A stretch of DNA of 59,970 nucleotides from Thermoplasmata archaeon (GTDB lineage: Archaea > Thermoplasmatota > Thermoplasmata > Lutacidiplasmatales > UBA184). The stretch covers positions 1-59,970 of the forward strand of contig JAGWLG010000021.1 of assembly GCA_028864975.1 (NCBI GenBank). Reading direction: 5' to 3'. Below, piece by piece: positions 1 through 59,970 of the stretch (positions are counted from its first letter, which is position 1; every line of letters begins with the position of its first letter). A model generated the notes under the pieces. The model was not told where the DNA came from. It was given only the letters and a program-made list of their open reading frames with translations, and did not search any database. The translations under genes were made by a program, and so were the position numbers.

Positions 1-117
1 GACGCCCTGGCCAAGGATGTGGTGATCCCCCTCTACCCCGCGGGCAGCGCCGCGAGGGCACGGGAGGAGCGGACGGTCAGGGAGCCCAAGGGGACGGTCG
101 GGCGAGGGACATCCTGA
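1..117 (+). CDS. 3' end of an unidentified gene truncated by the window edge
   Basis: Frame 1 is open from base 1 (DALAKDVVIPLYPAG...) to TGA at 115-117; too short to assign. Confidence 0.35.
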   Translation, partial: DALAKDVVIPLYPAGSAARAREERTVREPKGTVGRGTS

Positions 118-164
118 GCCACGGCCCGAATCTGGGACAGAACCACGAGAGGAGTGCCCCAAGC

Positions 165-788
165 TCACCACCCGTCACGGTTCCGGTTCTCTCTCCGCCG
201 CGCCTGGACCAGACGCATCGTGTACTCCTCGTACGCCGCTTCTCGGGGAGACCCGAGAGAGGCTCCTGGATCGCTCAGCCACACCACGGTCCTCGCCCCG
301 GCCGTCCCCTCGCTACTCCCGCGGAATGGGGGATCGAGGGAAGCCGCCACGTGGACCTCGGAGGAGGGGGCGGAAAGCTTCCCATGCTCCTCGAGGGGCG
401 AGACGGCCTGGAGGGTCGTGGGCCCCTGCGGTCCTGGGGCAGCCTCTGGAGCCGCTAGGGAGGAGGGCGAACGCTCGCACAAGACCAGCCGCCCGTACTT
501 CCCCAAGGAGAGACACGTTCGTCCCTGGAAGTGTTTGACCCAAGCCTCGGCGATGAGGACCCGGTCGCCCTCCCTCGCCATCCCGATCTCCTCCCCCCAG
601 AGGACCAGCAGGGCCCGGCCCGAGGCATCCTCGAACTCCAGCTCTTGGATCGGCCGTCGGCGTCCTCCGGAGAGGGGGATCTCCCGGGGCGCGTGCGCCT
701 TGGAGATCGTCCCGTAGACCATGGCCTCTCGATTGGGGGCAAGTCTGGCGATCGGCTCGGGGATCAGCGGGGTCCGCGCGAACGACAT
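165..788 (-). CDS. OB-fold single-stranded DNA-binding protein (SSB/RPA-like) with C-terminal extension
   Basis: ELEFEDASGRALLVLWGE...EGDRVLIAEAWVKHFQGRTCLSLGKYGRL matches the archaeal SSB OB-fold pattern (D.TG.i.l.lW...G..v.i....v..f.g...l.lg..g.i). Confidence 0.75.
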   Translation of the reverse strand: MSFARTPLIPEPIARLAPNREAMVYGTISKAHAPREIPLSGGRRRPIQELEFEDASGRALLVLWGEEIGMAREGDRVLIAEAWVKHFQGRTCLSLGKYGRLVLCERSPSSLAAPEAAPGPQGPTTLQAVSPLEEHGKLSAPSSEVHVAASLDPPFRGSSEGTAGARTVVWLSDPGASLGSPREAAYEEYTMRLVQARRRENRNRDGW

Positions 789-1086
789 GAGGCGGACCGT
801 CGCGTCCTAGCCGTTAATGACCGCGGCACCCGGCGTGCGGGAAACATGCCATGTGTGACAGCCTTTGACGCGCACCGACCTTCCGCTCAGGAGCACCTCC
901 TCCACCGGGCGGAAGGAGCTCGAGGAGGATGCGCTCCCGGTGCACGATCTCGACGCGGGATGGCGGGATGACCGATAGCCGGGTGGAGCGGCGGGGGAAG
1001 GTCCAGCGACGGTTCGCGTCGCAAAGCCTGCATATCCCCGAACCATTGCTCTCTGGCGGCGAGGGCAGGACGGTACCCCTAGGAAC

Positions 1087-1518
1087 ATGAAGCTGGAGAA
1101 GATCGGCAGCCTCGAACTGATCTACGCCGACGTGGACGAGGAACTCGAGTACGAAGAGGGGGGGATCATGTACGGAACCCTCCGGGGCAAGATGGACGCC
1201 GGGAGCCTCAAGGGGTCCATGCACGCCACCAACCATGCTCGCCTGCGGCCGGACGGCACGTTCCTCCCCACGCTCCGAGGGATCCTCACTTCCGCCAAGG
1301 GCTCGAGGTCCTTCTTCACCATGGATGGGATCTCCGTGCGCGACCCGAAGGCGGACCCGCCCCGCCGCATCGTGACCACGGGGCTCACCTTCTGGTCCCC
1401 CGACGAAGAGCTTCGGCCGTGGAACAATGTCTACCTGGTGGCTGAGCTCAAGGGCGGGAAGATGGGCGAGAGCTGGGGCGTCGCGGGGGCGGTCTTCCGC
1501 TGCGTCCCCGAGCTCTGA
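1087..1518 (+). CDS. Hypothetical beta-barrel protein, DUF3237-like
   Basis: Non-GC-skewed protein composition; G..G.l.G...RPDG...lrg.l.t..G pattern and C-terminal W.N..ylv motif resemble DUF3237. Confidence 0.55.
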   Translation: MKLEKIGSLELIYADVDEELEYEEGGIMYGTLRGKMDAGSLKGSMHATNHARLRPDGTFLPTLRGILTSAKGSRSFFTMDGISVRDPKADPPRRIVTTGLTFWSPDEELRPWNNVYLVAELKGGKMGESWGVAGAVFRCVPEL

Positions 1519-1524
1519 GGCTCG

Positions 1525-2037
1525 CTATCGACCGACCACGGCCAGCAGGCGTCGCAACGCCTCCCGGTTGTCCGGCCAGAAGAGCGTCGCAAGCGCCTCC
1601 CCGGAGCGGCACCAGCGGTAGGCCTCGTGCTCGGAGCTGATGACGGGCGGGCGAGCATCCGGGACCTCGACCCCGAAGGCGTGCACCTTCCAGGGCCGGT
1701 GGTGCCTTCCTTCGAAGACATACTCCCAGTGGAGGTCGATCACCGGACCCACTTTCGTGAACTGGGTCTCCTCCCGTACCTCCCGACGCACGGCGGCCTC
1801 GAGGGAGGGGTCGGACGGCTCGACGCGACCGCTCACGGACTGCCAGAACCCTCCGCGCATCGCGGTCCGTTTCAGGAGGAGGAGCCGGAACGGGGAGCGG
1901 ACGAAGACGAACCCCTCCACGCACGGCTGGAGCGGAGGGCGGAGGACGATGGGGTCGGGCGTCGCATCCGGGCTCAACAGAGGACCGGACGGGACCGGGT
2001 ATTTCGGGACCACGGGGGGCCACGCTCCATCCTGCAT
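1525..2037 (-). CDS. NUDIX hydrolase, NudB/NtpA-like
   Basis: Nudix box variant WQSVSGRVEPSDPSLEAAVRREVREET and C-terminal SEHEAYRW...NREAL, typical of NudB-type enzymes. Confidence 0.85.
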   Translation of the reverse strand: MQDGAWPPVVPKYPVPSGPLLSPDATPDPIVLRPPLQPCVEGFVFVRSPFRLLLLKRTAMRGGFWQSVSGRVEPSDPSLEAAVRREVREETQFTKVGPVIDLHWEYVFEGRHHRPWKVHAFGVEVPDARPPVISSEHEAYRWCRSGEALATLFWPDNREALRRLLAVVGR

Positions 2038-2054
2038 CGTCGCACGGGCCAGGC

Positions 2055-2059
2055 TTTAA
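2055..2059 (+). promoter_or_regulatory. Putative TATA box
   Basis: TTTAA in GC-rich context 26-30 nt upstream of GTG at 2085. Confidence 0.45.
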
Positions 2060-2084
2060 CTAGCGCCAGAGGGCGCAAGACGCC

Positions 2085-5000
2085 GTGCTGACCCAGGGAG
2101 GGGGACCCCGGCCGGGGCGCCCGACGGCCCCCAGGGCCATCGTGCTCATCCTCGCCCTGCTGGCGGTCGGGGCGCCCCTGCTCGTGCTGCATCCCACGAC
2201 GTCCTCCCCAGGGGACCCGTCCGTCACCGCGAGCCCGGTCCTGCCATCTCTTCGGACCACCTCGACCCCCCCGACACCAGGGGCGACACCGGTCTGGAAC
2301 AACCTGACGACGACCGCGGGCACGCCTCCCTCCGCGCGAAGCGACTTCGGCCTCGCCTACGATGCGCGCGACGGCACCACGCTGCTGTTCGGGGGGTCGA
2401 ACGGGCTCCACGAGCTGGGAGATACCTGGACCTTTCACGCCGGCACCTGGCAGAACATCACGGGAGGCCTCGCAAGGGCCCCCGGAGCTCGCTCGGCCTT
2501 CGGTTTGACCTACGACGCGGTCGACCACTACGTGGTGCTCTGGGGAGGATGTTCGGATGTCCTTTGCGACACCTACTGGAGCGACTCCTGGAAGTTCGCG
2601 GGAGGGCAGTGGTGGCCCCTCAACCTTACGACGGCGCCGTCGGGGCGTGCCCACTTCGGCATGACCTGGGACACCCACGACCAGGAGGTCGTGATGTTCG
2701 GGGGCTACCAAAGCGGCGGCGCCACACCGGACGACACGTGGGTCTTCAAAGCGGGTGGATGGAGCGAGGTCTGCGCCACCTCCTGCGGACCCGTTGGACG
2801 CTACGACCTCTCCCTGTCGGACGATCCCTGGGACAGCTCGGCCCTCCTCTTCGGAGGGTACGAGGCGACCAACGGGGACCTGGGCGACACCTGGAGCTTC
2901 GCGGCCGGGACCTGGGCCCAGGTCTCGATGCCCGTCTCGGGGCTTTGCGGGGGCCCGGGTCAGCCGGCCTGCCTGACCGATGCCCCCGCCCCCCGCCACG
3001 CGGCGATGATGGCCCCGGACCCGAACGACGGCGACCTCCTCTTCATCGGTGGAGTGAGCGGCTCGACGACCTTCCCTTATGGGGGAGGAGGCTACTGGAA
3101 CTACCTCACCTCGACGTGGACGAGCGTGGCGGTCACCTCGCCCGACGGGACCTCCGCTGCGAACATGGCCTACGACGGCACCGATGGCTACGAGGTCTTC
3201 TTCGGAGGGGTGAACGCCTCGGGCGTGCTCGTCGCCTACACCTGGACCTTCGGGCCCCCGCCGGCGCAACAGGCGCTCGTCTCCTTTGCCACGGTTCCCT
3301 CCTCCTGTGGGACGATCAAGCTCGGCACCTCCTCCTACACCAACGGCCAGCAGGGCACCTACGCGCTGGGGACCTACCCGGTCTCGGCCACCGCGTGCGC
3401 GGGGTACGCCCTGAAGGGGCTCTCGGCGACGGGGGGGATCACCCTCTGGCCCGGGAACTCGACGGCCTCTGTGGGGTCCGCCGGGTCGATCAGTGCCACC
3501 TTCTCGCTCACGCGCGCTTCCGTGTCCTTCACCGTCGCGCCCTTGGCCTGCGGGGCGATCACGTTCAACGGCACGCCCCAGTCCTCCGGGAGCTCGGGGG
3601 TCTATCCCCTCGCGACCTACGCCGTGAGCGCAGCCGCGTGCCCGAACTTCCTCTTCCAACAGTGGAACGCGACCGGCGGGGTTGCGGTCAGCTCCGCGAC
3701 CTCGGCCAGTACCCAGGCGACGCTCACGGGGACGGGAGGGCTCACCGCGTGGTACGTGTGGAACGGTGGAGGACCGACACGATACACCGTGGCCTTCAGC
3801 ATCTACCCCAGCACGTGTGGGGACCTGACCTTCAACGGAAGCGCTCAGGCCAACGGCACCTCGGCGGGCTTCCCCGCCGCCGCGTACACGGCCGTGGCCC
3901 CCAGCTGTTCGGGCTACAGCTTCCTGACTTGGACCTCCACGGGAGGGCTCGTCGTGGCCACGCCCTCGAACCCGAGCTCGTCGGTCACCGTGAGCGCCTC
4001 CGGGACGCTCGCGGCCAACTTCGCTCCGACCTCGGGGGGCACCCACTACGTCGTCTCCTTCCTGGCGATCCCCACGACCTGCGCCCCCGTGCTCTTCAAC
4101 GGCAGCGCGCAGGCGGCGGGCAGCGCGGGGTCGTACCGCCCGGCGTCCTACACCGCCTCGGCCCTCGCCTGCTCTGGGTACAACTTCGGGAGCTGGTCCG
4201 TGAGCGGGGGCCTCGCCACGGCCTCGTCGACCTCGCCCACGACGACGGTCACGGTCTCGAGCAACGGCTCGCTCTCGGCGGACTACGTGGCCGTCGGGGC
4301 CAACGCGGTCCTTGTGCGGATCGTGCCCGTCGCATGCGGGGCCGTCGTGGTGATCAACGGCCAGGGGTATGCGGACGGAGGGACCGCGTCACTCGTGTCG
4401 GGGACCTACGCGATCGGCGCGTCTCCGTGCCCGGGCTACGAGTTCGAGCAATGGAACACCTCCGGAGGGTTCGCCATCTCCGGTTCCAGCGCGGTGGTCA
4501 GCGGGAGCGGTTCGGTCCAGGCGACCTACGTGCTCCTCCCCACCGTGCAGTTCCAGGCAAACCGTACCTACCTTCGCGCGGGGGGCTCGGTCAGTGTGCT
4601 GGCGCTGCCCGCGCAGGGCGTCGGGCCTTATGCCTGCACCTGGTCGCTCAACGGCACGAACGTCACGACAGGCTGCTCGACCCTCCTGACGTTCAATCAC
4701 ACCGCAACCTACGCGCTCGACCTCTGGGTGGTGGACGCCCATGGGTATGCCGCGCAGGCGCCGTCGCAGGACCTCCACGTCACTCCCGTGCCCGGCCCTG
4801 GCCCGCGGGGTTCGAGCGGCCCCTTGGGTGGGGCGTGGCTCTACCTCGTCGTCCTCGCCGTCGCCGCTGTCCTGATCCTGCTTGCGTTCCTCGTCCTCCG
4901 TCGACGACAAGACGCGAGGCGCCCCCCCCGTGGACCGCGAGGGGCCAACCCGACCGCCCCGGTCCCTTCTCTCGCGGTCTCCATGGAGCCGCCTGCCACC

Positions 5001-6161
5001 TCCCCCACCAGCGCTGGCGAGGAGCCGGGGACCGTGGAGAGGGGGCCCTGGCCCCCACCCGAAGCCTCCCCGACACCGACCCAGGCGAGCGGCCCCGGTC
5101 CTTCTTCCCCTATCTCCGGAGGAAGCTGGGCCCCGATGCCGAGCGGCGCCCCAGTCGTCCCCTCGCGCGACGCACAGGCCCTTGAGGACTTCCTGAACGC
5201 TCCGAAGTCTCCCGCGGCACGTCCTTCGGTCTCGAGCGGGGGTGCGGCCACCCCAGCGGCCGCCGCCACGGTGGCGCCTGCCAGCTCCCCCTCTGCCCTC
5301 CCATCTGTCCCATCCTCCGCCCCTCCCTCCGGAACGCCTGCTTCCCCAAGGGTGACGACCCCCGCGCCGACGGCGACGATGCCCGCCGCCTCGCCAGCGC
5401 CTTCCAAGCTCGAGACGACGAGGCCAGGCCCCTCAGCCGCTGCCGCCGGCACTGCAGCCCCGGCGCGCTCACCTCCCCCCACAACGGCCACCGCGCCCGT
5501 GGTAGGCTCGCCTCCGTCGGAGCCACCTGCGCCGGAGAAGCCCCCGGAACACGACCAGATCCTGGAGGCGCTCGCGGGAGGCTCCCTGCCGCTCTCCGAG
5601 CTCGCGCACCGGCTCCGGGCCGATCCCGAGGAGGTGGCGGCCGCGCTCACGATGCTCGTACGCGACCAATTGGTCCAGCGCCTTTCGTCCACGAGCTCAG
5701 GCTCCGCTCGATATCAGTTGACGCGCAAAGGCATGGTTACGGCCGTGCGTGCCCTGGAACCGGCCCCCAAGGCCTCGCCCTCCTCAGAAGTCCCCTCACC
5801 GTCGCCCCCTTCCGCACCCCCCGTGACGGTTCCCACTCGACCGCCCGCGAGCCCCCCCGCTCCTGCGGTGGTCTCCCCAATCTCCACCGCGACACCCGCC
5901 GCGCTCCCTCCTCCGGGATCCGAGCCCTCCGTGAGCTCGCTCCGTCCGCAGGACGTCAACCCCAACGTCAAGGGAGTTCCTAAGGGAGCCTACACCGCCT
6001 GGTCCGCGAACATCCACGGGGACACGGCGAACGTGACCGAGGTCGGGGGGGACTCGAAGCGCAAGGAAGTGGAGGAGAAGGAGCGCATCCGACGCGTGCT
6101 CGCGGCACGGGAAGAGGAGCGGCGGCGCAGGACGAACGGGGAAGCTCCTCCCGTCGGGTAA
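2085..6161 (+). CDS. Membrane-anchored surface protein: Kelch beta-propeller, Ig/PKD-like repeats, TM helix, Pro-rich tail with winged-HTH-like domain
   Basis: N-terminal hydrophobic signal; repeated PSAR..FGLAYD...LLFGG...DTW Kelch blades; Cys-pair beta repeats; TM WLYLVVLAVAAVLILLAFLVL followed by RRR; wHTH-like segment at about 5548-5735. Confidence 0.8.
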   Translation: MLTQGGGPRPGRPTAPRAIVLILALLAVGAPLLVLHPTTSSPGDPSVTASPVLPSLRTTSTPPTPGATPVWNNLTTTAGTPPSARSDFGLAYDARDGTTLLFGGSNGLHELGDTWTFHAGTWQNITGGLARAPGARSAFGLTYDAVDHYVVLWGGCSDVLCDTYWSDSWKFAGGQWWPLNLTTAPSGRAHFGMTWDTHDQEVVMFGGYQSGGATPDDTWVFKAGGWSEVCATSCGPVGRYDLSLSDDPWDSSALLFGGYEATNGDLGDTWSFAAGTWAQVSMPVSGLCGGPGQPACLTDAPAPRHAAMMAPDPNDGDLLFIGGVSGSTTFPYGGGGYWNYLTSTWTSVAVTSPDGTSAANMAYDGTDGYEVFFGGVNASGVLVAYTWTFGPPPAQQALVSFATVPSSCGTIKLGTSSYTNGQQGTYALGTYPVSATACAGYALKGLSATGGITLWPGNSTASVGSAGSISATFSLTRASVSFTVAPLACGAITFNGTPQSSGSSGVYPLATYAVSAAACPNFLFQQWNATGGVAVSSATSASTQATLTGTGGLTAWYVWNGGGPTRYTVAFSIYPSTCGDLTFNGSAQANGTSAGFPAAAYTAVAPSCSGYSFLTWTSTGGLVVATPSNPSSSVTVSASGTLAANFAPTSGGTHYVVSFLAIPTTCAPVLFNGSAQAAGSAGSYRPASYTASALACSGYNFGSWSVSGGLATASSTSPTTTVTVSSNGSLSADYVAVGANAVLVRIVPVACGAVVVINGQGYADGGTASLVSGTYAIGASPCPGYEFEQWNTSGGFAISGSSAVVSGSGSVQATYVLLPTVQFQANRTYLRAGGSVSVLALPAQGVGPYACTWSLNGTNVTTGCSTLLTFNHTATYALDLWVVDAHGYAAQAPSQDLHVTPVPGPGPRGSSGPLGGAWLYLVVLAVAAVLILLAFLVLRRRQDARRPPRGPRGANPTAPVPSLAVSMEPPATSPTSAGEEPGTVERGPWPPPEASPTPTQASGPGPSSPISGGSWAPMPSGAPVVPSRDAQALEDFLNAPKSPAARPSVSSGGAATPAAAATVAPASSPSALPSVPSSAPPSGTPASPRVTTPAPTATMPAASPAPSKLETTRPGPSAAAAGTAAPARSPPPTTATAPVVGSPPSEPPAPEKPPEHDQILEALAGGSLPLSELAHRLRADPEEVAAALTMLVRDQLVQRLSSTSSGSARYQLTRKGMVTAVRALEPAPKASPSSEVPSPSPPSAPPVTVPTRPPASPPAPAVVSPISTATPAALPPPGSEPSVSSLRPQDVNPNVKGVPKGAYTAWSANIHGDTANVTEVGGDSKRKEVEEKERIRRVLAAREEERRRRTNGEAPPVG

Positions 6162-6239
6162 GGTCTTGAGGAGCTCGAACGGGGCTCTCCGCTCACCACG
6201 GCGGCTCAGCAGGGCTCAAGTACTAGCAATGCTGTAGTT

Positions 6240-6260
6240 CTCTGCAGAGGACTGCAGAGG
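6240..6260. promoter_or_regulatory. Putative operator upstream of TA-like pair
   Basis: Palindrome CTCTGCAGAG (6240-6249) and direct repeat CTGCAGAGG x2 (6242-6250, 6252-6260) just before GTG at 6266. Confidence 0.3.
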
Positions 6261-6265
6261 GAACC

Positions 6266-6610
6266 GTGCCGGTGCTCGTACGGATCAGCGGAGAAGCGAG
6301 GAAGGCGATCGAGGACCTCGTTCGTCGGACGTACGGTACGGTCACGCAGACCTTGGTGGAGGGGCAGCTCGAGGCGGCCGTCTGGGAGTTCGTGAACCGG
6401 AACGGCCGAGGAGACCCACGTGGGGTCGACCTGGCGAGGGCGGGCGGTTCCCCGATCAAGAAGAGCGGCTGGGCTTACATGAAACAACGATACCCGAGCG
6501 CGGCCTCCGTTCGCGCTGAGATCGCGAAGCGAACGCACAGCCCTGGCTACCAGCGGGTCCTGCAGGCGCTCGAGCATTACTGGCAGGTCCGAGAGGCCCC
6601 TCGAAAGTAG
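6266..6610 (+). CDS. Hypothetical protein, candidate antitoxin
   Basis: 114 aa with RHH-like N-terminal strand-helix (VLVRISGEARKAIEDLV); lies 14 nt before a RelE-like gene. Confidence 0.5.
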   Translation: MPVLVRISGEARKAIEDLVRRTYGTVTQTLVEGQLEAAVWEFVNRNGRGDPRGVDLARAGGSPIKKSGWAYMKQRYPSAASVRAEIAKRTHSPGYQRVLQALEHYWQVREAPRK

Positions 6611-6624
6611 GCGAGGTACCCGAG

Positions 6625-6972
6625 ATGGCCATCCGACCCGAGGAGATCATCGTCCACGAAGAGGTCCGGGCCGCGCACGAGGCATGGGAGTCCCTTGCGC
6701 GTCAGGGCCGTCAGCCCGCGCAAGCGGTTTGGAAGAGCCTACAGACCTGCATCCTTCGACTTCGATCGGATGCTCAGTGGGGGGAGGTCGTTCGCCAGGA
6801 GCTCATCCCGCGCTACTTTCGGGAGAAGTACGGTGTCTCGAACCTCTACTGCATCGACCTTGCGGCTTTTCATCGGTGTCTCTACACGATAGCGAACCGC
6901 TCGGTCATCCTTCTGGACATCGTCGATCACCCGACCTACGATGGGTGGTTCCCGGGACGTCGGTCTCGGTGA
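6625..6972 (+). CDS. RelE/ParE-superfamily-like toxin (archaeal uncharacterised family)
   Basis: IPRYFREKYGVSNLYCIDLAAFHRCLYTI...ILLDIVDHPTY resembles the RelE-fold C-terminal sheet (R.lY.i...v.il.i..H..Y). Confidence 0.55.
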   Translation: MAIRPEEIIVHEEVRAAHEAWESLARQGRQPAQAVWKSLQTCILRLRSDAQWGEVVRQELIPRYFREKYGVSNLYCIDLAAFHRCLYTIANRSVILLDIVDHPTYDGWFPGRRSR

Positions 6973-7017
6973 GGGCGCGAGACGCCGATGCGCCGCCTCA
7001 GGTCCCGGCGCCTCGCT

Positions 7018-7296
7018 TCAAATTCTCTTGCCCTTGGCCAGGGACCGAAGAAGACTGGGGCTCGTAGTATGGGTCCACTGGATCCCCTTGGACCCCTCGA
7101 TGGCGAGGCCAAGGTCGAAGCAGAATCGTAGGGCGCGGTTCAGGCGTGCCCGGCTCGTGGCGTGCCCGCTCTCCTTGAGCCGCTCGAGGAGCCAGTTCCG
7201 GCTGACCGGGTCTCCGGCCTCCTGGAGGAGCGACATCACGACCTCCGTCGTGCCAAGGGTGATGTCGAGGGGATGGGAGGCCCGCGACGCCGCCAT
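7018..7296 (-). CDS. Small winged-helix-like hypothetical protein
   Basis: 92 aa with helix-helix-helix-wing pattern (VSRNWLLERL...RARLNRALRFCFDLGLAIEGSKGIQW); AT-rich CTTCTTATC upstream on the minus strand. Confidence 0.55.
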   Translation of the reverse strand: MAASRASHPLDITLGTTEVVMSLLQEAGDPVSRNWLLERLKESGHATSRARLNRALRFCFDLGLAIEGSKGIQWTHTTSPSLLRSLAKGKRI

Positions 7297-7569
7297 GCAG
7301 AACTAGAAGCTCTGCCCCCTGATAAGAAGTTGTACCCCCTCTCTGACCGCGGCGCGAACCACGAAAAGGGGGCCCGAACCGGTGCGGGGTCGGGTCCCCC
7401 GACGCTTGGATCGGCGTTCTCTCCTCCGAGGGGAAGAGACCCACATGGAGGGAGAGGATTCCGATCCAAAAGGAGGGGCGAAGGTCGAGAAGAAGCGCAG
7501 CCGTCCGGGGGATACTGCGCGGGGGGAAGTGCGCGAAAGACCTGAAGGCGCGCGTCCTGGACCGTCGAG

Positions 7570-7980
7570 CTACACCTTCCGTTGGGAAAGGAGACGAAGA
7601 ATCGCTTCCGCGGGTTCCCCGCCCGCCTCCTTCAACGCCTTCACCGCAGTACCGTGGTCCACCTGGGCCTGCTCCATCACGAGCTCCACGTCCTCTTCGG
7701 GGGGACCGGCGGAGGCGGGGGGGGAAGCAGGGGCCGCGCCGGTGGAGACGCCCCCCGCAGGGGCCGACCCCTTCGCGCGGGTCGTGACGTTCCCCACGAT
7801 CTGGAACGTCTTGACCCCCTGGACAGTGACCACCGTGACCTCGGCCCCCTCGATGACCACCTCCTCCTGAGCACGACGGATGACGACCTCCTCGACGTCG
7901 TCGAGGGTCTCCGTCGTCATCCCCATGCGCTTCATCATGAGGCGCATGTTGCGCTCGTTCATCCGGCCACCGGGGATCAT
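7570..7980 (-). CDS. nac: Nascent polypeptide-associated complex protein (archaeal NAC)
   Basis: MIPGGRMNERNMRLMMKRMGM...VEEVVI...QGVKTFQIVG plus UBA-like EEDVELVMEQAQVD...A..AL.EA.GE.AEAIL; start trimmed to ATG 7980 inside the 7570..9267 ORF. Confidence 0.92.
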   Translation of the reverse strand: MIPGGRMNERNMRLMMKRMGMTTETLDDVEEVVIRRAQEEVVIEGAEVTVVTVQGVKTFQIVGNVTTRAKGSAPAGGVSTGAAPASPPASAGPPEEDVELVMEQAQVDHGTAVKALKEAGGEPAEAILRLLSQRKV

Positions 7981-8015
7981 GGTCGCTCCTGCCATGGCCA
8001 GGTGGGCCCGGGGCT

Positions 8016-9278
8016 TTAGCCTCGACGGCCGCGCGGGAGGGCGCGGGCCGTGGCGGCCGGGAGCTGGAGCGACTCCGGGATCTTCTGTTCGAGCTCGGGG
8101 TCCGCGATCAGCTCGGAGCTCTCGCCGGGGACCATGCGGCGCGCGTGGCCCCGAGAGCGCTCTCGGTCCTCGGCCTTGACCCCGCGGACCTGCCGTTCGA
8201 GCTCCTCCATCACGTCGGCCGCGGCCTTCAACAGGTTGTAGTCGGTGCGGGAGGCGTTGTAGATCCGGCTCGGACCGTGCAGGCGAGCCTCGAGCGACAT
8301 CGCACCCAGTCCCTTGGTCGGATGGGAGACGACGTGGACCGAGAGCATTCGAGGGGCTTCGGCCCGGGCGATGCGCTTGAGCCCCTTCGAGAGGACCGCG
8401 TCGAGGTCGGTCATGAGGGTGGGGTCGCTCCCGGCCGTGAGCCCGCTGATCTGGATGTAGACCCCCGAGGCGTCGGGGGCGTGGCGCACCGCGAGCCCCA
8501 AGAGGTCCGCCTGGGAAACGAGCCCCATCGCGGCCTCCCCTTCGGCGACGAAGACGGAGGAGGAGCGGTTCTTCGTCATCAGGCGCGCTGCCTCGCCCGC
8601 GGTCGAGCGGCGGGGGACGGTGAGCGGGGGGCGGGTCATGATGCTCTGCACGCGGGCGTCCTCGGGGACCGTCTCCAGGCCGGGGTCCTTCTTCCCACCC
8701 TCCATGGGGCGCCAGAAGGCGTTCCCGATGTCGGTCAAGCTCACGGCCCCGACGAGCCGTTGGCCGCCATCGACCACGGGGAGAGGATGCTCCTCGAGCT
8801 CCCGGACCAGCGAGAAGAGGCTCCGGCAGGGATCGTCCGCCTGGACGACCACGTTGGCGGGGCTCATCACCTCGGCGACCGAGTGTTCGGCGAGGCGAGG
8901 AAGTGTCGGGAGCGCACGGACCAGGTCCGTGCGGGAGACGACTCCCAGGAGCTTGCCGCTCTTCGAGTCGACCACGCAGGCCGCCCGCCTGCCCGAGGCG
9001 AGCAGGCGCTCCGCGATCTCGGGGAACGAGAGGTTCGGAGGGATCGTCGGGGGGAGGACCATCACGTGCTCGAGCTTGGTCGAAAGGGCGAGGGTGTGCC
9101 GTCGCCCGAGCGCGTCGTAGGTGACCATCCCCGCGAGCCTCTTCGCTCGGAGCAACGGGATCTCGTGGATGTGCTTGCTCCGCATGATCCCCAGGGCGCG
9201 GGAAAGGGTGTCCTCGACGTCCAACGTGATCGGGTCGGAGGTCATCAGGTCCGAGGCGAGGGGCCATTCGTCGGGCAT
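8016..9278 (-). CDS. Four-CBS-domain protein with C-terminal HPF/RaiA-like domain (Hib-like ribosome hibernation factor candidate)
   Basis: Four CBS repeats (LMTSDPITL, VMSPANVVV, IMTRPPLTV; G.vs..Dl motifs), then a beta-alpha-beta-beta-beta-alpha segment ending DYNLLKAAADVMEELERQV, like the HPF C-terminal helix. Start ATG 9278 has a TATTTA box about 30 nt upstream. Confidence 0.75.
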   Translation of the reverse strand: MPDEWPLASDLMTSDPITLDVEDTLSRALGIMRSKHIHEIPLLRAKRLAGMVTYDALGRRHTLALSTKLEHVMVLPPTIPPNLSFPEIAERLLASGRRAACVVDSKSGKLLGVVSRTDLVRALPTLPRLAEHSVAEVMSPANVVVQADDPCRSLFSLVRELEEHPLPVVDGGQRLVGAVSLTDIGNAFWRPMEGGKKDPGLETVPEDARVQSIMTRPPLTVPRRSTAGEAARLMTKNRSSSVFVAEGEAAMGLVSQADLLGLAVRHAPDASGVYIQISGLTAGSDPTLMTDLDAVLSKGLKRIARAEAPRMLSVHVVSHPTKGLGAMSLEARLHGPSRIYNASRTDYNLLKAAADVMEELERQVRGVKAEDRERSRGHARRMVPGESSELIADPELEQKIPESLQLPAATARALPRGRRG

Positions 9279-9340
9279 GGTTGGGGTCGGGGGGACTTTC
9301 CCCCCCGTAAATAGCGTGCGTGTGGAACGGCGGCGACCTA

Positions 9341-9841
9341 TCAGAGGTCCCTGCTCATCTGGTAACCATTCTCTCCGTCCGAATAATACCCCCGTAGAAG
9401 GTCGTTGACGGAGAACCCGAACCGCGTGTAGAACCGGATCGCGGTCGCGTTCCCGACGCGTACCTCCAGGGTCACCCGGGCCATGCCCCGGGACTTGCAC
9501 CGCTGGAGGAAGGACTCCATGAGGTGGGCTCCGACCCCCCGGTCCCTCCAACGGCCGTCCACGGCGAACATGAGCACCCGGGCCTCACCCGGCACCTGGT
9601 TCACGCCTAGGAGGAACCCCTGGGGGACCCCCATCCGGTCCTGGGCGATGAGGAAGCCCTGGGGCCATTGCTGAGAGAGCGAGAGGTAGAGCGAGGGCTC
9701 GTAGTGCTCGCGGAGCGCTTCCGCGACGATCTCCCCGAGCCGAGGGATGTCGCGCGGGTGGAAGTTGCGAAGGAAGACCTCCCCTCCCGCGATGGGCTCC
9801 AACGCGTAGGAGGAGTCCGCGCGTGGTTCCGTCGAGGACAT
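9341..9841 (-). CDS. rimI: GNAT N-acetyltransferase, RimI/Ard1 family
   Basis: Motif A variant FAVDGRWRDRGVGAHLM, then LEVRVGNATAIRFYTRFGF and YYSDGENGYQM. Confidence 0.85.
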   Translation of the reverse strand: MSSTEPRADSSYALEPIAGGEVFLRNFHPRDIPRLGEIVAEALREHYEPSLYLSLSQQWPQGFLIAQDRMGVPQGFLLGVNQVPGEARVLMFAVDGRWRDRGVGAHLMESFLQRCKSRGMARVTLEVRVGNATAIRFYTRFGFSVNDLLRGYYSDGENGYQMSRDL

Positions 9842-9866
9842 GGACGCGAGGTCTAGGCCCGGGGCC

Positions 9867-9873
9867 TATTAAA
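9867..9873 (-). promoter_or_regulatory. TATA box for rimI-like gene
   Basis: TTTAATA on the minus strand 26-32 nt upstream of ATG 9841 (leaderless-type spacing). Confidence 0.55.
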
Positions 9874-9953
9874 TGGGAAAGCGTGCCCGTGTCGCAACCG
9901 TCGGCGCACGCAGGATGAGCTGGAGATGGTCTATCCTGGAGGGCGGGCGGACC

Positions 9954-10229
9954 TCATGCCGCGGCCCTCGCGCCCTTTTCGGTGGTCACGGCATGGGGGC
10001 CCCCCGAGGCCACTCCCACCCTGCCGAACAGCCGCTTGGCCCGCGCGACCTTCTCGAGCCGTCGGTAGGTCTCGAGCGGGGTCAGCACATCGCCGCACTT
10101 GACGCACACGTGGAAGGGGTAGTTCCCGAAGAACACGTGACGCATCGAGAACGGACGTAGCTCTCCCCGAAGTCGTCCGCCACACTCCGGACAGGACTTC
10201 CCCGAGAGCCAGTTCTCCTTTCGCTTCAT
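9954..10229 (-). CDS. YgiT-type zinc-finger protein
   Basis: CPECGG...VCVKCGD with a beta-hairpin between the Cys pairs followed by a helix; start trimmed to ATG 10229. Confidence 0.65.
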   Translation of the reverse strand: MKRKENWLSGKSCPECGGRLRGELRPFSMRHVFFGNYPFHVCVKCGDVLTPLETYRRLEKVARAKRLFGRVGVASGGPHAVTTEKGARAAA

Positions 10230-10273
10230 CCTCGTCCCAAAGAATGAACCATCAATCGTCGGCGACCGGTCGG

Positions 10274-11035
10274 TTAGCGATACATCTCGCCGCCGGCCTG
10301 CGGCTCCTTGAGCGTCTTCATCGACTCGGCCTGCTGGGCCATGTTCTTGCGGAGCTCGGTCTCGATCTCCGTCGCCTTGCGGCGGAGCGGCTTGGTGTCG
10401 AAGACCAGCATCGGGACCATGGGATTGATGACCTCGAGGATCCGGGCCGCGGCGCGAGCGTCGGGGTGCCCCCGGTGGGCCTGCGACACCAGGCAGAGGA
10501 CCGGAGTGGAGCGGTCCACGCTGGAGAGCAGGAGCGCCCCCGCGAAGCCCGTGACCAGGCCGTCCGCTTTCTCGAAGCTGTAGGTCTCGAGGAGCGGCGC
10601 GGCGGCCTTGTTGGCCATCGCGACGACCCGCACGTCCTCGCCGGAGGTCTCCTCCACGGGTTGCCCTTCGAGGGCCACGACCAGGTCGATCCCCTTCTTC
10701 TCGGCGTAGTCGAGGAGCGACTTGCCGATAGGATTGAGAAGCCCGGGAGAGGGCTGGATGTCGGAGAGGACCGCGACCAGCTGGTTGCATTTCTTGTTGA
10801 CCCCGCAGACCGTGCGGCTCGCATAGAAGCGGACGGGGGGGCTCACGACCCCGCCCTCCATGACCACCGTGGGGGGGAACTCCTCGCTCACCATGTACGC
10901 GACGGGGGACATGTCCAGGGAGTGGCGGAGGTAGCTCACGGCGACGGACCCCACGAGCCCGTGGGTGGGGAACCCGACGACGAGCATCGAGCCCTTCAGG
11001 GAGTTGTTCTTGGTTTCGACGATCTTCGGGTCCAT
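10274..11035 (-). CDS. PAC2-family proteasome assembly chaperone
   Basis: LVVGFPTHGLVGSVAVSYL, PPVRFYA, PDARAAARILEVI and a C-terminal MYR (HbYX-like) tail; start trimmed to ATG 11035. Confidence 0.88.
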   Translation of the reverse strand: MDPKIVETKNNSLKGSMLVVGFPTHGLVGSVAVSYLRHSLDMSPVAYMVSEEFPPTVVMEGGVVSPPVRFYASRTVCGVNKKCNQLVAVLSDIQPSPGLLNPIGKSLLDYAEKKGIDLVVALEGQPVEETSGEDVRVVAMANKAAAPLLETYSFEKADGLVTGFAGALLLSSVDRSTPVLCLVSQAHRGHPDARAAARILEVINPMVPMLVFDTKPLRRKATEIETELRKNMAQQAESMKTLKEPQAGGEMYR

Positions 11036-11157
11036 GCTCAACGCCGTGCTTGGGAGAGGAGAGCGCGGGTTAAAAGGGGAGAGGAGAGGCGGCTCCACGT
11101 GGGACCCCGGCCGCTGCACCGAGGAAGGACTTTGTAGCGGCACGAGGTCGCCTTGGC

Positions 11158-11445
11158 ATGCCCACCTACGTCGTACTCGTGAACTGGACCGAGCAGGGGA
11201 TCAAGACCTACAAGGACGCGCCGAAGCGCCTCCAGGCGAGCCGGGAAGCGTTCCAGAAGGTCGGGGCAAAGATCAAGGACGCCTGGTTCACCATGGGCCC
11301 GCACGACCTGGTGGTCGTCATCGACGCGCCCAACGACGACGTGTTCAACCGTCTCATGATCGACGTCGGCTCGAAGGGGTACATCCGGACCCTGAGCCTG
11401 AAGGCCTGGACCCCCGAAGAGTTCGGCAAGGTGGTCGGCGGGTAA
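11158..11445 (+). CDS. GYD-domain protein
   Basis: MPTYVVLVNWTEQGIK...WFTMGPHDLVVVIDAP...G.IRTLSLKAWTPEEF is the typical GYD family pattern. Confidence 0.85.
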   Translation: MPTYVVLVNWTEQGIKTYKDAPKRLQASREAFQKVGAKIKDAWFTMGPHDLVVVIDAPNDDVFNRLMIDVGSKGYIRTLSLKAWTPEEFGKVVGG

Positions 11446-11558
11446 GGTCCCGGGAGCGAAGCACCTGTGTGGGGGCCGGTGCCGCGGGCTCCTGGCCGGA
11501 CCCACACGCACACCAGGTCGCCTTGATGCCTGTGACCATCGATGGGACACCGTCAAGG

Positions 11559-11580
11559 TTTATGAAGTGGTAGTGCCACT
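11559..11580 (+). promoter_or_regulatory. TATA-like box plus inverted-repeat operator of vapBC
   Basis: TTTATG (11559-11564) followed by AGTGG-N5-CCACT (11566-11580), before ATG 11589. Confidence 0.4.
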
Positions 11581-11588
11581 AGTAAGTC

Positions 11589-11825
11589 ATGCCAGAGAAC
11601 TCTGTAGTAAGTATCAAGGTTCCTCGGACGCTCTGGGAAGAGATGCGTCGTATGAGGCCCGAGGTAAACTGGGCTGCCGAGATCCGGGCCTTCCTACAAC
11701 AGGAGGTCCGCCGACGCCGAAGGAGGACGGCCCTCGAGAGGATCGAGCGACGGCTCGCCGCTCATCCCACACTGCCCCGCGGCACGGCGGCGGCGCTCGT
11801 CCGAGAGGACCGTGATCGTCATTGA
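11589..11825 (+). CDS. vapB: VapB-type RHH antitoxin
   Basis: VVSIKVPRTLWEEMRR..PEVNWAAEIRAFL is an archaeal RHH antitoxin pattern; overlaps the downstream PIN gene. Confidence 0.8.
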   Translation: MPENSVVSIKVPRTLWEEMRRMRPEVNWAAEIRAFLQQEVRRRRRRTALERIERRLAAHPTLPRGTAAALVREDRDRH

Positions 11826-12222
11826 TGCCTCTGCGCTCTCGGGCTACCTGCTCCGGGAGGAAGGGTGGGAAACGACGGCGCAGGTGCTCCGAGAGGACTG
11901 GTGCACCCTCGAGCTCGCGCTCACGGAGTCAGGGAACGCGATTCTGACCGCCCTTCGGCAGGCTCGGATCACCGAAAGCCTCGCAGGGCAGAAGATCGAC
12001 TCTCTCCTGGAGATGACGGAAGCGGGGATCGATCTGCAGCCCCAAAGAGCGCTGTTGGGACCGGCGCTGCGGCTCGCCCGGACCCATCGGGCCACGGTTT
12101 ACGACATGCTCTACGTTGAGCTCGCCAAACACCTCACCGCACCGCTCCTCTCCTTCGACCGCGGCCAGAGAAGGGTAGCCGAGGGGGTGGGGGTCGCGAT
12201 CCTCCCTCGGGTACTCCGTTGA
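11812..12222 (+). CDS. vapC: VapC PIN-domain toxin
   Basis: MIVIDASAL, E..NA, TVYDMLYVELA, LLSFD acidic PIN motifs. Confidence 0.9.
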   Translation: MIVIDASALSGYLLREEGWETTAQVLREDWCTLELALTESGNAILTALRQARITESLAGQKIDSLLEMTEAGIDLQPQRALLGPALRLARTHRATVYDMLYVELAKHLTAPLLSFDRGQRRVAEGVGVAILPRVLR

Positions 12223-12570
12223 GGAACGCTCTTTCCGCCAGGAAGGCCCCTCTGCGATGAGGTATCGACCGAAGGGCGATGCCTGGGGGGGTGGCCTACA
12301 CTGGCCAACGCCTTGGGGCCGCTCCATCCCACACGACCGCCCCACGCCGGGCACGCGGGCCATCGGCAGGAGGACCGCACCTCGTCGCCCAGGTGGGGTG
12401 GGTGCCGGCATGGCCTCGGACCTCCGTTGGTGCTAGGTCGCACTTCGGCCCTCACAACCGGATACGCTTTTCGTGCGGCTGCGGACCGTTTCCTGCCGTC
12501 GCGCTCCTCGCCCCGAGAATCTGACGAGGTCCAGACACCCCTTCAGAACGGTCGACCCGCGGCGGGCGCC

Positions 12571-13518
12571 CTACGGCGCATTTTCGGAGCCTGCGCGACG
12601 CCGCCCGTCGTGCCGCCCCTCCCGCGGAAGCTTCCTCCTCGCCGCCTCGCCGAAGGTCCTGACGGATTCCTTCAGGGTCTCCACGCGCGCCATGAGGTCC
12701 TCCACCTCCTCCCGTAGGCTGTCGAAGTCCTCCGCGCCCTGATGGAGCGCCTCGTGGGCGTCCCCCAGCTCGGCCTCGAGCTTCTCGGCCCGGCCCTTCT
12801 GCGCCATCTCGGCGCCTCGCAGGGAGGAGAGCCGGTCCACCTTCTCCTGGTGACGCGACTGGGCCTCCGCGAGTTGCTTGAGGAGAGCGGAGCGCTCCTC
12901 GATGAGCTTCTTCTTCTCGGCCCTCTCCTCGACGAGCTCGCCCTCCGCCTTCTTCCAACGCGCGCCCAGCTCTCGCTCCATCTCTTCTCGGATCGCCTGG
13001 AGCGTCAGGACGGCCGAGTGCTGCTTCCGCTCGGCCTCGGCCCGGGCCTTCTCCGCCAGCTCGCGTGCGCCCTTGGACTCGCCCAGGGCGGCGTTCAGGG
13101 CGTGCACATCTCGCTCGTGCCGCGCGCGTACGTCTTCGAGCTGGTCCTCGATCTGACGGCGGACCCCTTCCCGAACGGCCTGCTCGTAGCGGGCCTTGAG
13201 GGAGGCGAGCTCGGCCTCGGCGCTCCCCTCGAGCTTCTCCCCCGAAGACGGGGCAGCGCCCTCACCGTGCGCCTTCCGCAGTTGGGCCAGCGCCTTGACC
13301 AGCCCTTCGTACTCAGGCCCGGTCCGCAGTTCCTCCGGGAGCCGCTCGTGGATCCGCTCGCCCTGGGCAAGCAGGGCCTTGCGGGCCGTTGCGGCCGTTG
13401 CAGGGTCGAGGGCCCGCAGGTGAGCGACGACCCGGGGGAGGAATCGCGTGAGCTCCTCGCGCGCCGACGCAGGCCCGGGCTCATCCCCCTTCGACCCTCT
13501 CGAGCCTCCTGGGGGCAT
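12571..13518 (-). CDS. Long coiled-coil protein of unknown function
   Basis: Helical N-terminal domain, then about 200 aa of E/K/R/A/L heptads; start trimmed to ATG 13518 because the upstream part of the ORF is the antisense of the GYD remnant. Confidence 0.7.
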   Translation of the reverse strand: MPPGGSRGSKGDEPGPASAREELTRFLPRVVAHLRALDPATAATARKALLAQGERIHERLPEELRTGPEYEGLVKALAQLRKAHGEGAAPSSGEKLEGSAEAELASLKARYEQAVREGVRRQIEDQLEDVRARHERDVHALNAALGESKGARELAEKARAEAERKQHSAVLTLQAIREEMERELGARWKKAEGELVEERAEKKKLIEERSALLKQLAEAQSRHQEKVDRLSSLRGAEMAQKGRAEKLEAELGDAHEALHQGAEDFDSLREEVEDLMARVETLKESVRTFGEAARRKLPREGRHDGRRRAGSENAP

Positions 13519-13588
13519 GTTCTCCCGATATCCACCATCCCTTATCCAGTGTGCCCTGCGCGGAAGCCTTTCAAATCTCCGGGCAGGT

Positions 13589-13789
13589 CGGGAGGCCTTC
13601 CAGAAGGTCGGGGAAAGGATCAAGGAGACCAACTTCAGCTCGGGCCTGCACGAACTGGCCTTGATCATCGACGGGCCGAGCGACGAGGTGCTCAACCGGC
13701 AGTGGATCGAAGGGGGCTCGAAGGGGTACGTCCGACCGCTCAGTCTGAAAGCGTGGACACCGGAAGAGTTCGGCAAGATGGTGGGCGGC
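13589..13789 (+). pseudogene. 5'-truncated, diverged copy of the GYD gene
   Basis: REAFQKVGERIKETNFSSGLHELALIIDGPSDEVLNRQWIEGGSKGYVRPLSLKAWTPEEFGKMVGG aligns without gaps to 11242-11442; N-terminal part and cognate stop codon are missing. Confidence 0.8.
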
Positions 13790-13914
13790 GACCTCTCTCA
13801 TCCTCGACCAATGTCCGAAGCAGGAGCGGGCTCCGAGCGGTCCGGGACGCGCTCGTCGAGGGGTGCGCCCCGCCCTGTTTGGGCAACAACCCCAGGGGGG
13901 GCAGTTCCGAGAGA

Positions 13915-13920
13915 TTAATA
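13915..13920 (+). promoter_or_regulatory. Putative TATA box
   Basis: TTAATA 29-34 nt upstream of ATG 13949. Confidence 0.5.
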
Positions 13921-13948
13921 TGCATCCGAATCCCGAGCCACAGCACCG

Positions 13949-16900
13949 ATGGTCCCCGCTGCGCACGCGCGCTCCCCGCTGGCCGCCCTGACCGCCCTCT
14001 CTACCCTCCCAGTTCGGCGTGCCGTTCGCACGGCCCTATGGGTCCTCGTGGTCATGGTCATGCTCGCGCCGACCTCCTTGGCGCGTCCGGTCCTCCCTTC
14101 CGCGCCGACCGCTCCTTCGGTCGCCCCCTCCGGTCCCCTCGTGGGTGCCGCTTCGGCCTCCCCATCGGGCACCTCCGGGCTTGTCGCGCATTCGGCGCAC
14201 GTCGGAGCCGCGGTAGTGGTCCCAAGCGTGCGAGATGTCCTTCGCGATCACCCCGTCGCTTGTCCGCTCACGCCCCTGCCCGCGCCCTCCTCGGACCTCC
14301 GCACGGGGGTCTCCTCTTCCGTCCCCTCCTCTCTGCCCCTCTCCTTGGTCCCCGCGACCATGCCCTGTCAAGCTCCCACCTCGGCCTCGGGAGGTACCGA
14401 CACGAGCCGTCTGGTTCCCACGACCTCGATTGGTGCGTCCTCGGGGTCGACCCACTTCCAAGGCCACCCGGACACCACGTCCTGGGCGCCGGGTTGGCAG
14501 GGGATCACCAGTGCGTCTTCGGGCTACGTCCCTCCCGATGTGTCCATGGCCGTGGGCCGGACCCAGGTGGTCGAAGCGGTCAATGACGTCATGCAGGTCT
14601 GGGCGAAGAACGGCACCGTCTTGGCCACCCCCTTCAGCTTCAGTACGATCTTCAATGTGGGGAACGCCGCTTACGGCGACCCTCAAGTCCTCTACGACAC
14701 TCGAGGCGGCGGACAGTTCCTCCTCTCGGTCGACGACTTCACCTACGGCACCGTGTGGCTCGGGATCTCCGTGACGAACGACTCCTTGGGCGGCTGGTAC
14801 GTCTACAACCTCACCGCCATCCCGGCGAACGACTTCTTGGACCGCCCTGTGCTAGGGGTCAGCGACACGGTCATCGCCTACGGCGGGAACGTTTTCACCA
14901 ACGTGGGGGGCTTCGTCCAGGCCCAGTGGTTCGCCTGGGACCGTGCGGTGCTCGAGTCCGGGGCCGCAGCCACGGGTTGGTACTGGTACAGCGCGGCCGA
15001 TTCTGCTGTCCACCCGGTGCCCCAGTGGGGAGCGAACACGACCGCTACCCAGTACTACGTCTGCACCACCTGTGGATCCGGGCAAATCCTGGTCTACTGG
15101 GTCCAGTGGGTCCCCGGGGTCAGGGGGCCCTGGCTCAACTCGACGGTCTACAAGTGGCCCGCCCTCACGGCCCCGCCCGACGCGCCGCAACCGGGGACCT
15201 CGACCACCGTCTCGGTCGCCCTGAGCGGCAACCAGGAGATGACCGGGATGTGGGCGAACGGGCTGCTCTACTTCTCCTTCGAGAACTCGTGCTCCGGCCC
15301 TCAGGGATGCCCTTGGTACGTGAGCATCAACACCGCGACGAACACCGTGGTCCAGAACTACAGCTACGCGGGCGCGCCGGGGAACCATGTCTACTACCCG
15401 GCGACCGGCACCGACCTCAACGGCGACCAGCTCATGTTCCATGGTTGGTCCTCGACCTCGGTGTACCCGACGCTCGAGATGCTCTCGCGGAACCGCACCT
15501 ACGCGGCGAACGCCTACGAGGGAGCCAACGAGGTCTACGGGACGGCGTCGGACAGCTACTGCGGTAGCGGGGCGTGCCGTTACGGGGACTACTTCACGGT
15601 CGCTCCCGACCCTGACAACCCCAGCGTCGCCTGGGGCGCCGGGGAGTACATCGTTTCTGGTCTTACGTGGGCCACGTGGATCGGGAGCGTCTCCCAGGGC
15701 GTCGTGCCGCTCGCCCCCCCCACGGCCTCCCCCGCCAAGCTCCACGCCGATGTCGGGGTCCCGGCCAAGGAGACCCTCTCGGACCTCAACAGCCAATGCA
15801 ATATCCGCCAGATCTGGTGGTGCACGGTCCAGTACGACTACGGAGATGGCAGCGCCTACAACGTGACCAGCTGCGCAGGGGCGCTGGCGGGCCTCTACCC
15901 GAACATCCTGAACGAGACCCACACCTACTGGGGCATCGGGAACTACACCGCGGGGGGCGCGAGCAGCTACTGGGACGAGTACTCCGGTGGCGTCTGTGTC
16001 CCAGCCAACTCCCAGGGAGGGAACGCGCTCCCCGAGATCCCCGTGGCGGTCAACAAGGACCCCTTCCTCACCCCGTGGACGCAGAACGCCACCTCCATCG
16101 ATGTGGGGCAGTCGGTGACCTTCAGCTCGTACGCGGCGGGGGGGTGGCCCACGTACACCTTCGCGGCCTACCAGAGCTCCCCCAACTTCGGTTGTAGCGG
16201 ATATGTCTCGGGCAACATGCTCGGGGTCACCTGCGCCCCGACCGCGGCGGGGACCTACCACATCTGGGGCTCCACCACCGACTCCGTCGGCGGGCTCTCG
16301 CCCACGCTCTACGCCCCTGCGGTCGTCGTCTACGGCCGGACCAGCGTCTCGATCGGCTGGAGCGCCACCACGATCGACGTGGGGCAGACCGTGACCGCCA
16401 CGGCGACCGCGTCGGGCGGTACGGGGACCTACACCAGCTACGCTTGGACGCCCTCCTCGGTGAACCTGGGATGCGCGGTTTCCACCACCTCCACGGACGG
16501 CTGCACCCCTACCGCGTCCGGGAGCTACACCATCGGCGCGAAGGTCACCGATAGCAATGGCGGAGTCTCTCCGCTCGCGACGAGCGGGACCCTGACCGTC
16601 GATTCCGCCGTCACCGCGAGCACCCCCGCCCCCAACAAGTGGTCCGTGGACGTCGGAGGGACCGTGACCTTCTCGACCACGCCCGGCGGCGGCTCCGGGA
16701 CCTACTCGAGCTACAGCTGGACCCCCTCCTCCACGAACTTGGGGTGCGCCACCTCCACCACCGCGTCGATCACCTGTATTCCCACCGCGGCGGGGAGCTT
16801 CACGGTCTCCGTCACGGTGACGGACTCGAACGGAGGGACCGCTACCTCCACCTCGGCCTCCTACACCGTCTTCGCGGTGCCCACCGCCACGACCCCGAGC

Positions 16901-19033
16901 GCGAACTTGACCTCGGTGGACATGGGGCAGGGGGTCACCTTCTCCACGACCGTCTCGGGCGGCTCCGGGGGTACGACGATCTCCTGGTCCGGCCTCACCA
17001 CGATCGGGTGCGCCTCGTCGAACATCTCCCTGCTCGCGTGCGTTCCGACGATCGCGGCCACGTCCACGATCACGGCGACGGTCACCGACAGCAACGGAGG
17101 GACCTCGACGAGCGCGAGCTTCTCGTTCACGGTCTACGCGGACCCAACGGCCTCCACCCCCGTTGCGACCCCCTCGACCGTGGAAGCGGGTCAGGCCACC
17201 TCCTTCGCGACGACCGCGAGCGGAGGCCACGGGACCTACAGCTACTATTGGTCGGGGCTCCCCACCGGCTGCTCGACCTCTAACGTGGACCCGCTCCCCT
17301 GCACGCCCAGCGCGGCCGGGACGAGCTCCGTCGCGGTCACGGTGATCGACGGGAACGGTTACCCTGTCCTCTCCTCCGCGCTCTCCTTCACGGTGAGCGC
17401 CGGTCCCTCGGTCACGACCCCGACGGCGACCCCCGCGGCCGTCGACGTGGGGCAGGGGACCACCCTCGCGGTGACGGCCTCCGGCGGCTCGGGCTCGTAC
17501 ACCTACGCATGGTCCGGCCTCCCCCCCGGCTGCAGCTCGTCCGCGACCTCGTTCATGTGCACCCCGACGGCGGCGGGGACGTTCCACGTCGGGATGAACA
17601 TCACGGACTCGGTGGGCGGCGCGAGCAAGAGCGGGCTCCTGACCCTCGTCGTGTCGCCCGCCCTGACGGTCCCGACCCCCTCGGTCGCCCCCTACCTGGT
17701 CGATGTCGGCGTCGCCGCGACGCTGACCTCCGCGGTCGGTGGAGGGGCCGGCGGGAACACCTACACCTGGTCCGGCCTCCCCTCCGGTTGCACCGGGGCC
17801 AACGCGGCCACGACCCCCTGCACGCCCTCGGCGGCGGGGGCCGCCTCGGTCACCCTCAAGGTCGTCGACGCGAACGGCTGGAGCGTGACGAGCGCCGCCT
17901 TCTCCTGGAACGTTCTCGCCGCTCCGACGCTTTCGACGCCTACCGGTAGCCCGAACCCCGTGACCGTCGGCGCCTCGCTGAGGATCTCTACGACGGCGAC
18001 CGTGGCCGCCCCCTGGGCCACCTACAGCTGGACCAGCCTCCCGACAGGGTGCACCGCCTCCAACGCGACCTCGATCACGTGCACTCCGACAGCCGCCGGG
18101 ACCTTCGCGACGAAGGTCTCGGTGGTCGACGGGGGCCATGGGAGCGCGACCAGTTCGGCGGCGTCGCTCGTGGTCAACCCCTCAGGGTCGGGCGGTCTCA
18201 CGGTGGGCCTCGTGGCGAGCCCCGCCACCCTCTACACAGGACAGACCACGACGCTCACCGGGACGGTCAGCGGCGGGAGCGCCCCTTACACCTACAGCTG
18301 GACCGGCCTCCCCGGCGGTTGCTCGAGCGCCAACACCGCGACCCTCTCGTGCACCCCGACCGCGTCGGGGACGGTCTCGGTGACCCTTTCCGTGACCGAC
18401 ACCGCAGGCCACTCAGGCTCCGCGAGCGCGTCCCTGACGGTCACCGCCTCTTCCGGGACCTTGACCGTCTCGCTCTCCGCGAGCCCGACGACGGTCACCA
18501 TAGGACAGTCGTCCGCCTTGACCGCGACGGTCAGCGCCGGGACGGCCCCGTACACCTACACCTGGACGGGGCTTCCGAGCGGCTGTTCGAGCTCGAACTC
18601 CGCGACCCTGTCGTGCGCCCCGGCCGCCTCCGGCACGTTCACCATCCACGTGAACGTGGCCGATAGCGCCGGCAAGTCAGGGTCGGCCCAGACCACGCTC
18701 ACGGTGAACCCCGGCCCCACCGCGGGCGGCAGCGGGGCTAACGTCTTCACCAACCCGTACCTCATTGTGGGCCTGATCGTGGCCGTCGTGGCGGTCCTCC
18801 TCCTGGTGCTCCTCCTGCGCAAGAAGAGACCCAAGCCGGCGGCGGCTCCCGAGCCGGCTCCTGCAGTCGGCGCGGCGGCCCCCTCCGCGGATGTCGCGGC
18901 GAGCCCGCCCCCCCCGCCCGCGCCCTCCCCTCCACCTCCTCCGGCGAGCCCTCCTGCCGAAGCTCCTCCTCCGCCGCCCGCGCCGGCGATGGGGGAGCCC
19001 CCCGCGCCGTGGCCGCCGCCCCCCATGGGATAG
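13949..19033 (+). CDS. Large membrane-anchored surface protein (beta-propeller-like head, PKD/Ig-like repeats, TM, Pro-rich tail)
   Basis: Signal-like hydrophobic segment; head domain with PPDVSMAVG...RYGDY motifs; about 10 repeats of DVGQ..TF..TASGG.G.Y.Y.WSGLP.GC; TM YLIVGLIVAVVAVLLLVLLL followed by RKKR. Confidence 0.85.
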   Translation: MVPAAHARSPLAALTALSTLPVRRAVRTALWVLVVMVMLAPTSLARPVLPSAPTAPSVAPSGPLVGAASASPSGTSGLVAHSAHVGAAVVVPSVRDVLRDHPVACPLTPLPAPSSDLRTGVSSSVPSSLPLSLVPATMPCQAPTSASGGTDTSRLVPTTSIGASSGSTHFQGHPDTTSWAPGWQGITSASSGYVPPDVSMAVGRTQVVEAVNDVMQVWAKNGTVLATPFSFSTIFNVGNAAYGDPQVLYDTRGGGQFLLSVDDFTYGTVWLGISVTNDSLGGWYVYNLTAIPANDFLDRPVLGVSDTVIAYGGNVFTNVGGFVQAQWFAWDRAVLESGAAATGWYWYSAADSAVHPVPQWGANTTATQYYVCTTCGSGQILVYWVQWVPGVRGPWLNSTVYKWPALTAPPDAPQPGTSTTVSVALSGNQEMTGMWANGLLYFSFENSCSGPQGCPWYVSINTATNTVVQNYSYAGAPGNHVYYPATGTDLNGDQLMFHGWSSTSVYPTLEMLSRNRTYAANAYEGANEVYGTASDSYCGSGACRYGDYFTVAPDPDNPSVAWGAGEYIVSGLTWATWIGSVSQGVVPLAPPTASPAKLHADVGVPAKETLSDLNSQCNIRQIWWCTVQYDYGDGSAYNVTSCAGALAGLYPNILNETHTYWGIGNYTAGGASSYWDEYSGGVCVPANSQGGNALPEIPVAVNKDPFLTPWTQNATSIDVGQSVTFSSYAAGGWPTYTFAAYQSSPNFGCSGYVSGNMLGVTCAPTAAGTYHIWGSTTDSVGGLSPTLYAPAVVVYGRTSVSIGWSATTIDVGQTVTATATASGGTGTYTSYAWTPSSVNLGCAVSTTSTDGCTPTASGSYTIGAKVTDSNGGVSPLATSGTLTVDSAVTASTPAPNKWSVDVGGTVTFSTTPGGGSGTYSSYSWTPSSTNLGCATSTTASITCIPTAAGSFTVSVTVTDSNGGTATSTSASYTVFAVPTATTPSANLTSVDMGQGVTFSTTVSGGSGGTTISWSGLTTIGCASSNISLLACVPTIAATSTITATVTDSNGGTSTSASFSFTVYADPTASTPVATPSTVEAGQATSFATTASGGHGTYSYYWSGLPTGCSTSNVDPLPCTPSAAGTSSVAVTVIDGNGYPVLSSALSFTVSAGPSVTTPTATPAAVDVGQGTTLAVTASGGSGSYTYAWSGLPPGCSSSATSFMCTPTAAGTFHVGMNITDSVGGASKSGLLTLVVSPALTVPTPSVAPYLVDVGVAATLTSAVGGGAGGNTYTWSGLPSGCTGANAATTPCTPSAAGAASVTLKVVDANGWSVTSAAFSWNVLAAPTLSTPTGSPNPVTVGASLRISTTATVAAPWATYSWTSLPTGCTASNATSITCTPTAAGTFATKVSVVDGGHGSATSSAASLVVNPSGSGGLTVGLVASPATLYTGQTTTLTGTVSGGSAPYTYSWTGLPGGCSSANTATLSCTPTASGTVSVTLSVTDTAGHSGSASASLTVTASSGTLTVSLSASPTTVTIGQSSALTATVSAGTAPYTYTWTGLPSGCSSSNSATLSCAPAASGTFTIHVNVADSAGKSGSAQTTLTVNPGPTAGGSGANVFTNPYLIVGLIVAVVAVLLLVLLLRKKRPKPAAAPEPAPAVGAAAPSADVAASPPPPPAPSPPPPPASPPAEAPPPPPAPAMGEPPAPWPPPPMG

Positions 19034-19078
19034 GCGCGCCCGGGGTCCGGGGGCTGCCGAAGGGCGGCCTGCCTCGGA

Positions 19079-20893
19079 CTACCGGATCCGGTCCTCGCCG
19101 GGCCGCCGCTCCTTTCGCTCCGGCGAAGCCGGTGGAGGTGGGGGCGGAGCGGGGGCGAGGGGCGGAGCCGCTCGTGGGCGGTCGGGGTGGCTCACTACCG
19201 TGGGAAGCTCTGCCAGCGCCTCGCGCTCCTTGCTCGTGACCCTCAGGAAGAGGACCGGGCTCGCGAAAAGCTCGAAGCCCCGCCCCTGGGGATCATCCCG
19301 GACCTTGACCGACATCTGCGGGGGCAACCCCGAGACGTCGACCGCCTTCCCCTCGTTCTGCCAGGAGTGGATCATCGCCCCGACCAGCTTCTCGAGTGCC
19401 TCGCCATGCCCCGATGCGAAGAGGTTCACCGAGGCCACGCGTTTCTCCTCCGCGTCGTACACGACCACGGGCATGGTCTGCGCCTGCTTCTCCCGGTCCG
19501 CGCGCACGAGCGCCACCTCACGGGCGAGCGCCTCCCGGACCTGTTCGGAGTCGTCCATGTTCTTCTTCAGACGGGCGATCTCCTGGTCCCGTTCGAGCAG
19601 GCGCTGGTTCAGTCCCTGGACGATCTGCTTGATGGCCACAATGTCCGCGCCCTGCGTGTTGAACAGCCCGCGGTAGGCGTCGTGCTCGTGCGAAGTCGTC
19701 TCGTGCTCGTGCTCGGGCAGTTCGTGCTCGTGCTCGGCGACCTCGTGCTGGTGTTCGGGGAGAGGATGCTCGTGCTCCAGCGGTTCGTGCTTGTGCTCCG
19801 GAAGGTCGTGTTCATGGTCCACCACCTCGTGCTCGTGCTCGGCGATGGGATGCTCGTGCTCCGGTAGCGGGTGCTCGTGCTCCTCGGCCGGATGTTTGTG
19901 CTCGGGGAGCGCATGGTCGTGCTGGGGGAGATCGTGTTGGTGCTCTGGCAGGTCGTGCTCGTGTTCGGGGACCTCGTGCTCGTGGGGAGGGACCTCTCCC
20001 GCAGGGAGGGGCTCGGAGGGCGCGGCCGTCTCTCCATCGTCCGAATCGACGGCGGTCACGGTCTCCGGTTCTACGTCGCCTTGGACCTCCGCGGGGACGT
20101 CTGGCGAGGCCTCCGCGGTCGCCTCGACGGTCCCATCGGCGGTCGAGCCTGACGCCTCGGCGACGATCTGCGGGACCTGCTCAGGAGTTGCCTCGGGCAC
20201 CGGCTCCGGCTCCCCCTCGGGAGGCGCGGCCCCCCCCTCGCTGAGCACGGGGGGAGTGGGCGCAATGGCGGGCTCGGCGACGGTGGGTGGGGCCGCCACC
20301 GCGGCGCGAGGCGCTCCGATCGCTGGCGACCCAGGGGCTGACCATCCTGGAGGAGGGGGGGGAAGCGGATGCCCCACGGGGGGAGGGGCATGTCCCGAGA
20401 TGAGCGCCGAGATGGGCACGTCGGGCGCGGTGGGAACGGCCGTGTTCGGGAGCGGGGGGGAGGAGGGAGAAGGAGGGGAAGCGGTGGAAGGGGACGGCCC
20501 GGCCGGGCCCCCGGGGGGGGCCGAGGCAGTCGCAGGACGGACCGGGGGAGGGGGGACCGCGGTGGCTGCGGAGGGAGGGAACCGGGATGCGCCTCCCGGC
20601 GCCCCTCGGGGAGTGCCCTGGTCCGAGACCCACGGAGGAACGGAGGGGTCCGGGGCTCCCGGCGGGCGGGGAGGAGGCTTCGGAAGAGGGACGTTGTGGA
20701 CGCGGTTCTTGTGGGTGTCCAGCATACGGGAGGGTAGCTCCCGACCGCAGAACTCGCAAAGGGAGAACTCCAAGGGCTGGCTTCCGCTCGCTCCCGCCTG
20801 GGGACCGTAGCCCCCAGGATACCCCTGGGCCACGCTTCCCTGACGGAGGTGGGGGGGAAAAGGCTGACGGCTGCCGGGGGCGGCCTCGCCCAA
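19079..20893 (-). CDS. Cytoplasmic protein: C2H2-like Zn finger, Pro-rich linker, 15 HxH heptad repeats, coiled coil, C-terminal domain
   Basis: CEFC-x11-H-x4-H; the HxH repeat is read directly from the ORF. Start uncertain (TTG 20893 or GTG 20833). Confidence 0.75.
   Translation of the reverse strand: MGEAAPGSRQPFPPHLRQGSVAQGYPGGYGPQAGASGSQPLEFSLCEFCGRELPSRMLDTHKNRVHNVPLPKPPPRPPGAPDPSVPPWVSDQGTPRGAPGGASRFPPSAATAVPPPPVRPATASAPPGGPAGPSPSTASPPSPSSPPLPNTAVPTAPDVPISALISGHAPPPVGHPLPPPPPGWSAPGSPAIGAPRAAVAAPPTVAEPAIAPTPPVLSEGGAAPPEGEPEPVPEATPEQVPQIVAEASGSTADGTVEATAEASPDVPAEVQGDVEPETVTAVDSDDGETAAPSEPLPAGEVPPHEHEVPEHEHDLPEHQHDLPQHDHALPEHKHPAEEHEHPLPEHEHPIAEHEHEVVDHEHDLPEHKHEPLEHEHPLPEHQHEVAEHEHELPEHEHETTSHEHDAYRGLFNTQGADIVAIKQIVQGLNQRLLERDQEIARLKKNMDDSEQVREALAREVALVRADREKQAQTMPVVVYDAEEKRVASVNLFASGHGEALEKLVGAMIHSWQNEGKAVDVSGLPPQMSVKVRDDPQGRGFELFASPVLFLRVTSKEREALAELPTVVSHPDRPRAAPPLAPAPPPPPPASPERKERRPGEDRIR
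19678..19984 (-). repeat. 21-bp-period coding repeat encoding 15 x HxHxxxx
   Basis: HEHEVPE HEHDLPE HQHDLPQ HDHALPE HKHPAEE HEHPLPE HEHPIAE HEHEVVD HEHDLPE HKHEPLE HEHPLPE HQHEVAE HEHELPE HEHETTS HEHDAYR. Confidence 0.9.
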
Positions 20894-20920
20894 GAAATGC
20901 GTGCTTTCGCCGGGCGCGGC

Positions 20921-21658
20921 TCAGTGGGCCGTGGCGAGAAGGATCATCGTGGGGATGAGCGAGACCACGATGCCGACCCACCCAAGGGCGATGCCCAGCA
21001 CGAGGAGCTTGTAGGGACGGTCCATGGGGATACGGAAGGGGAGGGTCCAGCGGTCGCTCCATCGCTCTGCCACGAGCGCGACCCCGGCCAGGGTCCAGGC
21101 CGAGGCCACCAGAACCACGGGGACCAAGATCATGCTGACCGAGCTTCCGAGAAGGTAGCCGGCGGCGGTCCCGGTCGCGGACCCTGTAGCGGACCCCGTC
21201 GCGGACCCTGTCGCCGTCCCCTGCGCGAACCCGAAGCGGATCGTCGCCGTGATGACCACCGTGCCCACGGCAGCGAAGGCGACCCCGAGGATCGAGAAAC
21301 GACGTGGAAGGAAGCGGAGCTCGAAGCTCAGGATGACGAAGAGCCCCGCGAGGAAGAGCGCGATGGCGATGGCGTAGAAGACCGGGGAGTGGAACAGGAG
21401 CTCGTTGACCTGGAGCGGGTTCACGGTCAGGTAGGTCAGGTTGAAGAGCAGGGCGAAGAGCAGGTACTCCGCGTTCTTGGACGTGACCGGGTCCAGGCGC
21501 TCGTTGTGCATGTCCGACTCCGCGTGGTCGGCGGTCACCATCGCCCGGAGCGCGTTCGCGCGCGAGGTCGCGATGAACCACGTGAGCCCGGCGGCGACGG
21601 CCGCCGGGAAGAGCAGCGTCGTGATCAGGTAGGATTCCAGGGGATTGAGGGAGAACAT
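20921..21658 (-). CDS. Polytopic membrane protein (about 6-7 TM) of unknown function
   Basis: Multiple hydrophobic segments; internal GTAT-GSAT-GSAT-GSAT-GTAA repeat; start trimmed to ATG 21658. Confidence 0.7.
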   Translation of the reverse strand: MFSLNPLESYLITTLLFPAAVAAGLTWFIATSRANALRAMVTADHAESDMHNERLDPVTSKNAEYLLFALLFNLTYLTVNPLQVNELLFHSPVFYAIAIALFLAGLFVILSFELRFLPRRFSILGVAFAAVGTVVITATIRFGFAQGTATGSATGSATGSATGTAAGYLLGSSVSMILVPVVLVASAWTLAGVALVAERWSDRWTLPFRIPMDRPYKLLVLGIALGWVGIVVSLIPTMILLATAH

Positions 21659-21762
21659 GGTCCCGGCCTCGACGCCCCGCCCAAAGGGAGGGCACGGGCG
21701 ACTAATGGAACTTGTCGCCCGCCAGGAGGAGGGGTTCCTCCCGCATTCGACCGAAGTCCCCC

Positions 21763-22878
21763 CTACCACCGGAGCATCGCGGCGAGGCCGCCGTAGCCCT
21801 TGAGCAGGGCCCTCCCCTCGTCCGTGGCCGAGGAGATGAGGTGGGCCTTGGCCCCCGCGGCCTCCGCCTGGGCCACGAGCTCGGGGGCATCGTCACGGTC
21901 CTCGGAGATCAGCAGCGCGTCGACGCGACCCGAGGAGAGAGCCTCCTTCACCTGGGACTCTCCATAGGTGGCTTTCGAGCCGGTCCGGACCTCGGTCAAG
22001 AAGCGGCCCAGGACGGCCTTCTCTCTCGCCATCGCCATGTCCTGCCGCGTCTGCGAGGCGGCCTCCGAGAGCTCCTTGAGACCGTGCTCGTTGGTGTACC
22101 CTGTGGAGAAGAGGGGGGTCACGATCTTCTGCCGGATCCGGTAGTCGAGCTCCCCGCGCTCCACGAAGTCCTCCTTCATCGCCCCAGGCCCCCCCACGAA
22201 GACCCCGAGGACGTTGTCGATCTCGGAGAGGAAGATGCGGTTCGACCGCTCACCGACCTTCCTCAACCAACCGAGGGTCTCGCCTTCCATGATGCGCTGG
22301 AAGCGCTGCGCACTCTGTCCACCCATGTGGTGCTTTCCCATGAGATTACTTTCGAAAGAGTCGACTTCAGCGATTCTAGTCCCACGGAGCCATCCAAAAC
22401 TGGCCTCGGCTCGATCCATGACGATGAGACCGTACACCTCCGGGTCGCGCGCCATCGCCTCCAGGGGGTCGAGCACGAAACCGGAGCCGCACCGGTAGAG
22501 GTAGGTCTGGACCGGGTCAGGGGGTTCGATAATGATCTCCTCGTCCCCTCCCACGAAACAAGCGAGACCGTGAGGAGGGGTCTCCTTGAACTGACGGAGG
22601 AGCGAGGTGAGCCGACCTAGCGCGGTCGTGATCGCGGTTCGGGTCTGGCGGCTCTTGACGTTCTCGGCCTGGACCGCTTCCGACTGGATGCGGGCCGTCG
22701 CATCCTCGACGCGTCGGCTGGGCGGCACGTAGAGCGTGACCATCTCGTTCGGACGGCCCTTGACCTCGGAGAGGTGCTTCAGCAACCGTCGAAGACGGAG
22801 ACGAGAAGCCTCAGGGGTCGTCCCGGCCCCGCCGAGTCAGTCGGAAGGAGCGGGGGCGGAGGAAGAGTTTGTCGGCAT
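21763..22878 (-). CDS. prf1: Class-1 peptide chain release factor aRF1 (eRF1 family), with an in-frame TGA at codon 14 if the SD-linked ATG is used
   Basis: GGQ in HHMGGQSAQRFQR, NIKS-like NVKS, YxCxxxF as YRCGSGF, LYVPP. ATG 22878 is preceded by GGTGA and is in frame; TGA at 22837-22839. The product call is strong, the start is uncertain (ORF-track start is TTG 22785). Confidence 0.85.
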
Positions 22879-22881
22879 GGT

Positions 22882-22897
22882 TCACCGGGTCGGGTGA
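22882..22897 (-). promoter_or_regulatory. Shine-Dalgarno GGTGA within a 5-bp TCACC/GGTGA hairpin upstream of aRF1
   Basis: Minus strand reads ...gTCACC-cgaccc-GGTGA-acc-ATG. Confidence 0.45.
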
Positions 22898-23018
22898 CGG
22901 AAGGAGGAGCCAGAGTATTTCTCCGTTCGGGAGCGATCGTCACGCGCCGCCGGGGGGCCCCGGTCCTTCGCCGGGGCAGGGGTCGGGATCCTAGCCCCTC
23001 GGGCGAGCGAGACCCGAA

Positions 23019-26000
23019 CTAGACGTTCAGCCCCGCGCCGCACGACGAGCATGCGGTCGCCTCGCGATCGTTGCTTGCCCCGCATTCCGAGCAAAAGATC
23101 GGCGTCTTGGACCCCGCGTTGGACGAGGAGATCGGCCCCCCCGGTGGGAACGGAGCCTCTGAGGAAGGTTTCGGGAGGTTCGTCGCGGGAATGGCCGAGT
23201 AAGGGGTCGGGTTCGGGACGTCCGAAGGTGGCGGAGCGGAGGACGGAGGGGGTGGGGAGGTCGCGACAGGCGGCGGGGCGGCCGCGGCCCCGGGCCCGGA
23301 AGGAACGCTCGGAACGGACAACGAGGGCTCGCTCACGGGGGGTTCTGCTCGAGGGCGGACCCCGCCCTTCCGCCGCCGCAGGAGCATGAGGAGCAGCGCG
23401 ATGACCACGACGATGGCCAGGGCCCCGAAGAGCCCGTAGGCCTCGATCGAGGGCAGCCCGAGGATCTTCCCTCCCCCTCCGCTCGAAGCCACGGTCACCG
23501 TTACGGCGGCCGAGCTCGACCCCCCCGCCGAGTCGTTGGCCCAGACGCGCACCGTATAGGTGCCCGCGGCCGAGAAGGTGTGGGAGGCCGTGGCTCCGCT
23601 CCCGCGCCCTCCGTCCCCGAACCTCCACGTGTAGGTGAGCGGCGCGGTCCCTCCCGACGCCGTCGCGGAGAACGCGAAAGAGGTAGAGGTGTCGCCACTC
23701 GTCGGGCTTGCGGAGGCCGTGACCGCGACCGCCGAGTTCACGGTGAGGCTAAGGGCGGGAGATACGACGGACCGACCGTTAGCGTCCTTCACCTCGACGG
23801 CGACCGAGAACGTTCCGGCGGCCGTCGGGGTGCAGGAGAAGCTCGCCCCGGAGCCGGTGCACCCCGCAGGGAGGCCGGTCCAGATGTACGTGTCCCCTCC
23901 CGAACCCCCGCTCGAGGCGGAACTGAGGGTCGTCGTGCCCCCGACGTCCAGCGTCGAAGGGCTCGCCGTGGGGGCGGGGACGGAGAGCGCCGGGGAGACC
24001 GTCAGCGCGGCGGAGGTCGATGCCGAGGAGGCCCCTCCGTTCGCGTCCGTGACCGTTACGCTCACCGTATAGCTACCGGCGGCCGTCGGCACGCAGGTGA
24101 TCGTGGCCGCGTTGGCGAGGGCGCATCCCAGAGCGGAGGCGCTCTCCGTCCACGTGTAGGTGGCGATGGCGCCGCTCCCTCCCCACGCGTCCACGGTGAA
24201 GTTCACGGACTGGCCGACGTCCACCGAGGCGGGGACCCCCAGGGGCCGACCCGCGACCGGTAGACCGAAGACCTCGAAGTTGGAGGAGGTCGCGGAGGCC
24301 GAGACGACCCCGTTGGAGTCGGTCACCGTCACGGCGACCGTGTAGTTCCCCGCGGTCGTCGGCGAACAGGTGATCTTGGCGGCGTTCGCGAGCACGCAGC
24401 CGAGCCCCGTTCCGCTCTCCGTCCACGCGTAGGTGGTGTAGGTCCCGCTGCCGCCCGAGGCGGTGGTCGTGAAGGAGACCGAGCCCCCGACGTCCACCGA
24501 GGCCGGGCTCGCCGCCGGCGGGCTCACCGACGGGGTCCCGAGCACCGTGAACGAGGCCGTGGCGGTGTTCCCTGCGAGGTCGGTGGCCGTGAACGTGGTC
24601 GCCCCCGGGGAAGCAGAGCCCGGCAGCACGAACGAGCAGGAGAAGGAGCCCGTCGGGCCCGAGGTCCCCTGGCAGGCTGTACCTCCCGTCCAGAGGACGC
24701 CAACCGTGGAGCTGGCTGCGAACCCGCTGCCGATGAAGGCGACCGTGGTTCCCGCGGCGCCGGAAGTGGGGGACGTGGTCAGCAAGGAGGTCACGGTGAA
24801 CGTGGCGGTGGCGCTGTTGGAGGAGGCGTCCGTCGCCGTGAGGAGCAGCGCCCCCGCGACGGTCGGCTTCAGGACGAACGTACAGGTGAACGCCCCGCTG
24901 GTCCCCGTAGTCGCGGTGCAGGGGGTCCCGCCCGCCCAGTTGACGGAGACGGCGGAGGTGGCGGCGAACCCTTCCCCCGAGAGGACGACCGAGGTCCCGA
25001 CAGGTCCTGAGGTCGGCGCGACGGAGAGGGACGGGGTCACCGTGAACGTCGTCGAGGCGCTGTTCGACCCCGAGTCCGTCGCGGTGAAGGTCAGGGCCCC
25101 GGCGGGTGCGGGCGTCAGCGCGAAGGTGCAGGTGAACGAGCCGACGGCCGAGCTCGTGGCCGAGCACGCCGTCCCTCCCGTCCAGGAGACCACGGTCGTC
25201 GAGCTCGCCGCAAAGCCGGTCCCGGAGAAGACGAGCGAGCTGCCGACCGTCCCGCTCCCGGGCGCGACCGACACCGACGGAAGGACCGTGAAAGACGCGG
25301 TCGCCGTGTTCGAGGCGGCGTCCGTCGCCGTGAAGGTGATGCTCCCGGCGGGGCTCGGGGGTACGGCGAACGTGCAGGAGAAGCCGCCGGAGGCGGACGA
25401 GGTGGCCGTGCAGGCGCTGCCTCCCGACCAGCTCACCGTGACCGCCGAGGTGGCGGCGAAGCCGCTCCCGGTGAACGTGAGCGTCACCGGCAGCGTCGAG
25501 GAGACGGGCGAAACGCCCAGTGCCGGGGTGACCGTGAAGGTCGCAGCGGCCGAGTCGGACGAGGCGTCCGTCGCGGTGAACGTGTACGGGCCCGCGGCAG
25601 CGGCGGTCAGGGCGAAGGAGCAGCTGAAGGACCCCGTGGCCGAGCTCGTCGCGGTGCAGGCGGTCCCTCCCGACCAGCTGACGGCCAGGGCCGAGGTGGC
25701 CGCGAAGCCGGTCCCGGAGAAGGTGATCGAGGTCCCCACCGGTCCTGAGGTAGGGCTGGCCGAGAGGGCAGGGGTCACCGTGAACGTCGTCGAGGCGCTC
25801 GTTCCGGCCCCGTCGGTCCCGGTGAAGGTGACCGCGCCGGCGGGCACCGCCGGGAGCGTGAACGAGCAGCTGAAGGTCCCGGTGGCGGTGGTCGTGCCGC
25901 TGCAGGCGGTCCCGCCGCTCCAGGTCACCGTGAACGACGAGGTTGGGGCATACCCTCCCGCGGTGAAGGCGAGCGAGGTCCCAACGGGGCCGGAGGCCGG

Positions 26001-29000
26001 GCTCACCGAAATGTACGTCACGGTGAACGTGGCGGTGGCGGTGGACCCTGTGGTCCTCGCCGAGAACACGTAGGGGCCCCCCGCGGTGCCCACGGGGATG
26101 GTGTAGGTGCAACCGAACGTCCCGGTGGCGGTCGTCGTCCCGCTGCAGGCGGTACCCCCGCTCCAGGTGAGCGTGTAGGCGGTCGAGGCGGGGAAGCCCG
26201 TCGCGGCGAACGTCGCGACCGTGCCGACCGGTCCGCCCATCGGACTGACCGACAACGAGGGCATGACGAGGAAGCTCGTCAGGGCGTAGTGGCCCGACGT
26301 GTCGGTGGCGTTGATCGAGTAGGTGCCGCCGACGGTACCCGCGGCGACCGTGAGGGTCATCGAGAAGGCCCCAGCGGCGTCCGTGGTCGTCGTGCCGCCG
26401 CCGAGGGAGGAGGTCACCGTCACGGAGGTCGAGGCCGCGAATCCGGTCCCCGCCAGCGTGAAGGTCGACCCCACTGCACCGGACGTAGGGGTGGGGGAGA
26501 GCCCCGGTCGGACGTAGAAGCTCGCGGAGGCCGCGTTCGAGGCGGAGTCCGTCGCGGTCACGGTGTAGGACCCGACGGGGGTCGACGGCACGGTGAAGGA
26601 GCAGCTGAACGTCCCGAACGCGTCGGTCGTCGCCGTGCACGCTGTCCCTCCGAAGGCGGTCGCGGTGACCGCGGAGGACGCGGCGAACCCGCTCCCGGAG
26701 ACCGCCACCGAAGCACCGGCGGCTCCCGAAGTGGGGGCCAAGGAGATCGAGGGGGTCACCGTGAAGACGGCCGTGGCCGAGTTCGAAGCCCCGTCGGTCC
26801 CCGTGAAGCTCGTCGCCCCCGCGGGGGTGGCCGTCAGGACGTAGGAGCAGGTGAACGATCCCGTCGTGTCGGTCGTGGCCGTGCAAGCAGTGCCTCCCGA
26901 ACTCGTGACCGTGGTCGGGCTGGAGGCCGCGTAGCCCGTGCCCGTGAACACCAGGGAGGTCCCCACAGGTCCGGACGTCGGCGAGACCGAGAGGGCGGGG
27001 ACCACCGTGAAGGTGGCAGAGCCGGTCGCCCCTGAGAGGTCGGAGGCGCTGAAGGTGTAGCTCCCGGCGGGAGTCGCGGGCACGGTGAAGGAGCAGGAGA
27101 AGGCCCCCGTCACGCCCGTGGTCCCGGTGCAGACCGTGCCGTAGGTCCAGGTCACCGTGTACGCGTCGGACGCTCCGAACCCGGCTCCCGTGAGGAGGAG
27201 CACCGAACCTGTCGGTCCGCTCGGAGGGGAGATCGCGAGCGATCCCACCACGGTGAAGGTCGCGGTGGCCGTGTTCCCGCTCCCGTCCTTGCCCGTGAAG
27301 GTGTAGGGGCCCCCCACCGTCCCCGAAGGCACGGAGAAGGTGCAGCTGAAAGCTCCGTTGGCGGAGGAGGTCCCCGAACAGGCCGTCCCGCCCGACCAGG
27401 TCACGACGACCGTGGAGCTCGCGGCGAAATTGCTCCCGGTGAAGGTGATGGAGGTGCCCACCGGTCCGGAGGTGGGGGCGTCGGAGAGCGTCGGGGTCAC
27501 GGTGAAGATCGTGGTCCCGGTGTTCCCCGAGCCGTCCGTCGCCGTGAAGGTGTAGGGGCCGGGCGCTGTCCCCGACGGGATCGTGAACGTGCAGCTGTAG
27601 CTCCCCGTGCCCGAGGTCGTCCCCGAGCAGGCCGTCCCGCCGCTCCACGTGATCGTCATCGCCGAGGACGAGGCAAAGCCTGTCGCCGTGAAGGCCACCA
27701 CGGTCCCGAGGGGGCCAGAGGTGGGGGAGGCGACCAGGTCGCTCACCGTGAAGTTGGTGTCGGCACTCACCATGGAGGCGTCCTTGGCGTTGAAGAGGTA
27801 GGTCCCTCCGGCGGTCCCGACGGGGATGGTGAAGACGCACGAGAAGCTCCCCACCGCGCTCGAAGCGGTCGTGCAGGCGGTCCCGCCGACCCAGGTGAGG
27901 GTGATCGCCGAGGTGGCGTGGAACCCGGTCCCGGAGAAGGTCGCGGCGGTCCCCGCCGGTCCGGCCGAGGGGGACGCGGACAACGCGGCCACCACGGTGA
28001 AGGTCGTGCTGGCGGAGTTCGAGCTCGCGTCCACGGCGGTCAGGGTGTGCGCCCCCACCGTGTCCGCGGCGAGCGCCCCGGTGCACGAGAAGGAACCCGC
28101 CGCGCTCGTGGTCGCGGTGCACAGGGTCCCCTGGTCGTAGGTCACGCTCACCGCCGAGGTGGCGGCGAACCCGGTCCCGGTGATGGCGAGGGTCGTGCCC
28201 ACGGGTCCGGTGGTGGGGCTGACGGCGACCGCCGTAGTGATCTGGAACGTGGCCGAGGCTGTCGAGCCCAGGGTGTCAGACGCCGTGAAGAGCACCATCC
28301 CCGCCGGGGCCGCAGGGGCCGCCGCCGAACAGCTGAACGACCCGAGGGTGTCGGTGGTCCCCGAACAGGTCGTCCCTCCGCTCCAGGCGATGGAGATGGA
28401 GGTCGAGGGGTGGAAGCCTTCCGCGGTGAAGGTCACCGAGGTCCCCACCGGCCCCAAGGTCGGGGAGAGCACGAGCGCGGTCTCGGTGAAGACCACGGAA
28501 GCGGTGTTGCCTGCCCCGTCCGTCGCGGTGAAGGTGTGAGGACCGCCGGAGGTCCCGACCGGGATCGTGAAGGTGCACTGGAACTGCCCCGAGTGGCCGG
28601 CCGCGCTCGTGCAGGCCGTCCCGCCGCTCCAGGTGAGCGAGATCGAGGAGAAGGCCCGGAAGGCGGCGCCCGAGAAGACCACGGAGGTGCCGACCGTGCC
28701 GAACGACGGGCTGTCCGTGAGCGCCGGGACCACGGTGAACTGCGCCTGGGCGCTGTTCCCCTGGCCGTCGAAGCCCGTCACGTTGTAGGTCCCCTGCCCC
28801 GTGGTCGGGACCGTGAAGGTGCACGAGAAGGTCCCGGTCGCGGAGCTGGTCGCGGAGCAGAGGGTCGCTCCGGTCCGCACCCACTGGGCGGTGTCCCAGG
28901 TCGACGGGACAAAGCCCGTCCCGGTCACGAGGACCGAGCTCCCGGGGGCGCCCGACGCGGGAGCGAGCAGGAGGGAGAGCGCTCCCAAGGCCTGGAAGGG

Positions 29001-32000
29001 GGAGGTGGCGCTCACGCCGCTGCCGTCGGTCGCGGTCAGGGTGTAGCTGCCGGCCGCGGTCCCCGCGGGGACCGTGAAGAGGCAGGAGAAGCTCCCCTGC
29101 GTGTCCGCGGTCGCGGTGCAGGCGGTCCCGGGCGTCCACGTCACGGAGACGGAGGACCCGGCCGTGAAGCCGGTCCCTGAGAGCGTGCTCGTCGCCCCGT
29201 TTGGTGCGGCGCCGGGGCTCGCGGTGAGGCTCGCCAGCACCTGGAACGTGGTGGAGGCGGTCGTCCCCGAAGAGTCCGTCGCGGTGAGCACCACCGGACC
29301 ATGCGGGAGGCTCCAGACGTTGATCGAGCAGGACAGGGTCCCGGCCGCGGAGAGGCCCCCGTAGCAGACCACGCCGCCCGACCACGCGATGTTCAGCCAG
29401 TCGCCCGGCACGAACCCCGAGGCGGTGATCGTGATCGTGGTGCCCACCGCGGCGGAGGCGGGGGAGACCGTGAGCAAGGCGGGAGCGGTCACCTTGAACG
29501 TCGCCGTCGCCGTGTTCGACGCCCCGTCCGCCGCGGTGAACGTGTAGGAGCCCGCCGCGGTCCCGGCAGGGATCGTGAAGTCGCACGAGAAAGAGCCGGT
29601 GCGGTCCGTGGTCGAGGTGCAGACGGTACCGCCCGACCAGGTGACGGTGATCGGCGAGGAGCGCAGGAAGCCCGTGCCGGAGACGGCCACCGCGGTCCCG
29701 GGGGGCCCTCCCGTCGGCGAGAGCGAGAGCGCCGGCGGCTGGACCGTGAAGGTCGCCGAGGCCGAGTTGCCGTCCCCGTCCACCGCCGTGAACGTGTACG
29801 TCCCGATCGCGGTGCGGGCAGGGATCGTGAATCCGCAGCTGAAACTGCCCGTTCCGTCGGTCCCCGGCTGGCAGGCGGTGCCGCCCGCCCACGAGATGGC
29901 GGTCTGCCACCAGTTGACGTTCGGAACGAAGCCGGTCCCCGCGAAGGTGACCGAGGTGCCCCCCGGTCCGGTCGAGGGGGTCGCCGTGAGCGAGGTCGTC
30001 CCGGTCACCACGAAGGAGACCGAGGCGCTGTTCGACGAGGCGTCGGTGGCGGTGAACGCGTAGGTCCCCGTGATCGTCCCGGCGGGGACGACGAAGACGC
30101 AGGTGAAGTCCCCCTGTCGGTTGGTGGTGAGCGAGCACGCCGTCCCCCCGCTCCAGGTGAGCGTGAGGGCCGAGACGGCGGCGTACCCCCGACCCGAGAA
30201 GTCGATGCTGGTGCCGATGGGGCCGCCCGGGAGCGAGGCCGTGAGCGTCGCGGTCACGACCGTGAACGTCGTGCTGGCCGTGTCGCCGAAGGCATCGGCC
30301 GCCACGAACGTGTACGTCCCGGCCGGGGTCCCCACGGGGATCGAGAGCGAGCAAGTGAAGCTCCCGGTGGCGCTCGTCCCGGGGTTGCACACCCCGCCCT
30401 GGTACCAGGTGAGCGAGTCCTCCCACCAGGGGGCGTTGGAGGCGAACCCGTTCCCGGTGAAGGTGACCGACGTGCCGACCGGGCCGGAGCTGGGGGAGTC
30501 GGCGAGCGTTGTCGCCGCCCCCGTCACCTCGAACAGGACGCTGGCCGTGTCGCCGGCCCCGTCGTTCGCCGTGAAGGCGTAGCTTCCCGACGCCGTCCCG
30601 ACAGGGATCGTGAACGAGCAGGTGAAGTCCCCGTTGGCCGCCACCGTCGACGTGCAGGCGGTCCCGGCCGGCCAGGAGACCGTCGCCGTCCTCCCCGCGC
30701 CGAAGGCGGTGCCGCTGAAGGTGATACGGCTGCCCACCGGTCCGCCCGTGATCGTCTGGCCCCCCTCCTCCTCGTAGAGGGAGGAGGTGAGCTGGAAGGT
30801 CGCGCTGGCGTGGTCGCCGTAGGTGTCCGCGGCCGTGAACGTGTAGGTCCCGGCAGGCTCGGCCGGGACGGTGAACGAGCAGCTCATGGAGCCCTGGCTG
30901 TCGGCCGTGCCTCCGCAGACGCTGCCTCCGGTCCAGGAGATGGCGACGTTCGACCCGACGACGTATCCGCCCGCGGTGAACGAGACGGAGTCCCCGACGA
31001 TCCCCACGGTGGGGTTGAGGGTGAGCCCGGGGGCCCCCGTCACGTAGAAGCCCACGGTCGCGCTGGCCCCGTAGGCGTCGGTGGCGCGGAACGCGTAGGT
31101 CCCGGCAGCGGTCCCCCCGGGGATCACGAAGTTGCAGGTGAAGCCCCCCAGCGAGCTCGTGGTGAGCGAACAGGCGGTCCCCGGCGCCCAGGTCACGGTG
31201 AGGGCGACCCCCGGCGAGAAGCCGACGCCGTTCAGGAAGACCTCGACCCCCGGCGGGGCCCCGGGTACCGAGACCGCGACGCCGGGCGTGGTGACCGTGA
31301 AGCCGACCGAGGCCGTGAGCGAGGCGGCGTCCTTCGCGGTGAAGGTGTACCCTGCGGGGCTCGTCCCCGTCGGGACCGTGAACGAGCAGGAGAACGTGCC
31401 CGAGGCGGAGGTCGTCCCCGAACAGGCCGTCCCCCCGCTCCAGGTAAGCGTGTAGGAGGAGGTCGCGGTGAACGCCGTCCCCGAGAAGGTGAGGGGGATC
31501 CCCACCGCCCCCGAAGGCGAGGAGACCGTGAGCGCCGGGGTCGCGACGTAGAAGGGCACCGAGGCCGAATGGGTGCCGTCCGAGGCGACGACGGAGTGGG
31601 TCCCGCTCGTCGCTCCCGCGGGCACCGTGGCCGCGCACGAGAAGCTCCCCGAGGTGGTCGCCGTGGCCGTGCAGAGCGTCCCGCCCCCGAACCAGGTGAC
31701 GGTGATCGACCCGCTCGCGGCGTAGCCTGACCCGCTCACGGTGAAGGCGCTACCGGGCTGTCCCGTGTCCGGGCTCGCGGAGACCAAGGTGTAGATCGTG
31801 TAGCTCCCCGTGGCACTGTTGGAGGCGGCGTCGGTCGCGGTGAAGACGTAGCTCCCCGCAGGGGTCGCCCCGGGCGAGAACGCGCAGGAGAACGTCCCGT
31901 TCCCCGCCGTCGTCGCGGTGCAGGCCGTCCCGCCCGACCAGGAGACCGTGACCGCGCTCGCGGCGGCGAAGCCGTAGCCGGTGAACTTCACCGGGGCCCC

Positions 32001-35000
32001 GACAGGGCCTCCGGGGGCGGAGAGGACGAGCGAGGGGGTGGCCGTGAAGCTCGCCGAGGCCGAGATCCCATCCTGGTCGCGCGCCGTGAAGGTGTAGGTG
32101 CCGGCAGGCACCGCGGGGAGGGACCACGAGCAGGAGAGGGTCCCTGCGCTCGTCGTGTCCGGGGCGTTGTACGGCCAGCCCTGGCTGCTGCAGACCACCA
32201 GGTCGAACCCCCCTCCCTGGAAGAGGATGGTGAAGGGGACGCTCGAGGTGTAGCCCGTACCCGACAGGGTGAGGCCGGTCCCGTAGGGACCTGTCGTCAC
32301 GGACGCCGTCAACACTGTCGTTCCCGTCGCGTAGAAGGAGGTGGTGGCGCTGTTGCCGCTCCCGTCGGTCGCGGTGAACGTGTACCCGCCGACGGCGGTG
32401 CCGGTGGGCACCGTGAACACGCAGGAGAAGACCCCGTCAAGGTCCGAGCTTCCTGTGCAGGCGGTCCCGGAGGTCCAGGTCACCGTGATCGAGGAGCTGG
32501 CATGGAACCCGTTGCCGCGGAAGGTCGCCTCGGACCCGATGGGCCCTCCCGCGGGTCCGACCGAGAGCGCAGCGACGACGGTCATCGTCGCACTGGCCGT
32601 GTTCCCGTCGGTGTCCGTGGCCGTGAAGAGGTAGCTCACCCCGGGGACCGTCGGAAGGACGAAGGAGCAGGTGAACGTCCCGCTGGGAGAGGTACCGGTG
32701 GAGCAGCCGGAGCCGTAGGTCCAGCTGATGCCGACCCCGTACCAGGGGAGGTTCGGCGCGAAACCGGCCCCGGTGAGGGTCACGGTCGACCCGACCGTCG
32801 CCGTCGGGGTGACCGAGAGCGTGGTCGTCCCCGTCGCCTCGAAGAGCGCGCTGGCCTTGTTGCCGCTGGCGTCGGTGGCGGTCATGACGTAGCTCCCGAC
32901 GGCCGTCCCTGCGGGGACGCTGAAGGTGCACGTGAGGTCCCCCCGGGAGTCCGTCGTGGCCGTGCAGGCAGTGCCCCCGGAGTAGGTGACGGTGGTCGAG
33001 GAGAGGGAGGCGAACCCGGTCCCCGTGAAGGTGACCAGGGTCCCGACGGGTCCGCCCTTCGGGCTGTCCGCGAAGCTCGGAGTGACCGTGAAGCTCGCGG
33101 TGGCCGTACCGCCGCTGCCGTCAGTGGCGCTGAAGGAGGTCGAGCCCGCCGGCGCGTCCGGGAGGGTGAAGGAGCAGGTGAAGCTCCCCAGGGCGTCCGC
33201 CGTCGTCCCGCAGGCGATCCCTTCGAGCCAGCTGACCGTGACACCGGCCTGCGGCAGGAAGCCCGAGCCAACGAACGTGATCGGGGTCCCCACCGGCCCG
33301 GTCGATGGGGAGAGGGCCAGCGAGAGCGAGGCCGTGACGAAGAAGATGGCCGAGGCGGTGAGACCGGACACGCTGCCCAACACCTCCAGACTGCCTACGG
33401 GCCAGCCCGAGGGCACGACGAAGGTGCAGCTCAGGTCCCCGAGCGGGGTGGTGGTCGTCGTGCAGACCGCCGTTCCCTTGACCCAGACCGTGGCCGGCGC
33501 CGAGGGGGCGAAGCCGCGCGCGGTCGCGTCAAGGGTGGTGCCCGTGGGTCCGGCGTAGACCGAGAGGGCGAGCGTCGGGAAGACCGAGAACGTCGTGGTG
33601 GCACTGTCGCCCCAGGAGTCCGCCATGGTGAACAGCGTCGCCCCCGCCGGAGTATCCGCGATCGTGAGCGAACAGCTCGCCTGGCCCGTCCCGTCGGACG
33701 TGGTCTGGCAGACGTTCCCCTCCGCCCAGCCGAGGGAGAGGAGGGAGTTCGCCGGGAACCCCGTGGCTTGGAACGAGAGCGAGCTCCCCACCGGACCCTC
33801 TCCCGGGAGGACCGAGAGCGTGGGCGCCCCGGTCGAGTAGAAGAGCGAGGCCGCGCGGTTCCCCGAGCTGTCCGACGCGTCGATGGAGATCTCTCCCGCT
33901 GGGGTCCCTGCCGGGACCCGGGCGGAGCAGGAGAAGCTCCCCAGGGGGTCGGTGGTCGCCGTGCAGAAGAGGCTGCTCGGGAGGTTGACGGTCACGGACG
34001 CGCTGGCGGCGAAGCTCGCTCCCTGCACCTGGACGAGCGTGCCGGGGGCTCCCCCCGGCAGCGACAGGGAGAGGACCGGCACCACGTTGAACACGGCCCA
34101 AGCCGTGTCGCCGTAGCTGTCGTTGGCCGTGAGCCGCACGCCGCCCCCGACCCAGGTAGGGAGCGTGTACGTGCAGCTGAAGTCCCCTCCCGTCGCCGTC
34201 CCCGTGCAAACGGCGCCCCACCCGGGAGCGGTCACCGTGACCGTGCTCGAGAAGGCGAAGCCCGTCATGTAGAGGTAGAGCGGGCTCCCTGAGGTCCCGC
34301 TCGGCGCCGAGAGGACGAGGAGGGGCGCCCCGCTCGAGACCGCGAGCACCGCCGAAGACGTGTCGCCCGACCCGTCGGTGGCGGTGAGCCCGTAGGTCCC
34401 CGGGGCGGTGCCGACCGGGACCACGAAGACGCAAGTGAAGCTCCCCGTCGGGTCCGTCGTGGCGGTGCAGGCCGTCCCTCCGCTCCAAGAGACCGTGACC
34501 GCGGAGCTCGCCGCGAAGCCGGTCCCCGAGAGCACCGCATGCAGTCCCGCCGGGCCCCCCGCGGGAGCGACGGCCAGGGCGGCGGCGGCGCCGGGGCTGA
34601 CCGTGAACGGCGTGCTCCCCTGGTTCCCGCTCGCGTCGGTGGCGACCAGGGCATAGGAGCCTCCCGGGGTCCCCACGGGTACGGTGAACGTGCAGCTGAA
34701 CGTGCCCTGGACGTCCGTGAGAGCGGTGCAGACGAGGCCGCGGCTCCAGCGGACCTGGACGGAGGAGAGCGCCGCGAAGCCGAGGCCCGAGACGGTCACC
34801 GAGGCGCCGATGCCTCCCTGGGCCGGGAGGACCGTCGCCGTCGGCGTCAGTGTGAGGTTGGTCGTGGCAACGTCCCCGGCAGAGTCGGTCGCGGTGAGGA
34901 GGTACCTACCTGCCGGCAAGGTGGGGACCGTGAAGGAGCAGCTGAACACCCCGTAGAGCCCGTTCGACCAGACGCTGCAGAGGGTCCCGTAGTTCCACGA

Positions 35001-38000
35001 GACCGTGACGTACTGTCCAACGGAGGGACCGAACCCCGAACCCACGACGTTCACGCTGGCGCCCACCTCCGTCGTGGAGGGAGAGGCGGACACCTCGGGA
35101 GCCGGCACCACCGTTACGACCACCGAGGCCTGGTGGCCGTTCGAGTCCCTGGCCCCGAAGTCGTAGGTGCCGGGGGCGGTCGCCGCTGGGACCGACCACC
35201 GGCAGGAGAACGAGCCGTCCGGCGCGGTGTTGAGCGTGCAGAGGGTCCCGCCGGACCACGTGAGGGTAACCGAGGTCAGCGCGGAGAACCCGGCTCCCGT
35301 GAAGGTCACGGTCCCCCCTGTCGCCACGCCGGTGGGGGCGGCCGTGAGGGACGGGCCCACGACCACGGTCCCGTTGGCGAAGTCGCCGTAGATGTCGGCC
35401 GCGGTGACCCCGTAGCGTCCGTCCGGCACGTAGGAGGGAATCGTGTAAGTGCATGGACCGAGACGGCCGATGCTCGAGGTCCCCGGATTGCAGATGTTGC
35501 CGTAGGTCCAGTTGATCCAGGTCTCCCACCAGGGTACGTTACCCAGGAAGCCGCTCGCCCCGATCGTGACGGCCGTTCCCGCGGGGACGGTCCCCGGGGA
35601 GACCGAGAGCTGGGGGAAGCCCCCTGCATAGAACTTGAGCGAGGCCGCGTTCCCCGCCCCATCCACCGCCGTGAACCCGTAGGAACCTGGGACCGTCCCC
35701 TTGGGGACGGTCCAGGAGCAGGAGAAGGACCCGGCAAGGTCGGAGGTCGCGGTGCACCCGGGAGCCCCTCCATCCCAGGTCAGCGTGATCGCGGAGGACG
35801 CGGCGAACCCCGCGCCGCGGAAGTCCACGGTGGAACCCGCCGGCGCGTTCACGGCCGCGAGACCGTAGACCGTGGCCGAGATCACCGGCACGACCTTGAA
35901 CGAGGTGGAGGCGAAGTCGTCCCACCCGTCGCTCGCCGTGAACGTGTCGGTACCGAAGGGGGTGCCGGGCAGGGTGAGCCCGCAGCTGAACGTCCCGGTG
36001 GAGCTCGCCCCGCCCGAACAGCCGTTCCCGATCGGGCCCACCACGACGACGTTGGCGCCGGGGACGTAACCGGTGCCGTAGAAGGCGACCGAGGTGCCCG
36101 GGGTCGCCACGCTGACGGAGACGAGGAGCGTGGTCGTCCCCGTCGCCACCACGAGCAGCGTCGCGCCCGCCCCGGCCGCGTCGGTCGCCGAGAACCCGTA
36201 CGACCCGACCGCGAGGCCCGCGGGCAGGGTGAACGTGCAGACGAAGGTCCCGGTGGGGGTCGTCGCGACGGAGCAGACCGTTCCCGAAGGCCAGGTCACG
36301 GTGACCGTGGAGGAGACGGTGAAGCCGCTCCCCTCGATCGTCAGGACGATCCCCGACGGGCCCCCGGGGGGCACCGCCGTGAGCATCGGGGTGGTGACCG
36401 TGAAGGGAACGCCGGCCGTGTTCCCCACTCCGTCGGTCGCCGTGAACGTGTAGCTGCCGGCGGAGGTCGTGAGGGGGATCGTGTAGCTGCAGGTGAAGAC
36501 CCCTTGCGCGTTGGTCGTCCCCGAGCAGGCCGTGCCCCCGCTCCAGGTGACGGTGAACGAGGAGGAGGCGGCGAACCCGCTTCCCGCGAAGGTGACCGAG
36601 GTGCCGGTCGGACCTTGCCCGGGCGTCTCGGCCAGGTTCGGCGAGAGCAGGGTGAACGAGGCCGTGGCGGAGTTCCCCGGACGGTCGGTGGCGGTGAAGG
36701 TGTAGGTCCCGGCGGGGACCGCGAGGGGCAGGACGAAGGAGCAGGAGAACTCGCCCACCGAGTTCGTCGTCGCCGTGCAGGCCGTGCCCCGGCTCCAGTT
36801 GAGCCAGACGGAGCTCAAGGCCGCGAAGTAGGTCCCCGTGGCAACGACGGTGCCCCCTTGGGGTCCGGAGGTGGGGGAGAGGGCAAGGGCGGGCGAGACG
36901 ACCTGGAAGGTGGTGCCGGCCGTGTGGCCCGGGCGGTCGGTCGCGGTGAAGCCATACGTCCCGGGGGCGGTCCCTGTCGGGACGGAGTAGGGGCAGGAGA
37001 AAGCGCCCAGAGCGCTCGTCGTCCCCGTGCAGGCCACCCCTCGGCTCCAGTTGAGCCACAGGGGGGCCGAGGCGGTGAGGCCGGTCACCGAGAAGGAGAG
37101 GACCGTCCCCACGCGGCCTTCTCCCGGAGCGACCGACAGCATCCCGTTCACCTGGAGCGACGCGGTCGCGGTGTTCGAGGCGCCGTCCGTCGCCGTGACC
37201 GTGTGGGCGCCGTAGGGGACGCTCCCGACGAAGAAGGTGCACGAGAAGGCGCCCTCACCATCGGTGGTACCGGTGCAGAGCGTCCCCCACGTCCAGGAGA
37301 CCGTGACCGGCGACCGGACCGCGAAGCCCGTGCCTTGCACCTCTACCCCCGTCCCGAAGGTCGCGGAGCTGGTGGAGAGGCTGAGGACGGGAGGGCTTGT
37401 GGGGTTCACCGTGAAGGAGGACGACGCGGTGTTGGAGGAAGCGTCGGTCGCGGTGAAAGTGTAGCCCCCTGGGGCGGTGCCCACCGGTACCAGGAACGTG
37501 CAGAGGAAGCTCCCCAGGCCACCCGAGGTGAGGGAGCAGGGGCTCGGGCCACCCCCGGTCCAGGTCACGGTGGTCGCCGAGTAGGCCCCGAACCCGCTCC
37601 CCGTCAGGACGACGGTGGTGCCGGCGGGGCCGCTCCCCGGAGCGATGGCGAGCGAGCTCGTGACCACGAACGGAGTGGCGGCGGTGTTCCCGTAGGCGTC
37701 CTGGACGAAGAGCGAGATCGTCCCCGCGGGAGTCGCGGGAAGGGTGAACCCGCAAGAGGCCGTCCCCGTGGCGCTCGTCGTCACCGAGCAGATCTGGCCT
37801 TGCGAACCGTAGAACTGGGCCGCCACAGAGCTCACGAGCCCGCTCGCGCTGAGGGTGATGGACGTCCCCACGGGACCGGAGAGGGGGCTGGGGGTGAGCG
37901 TCGGGCTCCCCGTTACCTGGAAGAAGACCGTCGCGGTGTTCGTGGAGGCGTCCGTCCCCGTGAAGGCGTAGCTCCCCGTCGTGGTCCCCGAGGGGATCGA

Positions 38001-41000
38001 GTAGACGCAGCCGAAGCTCCCCCCGGTGTCGGTCGTGGCCGTGCACGCCGTGCCCGAGGTCCAGGTCACGGAGACCGCCGACCCGGCGGCGTATCCCGTC
38101 CCCTGGAACTCGACCGGGGTCCCGGTGGGGCCTCCCACGACCGATTCCCCGAGCGCCGGGGTCACGGTGAACGTCTGCGTGGGCTGGTCGCCGTACCCGT
38201 CCGAGGCGGTGAAGGTGTAGGTCCCGTGCGGGACGGCCGGGAGGTTGAACGAGCAGGTGAACGTCCCGGTCGCTGAGGTCCCGGGGTCGCACGGCGTCCC
38301 GTAGGACCAGGAGATCAAGCCCCCCTTCCAGTAGGGGACGTTGGGCACGAGCCCGGTCGCGCTGAACGCGACCGAGGTCCCGACCGGTCCCGAACTCGTG
38401 CTCTCGGTGAGGCCGGTCGTCCCCGTGGCCTCGAAGAGCAGGCTCGCGGTGTTCGTGGCGGAGTCCGTCCCGGTGAACGCGTAGGAGCCGACGGTGGTCC
38501 CCCCCGGCAGGACGTAGGAGCAGCTGAACGAGCCCTGGACGTCGGTCGTCGTCGAGCACGCCGTCCCGGAGGTCCATGTAACCGAGACGGTCAGGCTGGC
38601 GCCATAGCCGGTACCGGAGAAGACGACCTGGATCCCGCTCGGGCCGCCGGGGATGGAGGAGGTGAGGGAAGGGTCGACGATGAACGGCGTGGAGGCCGTG
38701 TTCCCTTCCCCGTCCGTGGCGGTGATCGCGACGGACCCCGCCGGGGTGGGGGGAAGCTGGAACCCGCACGAGAAGGCCCCGGCCGAGTCGGTCGTGACCG
38801 TGCACTCGACGTTCCCCAGGAGCGAAACGACGACCCCGGAGGAGATGGCGAACCCGCTCCCCGAGAGCGAGATGGAGGTGCCGACCGGCCCGTGGTTCGG
38901 GCTGGGAGAGAGCGCCGGCGTGCCGGTGACCTGGAAGACGACAGGGGAGGAATGCCCGAGACCGTCCGTGGCCGTGAACGTGGTCGACCCCGCGGCCGTC
39001 CCCACCGGCAGGACGTAGAAGCAGAGGAAGGACCCGGCGCTGTCCGTCGAGGTCGTGCAGGCGGTCCCCCCGCTCCAGGTCACGCTGACGCTCCCGGAGG
39101 CGGCGAAGCCGGTCCCCCGGAACTCGATCGAGGTCCCTCCGGGCCCTCCCGTGGGGGATCCCACCAGCCGGGGGTTCACCGTAAAGCTCACGACCGCCGA
39201 GAGCCCCGCGCCATCGACGGCGGTGAACGCCTCGGGGCCCGCGGGCATGGCGGGGACGACGGCGGTGCAGCTGAAGGTCCCCGAGGTCGAGGTGTAGGCC
39301 CCGCAGACCCCGCCCCCGCTCCACGAGACCTGGACCCCGGAGGAAGGCGTGAAAGCGCTGCCGGTGAAGTCGAAGGAAGCCCCCACGGGGCCAGAGGAGG
39401 GGGTGACCGAGAGCGACGGGGCCGCAGCGGTCACCACGGTGAACGTCGTGCTGGCCGTCCCGCCGGAGCCGTCGGTCGCCGTGAACCCGTACGCCCCTGC
39501 GGCGGTGCCCGCCGGGATGGCGAACGTGCAGGAGAAGGCGCCCTGGGCGCTCGAGGTCGCGGTGCACGCGGTCCCCTGGGTCCAGGCGAGGGTGATCGAG
39601 GAGCTGACGGCGAACCCGGAACCCTCGAAGAGGACGGACGTCCCGGCCTGGCCCGACGGGGGAGAGGACTGCAGCTCACGCGTGGTGGTGACCGTGAAGA
39701 CGTTGCCGGCGAAGTTGCCGCTCGCGTCCCTCCCGGTGAATCCGTGGGAACCGGGAGCGGTCGTCGGTCCGATGCTGAAGACGCAGGCGAAGGAGCCGAA
39801 GCGGTCCGTCGTCGCCGTGCACGCGGTACCAGCGTCCCAGGTCACGGTCACCGTGGAGGAGGCCGCGTACCCGGTCCCGGAGATCACGAAGGAGGTACCC
39901 AGGCCCCCGGAGGAGAGGGAGAGGGAGAGCTCGGGGACCACCGTGAACATGGCGGTCGCCGCGTCGCCGTTCCCATCGCGGGCGGTCAGGGTCTGGCCCC
40001 CTGCTGGGAGCCCCGAGAGCGAGAACCCGCAGGTGAAGGAGCCGTCGGAGCCTGCCCCGTACCAGACGTTGCAGGCGACGCCCGCCGCGCTGATCACGGA
40101 GGTGGCCGATCCGGCCAGGAACCCGTTGCCGGAGGAGAAGATGGAGCTCCCCTCCGGGCCGGCCCCGGGCAGCACCTGGAAGGAGGGGGCGCCCACGACC
40201 CGGGCGGAGGTGGCGGAGGAGAGGCCCCCCGCGATGGCGTCGAACGTGTAGCTACCGGGAGCGGTCCCGCCCGGCACGACCAGCGTGCACGCGAAGCTCC
40301 CGTGGGTGTCCGTGGTGGCCGTGCAGGCTGTCCCTGGGGTCCAGCTCACGGCGACCGCGGTGGAGGCGGGGAAGCTGCTCCCCGAGAAGACGAGCGCATC
40401 CCCCGTGGGGGCCGTGGTCGAGGAGACGGTGAGGCTCGGGGCGATGACGACCGTGGTCGAGGCCTGGTGCCCCTCCCCGTCGTTGAACGAGAAGACGTAG
40501 GACCCTCCCGGCTGGCCCGAGGGGATGGTGAGGCCACAGCTGAACGACCCGAAGACGTTGGTCCCTGGCTGGCAGATGCCACCGCCGGTCCAGGAGAGCG
40601 AGGTGATCCACCAGTAGACGTTGGACCCGAAGCCGTTGCCGACGAGCTCGACGTTGGCCCCCGGAGTGACCACGCCGGGCGTGGCCGAGAGCACGGGAGC
40701 GGAGCCCGTGACCTGGAAAAGGATCGTGGCCAGGTCGTTGGACGCGTCCTTGGCGGTGAAGATGTAGTCCCCGGGCGGTGTACCGGCCGCCACCGTGGCC
40801 TGGCAGGAGAAGCTCCCCGTGGCGCCCGTGGTGGAGGAGCACGCGGTGCCTCCGGCGTAGGTCACCGAGACCAGCGAACCGCCGGCATAGCCCTCTCCCT
40901 GGAAGAGCACGCCGCTACCGGCGGAGGCGCCGGAGAGGCTTTCGGTGAGCCCCGGCACGACATTGAAGGTCGTGGAGGCCGTGTCGCCGGAGGGGTCCGT

Positions 41001-44000
41001 CGCCTTCACCGTGTCCAGGCCGACATGCACCGCCGGGACCGGGAAGGAGCAGCTGCCGTCCCCCAGGGCGTCCGTGGACACGCCGCAGGCGACGCCGTTC
41101 CCCCAGCTCACCGTGATGGTGGAGCTGGCGAGGAACCCCGAAACGATGAACGAGGCCGGCGTCCCGGGGGCCCCTTGGCCGGGGGTGACGGTGAGGGACG
41201 GCATGGGGCCGACGTGCAGCTTCGTCGACGCTCCGTTCCCTTTCCCATCCGAGGCGGTGAACCCGTAGGTCGCGGGGGCCGTCCCTGCGGGGACCGTGAA
41301 GGCGCAGACGAAATGCCCGTCCACCGTGCTGGTCCCGACGCAGGCCGTTCCGCCGCCCCAGGCGACGGTCACCGCAGTGCTTCCCGCGTACCCGTCGCCG
41401 CTGAACTGGACGACGCTGCCGGGTGGGCCTCCGGCGATCGAAGCAGAGAGTGTCGCCTCCACCAGCACGGAGGAGGTGGCCGAGTGGCCCGCCGAGTCCC
41501 ACGCGGTGAAGATGTAGGTGCCCCCGACGACCCTCGAAGGGAGGCTGGCCCCGCAGTTCCACTCCCCGTGGGCGTCCACGGTCGCGCCGCAGAGCGTTCC
41601 GCCGCTCCACTGCACCGAGAGCCCGCCCCCTGGGAGGAATCCCTCCCCGAAGGCGCTCAGCCCTTGCCCAGGGGTCTGCACGCCCGGGTTGAGCATCAAC
41701 AGGGCCGGGGGAAGGACCTCGAAGAGGGCGGCGGCGCTCGTCCCCGCCGCGTCGGCGGCCGTGATCGCCCACGTGCCTGGGGTCCACCCGGCAGGGACCG
41801 TGGCGACGCAACTGAAGGAGCCTCCGGCATCCGAGGTGGCCGTGCAGAGCGTGCCTGTGGCCCCCGAGACCGTGACCGACGAGGCGGGAGCGAACCCGCT
41901 GCCATTGACCCAGAGCTGTACGCCCGGCACGCCCCCCGGCAGGGAGAGCTCGACCGACGCTCCGGAGACGCTTCCCACCGTCTCCAGAGCCGAAGCGAGG
42001 TTCCCGGAAGCGTCGCGGGCCGTGAAGGCGTAGGTACCCGGGGCCGTCGACGCCGGCACGGCGAACGTGCAGAGCAGGTCGCCGCTGCCGTCCGACGTGG
42101 TCGTGCAGGCCGTGCCCCCGATCCAGGTGAGCGCGACCGCGGAAGAGGAGGCGAACCCTGAGCCCTGGAACTCGACGGTCCCCCCCGGTCCGATCGAGGT
42201 GGGACTCGAGGAGAGCGACGGGACCACCGTCAGGGTCCCCGAGGCGGAGTTCCCGTAGGCGTCGGTCGCCGTGAAGGTGTAGCTCCCGGGCGGGGTAGAG
42301 GGGACCGACAGGCCGCAGCTGAAGCTGCCGAGCCCGTTCGCGGTCGTCGAGCAGAGGTCGGTCGAGAGCCCGGTCAGGCCCACGCTCGACCCTCCCACGA
42401 AGCCGCTACCGAAGAACGTGAGGCCCTGCCCCACGGTCACTTCCGAGGCACTGGCGGCGACCGCGGGGGCCGGCGTCACGGTCCAGGGGAGCGCCGCGGT
42501 GCTCCCCTGGCCGTCCGAGACGCTGAAGACGTACGGCCCGCTCGCGGTGCCCGAGGGGATCGTGAAGGAGCACCCGAAGTCGCCCAGGCGGTTCGCGAAC
42601 CCCGTGCACGCGGTCCCCGGCGACCAGCTCACCGTGACGGAGGCATTGCCGTGGAGGCCCCGAGCGGCGAGGTCGATGGGGGTCCCTACGGGACCGGCCG
42701 AGGTCGACCCGGTCAGCACCGCCGTCGCGTAGAACGTCGTCGTGGCGATATCGCCCGCGCTGTCCGCTGCGGTGATGGCCACCCCCCCGGCGGGCGTGTC
42801 AGGAAGGATGCAGGAGGTACTGAACGTCCCGTCGGCAGCGGGGGTGACGCTGCAGATCCCTCCGACCCAGGCGTAGATCGAGGTGCCCACGCTGGGCGCG
42901 AAGCCGCTCCCGTCGAACGTGACCTGGGAGTTGACGGGGGCGGTCGCGGGGGTTACGCTCAGGCTCGGGGTGGCGAGTACGGAGACCTTGACACCAGCGG
43001 TGTGCCCGACCGCGTCCGTGGCGTTGACCACGTACGACCCCGGAGCGGTGCCCAGCGGGACGATGAAGTTGCACGGGAAGCCGCCCTGCGCGGAGGTCGT
43101 GAGGGTGCAGAGGACCCCGGCCCAAGCTGCTGAGACCGAGACCGAGGTCGAGGCAGCGAACCCTGTGCCCACGAGGGCGTCCGAGCCCCCCGGCCCCACG
43201 CCCGCGGTCGAGAGGGAGGCCGAGGCCACGACGAAGACGGTCGAAGAGGCCGAGTGGCCGGACCCGTCGGAGGCCGTCGCGGTGTAGGGGCCGAACGCTT
43301 CCGCGGGGACCGTGAACGCGCAACTGAAGGCCCCCTGGCTGTCCGTGCCTACCGTGCAGACGGTGCCCCCCGGGCCCACGACGGAGACCCCCGCGGAGGG
43401 GGCGAACCCGCTACCGTAGAAGCTCACCTGATGACCGACCGTGGCGTTCCCCGGGACCACGAGGAGGGCCGGAGGGGAGGCGACCTGGAGGACCTCACCG
43501 GCCTGGTCGCCCGCCACGTCGGTCGCCGTGAAGTTGTAGTCCCCGGCGCGGGCCCCCGCGGGGATCGTGAAGGCGCAGGGACCAAAGCTGCCGGCAGTGG
43601 AGGCGGCAACGGAGCAGACGGTCCCTCCCGTCCACCGGAGGGTCACGGTCGAAGAGGCGCCGAACCCGGTCCCCGAGAAGGAGAGGGAGGTCCCCGGCGG
43701 TCCCCCGGCGGTCGTGGAGGAAAGGGAGGGATCGACCTGGAAGGTGACGGTCGTCGTGCTGCCCGAGGCGTCCGCGACGGTGAACGTCGCGCTCCCCGCG
43801 GGGCTCGCCCCCAGGGTCCAGCTACACCCCACCGCCCCGGCCCCGTTGGTGCCCGAGGTGCAGACCGTGTTCGAGAGGGCGTCCTTCACCGTGATGGACG
43901 AGTACGGCGCGAACCCCACTCCCTGCACCTGGACGGAGCTTCCGACACTCCCGTGCGCCGGGGCGATCAAGGCTGCGACCCCGGTCGTGGCGATCACCTC

Positions 44001-45035
44001 GACGCTCGCGGTGTTCGACGCCGCGTCGGTGGCGGTGAAGGCGTACCCGGTCGGTAGCGTCACGACCGGGATCGTGTAAGAGCAGCTGAACGCGCCGCTC
44101 GTCGAGGTCGTGGCGGTGCACGCCGTCCCAACCGGCCAGCTCACCGTTACGCTTTGGCTACCACCGAACCCGCTGCCGGTGAAAGTAACCGAGGTTCCCG
44201 GCGCCACCTCCGCCGCGGAGGACGTCAGCGTGGGGTAGACCTGTAGCGAGGTGGTCCCCGTACGCCCGGCGCCGTCCGTGCCCGTGAACGTCCAGAGACC
44301 GGCAGGGGTGGGGGGCACCAGGATGCTGCACGAGTAGTCCCCGCTCGCGTCGGTGGTGCCCGAGCAGGGCGTGCCCTGCGCCCAGGTGATCGAGATGGGG
44401 GAGGATGAAGTGAATCCGGAGGCGTCGAAGTTGATGTAGGCGCCGACCCCGGCGGTCCCCGGCAGGACGACCAGCGAGGCCGTCCCGGCGAAGGGGACCT
44501 CGGGCCCTGAGAAGGGGCCGCCGTTCCCCGCGGCGCTTCCCGAGGGACCGGACGACCCCGAGGGCCCTTGCGCAGGACCCGTTGCCCCGGGCGAAGGGGT
44601 CGAAGGACCCACGACGATCGTGCCGCCTTCCCCCGAGAGCGACGGGGTCGTGGTGGACCCGACCGTGAACGCGGGTGGGGGGGTGCCGGACCCGGAGCCC
44701 GAGGGAGAGAGAACGACCTGGGTCGCGGAGGCGGGAGCGGAACTGGGGGAGATAGGACCCCCCGCACCCGGAGCCGAGGCGATCCCGACGAGCCCGGCCC
44801 CACCTGGGGGAGAGGACGAGAGAAGGGCCTCGTTCGACACCGTCGATAGCGAGGAAGGAGGAGCCACCGCGAAGGCGGCCCCGGAGGCGACGAACACCCC
44901 CACGAGGATGACGGCCAAGAGGCGCGTGGCCCAGGGGGCCCTCGTCCGGCGGTCCCGAGGTGCGTAGCGCGGGACCGGGAGGGCGGGTTCTGTCGCTTCC
45001 GGAGGGCAGTGGCGAGGCAGGCGGCCAGGGCTCAT
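23019..45035 (-). CDS. Giant (7338 aa) repetitive surface protein/adhesin: about 70 Cys-pair Ig-like repeats, PKD domains, TM helix, Pro-rich tail, C-terminal Zn ribbon
   Basis: Unbroken ORF; N-terminal hydrophobic segment LLAVILVGVFVASGAAFAVA; repeat consensus LSVSP.SGP.GT.V.F.G.GFAA.S.V.V.W.GG..C...T...G.F.C.F..P.GT..G.Y.FTATD..GN.AS..F.V; canonical PKD YTWRFGDG; TM then RRRK; terminal CSEC...CSSC. Confidence 0.9.
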   Translation of the reverse strand: MSPGRLPRHCPPEATEPALPVPRYAPRDRRTRAPWATRLLAVILVGVFVASGAAFAVAPPSSLSTVSNEALLSSSPPGGAGLVGIASAPGAGGPISPSSAPASATQVVLSPSGSGSGTPPPAFTVGSTTTPSLSGEGGTIVVGPSTPSPGATGPAQGPSGSSGPSGSAAGNGGPFSGPEVPFAGTASLVVLPGTAGVGAYINFDASGFTSSSPISITWAQGTPCSGTTDASGDYSCSILVPPTPAGLWTFTGTDGAGRTGTTSLQVYPTLTSSAAEVAPGTSVTFTGSGFGGSQSVTVSWPVGTACTATTSTSGAFSCSYTIPVVTLPTGYAFTATDAASNTASVEVIATTGVAALIAPAHGSVGSSVQVQGVGFAPYSSITVKDALSNTVCTSGTNGAGAVGCSWTLGASPAGSATFTVADASGSTTTVTFQVDPSLSSTTAGGPPGTSLSFSGTGFGASSTVTLRWTGGTVCSVAASTAGSFGPCAFTIPAGARAGDYNFTATDVAGDQAGEVLQVASPPALLVVPGNATVGHQVSFYGSGFAPSAGVSVVGPGGTVCTVGTDSQGAFSCAFTVPAEAFGPYTATASDGSGHSASSTVFVVASASLSTAGVGPGGSDALVGTGFAASTSVSVSAAWAGVLCTLTTSAQGGFPCNFIVPLGTAPGSYVVNATDAVGHTAGVKVSVLATPSLSVTPATAPVNSQVTFDGSGFAPSVGTSIYAWVGGICSVTPAADGTFSTSCILPDTPAGGVAITAADSAGDIATTTFYATAVLTGSTSAGPVGTPIDLAARGLHGNASVTVSWSPGTACTGFANRLGDFGCSFTIPSGTASGPYVFSVSDGQGSTAALPWTVTPAPAVAASASEVTVGQGLTFFGSGFVGGSSVGLTGLSTDLCSTTANGLGSFSCGLSVPSTPPGSYTFTATDAYGNSASGTLTVVPSLSSSPTSIGPGGTVEFQGSGFASSSAVALTWIGGTACTTTSDGSGDLLCTFAVPASTAPGTYAFTARDASGNLASALETVGSVSGASVELSLPGGVPGVQLWVNGSGFAPASSVTVSGATGTLCTATSDAGGSFSCVATVPAGWTPGTWAITAADAAGTSAAALFEVLPPALLMLNPGVQTPGQGLSAFGEGFLPGGGLSVQWSGGTLCGATVDAHGEWNCGASLPSRVVGGTYIFTAWDSAGHSATSSVLVEATLSASIAGGPPGSVVQFSGDGYAGSTAVTVAWGGGTACVGTSTVDGHFVCAFTVPAGTAPATYGFTASDGKGNGASTKLHVGPMPSLTVTPGQGAPGTPASFIVSGFLASSTITVSWGNGVACGVSTDALGDGSCSFPVPAVHVGLDTVKATDPSGDTASTTFNVVPGLTESLSGASAGSGVLFQGEGYAGGSLVSVTYAGGTACSSTTGATGSFSCQATVAAGTPPGDYIFTAKDASNDLATILFQVTGSAPVLSATPGVVTPGANVELVGNGFGSNVYWWITSLSWTGGGICQPGTNVFGSFSCGLTIPSGQPGGSYVFSFNDGEGHQASTTVVIAPSLTVSSTTAPTGDALVFSGSSFPASTAVAVSWTPGTACTATTDTHGSFACTLVVPGGTAPGSYTFDAIAGGLSSATSARVVGAPSFQVLPGAGPEGSSIFSSGNGFLAGSATSVISAAGVACNVWYGAGSDGSFTCGFSLSGLPAGGQTLTARDGNGDAATAMFTVVPELSLSLSSGGLGTSFVISGTGYAASSTVTVTWDAGTACTATTDRFGSFACVFSIGPTTAPGSHGFTGRDASGNFAGNVFTVTTTRELQSSPPSGQAGTSVLFEGSGFAVSSSITLAWTQGTACTATSSAQGAFSCTFAIPAGTAAGAYGFTATDGSGGTASTTFTVVTAAAPSLSVTPSSGPVGASFDFTGSAFTPSSGVQVSWSGGGVCGAYTSTSGTFSCTAVVPAMPAGPEAFTAVDGAGLSAVVSFTVNPRLVGSPTGGPGGTSIEFRGTGFAASGSVSVTWSGGTACTTSTDSAGSFLCFYVLPVGTAAGSTTFTATDGLGHSSPVVFQVTGTPALSPSPNHGPVGTSISLSGSGFAISSGVVVSLLGNVECTVTTDSAGAFSCGFQLPPTPAGSVAITATDGEGNTASTPFIVDPSLTSSIPGGPSGIQVVFSGTGYGASLTVSVTWTSGTACSTTTDVQGSFSCSYVLPGGTTVGSYAFTGTDSATNTASLLFEATGTTGLTESTSSGPVGTSVAFSATGLVPNVPYWKGGLISWSYGTPCDPGTSATGTFTCSFNLPAVPHGTYTFTASDGYGDQPTQTFTVTPALGESVVGGPTGTPVEFQGTGYAAGSAVSVTWTSGTACTATTDTGGSFGCVYSIPSGTTTGSYAFTGTDASTNTATVFFQVTGSPTLTPSPLSGPVGTSITLSASGLVSSVAAQFYGSQGQICSVTTSATGTASCGFTLPATPAGTISLFVQDAYGNTAATPFVVTSSLAIAPGSGPAGTTVVLTGSGFGAYSATTVTWTGGGPSPCSLTSGGLGSFLCTFLVPVGTAPGGYTFTATDASSNTASSSFTVNPTSPPVLSLSTSSATFGTGVEVQGTGFAVRSPVTVSWTWGTLCTGTTDGEGAFSCTFFVGSVPYGAHTVTATDGASNTATASLQVNGMLSVAPGEGRVGTVLSFSVTGLTASAPLWLNWSRGVACTGTTSALGAFSCPYSVPTGTAPGTYGFTATDRPGHTAGTTFQVVSPALALSPTSGPQGGTVVATGTYFAALSSVWLNWSRGTACTATTNSVGEFSCSFVLPLAVPAGTYTFTATDRPGNSATASFTLLSPNLAETPGQGPTGTSVTFAGSGFAASSSFTVTWSGGTACSGTTNAQGVFTCSYTIPLTTSAGSYTFTATDGVGNTAGVPFTVTTPMLTAVPPGGPSGIVLTIEGSGFTVSSTVTVTWPSGTVCSVATTPTGTFVCTFTLPAGLAVGSYGFSATDAAGAGATLLVVATGTTTLLVSVSVATPGTSVAFYGTGYVPGANVVVVGPIGNGCSGGASSTGTFSCGLTLPGTPFGTDTFTASDGWDDFASTSFKVVPVISATVYGLAAVNAPAGSTVDFRGAGFAASSAITLTWDGGAPGCTATSDLAGSFSCSWTVPKGTVPGSYGFTAVDGAGNAASLKFYAGGFPQLSVSPGTVPAGTAVTIGASGFLGNVPWWETWINWTYGNICNPGTSSIGRLGPCTYTIPSYVPDGRYGVTAADIYGDFANGTVVVGPSLTAAPTGVATGGTVTFTGAGFSALTSVTLTWSGGTLCTLNTAPDGSFSCRWSVPAATAPGTYDFGARDSNGHQASVVVTVVPAPEVSASPSTTEVGASVNVVGSGFGPSVGQYVTVSWNYGTLCSVWSNGLYGVFSCSFTVPTLPAGRYLLTATDSAGDVATTNLTLTPTATVLPAQGGIGASVTVSGLGFAALSSVQVRWSRGLVCTALTDVQGTFSCTFTVPVGTPGGSYALVATDASGNQGSTPFTVSPGAAAALAVAPAGGPAGLHAVLSGTGFAASSAVTVSWSGGTACTATTDPTGSFTCVFVVPVGTAPGTYGLTATDGSGDTSSAVLAVSSGAPLLVLSAPSGTSGSPLYLYMTGFAFSSTVTVTAPGWGAVCTGTATGGDFSCTYTLPTWVGGGVRLTANDSYGDTAWAVFNVVPVLSLSLPGGAPGTLVQVQGASFAASASVTVNLPSSLFCTATTDPLGSFSCSARVPAGTPAGEISIDASDSSGNRAASLFYSTGAPTLSVLPGEGPVGSSLSFQATGFPANSLLSLGWAEGNVCQTTSDGTGQASCSLTIADTPAGATLFTMADSWGDSATTTFSVFPTLALSVYAGPTGTTLDATARGFAPSAPATVWVKGTAVCTTTTTPLGDLSCTFVVPSGWPVGSLEVLGSVSGLTASAIFFVTASLSLALSPSTGPVGTPITFVGSGFLPQAGVTVSWLEGIACGTTADALGSFTCSFTLPDAPAGSTSFSATDGSGGTATASFTVTPSFADSPKGGPVGTLVTFTGTGFASLSSTTVTYSGGTACTATTDSRGDLTCTFSVPAGTAVGSYVMTATDASGNKASALFEATGTTTLSVTPTATVGSTVTLTGAGFAPNLPWYGVGISWTYGSGCSTGTSPSGTFTCSFVLPTVPGVSYLFTATDTDGNTASATMTVVAALSVGPAGGPIGSEATFRGNGFHASSSITVTWTSGTACTGSSDLDGVFSCVFTVPTGTAVGGYTFTATDGSGNSATTSFYATGTTVLTASVTTGPYGTGLTLSGTGYTSSVPFTILFQGGGFDLVVCSSQGWPYNAPDTTSAGTLSCSWSLPAVPAGTYTFTARDQDGISASASFTATPSLVLSAPGGPVGAPVKFTGYGFAAASAVTVSWSGGTACTATTAGNGTFSCAFSPGATPAGSYVFTATDAASNSATGSYTIYTLVSASPDTGQPGSAFTVSGSGYAASGSITVTWFGGGTLCTATATTSGSFSCAATVPAGATSGTHSVVASDGTHSASVPFYVATPALTVSSPSGAVGIPLTFSGTAFTATSSYTLTWSGGTACSGTTSASGTFSCSFTVPTGTSPAGYTFTAKDAASLTASVGFTVTTPGVAVSVPGAPPGVEVFLNGVGFSPGVALTVTWAPGTACSLTTSSLGGFTCNFVIPGGTAAGTYAFRATDAYGASATVGFYVTGAPGLTLNPTVGIVGDSVSFTAGGYVVGSNVAISWTGGSVCGGTADSQGSMSCSFTVPAEPAGTYTFTAADTYGDHASATFQLTSSLYEEEGGQTITGGPVGSRITFSGTAFGAGRTATVSWPAGTACTSTVAANGDFTCSFTIPVGTASGSYAFTANDGAGDTASVLFEVTGAATTLADSPSSGPVGTSVTFTGNGFASNAPWWEDSLTWYQGGVCNPGTSATGSFTCSLSIPVGTPAGTYTFVAADAFGDTASTTFTVVTATLTASLPGGPIGTSIDFSGRGYAAVSALTLTWSGGTACSLTTNRQGDFTCVFVVPAGTITGTYAFTATDASSNSASVSFVVTGTTSLTATPSTGPGGTSVTFAGTGFVPNVNWWQTAISWAGGTACQPGTDGTGSFSCGFTIPARTAIGTYTFTAVDGDGNSASATFTVQPPALSLSPTGGPPGTAVAVSGTGFLRSSPITVTWSGGTVCTSTTDRTGSFSCDFTIPAGTAAGSYTFTAADGASNTATATFKVTAPALLTVSPASAAVGTTITITASGFVPGDWLNIAWSGGVVCYGGLSAAGTLSCSINVWSLPHGPVVLTATDSSGTTASTTFQVLASLTASPGAAPNGATSTLSGTGFTAGSSVSVTWTPGTACTATADTQGSFSCLFTVPAGTAAGSYTLTATDGSGVSATSPFQALGALSLLLAPASGAPGSSVLVTGTGFVPSTWDTAQWVRTGATLCSATSSATGTFSCTFTVPTTGQGTYNVTGFDGQGNSAQAQFTVVPALTDSPSFGTVGTSVVFSGAAFRAFSSISLTWSGGTACTSAAGHSGQFQCTFTIPVGTSGGPHTFTATDGAGNTASVVFTETALVLSPTLGPVGTSVTFTAEGFHPSTSISIAWSGGTTCSGTTDTLGSFSCSAAAPAAPAGMVLFTASDTLGSTASATFQITTAVAVSPTTGPVGTTLAITGTGFAATSAVSVTYDQGTLCTATTSAAGSFSCTGALAADTVGAHTLTAVDASSNSASTTFTVVAALSASPSAGPAGTAATFSGTGFHATSAITLTWVGGTACTTASSAVGSFSCVFTIPVGTAGGTYLFNAKDASMVSADTNFTVSDLVASPTSGPLGTVVAFTATGFASSSAMTITWSGGTACSGTTSGTGSYSCTFTIPSGTAPGPYTFTATDGSGNTGTTIFTVTPTLSDAPTSGPVGTSITFTGSNFAASSTVVVTWSGGTACSGTSSANGAFSCTFSVPSGTVGGPYTFTGKDGSGNTATATFTVVGSLAISPPSGPTGSVLLLTGAGFGASDAYTVTWTYGTVCTGTTGVTGAFSCSFTVPATPAGSYTFSASDLSGATGSATFTVVPALSVSPTSGPVGTSLVFTGTGYAASSPTTVTSSGGTACTATTDTTGSFTCSYVLTATPAGATSFTGTDGASNSATAVFTVTPSISLAPTSGAAGASVAVSGSGFAASSAVTATAFGGTACTATTDAFGTFSCSFTVPSTPVGSYTVTATDSASNAASASFYVRPGLSPTPTSGAVGSTFTLAGTGFAASTSVTVTSSLGGGTTTTDAAGAFSMTLTVAAGTVGGTYSINATDTSGHYALTSFLVMPSLSVSPMGGPVGTVATFAATGFPASTAYTLTWSGGTACSGTTTATGTFGCTYTIPVGTAGGPYVFSARTTGSTATATFTVTYISVSPASGPVGTSLAFTAGGYAPTSSFTVTWSGGTACSGTTTATGTFSCSFTLPAVPAGAVTFTGTDGAGTSASTTFTVTPALSASPTSGPVGTSITFSGTGFAATSALAVSWSGGTACTATSSATGSFSCSFALTAAAAGPYTFTATDASSDSAAATFTVTPALGVSPVSSTLPVTLTFTGSGFAATSAVTVSWSGGSACTATSSASGGFSCTFAVPPSPAGSITFTATDAASNTATASFTVLPSVSVAPGSGTVGSSLVFSGTGFAASSTTVVSWTGGTACSATSSAVGSFTCTFALTPAPAGALTFTATDSGSNSASTTFTVTPSLSVAPTSGPVGTSVVLSGEGFAATSAVSVNWAGGTPCTATTGTSGAFTCTFVLKPTVAGALLLTATDASSNSATATFTVTSLLTTSPTSGAAGTTVAFIGSGFAASSTVGVLWTGGTACQGTSGPTGSFSCSFVLPGSASPGATTFTATDLAGNTATASFTVLGTPSVSPPAASPASVDVGGSVSFTTTASGGSGTYTTYAWTESGTGLGCVLANAAKITCSPTTAGNYTVAVTVTDSNGVVSASATSSNFEVFGLPVAGRPLGVPASVDVGQSVNFTVDAWGGSGAIATYTWTESASALGCALANAATITCVPTAAGSYTVSVTVTDANGGASSASTSAALTVSPALSVPAPTASPSTLDVGGTTTLSSASSGGSGGDTYIWTGLPAGCTGSGASFSCTPTAAGTFSVAVEVKDANGRSVVSPALSLTVNSAVAVTASASPTSGDTSTSFAFSATASGGTAPLTYTWRFGDGGRGSGATASHTFSAAGTYTVRVWANDSAGGSSSAAVTVTVASSGGGGKILGLPSIEAYGLFGALAIVVVIALLLMLLRRRKGGVRPRAEPPVSEPSLSVPSVPSGPGAAAAPPPVATSPPPPSSAPPPSDVPNPTPYSAIPATNLPKPSSEAPFPPGGPISSSNAGSKTPIFCSECGASNDREATACSSCGAGLNV
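24540..44480 (-). repeat. Tandem array of about 90-aa Ig-like repeats
   Basis: About 6650 codons at a period near 92 aa gives roughly 70 units (estimate); units are diverged at the DNA level. Confidence 0.85.
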
Positions 45036-45311
45036 GGAAGATGTATCGGGTCACGTATTTGTAAGGTGGTGTCGACACGCATGTTCGATGCTTCGCAAGT
45101 GAAAAACTGAGAGAGAACGAGCGCGGGCACGCAACCCGCGCAACAGCGGCCGCGCGGAGCGCGCGGAGCAGCCGCACGTCGCCCGCGCCGAGAGGGCTGG
45201 ACCAGGACAAGCCCGTCCTCTTGCCGCTCTATCCGATCGCCGACACGCCGCCGAGGTCCTTGGCGTGAACGAGCGGTCCCGCTACGGAGGACGGAGGCGG
45301 AGGAACGGCGA

Positions 45312-45947
45312 CTATGGCTCCTGGACCCAGACCGCGATCGCCGTGCGGCGCACCCCAAAGCGACCAAAGACCTCGTCGAGCGACGGCCACGCGGCCTCCG
45401 GGACCATGACCGCTCCCCTGCCGGCACGCCATCCGCCGGAGCGCTCGATGAGCCCCTGCCGCTGCGACACGTAGTTGCGCTTCCCGACCCTCTTTCGGGT
45501 CCGGGACCCGTCCAGCTCTCGGAGGAAGCGAGCCCTGCGGGCCGGCGGGAGCTTCTCCGCCCAGTAGGACACCGCGCGGAACGGCCTGAGCCCGAGGTCG
45601 GAGGGGGTCAGCCGGGGCATCGCCCCGACGAGAGGGCGGCCATCTCGCAGGACCGATTCCAAGAACTGCCGGTCCGTGCGTTCGAGCTCTTCATGGGGCA
45701 CGAAGACGGGCGAGATGGAGATGCCGTGCGTTCGCTCGATGCCGAACAGCGCGAGGAAGACCGGCCTGCGCGCCTCCTTTGTGCAGTCGATGAGCAGGTC
45801 GACGTCGCTCCCGGGGGTGGGGGTCCCCCGCGCGACCGAGCCGAAGAGCACGACGTTGCGCACGCCGCGGATCTCGCCCAGTCGCCTCTGGATCTCGGTC
45901 AGCGCGAGGTCGAACCGAGGAAGGCTCAACGGAGGTGTCGTCGACAT
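45312..45947 (-). CDS. Minimal nucleotidyltransferase (MNT) with an extra C-terminal domain
   Basis: VVLFGSVARGTPTPGSDVDLLID (GS..RG...SDxD), then about 90 extra aa with a ferredoxin/Cas2-like pattern. Confidence 0.85.
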   Translation of the reverse strand: MSTTPPLSLPRFDLALTEIQRRLGEIRGVRNVVLFGSVARGTPTPGSDVDLLIDCTKEARRPVFLALFGIERTHGISISPVFVPHEELERTDRQFLESVLRDGRPLVGAMPRLTPSDLGLRPFRAVSYWAEKLPPARRARFLRELDGSRTRKRVGKRNYVSQRQGLIERSGGWRAGRGAVMVPEAAWPSLDEVFGRFGVRRTAIAVWVQEP

Positions 45948-46285
45948 ATCTCCTCGATCAGCGCGAAGTTGCTACGGGCCTCCTGGAAGTCCTCCTCGGA
46001 CCCTGATGCCCCATAGACGAACTTGCTGCGGGCCACATGGTCCAGGTAACGAAAGGCCTCGGCGACGCGGTCCGAATCCTCGCCCAGAATGGTCGGGTTG
46101 CGCCGCAACTCGTCCGCGACCTTCTGGTGTTTCATGATGTGGAGACGAGCCTTCGCCGCGCAGGCCTCGATGAGGTGATAGGCGGCGAGGAACCACATCT
46201 CGACCTTGGGAGCGCGAAGGTCGGAGACGTTGGCCTGCGCGAGGAACTCCTCGGCCCGCTGGAGGTGGTTCTCGAGGCTCGACAT
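45926..46285 (-). CDS. HEPN-domain protein
   Basis: HLQRAEEFLAQA...FLAAYHLIEA...H..V...L...FRYLDHVARSKFVYG, an all-helical HEPN pattern; overlaps the MNT start. Confidence 0.7.
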   Translation of the reverse strand: MSSLENHLQRAEEFLAQANVSDLRAPKVEMWFLAAYHLIEACAAKARLHIMKHQKVADELRRNPTILGEDSDRVAEAFRYLDHVARSKFVYGASGSEEDFQEARSNFALIEEICRRHLR

Positions 46286-46486
46286 TCGCGTAGATATTAC
46301 GCGACATGGAGATATGAGCGTTGTACGAGTTCCGTCGCGCCCGGTCGCCGTTCCCGCTCGAGGACCGCTCGAGCCCGGTGCCAGGGCGATCTTCGTCCTC
46401 GAGGATCGGCTTCCCCCCGGGGTGGGGCGGCCCTTAGGTCATCGTGCGAGTGAATGTGTTGGCTGTCGTGCCATTGTAAGTATTTA

Positions 46487-46496
46487 TACTTAAGTA
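46487..46496. promoter_or_regulatory. Palindromic TACTTAAGTA TATA/operator-like element
   Basis: Located in the AT-rich gap between divergent 46285(-) and 46512(+) genes; identical copy at 50496-50505. Confidence 0.45.
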
Positions 46497-46511
46497 GACA
46501 TTTATCACAAG

Positions 46512-47075
46512 ATGAACACCCTCGTTTCGCTCCACCCCGAACGGCCGCTCAGCCTCTGCGCGAGGGCCATCCTGGTCCTCGAGGAGCGGCCTCCTCACCG
46601 CCCTGTTTCGAGGTACCGCCTCCAGCTCGAGAGCCAGGAGGATGTAGATCGGGCTCGGGCCGAGGGGTTTCCCGTCTACCTCCTCACCTCTCGACTCGTC
46701 ACGATGCTGGGGTACCCCATCTCCTTCCCGTCTCGCCTCCTCGTCGCCTCGGTACTCACCTCCGCGGTGAGCACGCCCTTCGCGCGGTCAGAGTTCCTCT
46801 CCTCGTCCGCCCTCCTACGACCTGGGGTGGAGGACATCGTGGTCGCCCTCCTCAAGTTCGATGTCCTCGCCGCACGGGCGGTCTTCCTGCGGAACCGCGA
46901 CCTCCTCGACGACCGGCGCATGCTCAAGCGGATCCTTCAGGAGGATGTCGAGGAGGAGGCGACCCTGGTGCGACTGCACGAGCAACTTCCCTTCGTTCCG
47001 CAGGGACGGATGCTCGACGCGGCCGGCCTCCAACGCCATGATCGTTCCAATCTCCCCGGGGGGCTCTTGCCTTGA
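46512..47075 (+). CDS. Hypothetical protein, candidate antitoxin partner of the downstream nucleotidyltransferase
   Basis: 187 aa, protein-like composition, AT-rich promoter upstream, TTGA stop/start overlap with the next gene. Confidence 0.65.
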   Translation: MNTLVSLHPERPLSLCARAILVLEERPPHRPVSRYRLQLESQEDVDRARAEGFPVYLLTSRLVTMLGYPISFPSRLLVASVLTSAVSTPFARSEFLSSSALLRPGVEDIVVALLKFDVLAARAVFLRNRDLLDDRRMLKRILQEDVEEEATLVRLHEQLPFVPQGRMLDAAGLQRHDRSNLPGGLLP

Positions 47076-47674
47076 TCCTCGACGACCTCAAGTTCGTCAC
47101 TCGCGAGCTGGACAAGGCCGGGATCCAGCACATCCTCGTGGGCGGGGCCAGCCTCGAGCGGCAGTACGCGGTCGGTACAGAGGACCTGGACTTCCTGGTC
47201 GCTCTCAAGGACTACCGCGGGGCGCTGGCCATCTTGAAGAAGCACCCCCTCGCCCGGAACGTCGAGAGCGTCGGGACGATGGGGGGGTGCGAGTTCCGGG
47301 TGGAGGACCACTGGGTCGATGTCGAGCTCCTGCACCCCCTATCTTTCTGCGGGAAGCTATCGCCGGACGAGTTCATCGACTACGTTCGACGACACCGGAG
47401 TTCGAGGACCGAGGCGGGGCCCGTGGCCGCGCCCGAGATCGCATGGTACATGCGGCTCGCGATCCCCGACTGGCCGATCTATGTCCAGAAGATCCTCCGC
47501 GATGTTGGCGCAGGGGTCCCCCCGGACCTCCTCACAAAGGTCGAGGAGGTCGCTCAGCACCTCGGTGTCGAGGAAACCCTCGCCCCGCGTATCAAGGAGG
47601 CCCGGGAGGCCATCGCGCTTCTCCGCACAAGACCGCACCCCGGAAGCCTCGTCCCGCCTGATAAGGGTCCTTGA
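47072..47674 (+). CDS. Nucleotidyltransferase, AbiEii/DUF6036-like
   Basis: ILVGGASL...GTEDLDFLV (GG.A...T.DxD) and a later VDVELL strand carrying the third acidic residue. Confidence 0.7.
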   Translation: MILDDLKFVTRELDKAGIQHILVGGASLERQYAVGTEDLDFLVALKDYRGALAILKKHPLARNVESVGTMGGCEFRVEDHWVDVELLHPLSFCGKLSPDEFIDYVRRHRSSRTEAGPVAAPEIAWYMRLAIPDWPIYVQKILRDVGAGVPPDLLTKVEEVAQHLGVEETLAPRIKEAREAIALLRTRPHPGSLVPPDKGP

Positions 47675-47732
47675 GGGCCCTCTCTTCCGATGGACCCCGG
47701 AGCGGCCCAGCCTTCTCCTTCAGGGCCCTAGC

Positions 47733-49274
47733 CTACCTTGGGATGTAGGAGGTCGCGCCGAGCGCACGGAGCAGTCGCTCCTCATCTGCGCCGAGAGGAG
47801 CGAACCAGGACAGGCCTGTCCTCTTGCTGCTCCATCCGACCGCCGAGACGCCGCCAAGGGCCTCGAGGACCGTCTCGAGCGACGCTTCCGGTCGGTCCGT
47901 GCGCAGCCGTCGCTCCGCCCACCCCCAGAGGAGGCTGGCGAGGAAGCCGATGGTCGCCCCTAGCTCCCAGAGCGTCACCGCTCCGTACCTCAACTTCCAC
48001 GGTTCGACAGCCACCGATGGGCCGCGAAGGATCCGCTGGAGGATGCGGCGTCGCTCCAGGAGTTGGATCATCGATGGCACGTCCACCCGAAGGTCGGTGG
48101 AGAAGACGACCCACCTCCCGTCCCTCTCCTGCACCTCCCGGATCTTCTCCGGGTCCATGCGGGCACCCCGGCGCCCACGAGCCGAGGCCAGGGCCCCCTC
48201 CAGCTCCCGGGCGAGGGCGGGCCTCAGCGCGTCAGGAATGGGTGCCGACCATTCGGCCAGGAGAGAGGCGCGCTCCCACCTCTCTCGCTCCCTCCAACCG
48301 GGGTCCTCCAACACCCCTAGCCGGAGCCGGTGCCCCATGACGCTCTCCTCGAGGTCGTACGCCAGGAGCCCTCCGCGGGGCCCCACGATCGAGAGGGGGG
48401 GCCCTTGGGCGAGGACCGCCGCCTGCCGACCGGTAAACTTCCAAACCTCCTTCGAAGCTCCTCCGAGGGAACCGACCACATGGAGCCCTGCCTGGACGAC
48501 CTCACTGAGCGACCCCTCGGTGGGGATGGGCAGGACTTCCACGAGAGGGGTACCTCGAGGCAGGGCTCCTCGGAGGGCGCCCATGAGGGCAGGCAGGTCA
48601 CGACCCGCCAGCCCCGCCTCCACGGGAAGGATGGACATGGGGAGCAAGGATGCGCGAGAGAGGACCACGCCGTAGGCGGGGGGGCTCGACTCCGATCCGT
48701 CAACGCCAGGTCCCTCGGGAGCGCGAGCTTCGACAAAGGCTCCTGGAGGCTCGGGCACGAGAGCGCGGGAGGTCCAAGCCCGGGTCAACCCAGCTTCGAA
48801 GGCCGCCCGAGGGGAGGGGCCCTCCGCATGGGTCCCTGGGTGGAGCTTCTCTCGAAGTTCGGTCATCAGCGGGCCGAGGGACGCCCCCCTCAGGGAGGGT
48901 TCCCACCAGGAGAGGGGCCCTCGAGCCACCCAGCTCTCGAGGACCCCCGGGGCGCGAGGGCCGGTAGCCGCATCAATCGCGAGCGCCAACAGAAAAGCGG
49001 CCGTGCGGCGGGAGAGCCCGAGCGTCTCCTCTGCGACCCGCACGACGTCGAGATCGACGGCCTGGGCATAGAGGGCGGCGGGGGCCCCCACGGGTTCGAC
49101 GGCCCGCAAGGCCTCGGTCGCGATCCTGGGGCGGCGCAGCAGCTTTCCCGCGGGGTCGCAGGGCCCCAGGTAGCGGACCGTTCGCTTTCGGGAGCGTCCT
49201 TTCTTCCGGTCCCACGAGTACTGGACCTCGTACAGGTAGAAGCGGCCCCCGATGGCCTTGACCTCGAGGGACAT
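47733..49274 (-). mobile_element. IS1634/IS4-like transposase homologue, catalytically degenerate but with an intact ORF
   Basis: N-terminal KAIGGRFYLYEVQYSWDRKKGRSRKRTVRYLG and C-terminal DGRWVVFSTD...FLASLL...ERRL match the IS1634 layout; DDE motifs are not recognisable; no terminal inverted repeats found. Confidence 0.6.
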
Positions 49275-49390
49275 CACCCCTAAGAAAGGGTGAGGGAAGA
49301 TGAACCTCTCGCTGGGCAAGGGGGGGGCCGGACGGCGAGGGCCGGGAGAGCCTGGATTGGTTATTACCCACAAGCCATCTGTCATTCGCA

Positions 49391-49645
49391 ATGAAGCTGG
49401 TTCGGGCCCAACTGCCCGAGGGGGAGTTCGCCCTACCCACACGCAAGGCCAAGCAGGAGCGGAAGACCGTCCGTCAGTACGTCCGAGAGGCGCTGCGAGC
49501 CAAGATGCTCCTCGACAAGGTCGACCCGAAGGACCCGATCTGGACGGCCTTCCCGCTGGTCAGGTCGACCGGGAGGGTGGACGACGCAGCCGAGAACCAC
49601 GACCGCTACCTCTACGGGAGCGGGGGCGGTTCCCGCTCCCGGTGA
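49391..49645 (+). CDS. RHH/CopG-type antitoxin without an adjacent toxin
   Basis: N-terminal RHH-like segment (YVREALR) and C-terminal DAAENHDRYLYG, typical of VapB-like antitoxins. Confidence 0.65.
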   Translation: MKLVRAQLPEGEFALPTRKAKQERKTVRQYVREALRAKMLLDKVDPKDPIWTAFPLVRSTGRVDDAAENHDRYLYGSGGGSRSR

Positions 49646-49674
49646 AGATCCCTCCCCCGGGGCTCCTCTAGACG

Positions 49675-50112
49675 GTGGTGCACAAGGAGCGGGAGGAGAA
49701 CCGGGTGGTGAAGGTCACCCGGGAAAACCGCCTCGGGGGTGAGACCGCCGTGACGAAGGCTCTGGCAGGGAGCCCGGTCAGCGAGAAGGTGAACGCGAGC
49801 GTCATCGAGCGGCAGAACGGGAAGCTCCAGGCCGACAACGGTTGCCTGGTACGGAACACCCTCGGGTTCTCGAGGGTGAAGGAGTCGTTCCACCACTCCC
49901 TTCGGGTCGCGCTGGCCCTGGAGCACTTCTGCCGGCCCCACCGCGGGTTGAGGATGCGGCACGCCCCGGGGGAACTACCTCACGGCGCAATCTGGGAGAA
50001 GAGGTCGCCAAAGATTGTCCTGGGGCGAACGGACCACCTGTGGACCGTCGGGCAGTTCCTCTACCATCGCGCCCCACCAGGGGGGGCTCAGGAGCCCGCT
50101 TCGGGGGGATGA
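49675..50112 (+). pseudogene. IS1-family transposase C-terminal remnant
   Basis: NASVIERQNGKLQADNGCLVRNTLGFSR...FCRPHRGL...KRSPKIVLGRTDHLWTVGQFL resembles the IS1-type ERxN..LR...RL.R.T..FS...YNF.RPH...TPAMAAG.TDH.WT; N-terminal part is absent. Confidence 0.7.
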
Positions 50113-50527
50113 CATGAAACGGGTACACTACTGAGCGCTCAGCCCTCGGCGCAGGAGGCGGAGGCGATGCATCGGACGAGGTACGAATACCCATGTGGCA
50201 ACGAGTGGACCTCCTACACGCCATTGGGTGTCCACTTCCCGGTCCCTCCAATCTTCGCGACGGGGGACTCCAAGGCGACGCGCGTTTCGGCCGGAGCGAA
50301 CTCGCCGAGCTCGCACCGCGCCACGGAGAAGAGGTCGGGAGATCGGGGAGGCATCCAGCTACGCGGGACGGTCCGAGAGCTCGACCCCACCGGCGACCAC
50401 CCGGATGTTTGGGGGGGGGCGGGTGCGGTCCGGTGAGCGTCTTCAGAGCCCCGATCCCCGCGAGGCCAGGATGGTGACCACCTGATTGGATGGAATACTT
50501 AAGTAATAAGGATGTAATTACATCCAT

Positions 50528-51898
50528 GTGTTCGTAGGCCGCCTCGTCGAGCTGGAACATCTCTCGAAGTACCTTTCGATCGACCGACCGCAGATGGTAA
50601 GGGTCCTGGGGCGACGACGTGTCGGAAAGACCGATCTGCTGCTCAAGTTCCTCGAGGGGCGAGAAGCACGCTACCTCCTCGTCCCCGACCTTGAGCCCCC
50701 GCTCCAGCTTCAGGCCCTGGGGGGCCAGCTGAGCGCCGGCCTGGGAGCGGGTCCGAAGGTCTACGGATCGTGGGACACCTTCCTGGACGACCTCGAGGAG
50801 GACCGCAGGCCGCTGGTGGTGTTCGACGAGTTCCAGAACCTGCTGCGTTCCGGGTCGCCATTCTTGAGCCGCCTCCAAGACCGCTGGGACCGTCGATGGC
50901 AGAGGACCGGACCGAGCCTCATCCTGTGCGGCAGCAGCATCGGCATGATGCAACGTCTCTCCGATGCGAAGGGGGCCCCGCTCTTCGGGCGGTTGACCGC
51001 GGACTTCCATGTCCGCCCGCTCCCCTACCGGGAGGCCCGTGACTTCCATCCCCAGCTTCCCGAAGAGGAGAGGGTCCGCCGTTTCGCGGTGTTCGGCGGC
51101 ACGCCCTTCTATCAGTCGTTCGCGCTGCGGAAGACCCTGGGCGAGGCCATCGAGCTGGCCTTCCTCTTGCCACAGGCACCGCTTCGCGACGAGCCCGAGG
51201 CCCTTCTGCGGCAGGAGTTCTCGGACCCGACGAGGGCGAACAGCATCCTCCAGCAGGTGGGCGCGGGCACCCCTTCGCTCCACGACCTCGAGACCCGGCT
51301 CGGGGTCCCGCACGGGGGCCTCTCGTACTACCTCCGCATTCTCGAGAACGACATGGACCTGCTCCAGCGCAGCCAACCCGTTCTGCGCGCCCAACGGCTG
51401 GGACGCTACCAGCTGCTCGACCCGATGTTACGTTTCTACTACCGGTTCATCGGTCCCCACCTCGACCTCATCGCTCAGGGCCACGTGGAAGAGGTCCGTC
51501 GCAGGATCGAGCAGGACCTCGAGTCGTACGTGGGGCAGGTCTTCGAGGAGGTCGCCCTCGAGTGGTTGGCCGGACGCCCGGAGGTAGAGGGACGCCGGCT
51601 GGACGCGCGCCAGCTTGGCCGCTGGTGGGATCGCACCGGCAATGAGATCGACGTGGTGGCCGTGGGGGAGCGCGAGGTCTGGGTGGGGGAGGTGAAGTGG
51701 TCCTCCCAACCTGAGGGCGAGCGCACGGTCTATCGCCTTCTCGAGAAGCTTCCCTTCCTCGGCCGTTTCCCCGACAAGGTGGTGCGGCCGTTCCTCCTGT
51801 CACGCGGAGGGGTGGACGAAGGGGCCGAGAAGGCCCTTCGACGCTCGGGAGGGTTCTCCCTCACCCTCGACCACCTCTCGGCCGCCTTCGCCCGGTAG
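50528..51898 (+). CDS. Archaeal AAA+ ATPase (ATPase_2 / DUF234 / PD-(D/E)xK-like tail)
   Basis: MFVGRLVEL, Walker A GRRRVGKT, Walker B VFDEFQ, ILCGSS, LFGR, GGTPFY, C-terminal GRWWDRTGNEIDVVA...GEVKW. Confidence 0.9.
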   Translation: MFVGRLVELEHLSKYLSIDRPQMVRVLGRRRVGKTDLLLKFLEGREARYLLVPDLEPPLQLQALGGQLSAGLGAGPKVYGSWDTFLDDLEEDRRPLVVFDEFQNLLRSGSPFLSRLQDRWDRRWQRTGPSLILCGSSIGMMQRLSDAKGAPLFGRLTADFHVRPLPYREARDFHPQLPEEERVRRFAVFGGTPFYQSFALRKTLGEAIELAFLLPQAPLRDEPEALLRQEFSDPTRANSILQQVGAGTPSLHDLETRLGVPHGGLSYYLRILENDMDLLQRSQPVLRAQRLGRYQLLDPMLRFYYRFIGPHLDLIAQGHVEEVRRRIEQDLESYVGQVFEEVALEWLAGRPEVEGRRLDARQLGRWWDRTGNEIDVVAVGEREVWVGEVKWSSQPEGERTVYRLLEKLPFLGRFPDKVVRPFLLSRGGVDEGAEKALRRSGGFSLTLDHLSAAFAR

Positions 51899-52835
51899 GG
51901 GCTTGGGCCATCACTTCGACCCGCGTGGACATCCCCCGAAAATTGGGGCGAGTTGGGCCCTGTCCAGCTCTCTGAGACGGCCACCTGGACGACCGCCCCT
52001 GGGGATTACATGCCCCCCGCCGCGAGGGCCAAGAGTGCCCCCTCATTCGCAATCCTGGAAGAGCGCCTCGAGCCGCGCCCGACTCGGTCTTCCTGCGGTT
52101 CTCGAGGTAATTGGGGCGGACGGCCGTGCACTGGGCTGTTGGATTTTGTTTCGTTGTGTAAGTTCAGGTATCGATTCGCACGAGGAGGTTCAATGGGGAG
52201 GATCGCTGCACGCGGTCACCCGGCGCGGTCCTTCACCCTCCGCTCGCTCTCCCTCGTGGGAGGGCGCGGGCGCGCCCTCGCCCCCTCGGGATCACGGCTC
52301 GCCCCGAGGCCCCTCCACCTCCTCTCGCGGGCTCCCCCAAGCCAGCAGCCCAGCTACGCGGTCGAGCCCCCCCGTGACGTGCGGGGTTCGTTTCCAGAGA
52401 CCGCATCGTTGTTGCAAGGTTCTCGTGGTGGAGGAACTCCTGCAGAGTCCGCCTGACGCCGTCGCGGGAGGCGACGGGGCTCGCCACCACGTGCCTGGAT
52501 GTCGGGAAAGGCGAACCCTGCCTGGGGCATTTCCGACCCGTCTCCTTGGCAAGCAGCCTCGGTCGCGCAGAAACATCGATGGGTCGGCGGCTCGTCCGTG
52601 AGGCTGACCGAAGCCGCTATTCGATGGTGCCGACGGCGGTCCCATCACCCCAGTACCTACCACGGCATCTGAGGAATCGGGTACGTGCAGCCATCAGGGA
52701 CCGTGGGAGGTCCGTCACGGAGGCGACCCACGTAGGCCGGGGTTCGCGAGGTACGACCTCCACGGCACTCGGACCCCGACACGTCCATGTCGAGCCCGGT
52801 CCACCGTGTTGTCGGGGCAGAGCTTCAGGTCGGCC

Positions 52836-53171
52836 TCAGCCCAGTTTCACGACTCTCAGGGCCTTCTTGATCGAGGGGAGAAGCTCGACGGCGTTCCAGA
52901 CCGCGCGGAGGTCCACCTTGCCATACTGGTGGATCAGAACGTTTCGCGCGGCCCTCATCGGCCTCCAGGGGACCTCGGGGTGTCGGCGTTGGGTCCTGTC
53001 GGAGACCCTCCCAGCGGCCTCCCCCATCACCTCGAGGTTCCTCATCACGATGTCCTGGAGCTTCCAATCCCGCTCGAACGCGGCAAGGTCCACGCCTCGG
53101 GTCACGGACTCGATGCGCTCGATGCGATCCAGGATGTCCGAGATCAGGTCCCTGTCCACTTTCTCGCTCAT
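52836..53171 (-). CDS. hepT: HepT-like (DUF86) HEPN RNase toxin
   Basis: RNLEVMGEAA, PEVPW..M...RNVLIHQY (Rx4HxY), VD...VW; start trimmed to ATG 53171. Confidence 0.9.
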   Translation of the reverse strand: MSEKVDRDLISDILDRIERIESVTRGVDLAAFERDWKLQDIVMRNLEVMGEAAGRVSDRTQRRHPEVPWRPMRAARNVLIHQYGKVDLRAVWNAVELLPSIKKALRVVKLG

Positions 53172-53599
53172 AGAGGAACGGCCTCGAACAGAACCTGAGG
53201 GCGGATGGTCCACCTCAGTCCTCGCTCCGGGACAACGTCCACCTTTCGGCCGAGGACCTCCTCGAGATCGATCTCCAGGGAGGCCTGGTCGAACAGGCTC
53301 GTCCCAGGGTCCAGAGCTACGAGCAGGTCCAGATCAGACTTCGGGGTCGCCTGCTGCCGGGCGAAGGACCCGAACACGCGGACGTTCCGTGCCCCGTGAC
53401 GCTCGCAGATCTCGAGGATCGTGCTTCGCTGATCGGGTTTCAGGTCGCGGACCCCGAGGCCCTTTCCCGGCCGGATCACGTGCAGCTCGGGGACCTCCCA
53501 CTTCCGAGACTTGCATCGTGGGCAGAGCCTCACCTCAGCCCCGCGGGGTCTCCATACCCAACCACAGCGGTAGCAGTGCATCAGCGAGGGATCGTCCAT
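53168..53599 (-). CDS. mntA: MntA-like nucleotidyltransferase antitoxin with N-terminal Zn ribbon
   Basis: CYRC...CPRC ribbon, then VRVFGSFARQQATPKSDLDLLV...LEEVLGRKVDVV; overlaps hepT by 4 nt. Start may be 53599 or 53581. Confidence 0.88.
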   Translation of the reverse strand: MDDPSLMHCYRCGWVWRPRGAEVRLCPRCKSRKWEVPELHVIRPGKGLGVRDLKPDQRSTILEICERHGARNVRVFGSFARQQATPKSDLDLLVALDPGTSLFDQASLEIDLEEVLGRKVDVVPERGLRWTIRPQVLFEAVPL

Positions 53600-54231
53600 G
53601 CTCGGCCTGCTCGAATGCCATCGGGCAGGAGAAGGCACGGGATGGCAAGGTAATCAATCTTACCTAGACGATAGCTCTCGACCCTAACCCCAGCTGGGGA
53701 CGGTTCCGGCAAGAGCGCGCCGCTTGCCTCGAAGCGGGGCTCGCGGCGCAGGAGGAGTCGAGATGATCCAAGCCCTTCTCCCGCACGGGCGGCCCCCGGG
53801 ATAGAGGCGCGCCTATCCTCGACTTGGCAAACCATGCGTGACCCAATGCGTGGCCACCCGCACTCTGCGCAACCAGCCCTTCAGCATCACCCCAAAATAG
53901 GGTGATGGCCTACGAAAATCCTGGGTCGATGAGCTCAACCCCCACGGGATCTCCGAAGTGTGCCAAGCGCCGTTCGGCCCCCCTCCAGGGGTGCAATGCG
54001 CTACGGCTGAGTGTGTGCATTGCGTATTGCACGAAGAGATCGGGTGAGAGGCGCGCCCCCTTGGTCACCGATAGAGGGAGTAAATGGAGTGCGTGTGCGT
54101 ACGCATTGAACTATTTAGTCCTGCGGCGGCCCGGGCCGACCCGGCTCGTTCATATACAGAATGTGACCATATCTTCCGTGCCGTGTCCAGGCACGGCAAC
54201 GAATCCGAAGAACCCAGGGGGAAAACCAAGC

Positions 54232-55092
54232 ATGTCGAAGATGAAGTGGGCCGTGAGCGACAGTTTCGGCGGAACGACTCGGCGACGGGGAGCCAAGCTC
54301 GGGCTCCTGGTTGCAGTACTGGCGGTCATACCTGGGCTAGTGGCGGGAACGCAGTTCGTTTCAGGCTCGGGTACGGCTTCGCTGAACGGCACCGGGACCC
54401 CAACCTCCATCGCCGCGTGTGGCTTTGACACGGGGAATGCGAATACAAAGGACACGGCTTCCTACCTCACCGTCACGGGAACAACTGCAATTGCTGGCAC
54501 GAGCAGTCCGACTCTCTATTCCACGCTCACCGTCACGGTTAACGCGTTCGAGGTAGGCTCCAGTGGGTACGAGTACCTTGATGGGGAAGTCGACATCGCT
54601 TGCGAGAATGTAGCGCTGACTGGGACCATCTCGGTCTATGGGACCACAACTACCGCGCCTACGAACCTGGTATGGATGTACGCGGATGTGGAAGCGAGTA
54701 CCGCTAACCCGCCCTTCCTCAGTGGAACGGCCCCGAGCATTACGTACTGCGGACCGGGCGCCGATACTCCAACGGCCTTCCCGGTTGCCGTCGGTGGAGC
54801 TTGCGCCACCACACCGGTGCAAGCTACCTGCGATGCCTTGTCGGAACCGGTCTTTCTCCCAAACGACAAGGATGCTTCTGGCAATAACTTCGTCTACAAC
54901 GTGATGTCCGGGGGCACAGCATTGGGAACCTGCGGAACGAATGTGGGCACTACGGCTCCAGGCACCACTATTGTGTCGTCGCTCACTGTGTCCTCGACCG
55001 TCATCTACTATGGGATCGTGAGCTTCGCCATCGGAGGTGCAGCCTCGACCTTGACCACGTCATCGTTCTCGTTGACCACGACGGCGACCTAG
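54232..55092 (+). CDS. Secreted pilin-like/fibre subunit candidate (major)
   Basis: Basic n-region RRR, hydrophobic h-region ending in G, Thr/Ser/Gly-rich beta domain with Cys pairs, terminal strand FSLTTTAT, no C-terminal anchor; start trimmed to ATG 54232. Confidence 0.6.
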   Translation: MSKMKWAVSDSFGGTTRRRGAKLGLLVAVLAVIPGLVAGTQFVSGSGTASLNGTGTPTSIAACGFDTGNANTKDTASYLTVTGTTAIAGTSSPTLYSTLTVTVNAFEVGSSGYEYLDGEVDIACENVALTGTISVYGTTTTAPTNLVWMYADVEASTANPPFLSGTAPSITYCGPGADTPTAFPVAVGGACATTPVQATCDALSEPVFLPNDKDASGNNFVYNVMSGGTALGTCGTNVGTTAPGTTIVSSLTVSSTVIYYGIVSFAIGGAASTLTTSSFSLTTTAT

Positions 55093-57210
55093 GTGGGCGA
55101 CGCGCTTGGGGTGATGCCAGAAATCGCCGCGAAACGGGGTCCAAGGCAGCGAGCCCTCCGCCTTGGACCCCCGGTTCGTGGAGTCGGTGTCCGATTGACG
55201 TACACACGGAAACAGGCCATTTCACCCGGACTGGTGATTCTCCTCAACCTCTCAGCCGTCCTCTGCTTTCCGCTGGCCGGTGCCACGACATCAGAGAGCC
55301 TGCGGATGGGGCAGACGCTCGTTCTCGTGGGAGGGATTGATACGAACCTCTCCATTGCGGCCCCCACGATTCCCGGCTTTCAGTTGAGAGCAGCATCGCT
55401 CCAACTTCAGACTCCCGAGGCATTCCAGCCGGGGCCTGGGGGAATAACAATCGGGACCAGTGGGGCATCGATTTGGCGATGGCCATCCACGGCGGGCGAG
55501 GTCACTTCGTTTGCCGGCAGCAGCCAGATCATCGCGGGCAACAACTCGACAGTCTCAAGGATACTTATTCCGCAAGGGTCCTCCATCTATGGAGGGGCGG
55601 TATCCGTTGCACCGTCGGCCGGCCCACTGTCCGGGAACTACAGCGTCCTGTTCACAGTCGGCTCGAACCCCGTTCTCTCGATCAACGGAAGACAGGACTA
55701 TCTTCCCCTCGTGCCCATCCCTAGCGCGGTGACCGCGAGCACCATCACTTCTCTCGGCGCGGCCCCAGAACCTAACGGGTCCACGATGATCGCCGCCGGC
55801 ACTGAAGACGGGTCTCTTCGTTTCTTCGATTTCGCCCCCGATGAGGGGTTGGTTTATTCGGGGACCTTCCCGCTGGGCTACTCGAGCCCAGTCACGCAAA
55901 CGCTCGCATCCTCGCTCCCCTATTCGGCGTACTCGGTCTCCCTGATTTCTGCGAGCGGGCCCTTGTTGTTCGTGCTCAATCAGACTCGAACCGGTGTCTG
56001 GGTGGAGGAAACGATCAAAGTCGCGCAGGATCTCACCACAGCCCCCGCGGTCACCGGGCTTGACATTGCGCGATTCTCGAACGGATTCCCTGCCCTAATC
56101 GCTGGAACTGCGGACGGAACCCTCGAGGTAAGCAACTACACCGGTACTGGGGCGGCTGGCGGCTGGGGAAGCATTCTGGCTCCGCTCTTCAACTTCGGGA
56201 AGTCGTGCTCGGTCCCTGTTTCTACCTTTCAGGAGGCTAACGGTGACAATCTTCTGGCAGCTGGGTGCGGATCGAACATCGACGTCTTCTCGCTCTCGGG
56301 GGCGAACTTTACCCACGTAGCCTCGCTCGTCCTGCCCCCGGGGGTCGATGCTCGGAGCATGTCCTTCAACGACTCCGGTACCCTTCTGATCGTGGGCTCG
56401 TCCACCGGCGCAGTGTTTGACTCTGGTTGGCCTTGGAAAAGTTGGAACCAAGCTCAGGGATTACCGTTATCGAACTCGGGGGTTGTTGGCATCCTTGCCT
56501 TGCCTCAGTCGGGCGGAACAACCCGGGCGGTGTTCGAGACCTCGGATGGCGCTTTGTACGAGGTCACTGATGTCTCTGACGGCTCGCGGCCGGTGGGACT
56601 CGGGTCAGCGGGCTCTAGCGTGGCACCCGGAACGATTCGCCTGGCAAGCGTGTTCGGGTACTCGGGTGGTGACCTGCTCGTTGCGAGTGGTCTCCAAATC
56701 GAGGGGGCACGTTCCACCGCTCGATTCCAAGGCACCGTTCTCGGCGCCTCCTGGTCCAGTGCCCTCTCGAACTCCCTCGTTGGGTCCGCCCCGGTCTTCG
56801 ACGCGTTCGGGAACAAGCTGGTCCCCGTGCCGATTACTTTGACGGTTCAAGGTGGATCCGGTCTCGTGTCGAATCCGATGGTGGAGTACAACGACACTTG
56901 GTCCACAAATCTTAGTGCACAGGAGTTCCCTGGCACAATGCCGCTCCCCTCCCCCAACCTTCGAGCCCTAAACCTGTCAATCCTCGCTCTCCAGGGGGGG
57001 CTCCTCCATATATCGGTGCTGTTCGACTATGGTGGAAGCCCACCCCCATCCGGAGCTCCAGCGGTCTTGCTCGCTGTGGAAGCCCAGCTCTCACGCTTCG
57101 GGCCCTATGTGGTTGGCATCGCGGGGGTGGCCGGTGGAGCGCTGCTAGCGGTTGGGAAGCTTCGGTATGGGCATGGCCCCAGGGGCAGATCCCGCGCTCT
57201 CCAGAGGTAG
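55093..57210 (+). CDS. Membrane-anchored secreted protein with a beta-propeller-like core
   Basis: N-terminal hydrophobic segment, WD-like blades (IAAGTEDGSLRFFDF, LIAGTADGTLEV, LIVGSSTGAVF), C-terminal TM followed by basic residues. Start may be ATG 55114. Confidence 0.65.
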   Translation: MGDALGVMPEIAAKRGPRQRALRLGPPVRGVGVRLTYTRKQAISPGLVILLNLSAVLCFPLAGATTSESLRMGQTLVLVGGIDTNLSIAAPTIPGFQLRAASLQLQTPEAFQPGPGGITIGTSGASIWRWPSTAGEVTSFAGSSQIIAGNNSTVSRILIPQGSSIYGGAVSVAPSAGPLSGNYSVLFTVGSNPVLSINGRQDYLPLVPIPSAVTASTITSLGAAPEPNGSTMIAAGTEDGSLRFFDFAPDEGLVYSGTFPLGYSSPVTQTLASSLPYSAYSVSLISASGPLLFVLNQTRTGVWVEETIKVAQDLTTAPAVTGLDIARFSNGFPALIAGTADGTLEVSNYTGTGAAGGWGSILAPLFNFGKSCSVPVSTFQEANGDNLLAAGCGSNIDVFSLSGANFTHVASLVLPPGVDARSMSFNDSGTLLIVGSSTGAVFDSGWPWKSWNQAQGLPLSNSGVVGILALPQSGGTTRAVFETSDGALYEVTDVSDGSRPVGLGSAGSSVAPGTIRLASVFGYSGGDLLVASGLQIEGARSTARFQGTVLGASWSSALSNSLVGSAPVFDAFGNKLVPVPITLTVQGGSGLVSNPMVEYNDTWSTNLSAQEFPGTMPLPSPNLRALNLSILALQGGLLHISVLFDYGGSPPPSGAPAVLLAVEAQLSRFGPYVVGIAGVAGGALLAVGKLRYGHGPRGRSRALQR

Positions 57211-57226
57211 GCATCAAGGAGGGACC

Positions 57227-58135
57227 GTGCAGGGACGACTCCCACCTGTGAGTGCCTCACGACATGAAGTGGCGGAACAAGCCCCGGGACTTGCGGTCTT
57301 GTCCCTTGCGACCCCAGGTCAATCATTTCCAGGGGTAGGGTCCCGGTCCCGCGAGCTCGATGGGCACTGGATTCGGGGCGGAGGTGGACGGGTTCCCCGC
57401 TTGCGTAGACGCCTAAACCGTGCCCACGCCCTCCTTCTCCTCGGTTCGGCGATTGGTATCGCTTCGGGTACTGTCTTCGGAAGCTTCATGTCCACGATTT
57501 CCACAAGCGGTGCCCCCACCGCTGGGATGTTGTGTGGCTTCGAGCAAGGCCCCTTCTGGAATCAAGTAGTGGCTGGTTCGGGCGTCCCGACTGGCACCCC
57601 ATACATCTCGACCTCCACTCTGCAGGCGTACCAAGTGGGTCCGGTGGCTCCAACGGCCTCGATTACCGCGTACGCCTATGGAGCAGGCAGTGGAACGCAG
57701 GAATATCTCGTTGGCGAGGTCTCCCTCTTCTGCACGGCCTTGCCAGCCGGAACGACCGTGGTAACCCTAACCGTTACTAATACAGCTCCCGGAGCCACCG
57801 CGACCTACGCGGTCGTCTTCTCTCAGACGCTGGCCTCGGCAAGCACTGATCCCACGACGGGAACCGCCTGCGCCGGATCCAGTCCCAACCAGCTTTACGA
57901 GCCCGCAGGCGGAGGCACTGTCTGGGCATGGGACGCGGTCTCCTCTGGGCTCATCACTGGCGGCGCCTGCTCATTGGGTAGCGGAGCAATTACTAAGTCC
58001 GTCAGCACTGCAAGCACGACGGTTCCCGTCTTCACGTTCTCCTTCGGATTCGTAGGCATGCAGGCCTCGAGTTGCCTCTCTTCCTGTTCGACCTACACGA
58101 CCTACACAATCTCGTTCACGGCGCACAACCCATAG
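57227..58135 (+). CDS. Secreted pilin-like subunit candidate, paralogue of 54232..55092
   Basis: GGAGG SD before GTG 57227; RRR plus h-region ending in G; shares CGF..G and EYL.GEV...C motifs; terminal strand YTISFTA. Confidence 0.6.
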   Translation: MQGRLPPVSASRHEVAEQAPGLAVLSLATPGQSFPGVGSRSRELDGHWIRGGGGRVPRLRRRLNRAHALLLLGSAIGIASGTVFGSFMSTISTSGAPTAGMLCGFEQGPFWNQVVAGSGVPTGTPYISTSTLQAYQVGPVAPTASITAYAYGAGSGTQEYLVGEVSLFCTALPAGTTVVTLTVTNTAPGATATYAVVFSQTLASASTDPTTGTACAGSSPNQLYEPAGGGTVWAWDAVSSGLITGGACSLGSGAITKSVSTASTTVPVFTFSFGFVGMQASSCLSSCSTYTTYTISFTAHNP

Positions 58136-58387
58136 ACGTTGGTGCAGGACGTCCCCCAGGATGAGAACCCCACCAGTTGCACACCAAGCTCTATCCCCCG
58201 GGAGGACCATTCTACGAGGTGGGCCTGTGAGGGAACTGTCCCACTACGAAACGGCAGACTTCGCCCCACTCCCACCCGTCGAGTGGGCGGGTGGAACGGA
58301 TGTTCCACCTGCTTCGAGCTCGACCCCTACAATGGCACGGGCGAATCGAGGCGATGACACTCCGACTCTGTGAGGCTACTAGAGGCG

Positions 58388-59650
58388 ATGAAGCGAATCC
58401 GACTACCTCCGATCCGGGTCACCATCACGGCGCCCAAGAGGGTATCATGGGCCCATGTCCTGATCGCAGTGTCCGTCGTTGCAACCGGAGTCGCCGCTGG
58501 TTCGTCCTTCCTGCAAGCGACAGGGAGCCTGACCGTGAATACAATTTGGCAGCACACACCCATTACCTGGAGTGAGGTCGACACGGAGACCGGATGGTGC
58601 AGCACGTGCCCTACGGCCGCTCAGTCAACGGAGACGTGGGTCAGTTGGGACGTGTCAGATCAGTATCTCCTCCTGCAAGTGAACGCGGCGTCGTCAGCCA
58701 CCTACAAGCTCTCGCTGACCTCGAGTTATAGCTATCCCGTGCTCACATTCTTGGGATACACTAGCGCCAACTGCGGGACAACTTGTCCTCCCGCACAAAC
58801 GGTACCGGGGGGAGCGATGGGCAATTTCTGGGGGCCGGTTGCCTACAACCGTGGCCCGACAGTCTATACCTTCGGAGGAGAGGATCTATTCATGGATGGC
58901 GGCACGAACCACTACCAATGTGGCTTCAGTCACGCTGATGGACTGGCCAACGTTCTGAAAGATTGGCGGTGCCCATTTACTGCGGATTTCACGAACCCCG
59001 CCGGTGCGGCCCAGATGGGGTTCTGGCCGCTGTACCCCGGAGGGAGCAGCTACCCGGCAGACTTGGGCCTATTCTTCGACAACAAGGGAGTCTTCGTCAC
59101 GACTGCAACCGAGTACTTCGCCACTGTCGTGATGACCCTCACCTGCCAGAATCCCTCAGGAACAGTCATCACATGTCCTACGGATTTGGTCCCGTCGAGC
59201 GGCACCCAAGCTGGACAGGCGCTTGTTTGGGATCCGGCCGATGGCTACGATCTCTTGTACGATACTGCGGGTTACGCGTGGCAGGTGACCTTGACCTCAG
59301 CTTCGGCGGTGACCGCAAAACAGGTTGCGACAACCGTAGCACCCCCAGGGGCACTGTTCGGGGCGTCGATTGCGTACGACGCAGCTTGCGGCTATGTGGT
59401 CATGTTCGGCGGCAGCAACAGCGCGACGATATCTGGCACAAGCCTCAACTCGAACACTTGGAAGTATCACGCCGGGACTTTCACACAGCTTTACCCGGTG
59501 TCCTCCCCCACAGCACGCGCCTACGCGGGGATGGATTACGACTACGCGGACGGAGAACTCTTCATAGACGGGGGAACTATATGGTCTGGTTCCGCTGTCG
59601 GCACCACCACCGCCTACACACTTTCCGCGTCAGTCGGTGGGTGCCCCTGA
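58388..59650 (+). CDS. Secreted protein with pilin-like leader and C-terminal Kelch-like blades (tip adhesin candidate)
   Basis: Same leader type (AHVLIAVSVVATGVAAG); C-terminal ALVWDPADG, SIAYDAACGYVVMFGG, PTARAYAGMDYD...LFIDGG; GAGG before ATG 58388. Confidence 0.65.
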   Translation: MKRIRLPPIRVTITAPKRVSWAHVLIAVSVVATGVAAGSSFLQATGSLTVNTIWQHTPITWSEVDTETGWCSTCPTAAQSTETWVSWDVSDQYLLLQVNAASSATYKLSLTSSYSYPVLTFLGYTSANCGTTCPPAQTVPGGAMGNFWGPVAYNRGPTVYTFGGEDLFMDGGTNHYQCGFSHADGLANVLKDWRCPFTADFTNPAGAAQMGFWPLYPGGSSYPADLGLFFDNKGVFVTTATEYFATVVMTLTCQNPSGTVITCPTDLVPSSGTQAGQALVWDPADGYDLLYDTAGYAWQVTLTSASAVTAKQVATTVAPPGALFGASIAYDAACGYVVMFGGSNSATISGTSLNSNTWKYHAGTFTQLYPVSSPTARAYAGMDYDYADGELFIDGGTIWSGSAVGTTTAYTLSASVGGCP

Positions 59651-59970
59651 ACTTGGCCGCAATAGGGCTTGCGTCGCGTGGCGTCTCCGAATCCGACCAT
59701 CCTAGCCAACTGTATTCGGCAAACCGGGTTCCGCTTCGGGAGAGGGTCTCCCGATGCGGCGTATCTCCCGTGAGGTGTACACAATCGTACAAAAGTCATC
59801 ACTTTTCGTCGCGGATTCTCAGCACCCCTCTCCAGGGGTATGACCTTGGTTCCTCACCTCCTGTAGATTCCTGAACTCGACCTGGACAGCAAGGGTGATC
59901 CTCCGAGGAGAACCTCAGACCACACGTACGCCGGGGACCTGGACTTCTCGAGGAAGACCTTTCACTCCAC

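What the first reader, a model, noticed from the sequence alone, without database searches (positions are those of the whole stretch)
19678..19984. Fifteen HxH motifs at an exact 7-residue period, running into a coiled coil
Seen: 30 His residues in strict HxHxxxx register with acidic and Pro spacers, between a C2H2-like finger plus Pro-rich linker and a coiled coil plus globular domain; no signal peptide. Established: HxH motifs from three chains coordinate a column of metal ions in phage tail-fibre needles (T4 gp37, gp12). Inference: an oligomeric metal-stapled rod or a Ni/Zn/Fe storage or sensing protein. The synonymous codon variation suggests protein-level selection rather than recent slippage.
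Basis: partly seen in the sequence, partly recalled or inferred. Interest (0 to 1): 0.7.

Follow-up and report, generated by a model that had tools for sequence, protein, structure and literature searches.

The report
Phage-fibre-like His-x-His rod in archaeon
A Thermoplasmata archaeon encodes a cytoplasmic zinc-finger and coiled-coil protein carrying fifteen exact seven-residue His-x-His repeats, whose pattern matches the metal-stapled needles of phage tail fibres, so it is probably a metal-binding rod or strip of unknown cellular role.

Summary
There are 15 HxH motifs (30 His) at an exact 7-residue period, at window 19682-19984 on the minus strand. The gene is real: 19079-20833, 584 aa, with a GTG start rather than the upstream TTG.

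The architecture is a C2H2-like finger, a 233-aa Pro-rich acidic linker, the array, a 67-residue helix, an unclassified ~95-aa end domain and a short basic Pro-rich tail.

Twelve orthologues from Thermoplasmata MAGs keep the exact period, with 2, 5, 7, 12, 14 or 15 copies. Across 83 units, H1 and H3 are invariant, position 5 is aliphatic, position 6 is mostly Pro and position 7 mostly Glu. Orthologous units differ only synonymously.

A scan of viral contigs showed that period-7 HxH arrays are common in phage tail-fibre proteins, with the same H-x-H-x-aliphatic-(Pro) pattern. One Pro/Glu-containing viral array runs straight into a coiled coil.

A three-chain model with Zn passed its controls (0.58 against 0.08). 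It is parallel and in register, and the last two HxH motifs lie in the interface. The monomer model leaves the array unstructured.

Best reading (0.45): a coiled-coil-registered, metal-stapled rod. The main rival is a disordered metal sponge. The biological role is unknown.

This scan already met a five-repeat orthologue (e1-913428).

The parts
19079..20833 (-). Whole gene, 584 codons plus stop, GTG start
   Evidence: ORF. The start was fixed by the orthologue alignment and the Atlas record. Orthologues were found in 4 genera of one Thermoplasmata family.
20684..20773 (-). C2H2-like zinc finger (residues 21-50; C26, C29, H41, H46; C-x2-C-x11-H-x4-H)
   Evidence: The ligand residues are conserved in at least 90% of the aligned orthologues; the one row lacking them is a database protein called from a late start. 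AF2 predicts a beta-beta-alpha fold with pLDDT 90-92. A profile of the region hits designed C2H2 fingers (2i13 at 1.8e-7, 1mey at 8e-4). No Pfam hit.
19985..20683 (-). Pro-rich, acidic linker (residues 51-283), predicted to be disordered, with a conserved NVPLP...PDPS.PPW.SDQ stretch after the finger
   Evidence: 66 Pro, pI 4.05. Block-mean pLDDT is 36-57 from residue 61 on, and 72 over residues 51-60 next to the finger. The conserved motif is seen.
19682..19984 (-). 15 x HxH heptad array (residues 284-384), consensus H-[EQD]-H-[EDP]-[LV]-P-E
   Evidence: H1 and H3 are invariant in 83 of 83 units from 12 orthologues. Position 5 is aliphatic in 78 of 83, position 6 is Pro in 60 of 83 and position 7 is Glu in 60 of 83.
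19481..19681 (-). Coiled-coil helix (residues 385-451), joined to the last HxH with no length variation among orthologues
   Evidence: AF2 predicts a single helix with block-mean pLDDT 70-97, 85 or more over residues 391-440. The three-chain model is parallel and in register, with a 3-4 spaced interface over residues 382-447. There are no indels at the junction.
19199..19480 (-). C-terminal alpha+beta domain (residues 452-545), unclassified
   Evidence: AF2 pLDDT 87.5. No convincing fold match: Foldseek PDB E>=0.1, VIA Z<5, Atlas TM<0.5. Only 43 clusters among 1.84 billion representatives.
19082..19198 (-). Basic, Pro-rich C-terminal tail (residues 546-584)
   Evidence: pI 11.25, 13 Pro. Low pLDDT. 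Present only in the closest orthologues.

Best explanation
The array is a multi-site divalent-metal-binding rod element of the kind used in phage tail-fibre needles, here placed in a cellular, cytoplasmic protein. The 67-residue helix after the array forms a parallel, in-register coiled coil (modelled as a trimer). This lines up the HxH heptads of the chains unit by unit. In each unit H1, H3 and the aliphatic residue at position 5 face the axis. The HxH dyads of the chains together chelate one ion per layer: six His if the assembly is a trimer, as in fibre needles. Positions 2, 4 and 7 (Glu/Asp/Gln) and Pro6 face the solvent or make the turn. The copy number (2 to 15) sets the length of the rod. 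The zinc finger, on a long flexible linker, and the C-terminal domain sit at the two ends. What is shown: the array, its conservation, its purifying selection, its likeness in pattern to fibre arrays, and the model's support for self-association. What is inferred: metal binding, which metal (Zn or Fe most likely), the trimer, and order along the whole array. The cellular role is unknown. My guess is a metal-dependent stiffening or lengthening of a tether.
For: - The period is strict in every orthologue, so all length changes are whole units. H1 and H3 are invariant in 83 of 83 units, and position 5 is aliphatic in 78 of 83.
- Selection is purifying: 8 synonymous and 0 non-synonymous changes in 56 orthologous codons, comparable with the folded domains (24:2).
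- Viral period-7 arrays in 43 distinct ORFs of 200 aa or more read H-[TS]-H-[TS]-[VLIM/G]-[P/N/G]-[S/A/N], with 5-13 copies. The examples examined carry Collar, Gp10_C or Prophage_tail domains and match the gp37 tip 2XGF.
- The solved gp37 needle reads HSHSV, HTHTV and HGHTI.
- HxH from three chains binds Fe octahedrally in gp37, pyocin fibres and spike proteins (PMC6116203).
- A viral ORF beside tail-fibre genes has (HTHPLEP)n running straight into a coiled coil.
- Three-chain model of residues 354-452 with 4 Zn: score 0.58, best of 3 controls 0.08. That mark was reached by 20 of 30 proteins solved as pairs of one chain and by 1 of 23 solved as single chains. The runs agree in at least 87% of contacts and the partner's pLDDT is at least 72. 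The confident interface includes L372, P373, H375, H377, H382, E383 and H384, which are the H1/H3/position-5 residues of the last units.
- The junction from the last HxH to the coiled coil has no indels in any orthologue.
- The peptide Ac-HEHEHEHEH-NH2 binds Zn(II) with Kd 1.5e-7 M and Fe(II) with Kd 1.9e-5 M (PMC11938343).
Against: - The AF2 monomer model gives the array no secondary structure, with block-mean pLDDT 42-56.
- In the three-chain model only the last ~2.5 units touch confidently. Units 11-12 are not named in the interface.
- Coiled coils often pass such tests through likeness to solved structures, and the dimer alternative was not run.
- The outward-facing positions are Glu/Asp rather than the Thr/Ser of fibres. 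That gives about nine acidic side chains per trimer layer, which may oppose close packing.
- There is no sequence homology to any fibre protein.
- No metal-handling gene is conserved next to the gene.
Confidence: 0.45

Rival explanations
1. The array is a disordered, high-capacity metal sponge, buffer or chaperone. Each HxH(E) unit, or pair of neighbouring units, binds an ion on its own, as in Hpn, the His stretches of HypB/SlyD/UreE, or the His-rich loop of ZnuA. The coiled coil only multimerises the protein, and no rod forms.
For: The array is coil with low pLDDT in the monomer model. His/Glu peptides bind Zn, Fe and Mn without a fold (PMC11938343). Another Thermoplasmata genome (G115) builds the His-rich loop of a ZnuA zinc-binding protein from HEHHECD heptads, next to a DtxR-type repressor. 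Copy number varies freely among relatives.
Against: The period is strict, position 5 is a conserved aliphatic residue and position 6 is Pro, and the spacing to the coiled coil is fixed. These are features of a defined repeat structure, not of a sponge. HypA and urease were not found in the own genome (89.6% complete), and the only match to the [NiFe]-hydrogenase large-subunit family covers 70 of its 508 positions. There is no conserved metal-gene neighbourhood.
Confidence: 0.3
2. The array is a pH-responsive switch. Thirty His interleaved with 33 Asp/Glu change charge near pH 6-6.5, so the segment collapses or extends with cytoplasmic pH. This would resemble hisactophilin (from memory) and would need no metal.
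For: The composition is 30 His, 33 Asp/Glu and 2 Lys/Arg, with array pI 5.2. Some Thermoplasmata are acidophiles (general knowledge; the habitat of these MAGs is unknown).
Against: The i, i+2 His dyad with an aliphatic residue at i+4 is a specific metal-site pattern shared with fibre needles. A charge switch would not need exact HxH spacing or invariant His at every position.
Confidence: 0.1
3. The array is a passive spacer or a protein-protein docking repeat unrelated to metals or pH.
For: Paralogues carry a much longer coiled coil where this protein has the array, so the array may simply supply length.
Against: A spacer would not keep 166 of 166 His invariant through 2-15 copies in 12 orthologues.
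Confidence: 0.1

Closest known systems
HxH needle of phage tail fibres and spikes (T4 gp37 tip PDB 2XGF, gp12, lambda/Rac Stf, R-pyocin fibres, P2 gpV), including the period-7 arrays found here in IMG/VR tail-fibre ORFs
   Same: Both are tandem H-x-H-x-aliphatic units. Pro is the commonest residue at position 6. The viral set has the same exact 7-residue period with 5-13 copies. One viral example leads into a coiled coil. In solved fibres three chains give six His to one Fe or Zn.
   Different: There is no sequence homology. Positions 2, 4 and 7 are Glu/Asp/Gln here, against Thr/Ser/Asn/Ala in fibres. There is no collar or receptor-binding domain. The gene is cellular, has no signal peptide and sits beside aRF1. 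The solved needles shown have a period of about 9, not 7.
His-rich loop of ZnuA-type zinc-binding proteins
   Same: It is an acidic His-rich stretch that binds Zn. In genome G115 of the same class the loop is itself a heptad array, (HEHHECD)n.
   Different: The loop is inserted in a periplasmic solute-binding fold and contains Cys and HH pairs. The present protein has no ZnuA domain.
His-rich Ni/Zn storage and chaperone tails (Hpn, HypB, SlyD, UreE, CooJ); from memory
   Same: Cytoplasmic, very His-rich, and able to bind many ions per chain.
   Different: Those stretches are irregular, lack a fixed period and conserved hydrophobic or Pro positions, and accompany Ni enzymes. HypA and urease were not found in this genome.
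Earlier finding of this scan, e1-913428 (five-repeat orthologue in another Thermoplasmata genome)
   Same: Same family and the same architecture (finger, HxH heptads, coiled coil, unclassified end domain) (compare G009 and G014).
   Different: This copy has 15 units, the most seen. This report adds the copy-number series, the per-position conservation, the self-association model and the link to viral period-7 fibre arrays.

Membership tests
Phage tail-fibre HxH needle (gp37/gp12/Stf type) | Sequence or profile similarity to fibre tip or collar domains | tested here: not met
   The array gave no PDB sequence hit at E<=10. There is no Pfam Collar, Gp10_C or other fibre family. The viral arrays do hit these families.
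Phage tail-fibre HxH needle (gp37/gp12/Stf type) | Tandem H-x-H-x-aliphatic units | tested here: met
   Here: H1 and H3 100%, position 5 aliphatic in 78 of 83 units. Viral period-7 set: position 5 V/L/I/M in 64%, Pro commonest at position 6. gp37 reads HSHSV, HTHTV, HGHTI.
Phage tail-fibre HxH needle (gp37/gp12/Stf type) | Parallel homotrimer with His6 metal sites on the axis | tested here: inconclusive
   The three-chain model with Zn passes (0.58 against 0.08) with H375, H377, H382 and H384 in the interface. Only the last units are involved, no dimer was run, and metal geometry is not reported.
Phage tail-fibre HxH needle (gp37/gp12/Stf type) | Virion or tailocin gene context | tested here: not met
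   The neighbours are aRF1, a membrane protein and a PKD surface protein. Orthologues lie in varied cellular contexts. Four clear paralogue groups (and a more divergent fifth copy) share the end domain.
Classical C2H2 zinc finger (N-terminal part only) | C-x2-4-C-x12-H-x3-5-H with a beta-beta-alpha fold | tested here: inconclusive
   The spacing is C-x2-C-x11-H-x4-H and the ligands are conserved in at least 90% of the aligned orthologues. AF2 gives beta-beta-alpha with pLDDT 90-92. The profile hits designed C2H2 fingers, though each single match is weak. No Pfam zf-C2H2 hit.
Alpha-helical coiled-coil heptads (for the array itself) | Helix-compatible sequence with hydrophobic a/d positions | tested here: not met
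   Eleven of the 14 full units contain Pro. AF2 predicts no helix before residue 385.
Hpn/HypB-type Ni storage | Association with Ni-enzyme maturation | tested here: not met
   HypA and urease alpha were not found in the own genome (89.6% complete). There is only a 70-position partial match to the NiFe hydrogenase family.
ZnuA His-rich loop | Embedded in the ZnuA solute-binding fold | tested here: not met
   No ZnuA domain in this protein. Compare G115.

The most novel reading that the evidence does not exclude
A cellular archaeal protein uses the phage-fibre HxH needle inside the cytoplasm as a metal-gated stalk. Three chains zip into a rod holding a straight column of up to 15 ions only when metal is available. 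This would couple metal status to the distance or stiffness between a nucleic-acid-binding zinc finger and the cargo of the C-terminal domain. It would be the first non-viral, intracellular use of this motif and the longest such ion column known.
Probability: 0.15. Interest if true: 0.75.

Novelty: new variant of a known kind. Interest (0 to 1): 0.5.

Why it matters
HxH metal staples are known only from virion fibres and spikes, where they are thought to register three chains during folding. Finding the same repeat grammar in a conserved cytoplasmic archaeal protein matters for three reasons. The repeat here is acidified, expanded to 15 units and fused to a coiled coil. First, it would show that the motif is a general building block rather than a viral speciality. 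Second, it would offer a natural, tunable scaffold for linear arrays of metal ions. Third, it gives a first handle on a Thermoplasmata-specific family of coiled-coil proteins that has no annotation at all.

Tried and rejected
- **Family scans.** Pfam and NCBIfam gave only sub-threshold coiled-coil noise on the whole protein, its parts and an orthologue.
- **Fold of the end domain.** Foldseek PDB (best E 0.11), VIA-align wide (best Z 4.9) and the Atlas (TM<0.5) gave no convincing match, so the fold stays unclassified.
- **Language-model look-alikes.** The Atlas found nothing usable for the array.
- **Word-index search with the array.** The 5.8-billion-protein search returned only orthologues in the near-length range and nothing among shorter proteins. 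The longer range was not searched.
- **Genome-contig scans.** One scan was empty. The second returned three Thermoplasmata MAG records, which served only to name the lineage.
- **VIT1 iron-transporter link.** VIT1 lies next to one paralogue and near one orthologue. The link was rejected because orthologues of that paralogue have a beta-lactamase-fold gene there instead.
- **Array as an alpha-helical continuation of the coiled coil.** Rejected because Pro occurs in 11 of the 14 full units.
- **Single-chain beta-solenoid with three units per turn.** Rejected because copy numbers (2, 5, 7, 14) are not multiples of three, and TRF finds super-periods of 2 and 4 units, not 3.
- **Literature.** Searches for the MAG and sample identifiers found nothing.

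Full report
**1. The observation**

The minus-strand frame 19079-20893 is open. It contains HxH at 15 positions, each exactly 7 residues from the last. That is 30 of the protein's 38 His, and the spacers are rich in Glu, Asp and Pro. The array lies at window 19682-19984.

At the DNA level the 21-bp period matches at only 65%. Units with the same peptide differ at 4-5 of 21 nt in this gene.

A six-frame scan of the whole 3.6-Mb assembly finds no second array. The only other hit is a three-unit match in an unrelated frame.

The true start is the GTG at 20833, giving 584 aa. Every orthologue starts at the equivalent MAQG(Y/F)PGG, and the ESM Atlas holds the protein from that residue. There is no signal peptide or membrane segment.

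**2. Anatomy** (584-residue numbering)

AF2 with an alignment of ten orthologues gives the following parts.
- Residues 21-50: a beta-beta-alpha finger with pLDDT 90-92. Its spacing is C-x2-C-x11-H-x4-H, and its profile hits designed C2H2 fingers.
- Residues 51-283: a linker predicted to be disordered, with 66 Pro and pI 4.05.
- Residues 284-384: the array, predicted as coil with block-mean pLDDT 42-56.
- Residues 385-451: one long helix, block-mean pLDDT 70-97 and 85 or more over residues 391-440.
- Residues 452-545: a compact alpha+beta domain. Modelled alone it reaches pLDDT 87.5.
- Residues 546-584: a basic, Pro-rich tail.

The end domain matches no Pfam or NCBIfam family. It has no convincing structural neighbour.

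**3. Relatives**

The organism is a Thermoplasmata archaeon, going by the titles of related MAG records.

The end domain defines a very small family: 43 clusters among 1.84 billion representatives. They sort into five groups, the HxH orthologues and four paralogue groups. The own genome holds a member of each paralogue group, plus a more divergent fifth copy on contig C124. The paralogues have a long coiled coil and sometimes a finger, but no His array.

Only the orthologue group carries HxH heptads. Copy numbers are 2, 2, 2, 5, 5, 5, 7, 12, 12, 14, 14 and 15, always at the exact period. A thirteenth orthologue (G004) has only two HxH motifs, far apart and not in register.

Over 83 units the positions read as follows:
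- Position 1: His in 83 of 83.
- Position 2: E, Q or D in 78 of 83.
- Position 3: His in 83 of 83.
- Position 4: E, D or P.
- Position 5: aliphatic in 78 of 83 (L 54, V 15).
- Position 6: Pro in 60 of 83.
- Position 7: Glu in 60 of 83.

The stretch from the last HxH into the helix has no indel in any orthologue.

Between two close genomes, the orthologous units show 8 synonymous and 0 non-synonymous changes in 56 codons. The folded C-terminal part shows 24:2. The array is therefore maintained by selection on the protein and is not a fresh slippage product.

One database orthologue (P0006) seemed to lack the finger. Its frame in fact continues upstream through the finger.

**4. Context**

Upstream on the same strand lie a 282-aa membrane protein of no known family and aRF1. 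Downstream, convergent, lies a 1694-aa PKD surface protein.

The membrane-protein gene is adjacent in four related genomes. It is not adjacent in G003, whose neighbours are RibD_C, HSP20 and a methyltransferase.

A VIT1 transporter near one orthologue and next to one paralogue looked like a lead. It is not conserved. Context therefore gives no function.

**5. How rare is the motif?**

A DNA pattern for four HxH units at period 7 was run on 401 genomes of the class.
- It hit this genome and three orthologue-bearing genomes.
- It hit three irregular His-rich stretches.
- It hit one independent array in genome G115: (HEHHECD)n filling the His-rich loop of a ZnuA zinc-binding protein, next to a DtxR-type repressor. 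That gives a local precedent for heptad His arrays as metal binders.

A five-unit version of the same pattern on IMG/VR viral contigs gave a different picture.
- Poly-His runs and out-of-frame simple repeats were removed.
- 43 distinct ORFs of 200 aa or more remained, with strict HxH heptads in 5-13 copies.
- Their consensus is H-[TS]-H-[TS]-[VLIM or G]-[P/N/G/S]-[S/A/N].

The examples examined are tail-fibre or baseplate proteins. They carry Collar, Gp10_C or Prophage_tail domains, and one matches the T4 gp37 tip 2XGF and other solved fibres.

The gp37 needle itself reads HSHSV, HTHTV and HGHTI, with a spacing of about nine.

In such fibres the HxH motifs of three chains bind one Fe (Zn in gp12) octahedrally (PMC6116203).

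One viral ORF, beside tail-fibre genes, has (HTHPLEP)n running directly into a coiled coil, the same order as here.

The archaeal array thus shares the period, the His dyad, the aliphatic fifth position and the preference for Pro at the sixth with fibre needles. It differs in having acidic rather than hydroxyl residues at the other positions.

**6. Self-association**

A model of three copies of residues 354-452 with four Zn scored 0.58, against 0.08 for the best of three controls.
- That mark was reached by 20 of 30 proteins solved as pairs of one chain, and by 1 of 23 solved as single chains.
- The runs agree in at least 87% of contacts, and the partner's pLDDT is at least 72.
- The interface is parallel and in register (401 with 401, 398 with 398, and so on) and runs at 3-4 spacing from 382 to 447.
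- It also includes L372, P373, H375, H377, H382, E383 and H384. These are the position-5, H1 and H3 residues of the last units.

There are caveats. Coiled coils can pass from likeness to solved ones. A dimer was not tried. The earlier units in the construct are not confidently placed.

**7. Reading**

The strict period, the invariant dyad with an aliphatic partner two residues on, the fixed junction to a parallel coiled coil, and the match in pattern to fibre needles all point the same way. The most likely reading is a registered, inter-chain, metal-stapled rod whose length is set by copy number (0.45).

A His/Glu nonapeptide binds Zn(II) at 1.5e-7 M and Fe(II) at 1.9e-5 M (PMC11938343). Metal binding as such is therefore chemically expected.

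The main rival is a disordered metal sponge, like Hpn or the ZnuA loop (0.3). A pH switch (0.1) and a passive spacer (0.1) are less likely.

Nickel storage is disfavoured. HypA and urease were not found in this 89.6%-complete genome.

What the whole protein does in the cell is unknown.

**8. Novelty**

No family, name or paper covers this protein. This scan noted a five-repeat orthologue earlier and judged it a modest curiosity (e1-913428). My results agree, and they add the link to viral period-7 fibre arrays, which makes the rod reading more concrete.

I rate it a new variant of a known kind, with interest 0.5.

Noticed in passing
G115:C34:23047-23615 (L030 1548-2114) and G115:C89 (L031 930-1793): A ZnuA-family zinc-binding protein in another Thermoplasmata genome has its His-rich loop built from at least nine near-identical HEHHECD heptads. 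The assembly breaks inside the repeat, at two contig ends. A DtxR/MntR-type repressor gene lies just upstream.
   Followed up: partly
L068 3-230 (IMGVR_UViG_3300047361_000438): A phage ORF, cut by the contig end, has (HTHPLEP)n heptads that run straight into a ~40-residue coiled coil and a stop. Five tail-fibre-type genes follow it.
   Followed up: partly
IMG/VR loci L032-L151: Strict period-7 HxH arrays (5-13 units, H-T/S-H-T/S-aliphatic-x-S/A/N) are widespread in metagenomic phage tail-fibre and baseplate proteins. The solved needles seen here have a period of about 9. A period-7 needle structure may not yet exist.
   Followed up: partly
window 20921-21769 (-): A 282-aa multi-pass membrane protein of no known family, with a (GSAT)n loop, lies directly upstream of the His-array gene. 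It is adjacent in four related genomes (58-73% identity) but not in three others.
   Followed up: partly
G000 contigs C59:37082-38383, C32:82605-84203, C97:96578-97357, C6:37496-38410, C124:16047-18179: Five copies share the ~95-aa C-terminal domain. Four fall into clear paralogue groups, each behind a long coiled coil, and one has its own C2H2-like finger. The C124 copy is more divergent. The whole family has only 43 clusters in 1.84 billion representatives and no annotation.
   Followed up: partly
L017 7560-8000: The database protein P0006 (385 aa) is called from a late start. The frame continues upstream through the zinc finger, so the finger is present in this orthologue too.
   Followed up: yes
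window 23019-45035 (-) and 13949-19033 (+): A 7338-codon open frame and a 1694-aa PKD-repeat surface protein flank the locus. Neither was examined beyond a Pfam scan of the second.
   Followed up: no

What the first reader, a model, noticed from the sequence alone, without database searches (positions are those of the whole stretch)
22785..22890. In-frame UGA near the start of the release-factor gene: candidate readthrough autoregulation of archaeal RF1
Seen on the minus strand: GGTGA-acc-ATG(22878) CCG ACA AAC TCT TCC TCC GCC CCC GCT CCT TCC GAC TGA(22839-22837) CTC GGC GGG GCC GGG ACG ACC CCT GAG GCT TCT CGT CTC CGT CTT CGA CGG TTG(22785), all in the aRF1 frame. The stretch EASRLRLRRLLKHLSEVKGR matches the conserved first helix of aRF1 and begins upstream of the TTG, and there is no ATG/GTG/TTG between the TGA and that TTG. 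Established: bacterial prfB uses an internal UGA plus +1 frameshift as a feedback loop, giant-virus eRF1 genes carry internal stops, and UGA followed by C is a leaky context. Inference: full-length 371-aa aRF1 is made only when termination at codon 14 fails, giving negative feedback. I do not know of this being described in archaea. TGA ends other genes in the window (e.g. 1516-1518), so code reassignment is unlikely.
Basis: partly seen in the sequence, partly recalled or inferred. Interest (0 to 1): 0.9.

Follow-up and report, generated by a model that had tools for sequence, protein, structure and literature searches.

The report
Stop-interrupted archaeal release factor gene
The only gene in this Thermoplasmata archaeon for the protein that recognises stop codons itself carries a conserved in-frame stop codon a few codons after its start, so it can probably be made only when stop-codon recognition fails, a self-limiting loop I found described nowhere for archaea.

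Summary
On the minus strand an ATG (22878) is followed by 12 sense codons, TGA (22839-22837), CTC, and then the aRF1 frame with no ATG/GTG/TTG until TTG 22785.

- Eleven distinct genes of one divergent, short aRF1 clade (44-100% identity) share the layout: ATG, 4-32 further sense codons, an in-frame stop (TGA x8, TAG x3), then CTC (x10) or CTG (x1).
- The codons after the stop are under protein-level selection. They form most of helix alpha-1.
- The TTG is not conserved.
- An AT-rich box at -30 to -22 from the leader ATG in most members points to leaderless mRNAs that start at that ATG.
- TGA is an ordinary stop genome-wide. No suppressor, Sec or Pyl machinery was found. Stop-CTC is depleted at normal gene ends.

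My best reading is programmed readthrough that gives negative feedback.

New context: the clade groups with an aRF1 from a viral contig, and several members sit inside tRNA arrays. This genome and its closest relative have lost the canonical aRF1 from its ancestral locus and keep only the interrupted one.

No product or feedback was tested. This scan earlier noted +1 frameshift-dependent aRF1 genes in Sulfolobales. This case is in-frame and in a different lineage.

The parts
22914..22920 (-). AT-rich heptamer AAATACT, a candidate TATA box 36-42 nt upstream of the leader ATG. It implies a 5' UTR of roughly 10-12 nt in this genome.
   Evidence: In 8 of the 10 other clade members the best AT-rich heptamer lies within -30 to -22 of the leader ATG, which is the geometry of a leaderless mRNA. 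This genome and L038 have it further upstream, and L042 at -24 to -18. Inference from sequence only.
22882..22886 (-). GGTGA, a Shine-Dalgarno-like motif 3 nt upstream of the ATG
   Evidence: Not conserved in the other members. Weak evidence on its own.
22840..22878 (-). Leader: ATG plus 12 sense codons (MPTNSSSAPAPSD) in the aRF1 frame
   Evidence: An in-frame ATG-initiated leader of 5-33 codons, of variable sequence, is present in all 11 members.
22837..22839 (-). In-frame TGA at codon 14, the recoding site
   Evidence: An in-frame stop is conserved at this place in 11 of 11 clade members, TGA in 8 and TAG in 3.
22834..22836 (-). CTC (Leu) directly after the stop, the conserved 3' context (+4 C, +5 U, +6 C)
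   Evidence: CTC in 10 of 11 members and CTG in 1. Stop-CTC occurs at 8 of 874 normal gene ends in this genome against about 25 expected, and +4 G is preferred there.
22786..22833 (-). Sixteen codons between CTC and the annotated TTG, with no canonical start. They encode GGAGTT plus the first 10 residues of helix alpha-1 (PEASRLRLRR).
   Evidence: Aligns to the N-terminal 'DPQLxRYxFRR' of canonical relatives. Synonymous differences outnumber amino-acid changes. The AlphaFold model puts helix alpha-1 at residues 8-24 counted from the CTC, and the TTG is residue 18. The TIGR03676 profile aligns from 22800.
22812..22825 (-). Possible small hairpin (4 bp stem, 6 nt loop) starting 11 nt after the stop
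   Evidence: Comparable local hairpins lie 7-10 nt after the stop in about half of the members. The energies are not significant overall and no covariation was shown. Listed as a possibility only.
22783..22785 (-). TTG, the start a mechanical ORF call picks. It is most likely an internal Leu codon.
   Evidence: The codon is GCG, CTG or CTT in the three nearest relatives.
21766..22782 (-). Body of the short aRF1 with NVKS (NIKS-type), YxCxxxF and GGQ motifs. It lacks the N-domain loop and the C-domain zinc-ribbon insert of canonical relatives.
   Evidence: Pfam eRF1_1/2/3 and TIGR03676. Alignment A4. Model with mean pLDDT 85.6. It is the only aRF1 found in this genome.
21763..21765 (-). TAG, the normal stop of the aRF1 gene

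Best explanation
This is the cell's working aRF1 gene, and it is expressed by programmed stop-codon readthrough. Translation starts at the ATG at 22878. In most relatives that ATG is the first codon of a leaderless mRNA. After 13 codons the ribosome meets UGA in a poor termination context (C before, CUC after, perhaps helped by a small hairpin). If aRF1 is plentiful, the 13-residue peptide is released and no aRF1 is made. If aRF1 is scarce, the stop codon stays unrecognised long enough for a near-cognate tRNA to decode it. Translation then continues in the same frame into the 357 codons of aRF1, giving a protein of about 371 residues. The gene product therefore represses its own synthesis, a homeostatic negative feedback on termination capacity. 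Shown here: the stop is real and conserved. The sequence after it is translated as protein. No canonical start can replace the leader ATG. The stop is not a sense codon in this genome. Inferred: decoding by a near-cognate tRNA, its efficiency, and the dependence on aRF1 level. A second, separate inference concerns origin. This gene type comes from viruses or other mobile elements of Thermoplasmata, and in this species and its nearest relative it has replaced the canonical aRF1.
For: (1) Eleven distinct homologues (44-100% identity) all have ATG, then 4-32 further sense codons, an in-frame stop, then CTC or CTG. The stop is TGA in 8 and TAG in 3, which fits an omnipotent aRF1 and no codon-specific decoding system.
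(2) Leader lengths differ (5, 7, 9, 13, 15, 16, 33 codons), yet the frame is always kept.
(3) The post-stop codons are conserved as protein, with 6-7 synonymous against 1-3 non-synonymous codon differences. They align to the canonical N-terminus and form helix alpha-1.
(4) The TTG is not conserved. In L041 and L042 the first canonical start lies beyond the TLYVPP strand.
(5) The AT-content profile peaks at -30 to -23 from the leader ATG, with A/T in all 11 at -27 and -24. That is the archaeal TATA position for a transcript beginning at the ATG.
(6) Genome-wide, TGA ends 562 of 874 trusted ORFs, and only 5 of 559 have coding-like sequence in frame after it. No tRNA with a UCA, CUA or UUA anticodon was found. 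No SepSecS or PylS was found.
(7) Stop-CTC is about 3-fold depleted at normal gene ends, and +4 C is under-used.
(8) It is the only aRF1 in G000 and in G003. The ancestral trx-aRF1-tRNA-Arg locus is contiguous in both and lacks aRF1.
(9) Codon usage of the gene is host-like, score 0.34 against a genome mean of 0.33.
Against: There is no direct evidence for a readthrough product. No RNA run holds the locus, and there are no ribosome-profiling or proteomic data. Near-cognate readthrough has, to my knowledge, not been shown as a programmed event in archaea outside Sec and Pyl. An essential factor would need fairly efficient readthrough, and nothing here measures it. The 3' hairpin is not consistently present. 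In one member (L218) an ATG follows the CTC directly, so that gene could be expressed by ordinary coupled initiation. G000 is 89.6% complete and G003 about 88%, so a second aRF1 in unassembled DNA cannot be fully excluded. The ancestral locus is intact and empty in both.
Confidence: 0.65

Rival explanations
1. The leader is a separate mini-ORF. Ribosomes terminate at the stop and then resume or re-initiate right there, at CUC or a nearby non-AUG codon, so aRF1 lacks the leader residues. This would be termination-reinitiation or a 'stop-carry-on' event.
For: In L218 the arrangement is TAG CTC ATG, the classic spacing for translational coupling. The codon after the stop is invariant, as a restart site might be. 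An in-frame ACG is conserved in five members.
Against: Between the stop and the conserved helix there is no ATG, GTG or TTG in 8 of 11 members. G000 has only the non-conserved TTG inside the helix, L040 a GTG and L218 an ATG. No near-cognate codon is shared by all. CUC matches AUG at one position only, and I know of no initiation at CUC. This model would make more aRF1 when termination is efficient, which is positive feedback and an odd design for a homeostatic factor.
Confidence: 0.12
2. Translational hopping: peptidyl-tRNA leaves the last leader codon and re-pairs beyond the stop, as in known low-level hops over stops in E. coli, so no amino acid is inserted at the stop.
For: Three members have a Leu codon on both sides of the stop: CTC TGA CTC in L034 and L041, CTC TGA CTG in L040.
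Against: In the other eight the last leader codon (GAC, GCC, GTC, GTC, AGC, GAA, TAC, CCG) cannot re-pair with CUC. This genome has GAC.
Confidence: 0.04
3. The annotation is right. aRF1 starts at TTG 22785, and the upstream ATG...TGA is an unrelated short ORF or non-coding DNA.
For: TTG is a legal start, and a mechanical ORF call gives a 340-residue aRF1 that still passes the family cut-off.
Against: The TTG is GCG, CTG or CTT in the nearest relatives. The 17 codons before it evolve as protein and match the family profile. A TTG start would remove 10 of the 17 residues of helix alpha-1. No Shine-Dalgarno motif precedes it.
Confidence: 0.04
4. The stop is decoded as an amino acid by a dedicated system, such as selenocysteine, pyrrolysine, a suppressor tRNA or a changed genetic code, in this organism or in the elements that carry the gene.
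For: Four of the element-borne copies sit in tRNA arrays. Recoded phages are known to carry release factors, from my own knowledge of the literature.
Against: Both TGA and TAG occur at the site in related genes. TGA is a normal stop in this genome. No suppressor, Sec or Pyl tRNA was found in the genome or among the tRNAs of the arrays. No SepSecS or PylS was found. ORF coverage of the element loci is already 0.81-0.94 under the standard code, although that test is crude.
Confidence: 0.03
5. It is a pseudogene or an assembly error.
For: An in-frame stop near the start is what a fresh nonsense mutation looks like.
Against: The sequence is identical in four independently assembled runs. The stop is conserved in 11 diverged genes whose remaining 350-360 codons are intact. 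It is the only aRF1 in two genomes.
Confidence: 0.01

Closest known systems
Bacterial prfB (release factor 2) autoregulatory +1 programmed frameshift (CUU UGA C at codon 26 in E. coli)
   Same: A release-factor gene is interrupted early by a stop codon that its own product recognises, so scarcity of the factor raises its own synthesis. The stop is followed by C, a weak context.
   Different: prfB needs a shift to the +1 frame, a slippery CUU and an upstream Shine-Dalgarno-like stimulator. Here the downstream frame is the same as the leader frame, so no shift is needed. The stop may be UGA or UAG, and the protein family (aRF1/eRF1) is unrelated to RF2.
Mimivirus R726 / Megavirus mg280 eRF1-like genes (PMC3521657)
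   Same: A virus-associated class-I release factor of the aRF1/eRF1 type carries internal stops. One is passed by readthrough, with proposed autoregulation. As here, the gene lies among virus-encoded translation components.
   Different: [quoted passage not shown] Here a single in-frame stop lies in a short N-terminal leader. The hosts are amoebae, not archaea. That paper states that such mechanisms are absent from archaeal and eukaryotic cellular homologues.
Plant eRF1-1 autoregulation by readthrough plus nonsense-mediated decay (PMC5397192)
   Same: The level of the omnipotent eRF1-type factor is sensed through the efficiency of termination at a stop codon in its own mRNA.
   Different: In plants the sensed stop is the normal stop of the ORF, and the output is mRNA decay through a 3' UTR intron. 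Here the stop precedes the ORF body, and readthrough is needed to make the protein at all.
Eukaryotic and viral 'type II' readthrough contexts (UGA CUA G; UGA CGG; Sindbis UGA C). From my own knowledge; review PMC13517186 appeared in the searches but I did not read it.
   Same: A stop followed by C-U-N, which is the leakiest +4 context for eRF1-type termination. In some cases a structure lies about 8 nt downstream.
   Different: Here +6 is C, not A. UAG is also used. The decoding factor is aRF1 on an archaeal ribosome, for which context effects have not been measured as far as I know.
This scan's earlier notes on +1 frameshift-dependent aRF1 genes in Sulfolobales (e1-2532509, e1-2617389) and an interrupted aRF1 in a virus-like element (e1-5625577)
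   Same: An early stop codon in an archaeal aRF1 gene must be bypassed, with autoregulation proposed.
   Different: Those cases need a +1 (or -1) frame change at CUU UGA C-like sites and are in other lineages. This one is in-frame, in Thermoplasmata, in a separate short aRF1 clade. I did not re-test those notes.

Membership tests
aRF1/eRF1 class-I release factor (TIGR03676; Pfam eRF1_1, eRF1_2, eRF1_3) | Scores above the curated family cut-off and has three domains in order | tested here: met
   TIGR03676 scores 334 bits against a 235-bit cut-off. eRF1_1, eRF1_2 and eRF1_3 are all above their cut-offs.
aRF1/eRF1 class-I release factor (TIGR03676; Pfam eRF1_1, eRF1_2, eRF1_3) | Catalytic GGQ motif | tested here: met
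   The GGQ residues are invariant in the clade alignment, within KHxxGGQS.
aRF1/eRF1 class-I release factor (TIGR03676; Pfam eRF1_1, eRF1_2, eRF1_3) | Stop-codon recognition motifs NIKS and YxCxxxF | tested here: met
   NVKS in this genome and NIKS in most of the clade. YRCGSGF fits YxCxxxF.
aRF1/eRF1 class-I release factor (TIGR03676; Pfam eRF1_1, eRF1_2, eRF1_3) | Full canonical architecture, including the C-domain zinc-ribbon insert of related Thermoplasmata aRF1 | tested here: not met
   Profile positions about 315-356 are missing. The roughly 48-residue CxxC...CxxC insert and a roughly 10-residue N-domain loop are absent from the whole clade and from viral L043. This makes it a short variant, not a non-member.
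aRF1/eRF1 class-I release factor (TIGR03676; Pfam eRF1_1, eRF1_2, eRF1_3) | Release activity at UAA, UAG and UGA | not testable with these tools
   Indirect only. It is the sole aRF1 found, and all three stops end trusted genes (562 TGA, 262 TAG, 50 TAA).
Programmed stop-codon readthrough | In-frame stop conserved among homologues, with an intact ORF beyond it | tested here: met
   11 of 11 clade members.
Programmed stop-codon readthrough | Protein-coding conservation downstream of the stop in the same frame | tested here: met
   Synonymous differences outnumber non-synonymous ones. Homology to the canonical N-terminus. Helix alpha-1 in the model.
Programmed stop-codon readthrough | Initiation upstream of the stop in the same frame | tested here: inconclusive
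   An in-frame ATG is present in all 11, and a TATA-like box lies at leaderless distance in most. No transcript or ribosome data exist.
Programmed stop-codon readthrough | A stimulatory context or structure | tested here: inconclusive
   +4 C and +5 U are invariant, and +6 is C in 10 of 11. This context is depleted at normal stops. The 3' hairpin is not consistent.
Programmed stop-codon readthrough | A readthrough protein product | not testable with these tools
   No proteomic or ribosome-profiling data were available.
prfB-type autoregulatory +1 frameshift | The downstream ORF lies in the +1 frame relative to the initiating ATG and the stop | tested here: not met
   ATG, stop and aRF1 body are in one frame in all 11 genes. 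It works like prfB in logic, but it is not a member of that mechanism.
prfB-type autoregulatory +1 frameshift | A slippery codon before the stop and a Shine-Dalgarno-like stimulator about 3 nt upstream | tested here: not met
   The last leader codon varies (GAC, GCC, GTC, CTC, AGC, GAA, TAC, CCG), and no conserved upstream G-rich motif is seen.
Selenocysteine or pyrrolysine recoding | A specific stop codon (UGA for Sec, UAG for Pyl) with the dedicated tRNA and synthesis genes | tested here: not met
   The site is TGA in some members and TAG in others. No tRNA-Sec or tRNA-Pyl. No SepSecS or PylS over the cut-off. The genome is 89.6% complete.

The most novel reading that the evidence does not exclude
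A lineage of virus- or mobile-element-borne aRF1 genes in Thermoplasmata carries a built-in sensor of termination efficiency. The sensor is a leaderless mini-leader ending in a leaky stop-CUC, so the factor is made only when stop-codon recognition in the cell falters. In at least two species this self-limiting viral-type factor has displaced the canonical cellular aRF1 and now runs all translation termination. That would be both the first programmed near-cognate readthrough and release-factor autoregulation shown in Archaea, and a case of a core translation factor replaced from the mobilome.
Probability: 0.45. Interest if true: 0.92.

Novelty: new variant of a known kind. Interest (0 to 1): 0.85.

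Why it matters
Release-factor autoregulation by recoding is a textbook case in bacteria (prfB). It has been reported for giant viruses and, in another form, for plants. The giant-virus paper (PMC3521657) states that it is absent from archaeal and eukaryotic cellular factors. A 2021 review of archaeal recoding (PMC8211752) mentions release factors only in passing and describes no recoded release-factor gene.

If this reading holds, it adds four things:
- A natural, conserved, in-frame leaky-stop cassette that works with an aRF1-type factor.
- A direct way to study stop-codon context effects and near-cognate decoding on archaeal ribosomes.
- An example of convergent evolution of the same feedback logic through a different mechanism.
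- Evidence that archaeal viruses or mobile elements carry their own tunable termination factor next to tRNA arrays, and that such a gene can take over from the host's.

It also has a practical consequence. Gene callers truncate these genes. The database entries for this clade start at internal Met or Val codons and lack 14 to about 60 N-terminal residues.

Tried and rejected
RNA evidence: no RNA holder was listed among public runs for this stretch, so expression, transcript start and readthrough could not be examined.

RNA structure: my first fold_alignment used wrong locus coordinates and is void. Per-sequence folds anchored at the stop show low-energy hairpins in about half of the members but none in L034 or L041. 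I therefore do not claim a conserved structure.

Widening the clade:
- The genome-contig scan found only G003 as a close relative.
- The exhaustive protein search found many short aRF1 representatives, several of them N-terminally truncated. I had only two DNA look-ups left. One had no DNA (P0122) and one was cut by a contig end (P0146).

Viral identity of the element-borne copies:
- PHROGs gave no meaningful hits for 15 flanking ORFs of the clade's loci: none for 14, and one marginal match to an unknown-function family.
- A terminase family search on the IMG/VR record found nothing, and that record is about 47% complete.
- Only L043 shows a major head protein.

Alternative genetic code in the element loci: the stop-to-stop ORF coverage test was uninformative in short GC-rich loci.

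Other rejected ideas: a frameshift model, because no stop lies in another frame at the site; a non-AUG start at the ACG conserved in five members, because it is not shared by the rest; and Sec or Pyl.

Full report
THE OBSERVATION

The minus strand reads GGTGA-ACC-ATG (22878), 12 sense codons, TGA (22839-22837), CTC, and 16 further sense codons without ATG, GTG or TTG. TTG (22785) follows, and the frame stays open to TAG at 21765-21763. The ORF is an aRF1. TIGR03676 scores 334 bits against a cut-off of 235, and all three eRF1 Pfam domains are present. The stretch is identical in contigs assembled separately from four public runs of two studies, mine drainage and soil metagenomes. Some of these may be the source sample. 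The stronger control is therefore the comparison with other species below.

IS THE REGION BETWEEN TGA AND TTG CODING?

Yes.
- In 28 relatives with a canonical aRF1, the protein starts with Met, then 3-12 residues, then a motif like DPQLxRYxFRR that runs into LLEEI...GRGTELITLYVPP. The window's PEASRLRLRR-LLKHL aligns with it.
- The family profile aligns from position 3 at window 22800, upstream of the TTG.
- Among the four closest genes, the 17 codons between the stop and the TTG differ by 6-7 synonymous codon changes against 1-3 amino-acid changes.
- An AlphaFold model (mean pLDDT 85.6) places helix alpha-1 at residues 8-24 counted from the CTC. The TTG is residue 18, so a TTG start would remove 10 of 17 helical residues.
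- The TTG itself is GCG, CTG or CTT in the three nearest relatives.

THE STOP IS CONSERVED

The closest genome (G003, same genus, 78% protein identity) reads ATG TCA CCT GAC GCC TGA CTC at the same place.

A protein search found a clade of short aRF1 proteins whose database entries begin at internal Met or Val codons. Their DNA shows the same layout in every case: an in-frame ATG, 4 to 32 further sense codons, an in-frame stop, and then CTC. One member has CTG instead.

The eleven distinct genes are the window, L003, L032, L033, L034, L036, L038, L040, L041, L042 and L218. Their identity to the window protein is 44-100%. The stop is TGA in eight and TAG in three (L036, L038, L218). Positions +4 C and +5 U are invariant, +6 is C in ten of eleven, and -1 is C in nine of ten scored. 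The leader peptides are not alike and differ in length, yet the reading frame is always kept.

WHERE DOES TRANSLATION START?

Aligned on the leader ATG, the upstream DNA of the eleven genes shows a sharp A/T peak at -30 to -23, with A/T in all eleven at -27 and -24. In eight genes the best AT-rich heptamer (TAAGTAG, TTATATC, TTAAATA, AAATACT, TATATAC and the like) lies within -30 to -22. That is the position of an archaeal TATA box for a transcript that begins at the ATG, meaning a leaderless mRNA whose only possible start is that ATG. This rests on established knowledge of archaeal promoters and is not tested here.

In the window itself the AT-rich box lies at -42 to -36, and a GGTGA precedes the ATG. 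This suggests a short leader with a Shine-Dalgarno motif instead.

Between the stop and the conserved helix, eight of the eleven genes have no canonical start. The window has only the non-conserved TTG inside the helix, L040 has a GTG and L218 has an ATG directly after the CTC. No near-cognate codon is shared by all.

NOT A CHANGED CODE, SEC OR PYL

- In this genome (67.4% G+C), TGA ends 562 of 874 trusted long ORFs. Only 5 of 559 have coding-like sequence in frame afterwards.
- ARAGORN finds no tRNA with a UCA, CUA or UUA anticodon.
- SepSecS is not found, and PylS gives only weak hits to other synthetases. The genome is 89.6% complete.
- The use of both TGA and TAG at the site in related genes argues against any codon-specific system.

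THE CONTEXT LOOKS LEAKY

At the ends of 874 trusted genes, +4 is G in 48% and C in 24%, although C makes up 34% of the genome. CTC follows the stop 8 times against about 25 expected from trinucleotide frequency. The genome therefore avoids at real gene ends the context that this gene keeps. For eRF1-type factors, a C at +4 and C-U-N after the stop are the classic weak contexts (established knowledge for eukaryotes; not measured for aRF1). A small hairpin 7-11 nt after the stop is predicted in about half of the genes. It is absent in others and not significant overall.

MECHANISM

Ribosomes start at the leader ATG and meet the stop after a few codons. They either terminate, when aRF1 is plentiful, or let a near-cognate tRNA decode the stop, when aRF1 is scarce. 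In the second case they continue in frame into aRF1. This gives negative feedback with the logic of bacterial prfB but without a frameshift. I put it at about 0.65.

The rivals are:
- restart at or near the CUC after termination (0.12), helped by L218's TAG CTC ATG but lacking a usable start codon elsewhere;
- hopping (0.04), which is possible only where CTC flanks the stop on both sides;
- a TTG start (0.04);
- dedicated decoding (0.03);
- a pseudogene or assembly error (0.01).

AN UNEXPECTED CONTEXT

The eleven genes form one group on a maximum-likelihood tree. Together with an aRF1 from an IMG/VR viral contig (L043) they make a fully supported clade (SH-aLRT 100) on a long stem. That clade is sister to the canonical aRF1 genes of the same family, where the two other species of this genus (G001, G002) sit.

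All clade members, and L043, lack a roughly 10-residue N-domain loop and the roughly 48-residue zinc-ribbon insert of the C domain. L043 has an ordinary ATG start. It lies next to a major head protein, homing endonucleases and 14 tRNA genes.

Four interrupted genes (L036, L040, L041, L042) are embedded in arrays of 5-12 tRNA genes among ORFs with no family match. L041 also has an integrase. One MAG (GCA_009712145.1) carries two different copies. I read this gene type as virus- or mobile-element-borne, at about two chances in three. No capsid or terminase gene was found next to the interrupted copies themselves.

DISPLACEMENT OF THE CANONICAL GENE

In G001 and G002 the canonical aRF1 lies between a thioredoxin gene and tRNA-Arg(CCU).
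- In this genome the same locus is contiguous on contig C32. It holds a GNAT acetyltransferase on the opposite strand instead, with no aRF1 remnant.
- In G003 the thioredoxin gene is followed within about 170 nt by a 31-nt partial copy of the tRNA. A roughly 4.9 kb insert with a tyrosine integrase follows, and then the complete tRNA.
- Profile searches find only the interrupted aRF1, plus a weaker match (27% identity) that I take to be pelota, in both genomes.
- The interrupted gene has host-like codon usage. It sits among cellular-type genes here, including NUDIX, CBS, PAC2, GYD, PIN and giant surface proteins, and at a different locus in G003.

These two species therefore appear to depend on it for all termination, and all three stop codons are in use.

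LITERATURE

- The giant-virus paper (PMC3521657) describes eRF1-like genes with a frameshift and a readthrough. It states that such autoregulation is absent from eukaryotic and archaeal homologues.
- A 2021 review of recoding in archaea (PMC8211752) mentions release factors only in passing and describes no recoded release-factor gene.
- Plants regulate eRF1-1 through readthrough and NMD (PMC5397192).
- My searches found no description of an interrupted aRF1 in archaea or archaeal viruses. The library is limited to open-access papers and preprints.
- This scan's own earlier notes report +1 frameshift-dependent aRF1 genes in Sulfolobales and an interrupted aRF1 in a virus-like element. I did not re-test them. 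They suggest that early-stop control of aRF1 may be recurrent in Archaea, with this in-frame form as a separate solution.

VERDICT

The mechanism and the feedback are still inferred. It is a new variant of a known kind of regulation, with an added story of mobile origin and replacement of a core translation factor.

Noticed in passing
window 23019-45035 (-): A single 7338-residue ORF directly upstream of aRF1 on the same strand. It is a highly repetitive Ser/Thr/Gly-rich surface-type protein with a C-terminal membrane anchor and a zinc-ribbon-like tail. The window holds two further giant surface proteins, at 2085-6161 with Kelch repeats and at 13949-19033 with PKD domains.
   Followed up: partly
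G000 contig C32:126511-127599 (locus L213:1012-2100, -): A GNAT acetyltransferase occupies the place where same-genus relatives have the canonical aRF1, between thioredoxin and tRNA-Arg(CCU). A GNAT gene also lies upstream of the interrupted aRF1 in L034 and L035. This may be coincidence.
   Followed up: partly
L219 (G003 contig C3:48900-54400): A roughly 4.9 kb insert with a tyrosine integrase is bounded by a 31-nt partial copy and the full copy of tRNA-Arg. It looks like a small integrated element at the site where the canonical aRF1 was lost.
   Followed up: partly
L036, L040, L041, L042, L043: Dense tRNA gene arrays (5-14 genes within 3 kb) flank the short aRF1 genes. tRNA-Gln(CUG)/(UUG) pairs lie just upstream in L040 and L041, and tRNA-Trp(CCA) lies upstream in L042. 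These are the near-cognate readers of UAG and UGA. No suppressor anticodon is present.
   Followed up: partly
L218:728-829: In this member the leader is 33 codons long and Cys-rich (CxxC...CxxC...C, zinc-ribbon-like). An ATG follows the TAG CTC directly. It may be an intermediate form, or a small protein coupled to aRF1.
   Followed up: no
G000 contig C29 (-), gene ending with TGA CTC; contig C39 (+) TAG CTC at offset 8340: These are the only two other places in the genome where a stop followed by CTC has coding-like sequence in the same frame beyond it. On C29 there are 259 codons with a coding score of 0.39. They may be same-frame neighbouring genes or further readthrough candidates.
   Followed up: no
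G000 genome-wide: Coding-like sequence in frame after the stop is commoner after TAG (13 of 260) than after TGA (5 of 559). My guess is that TGA stops often overlap the next start (ATGA, GTGA), which puts the next gene out of frame. I did not test this.
   Followed up: no
protein list (e.g. P0122-P0139, P0170, P0223, P0252, P0256): A large, diverse set of short aRF1 proteins (about 345-370 residues) lacks the C-domain zinc-ribbon insert. The one context seen (P0122) is a run of small same-strand ORFs without family matches. Several entries are N-terminally truncated and may hide further interrupted genes.
   Followed up: partly
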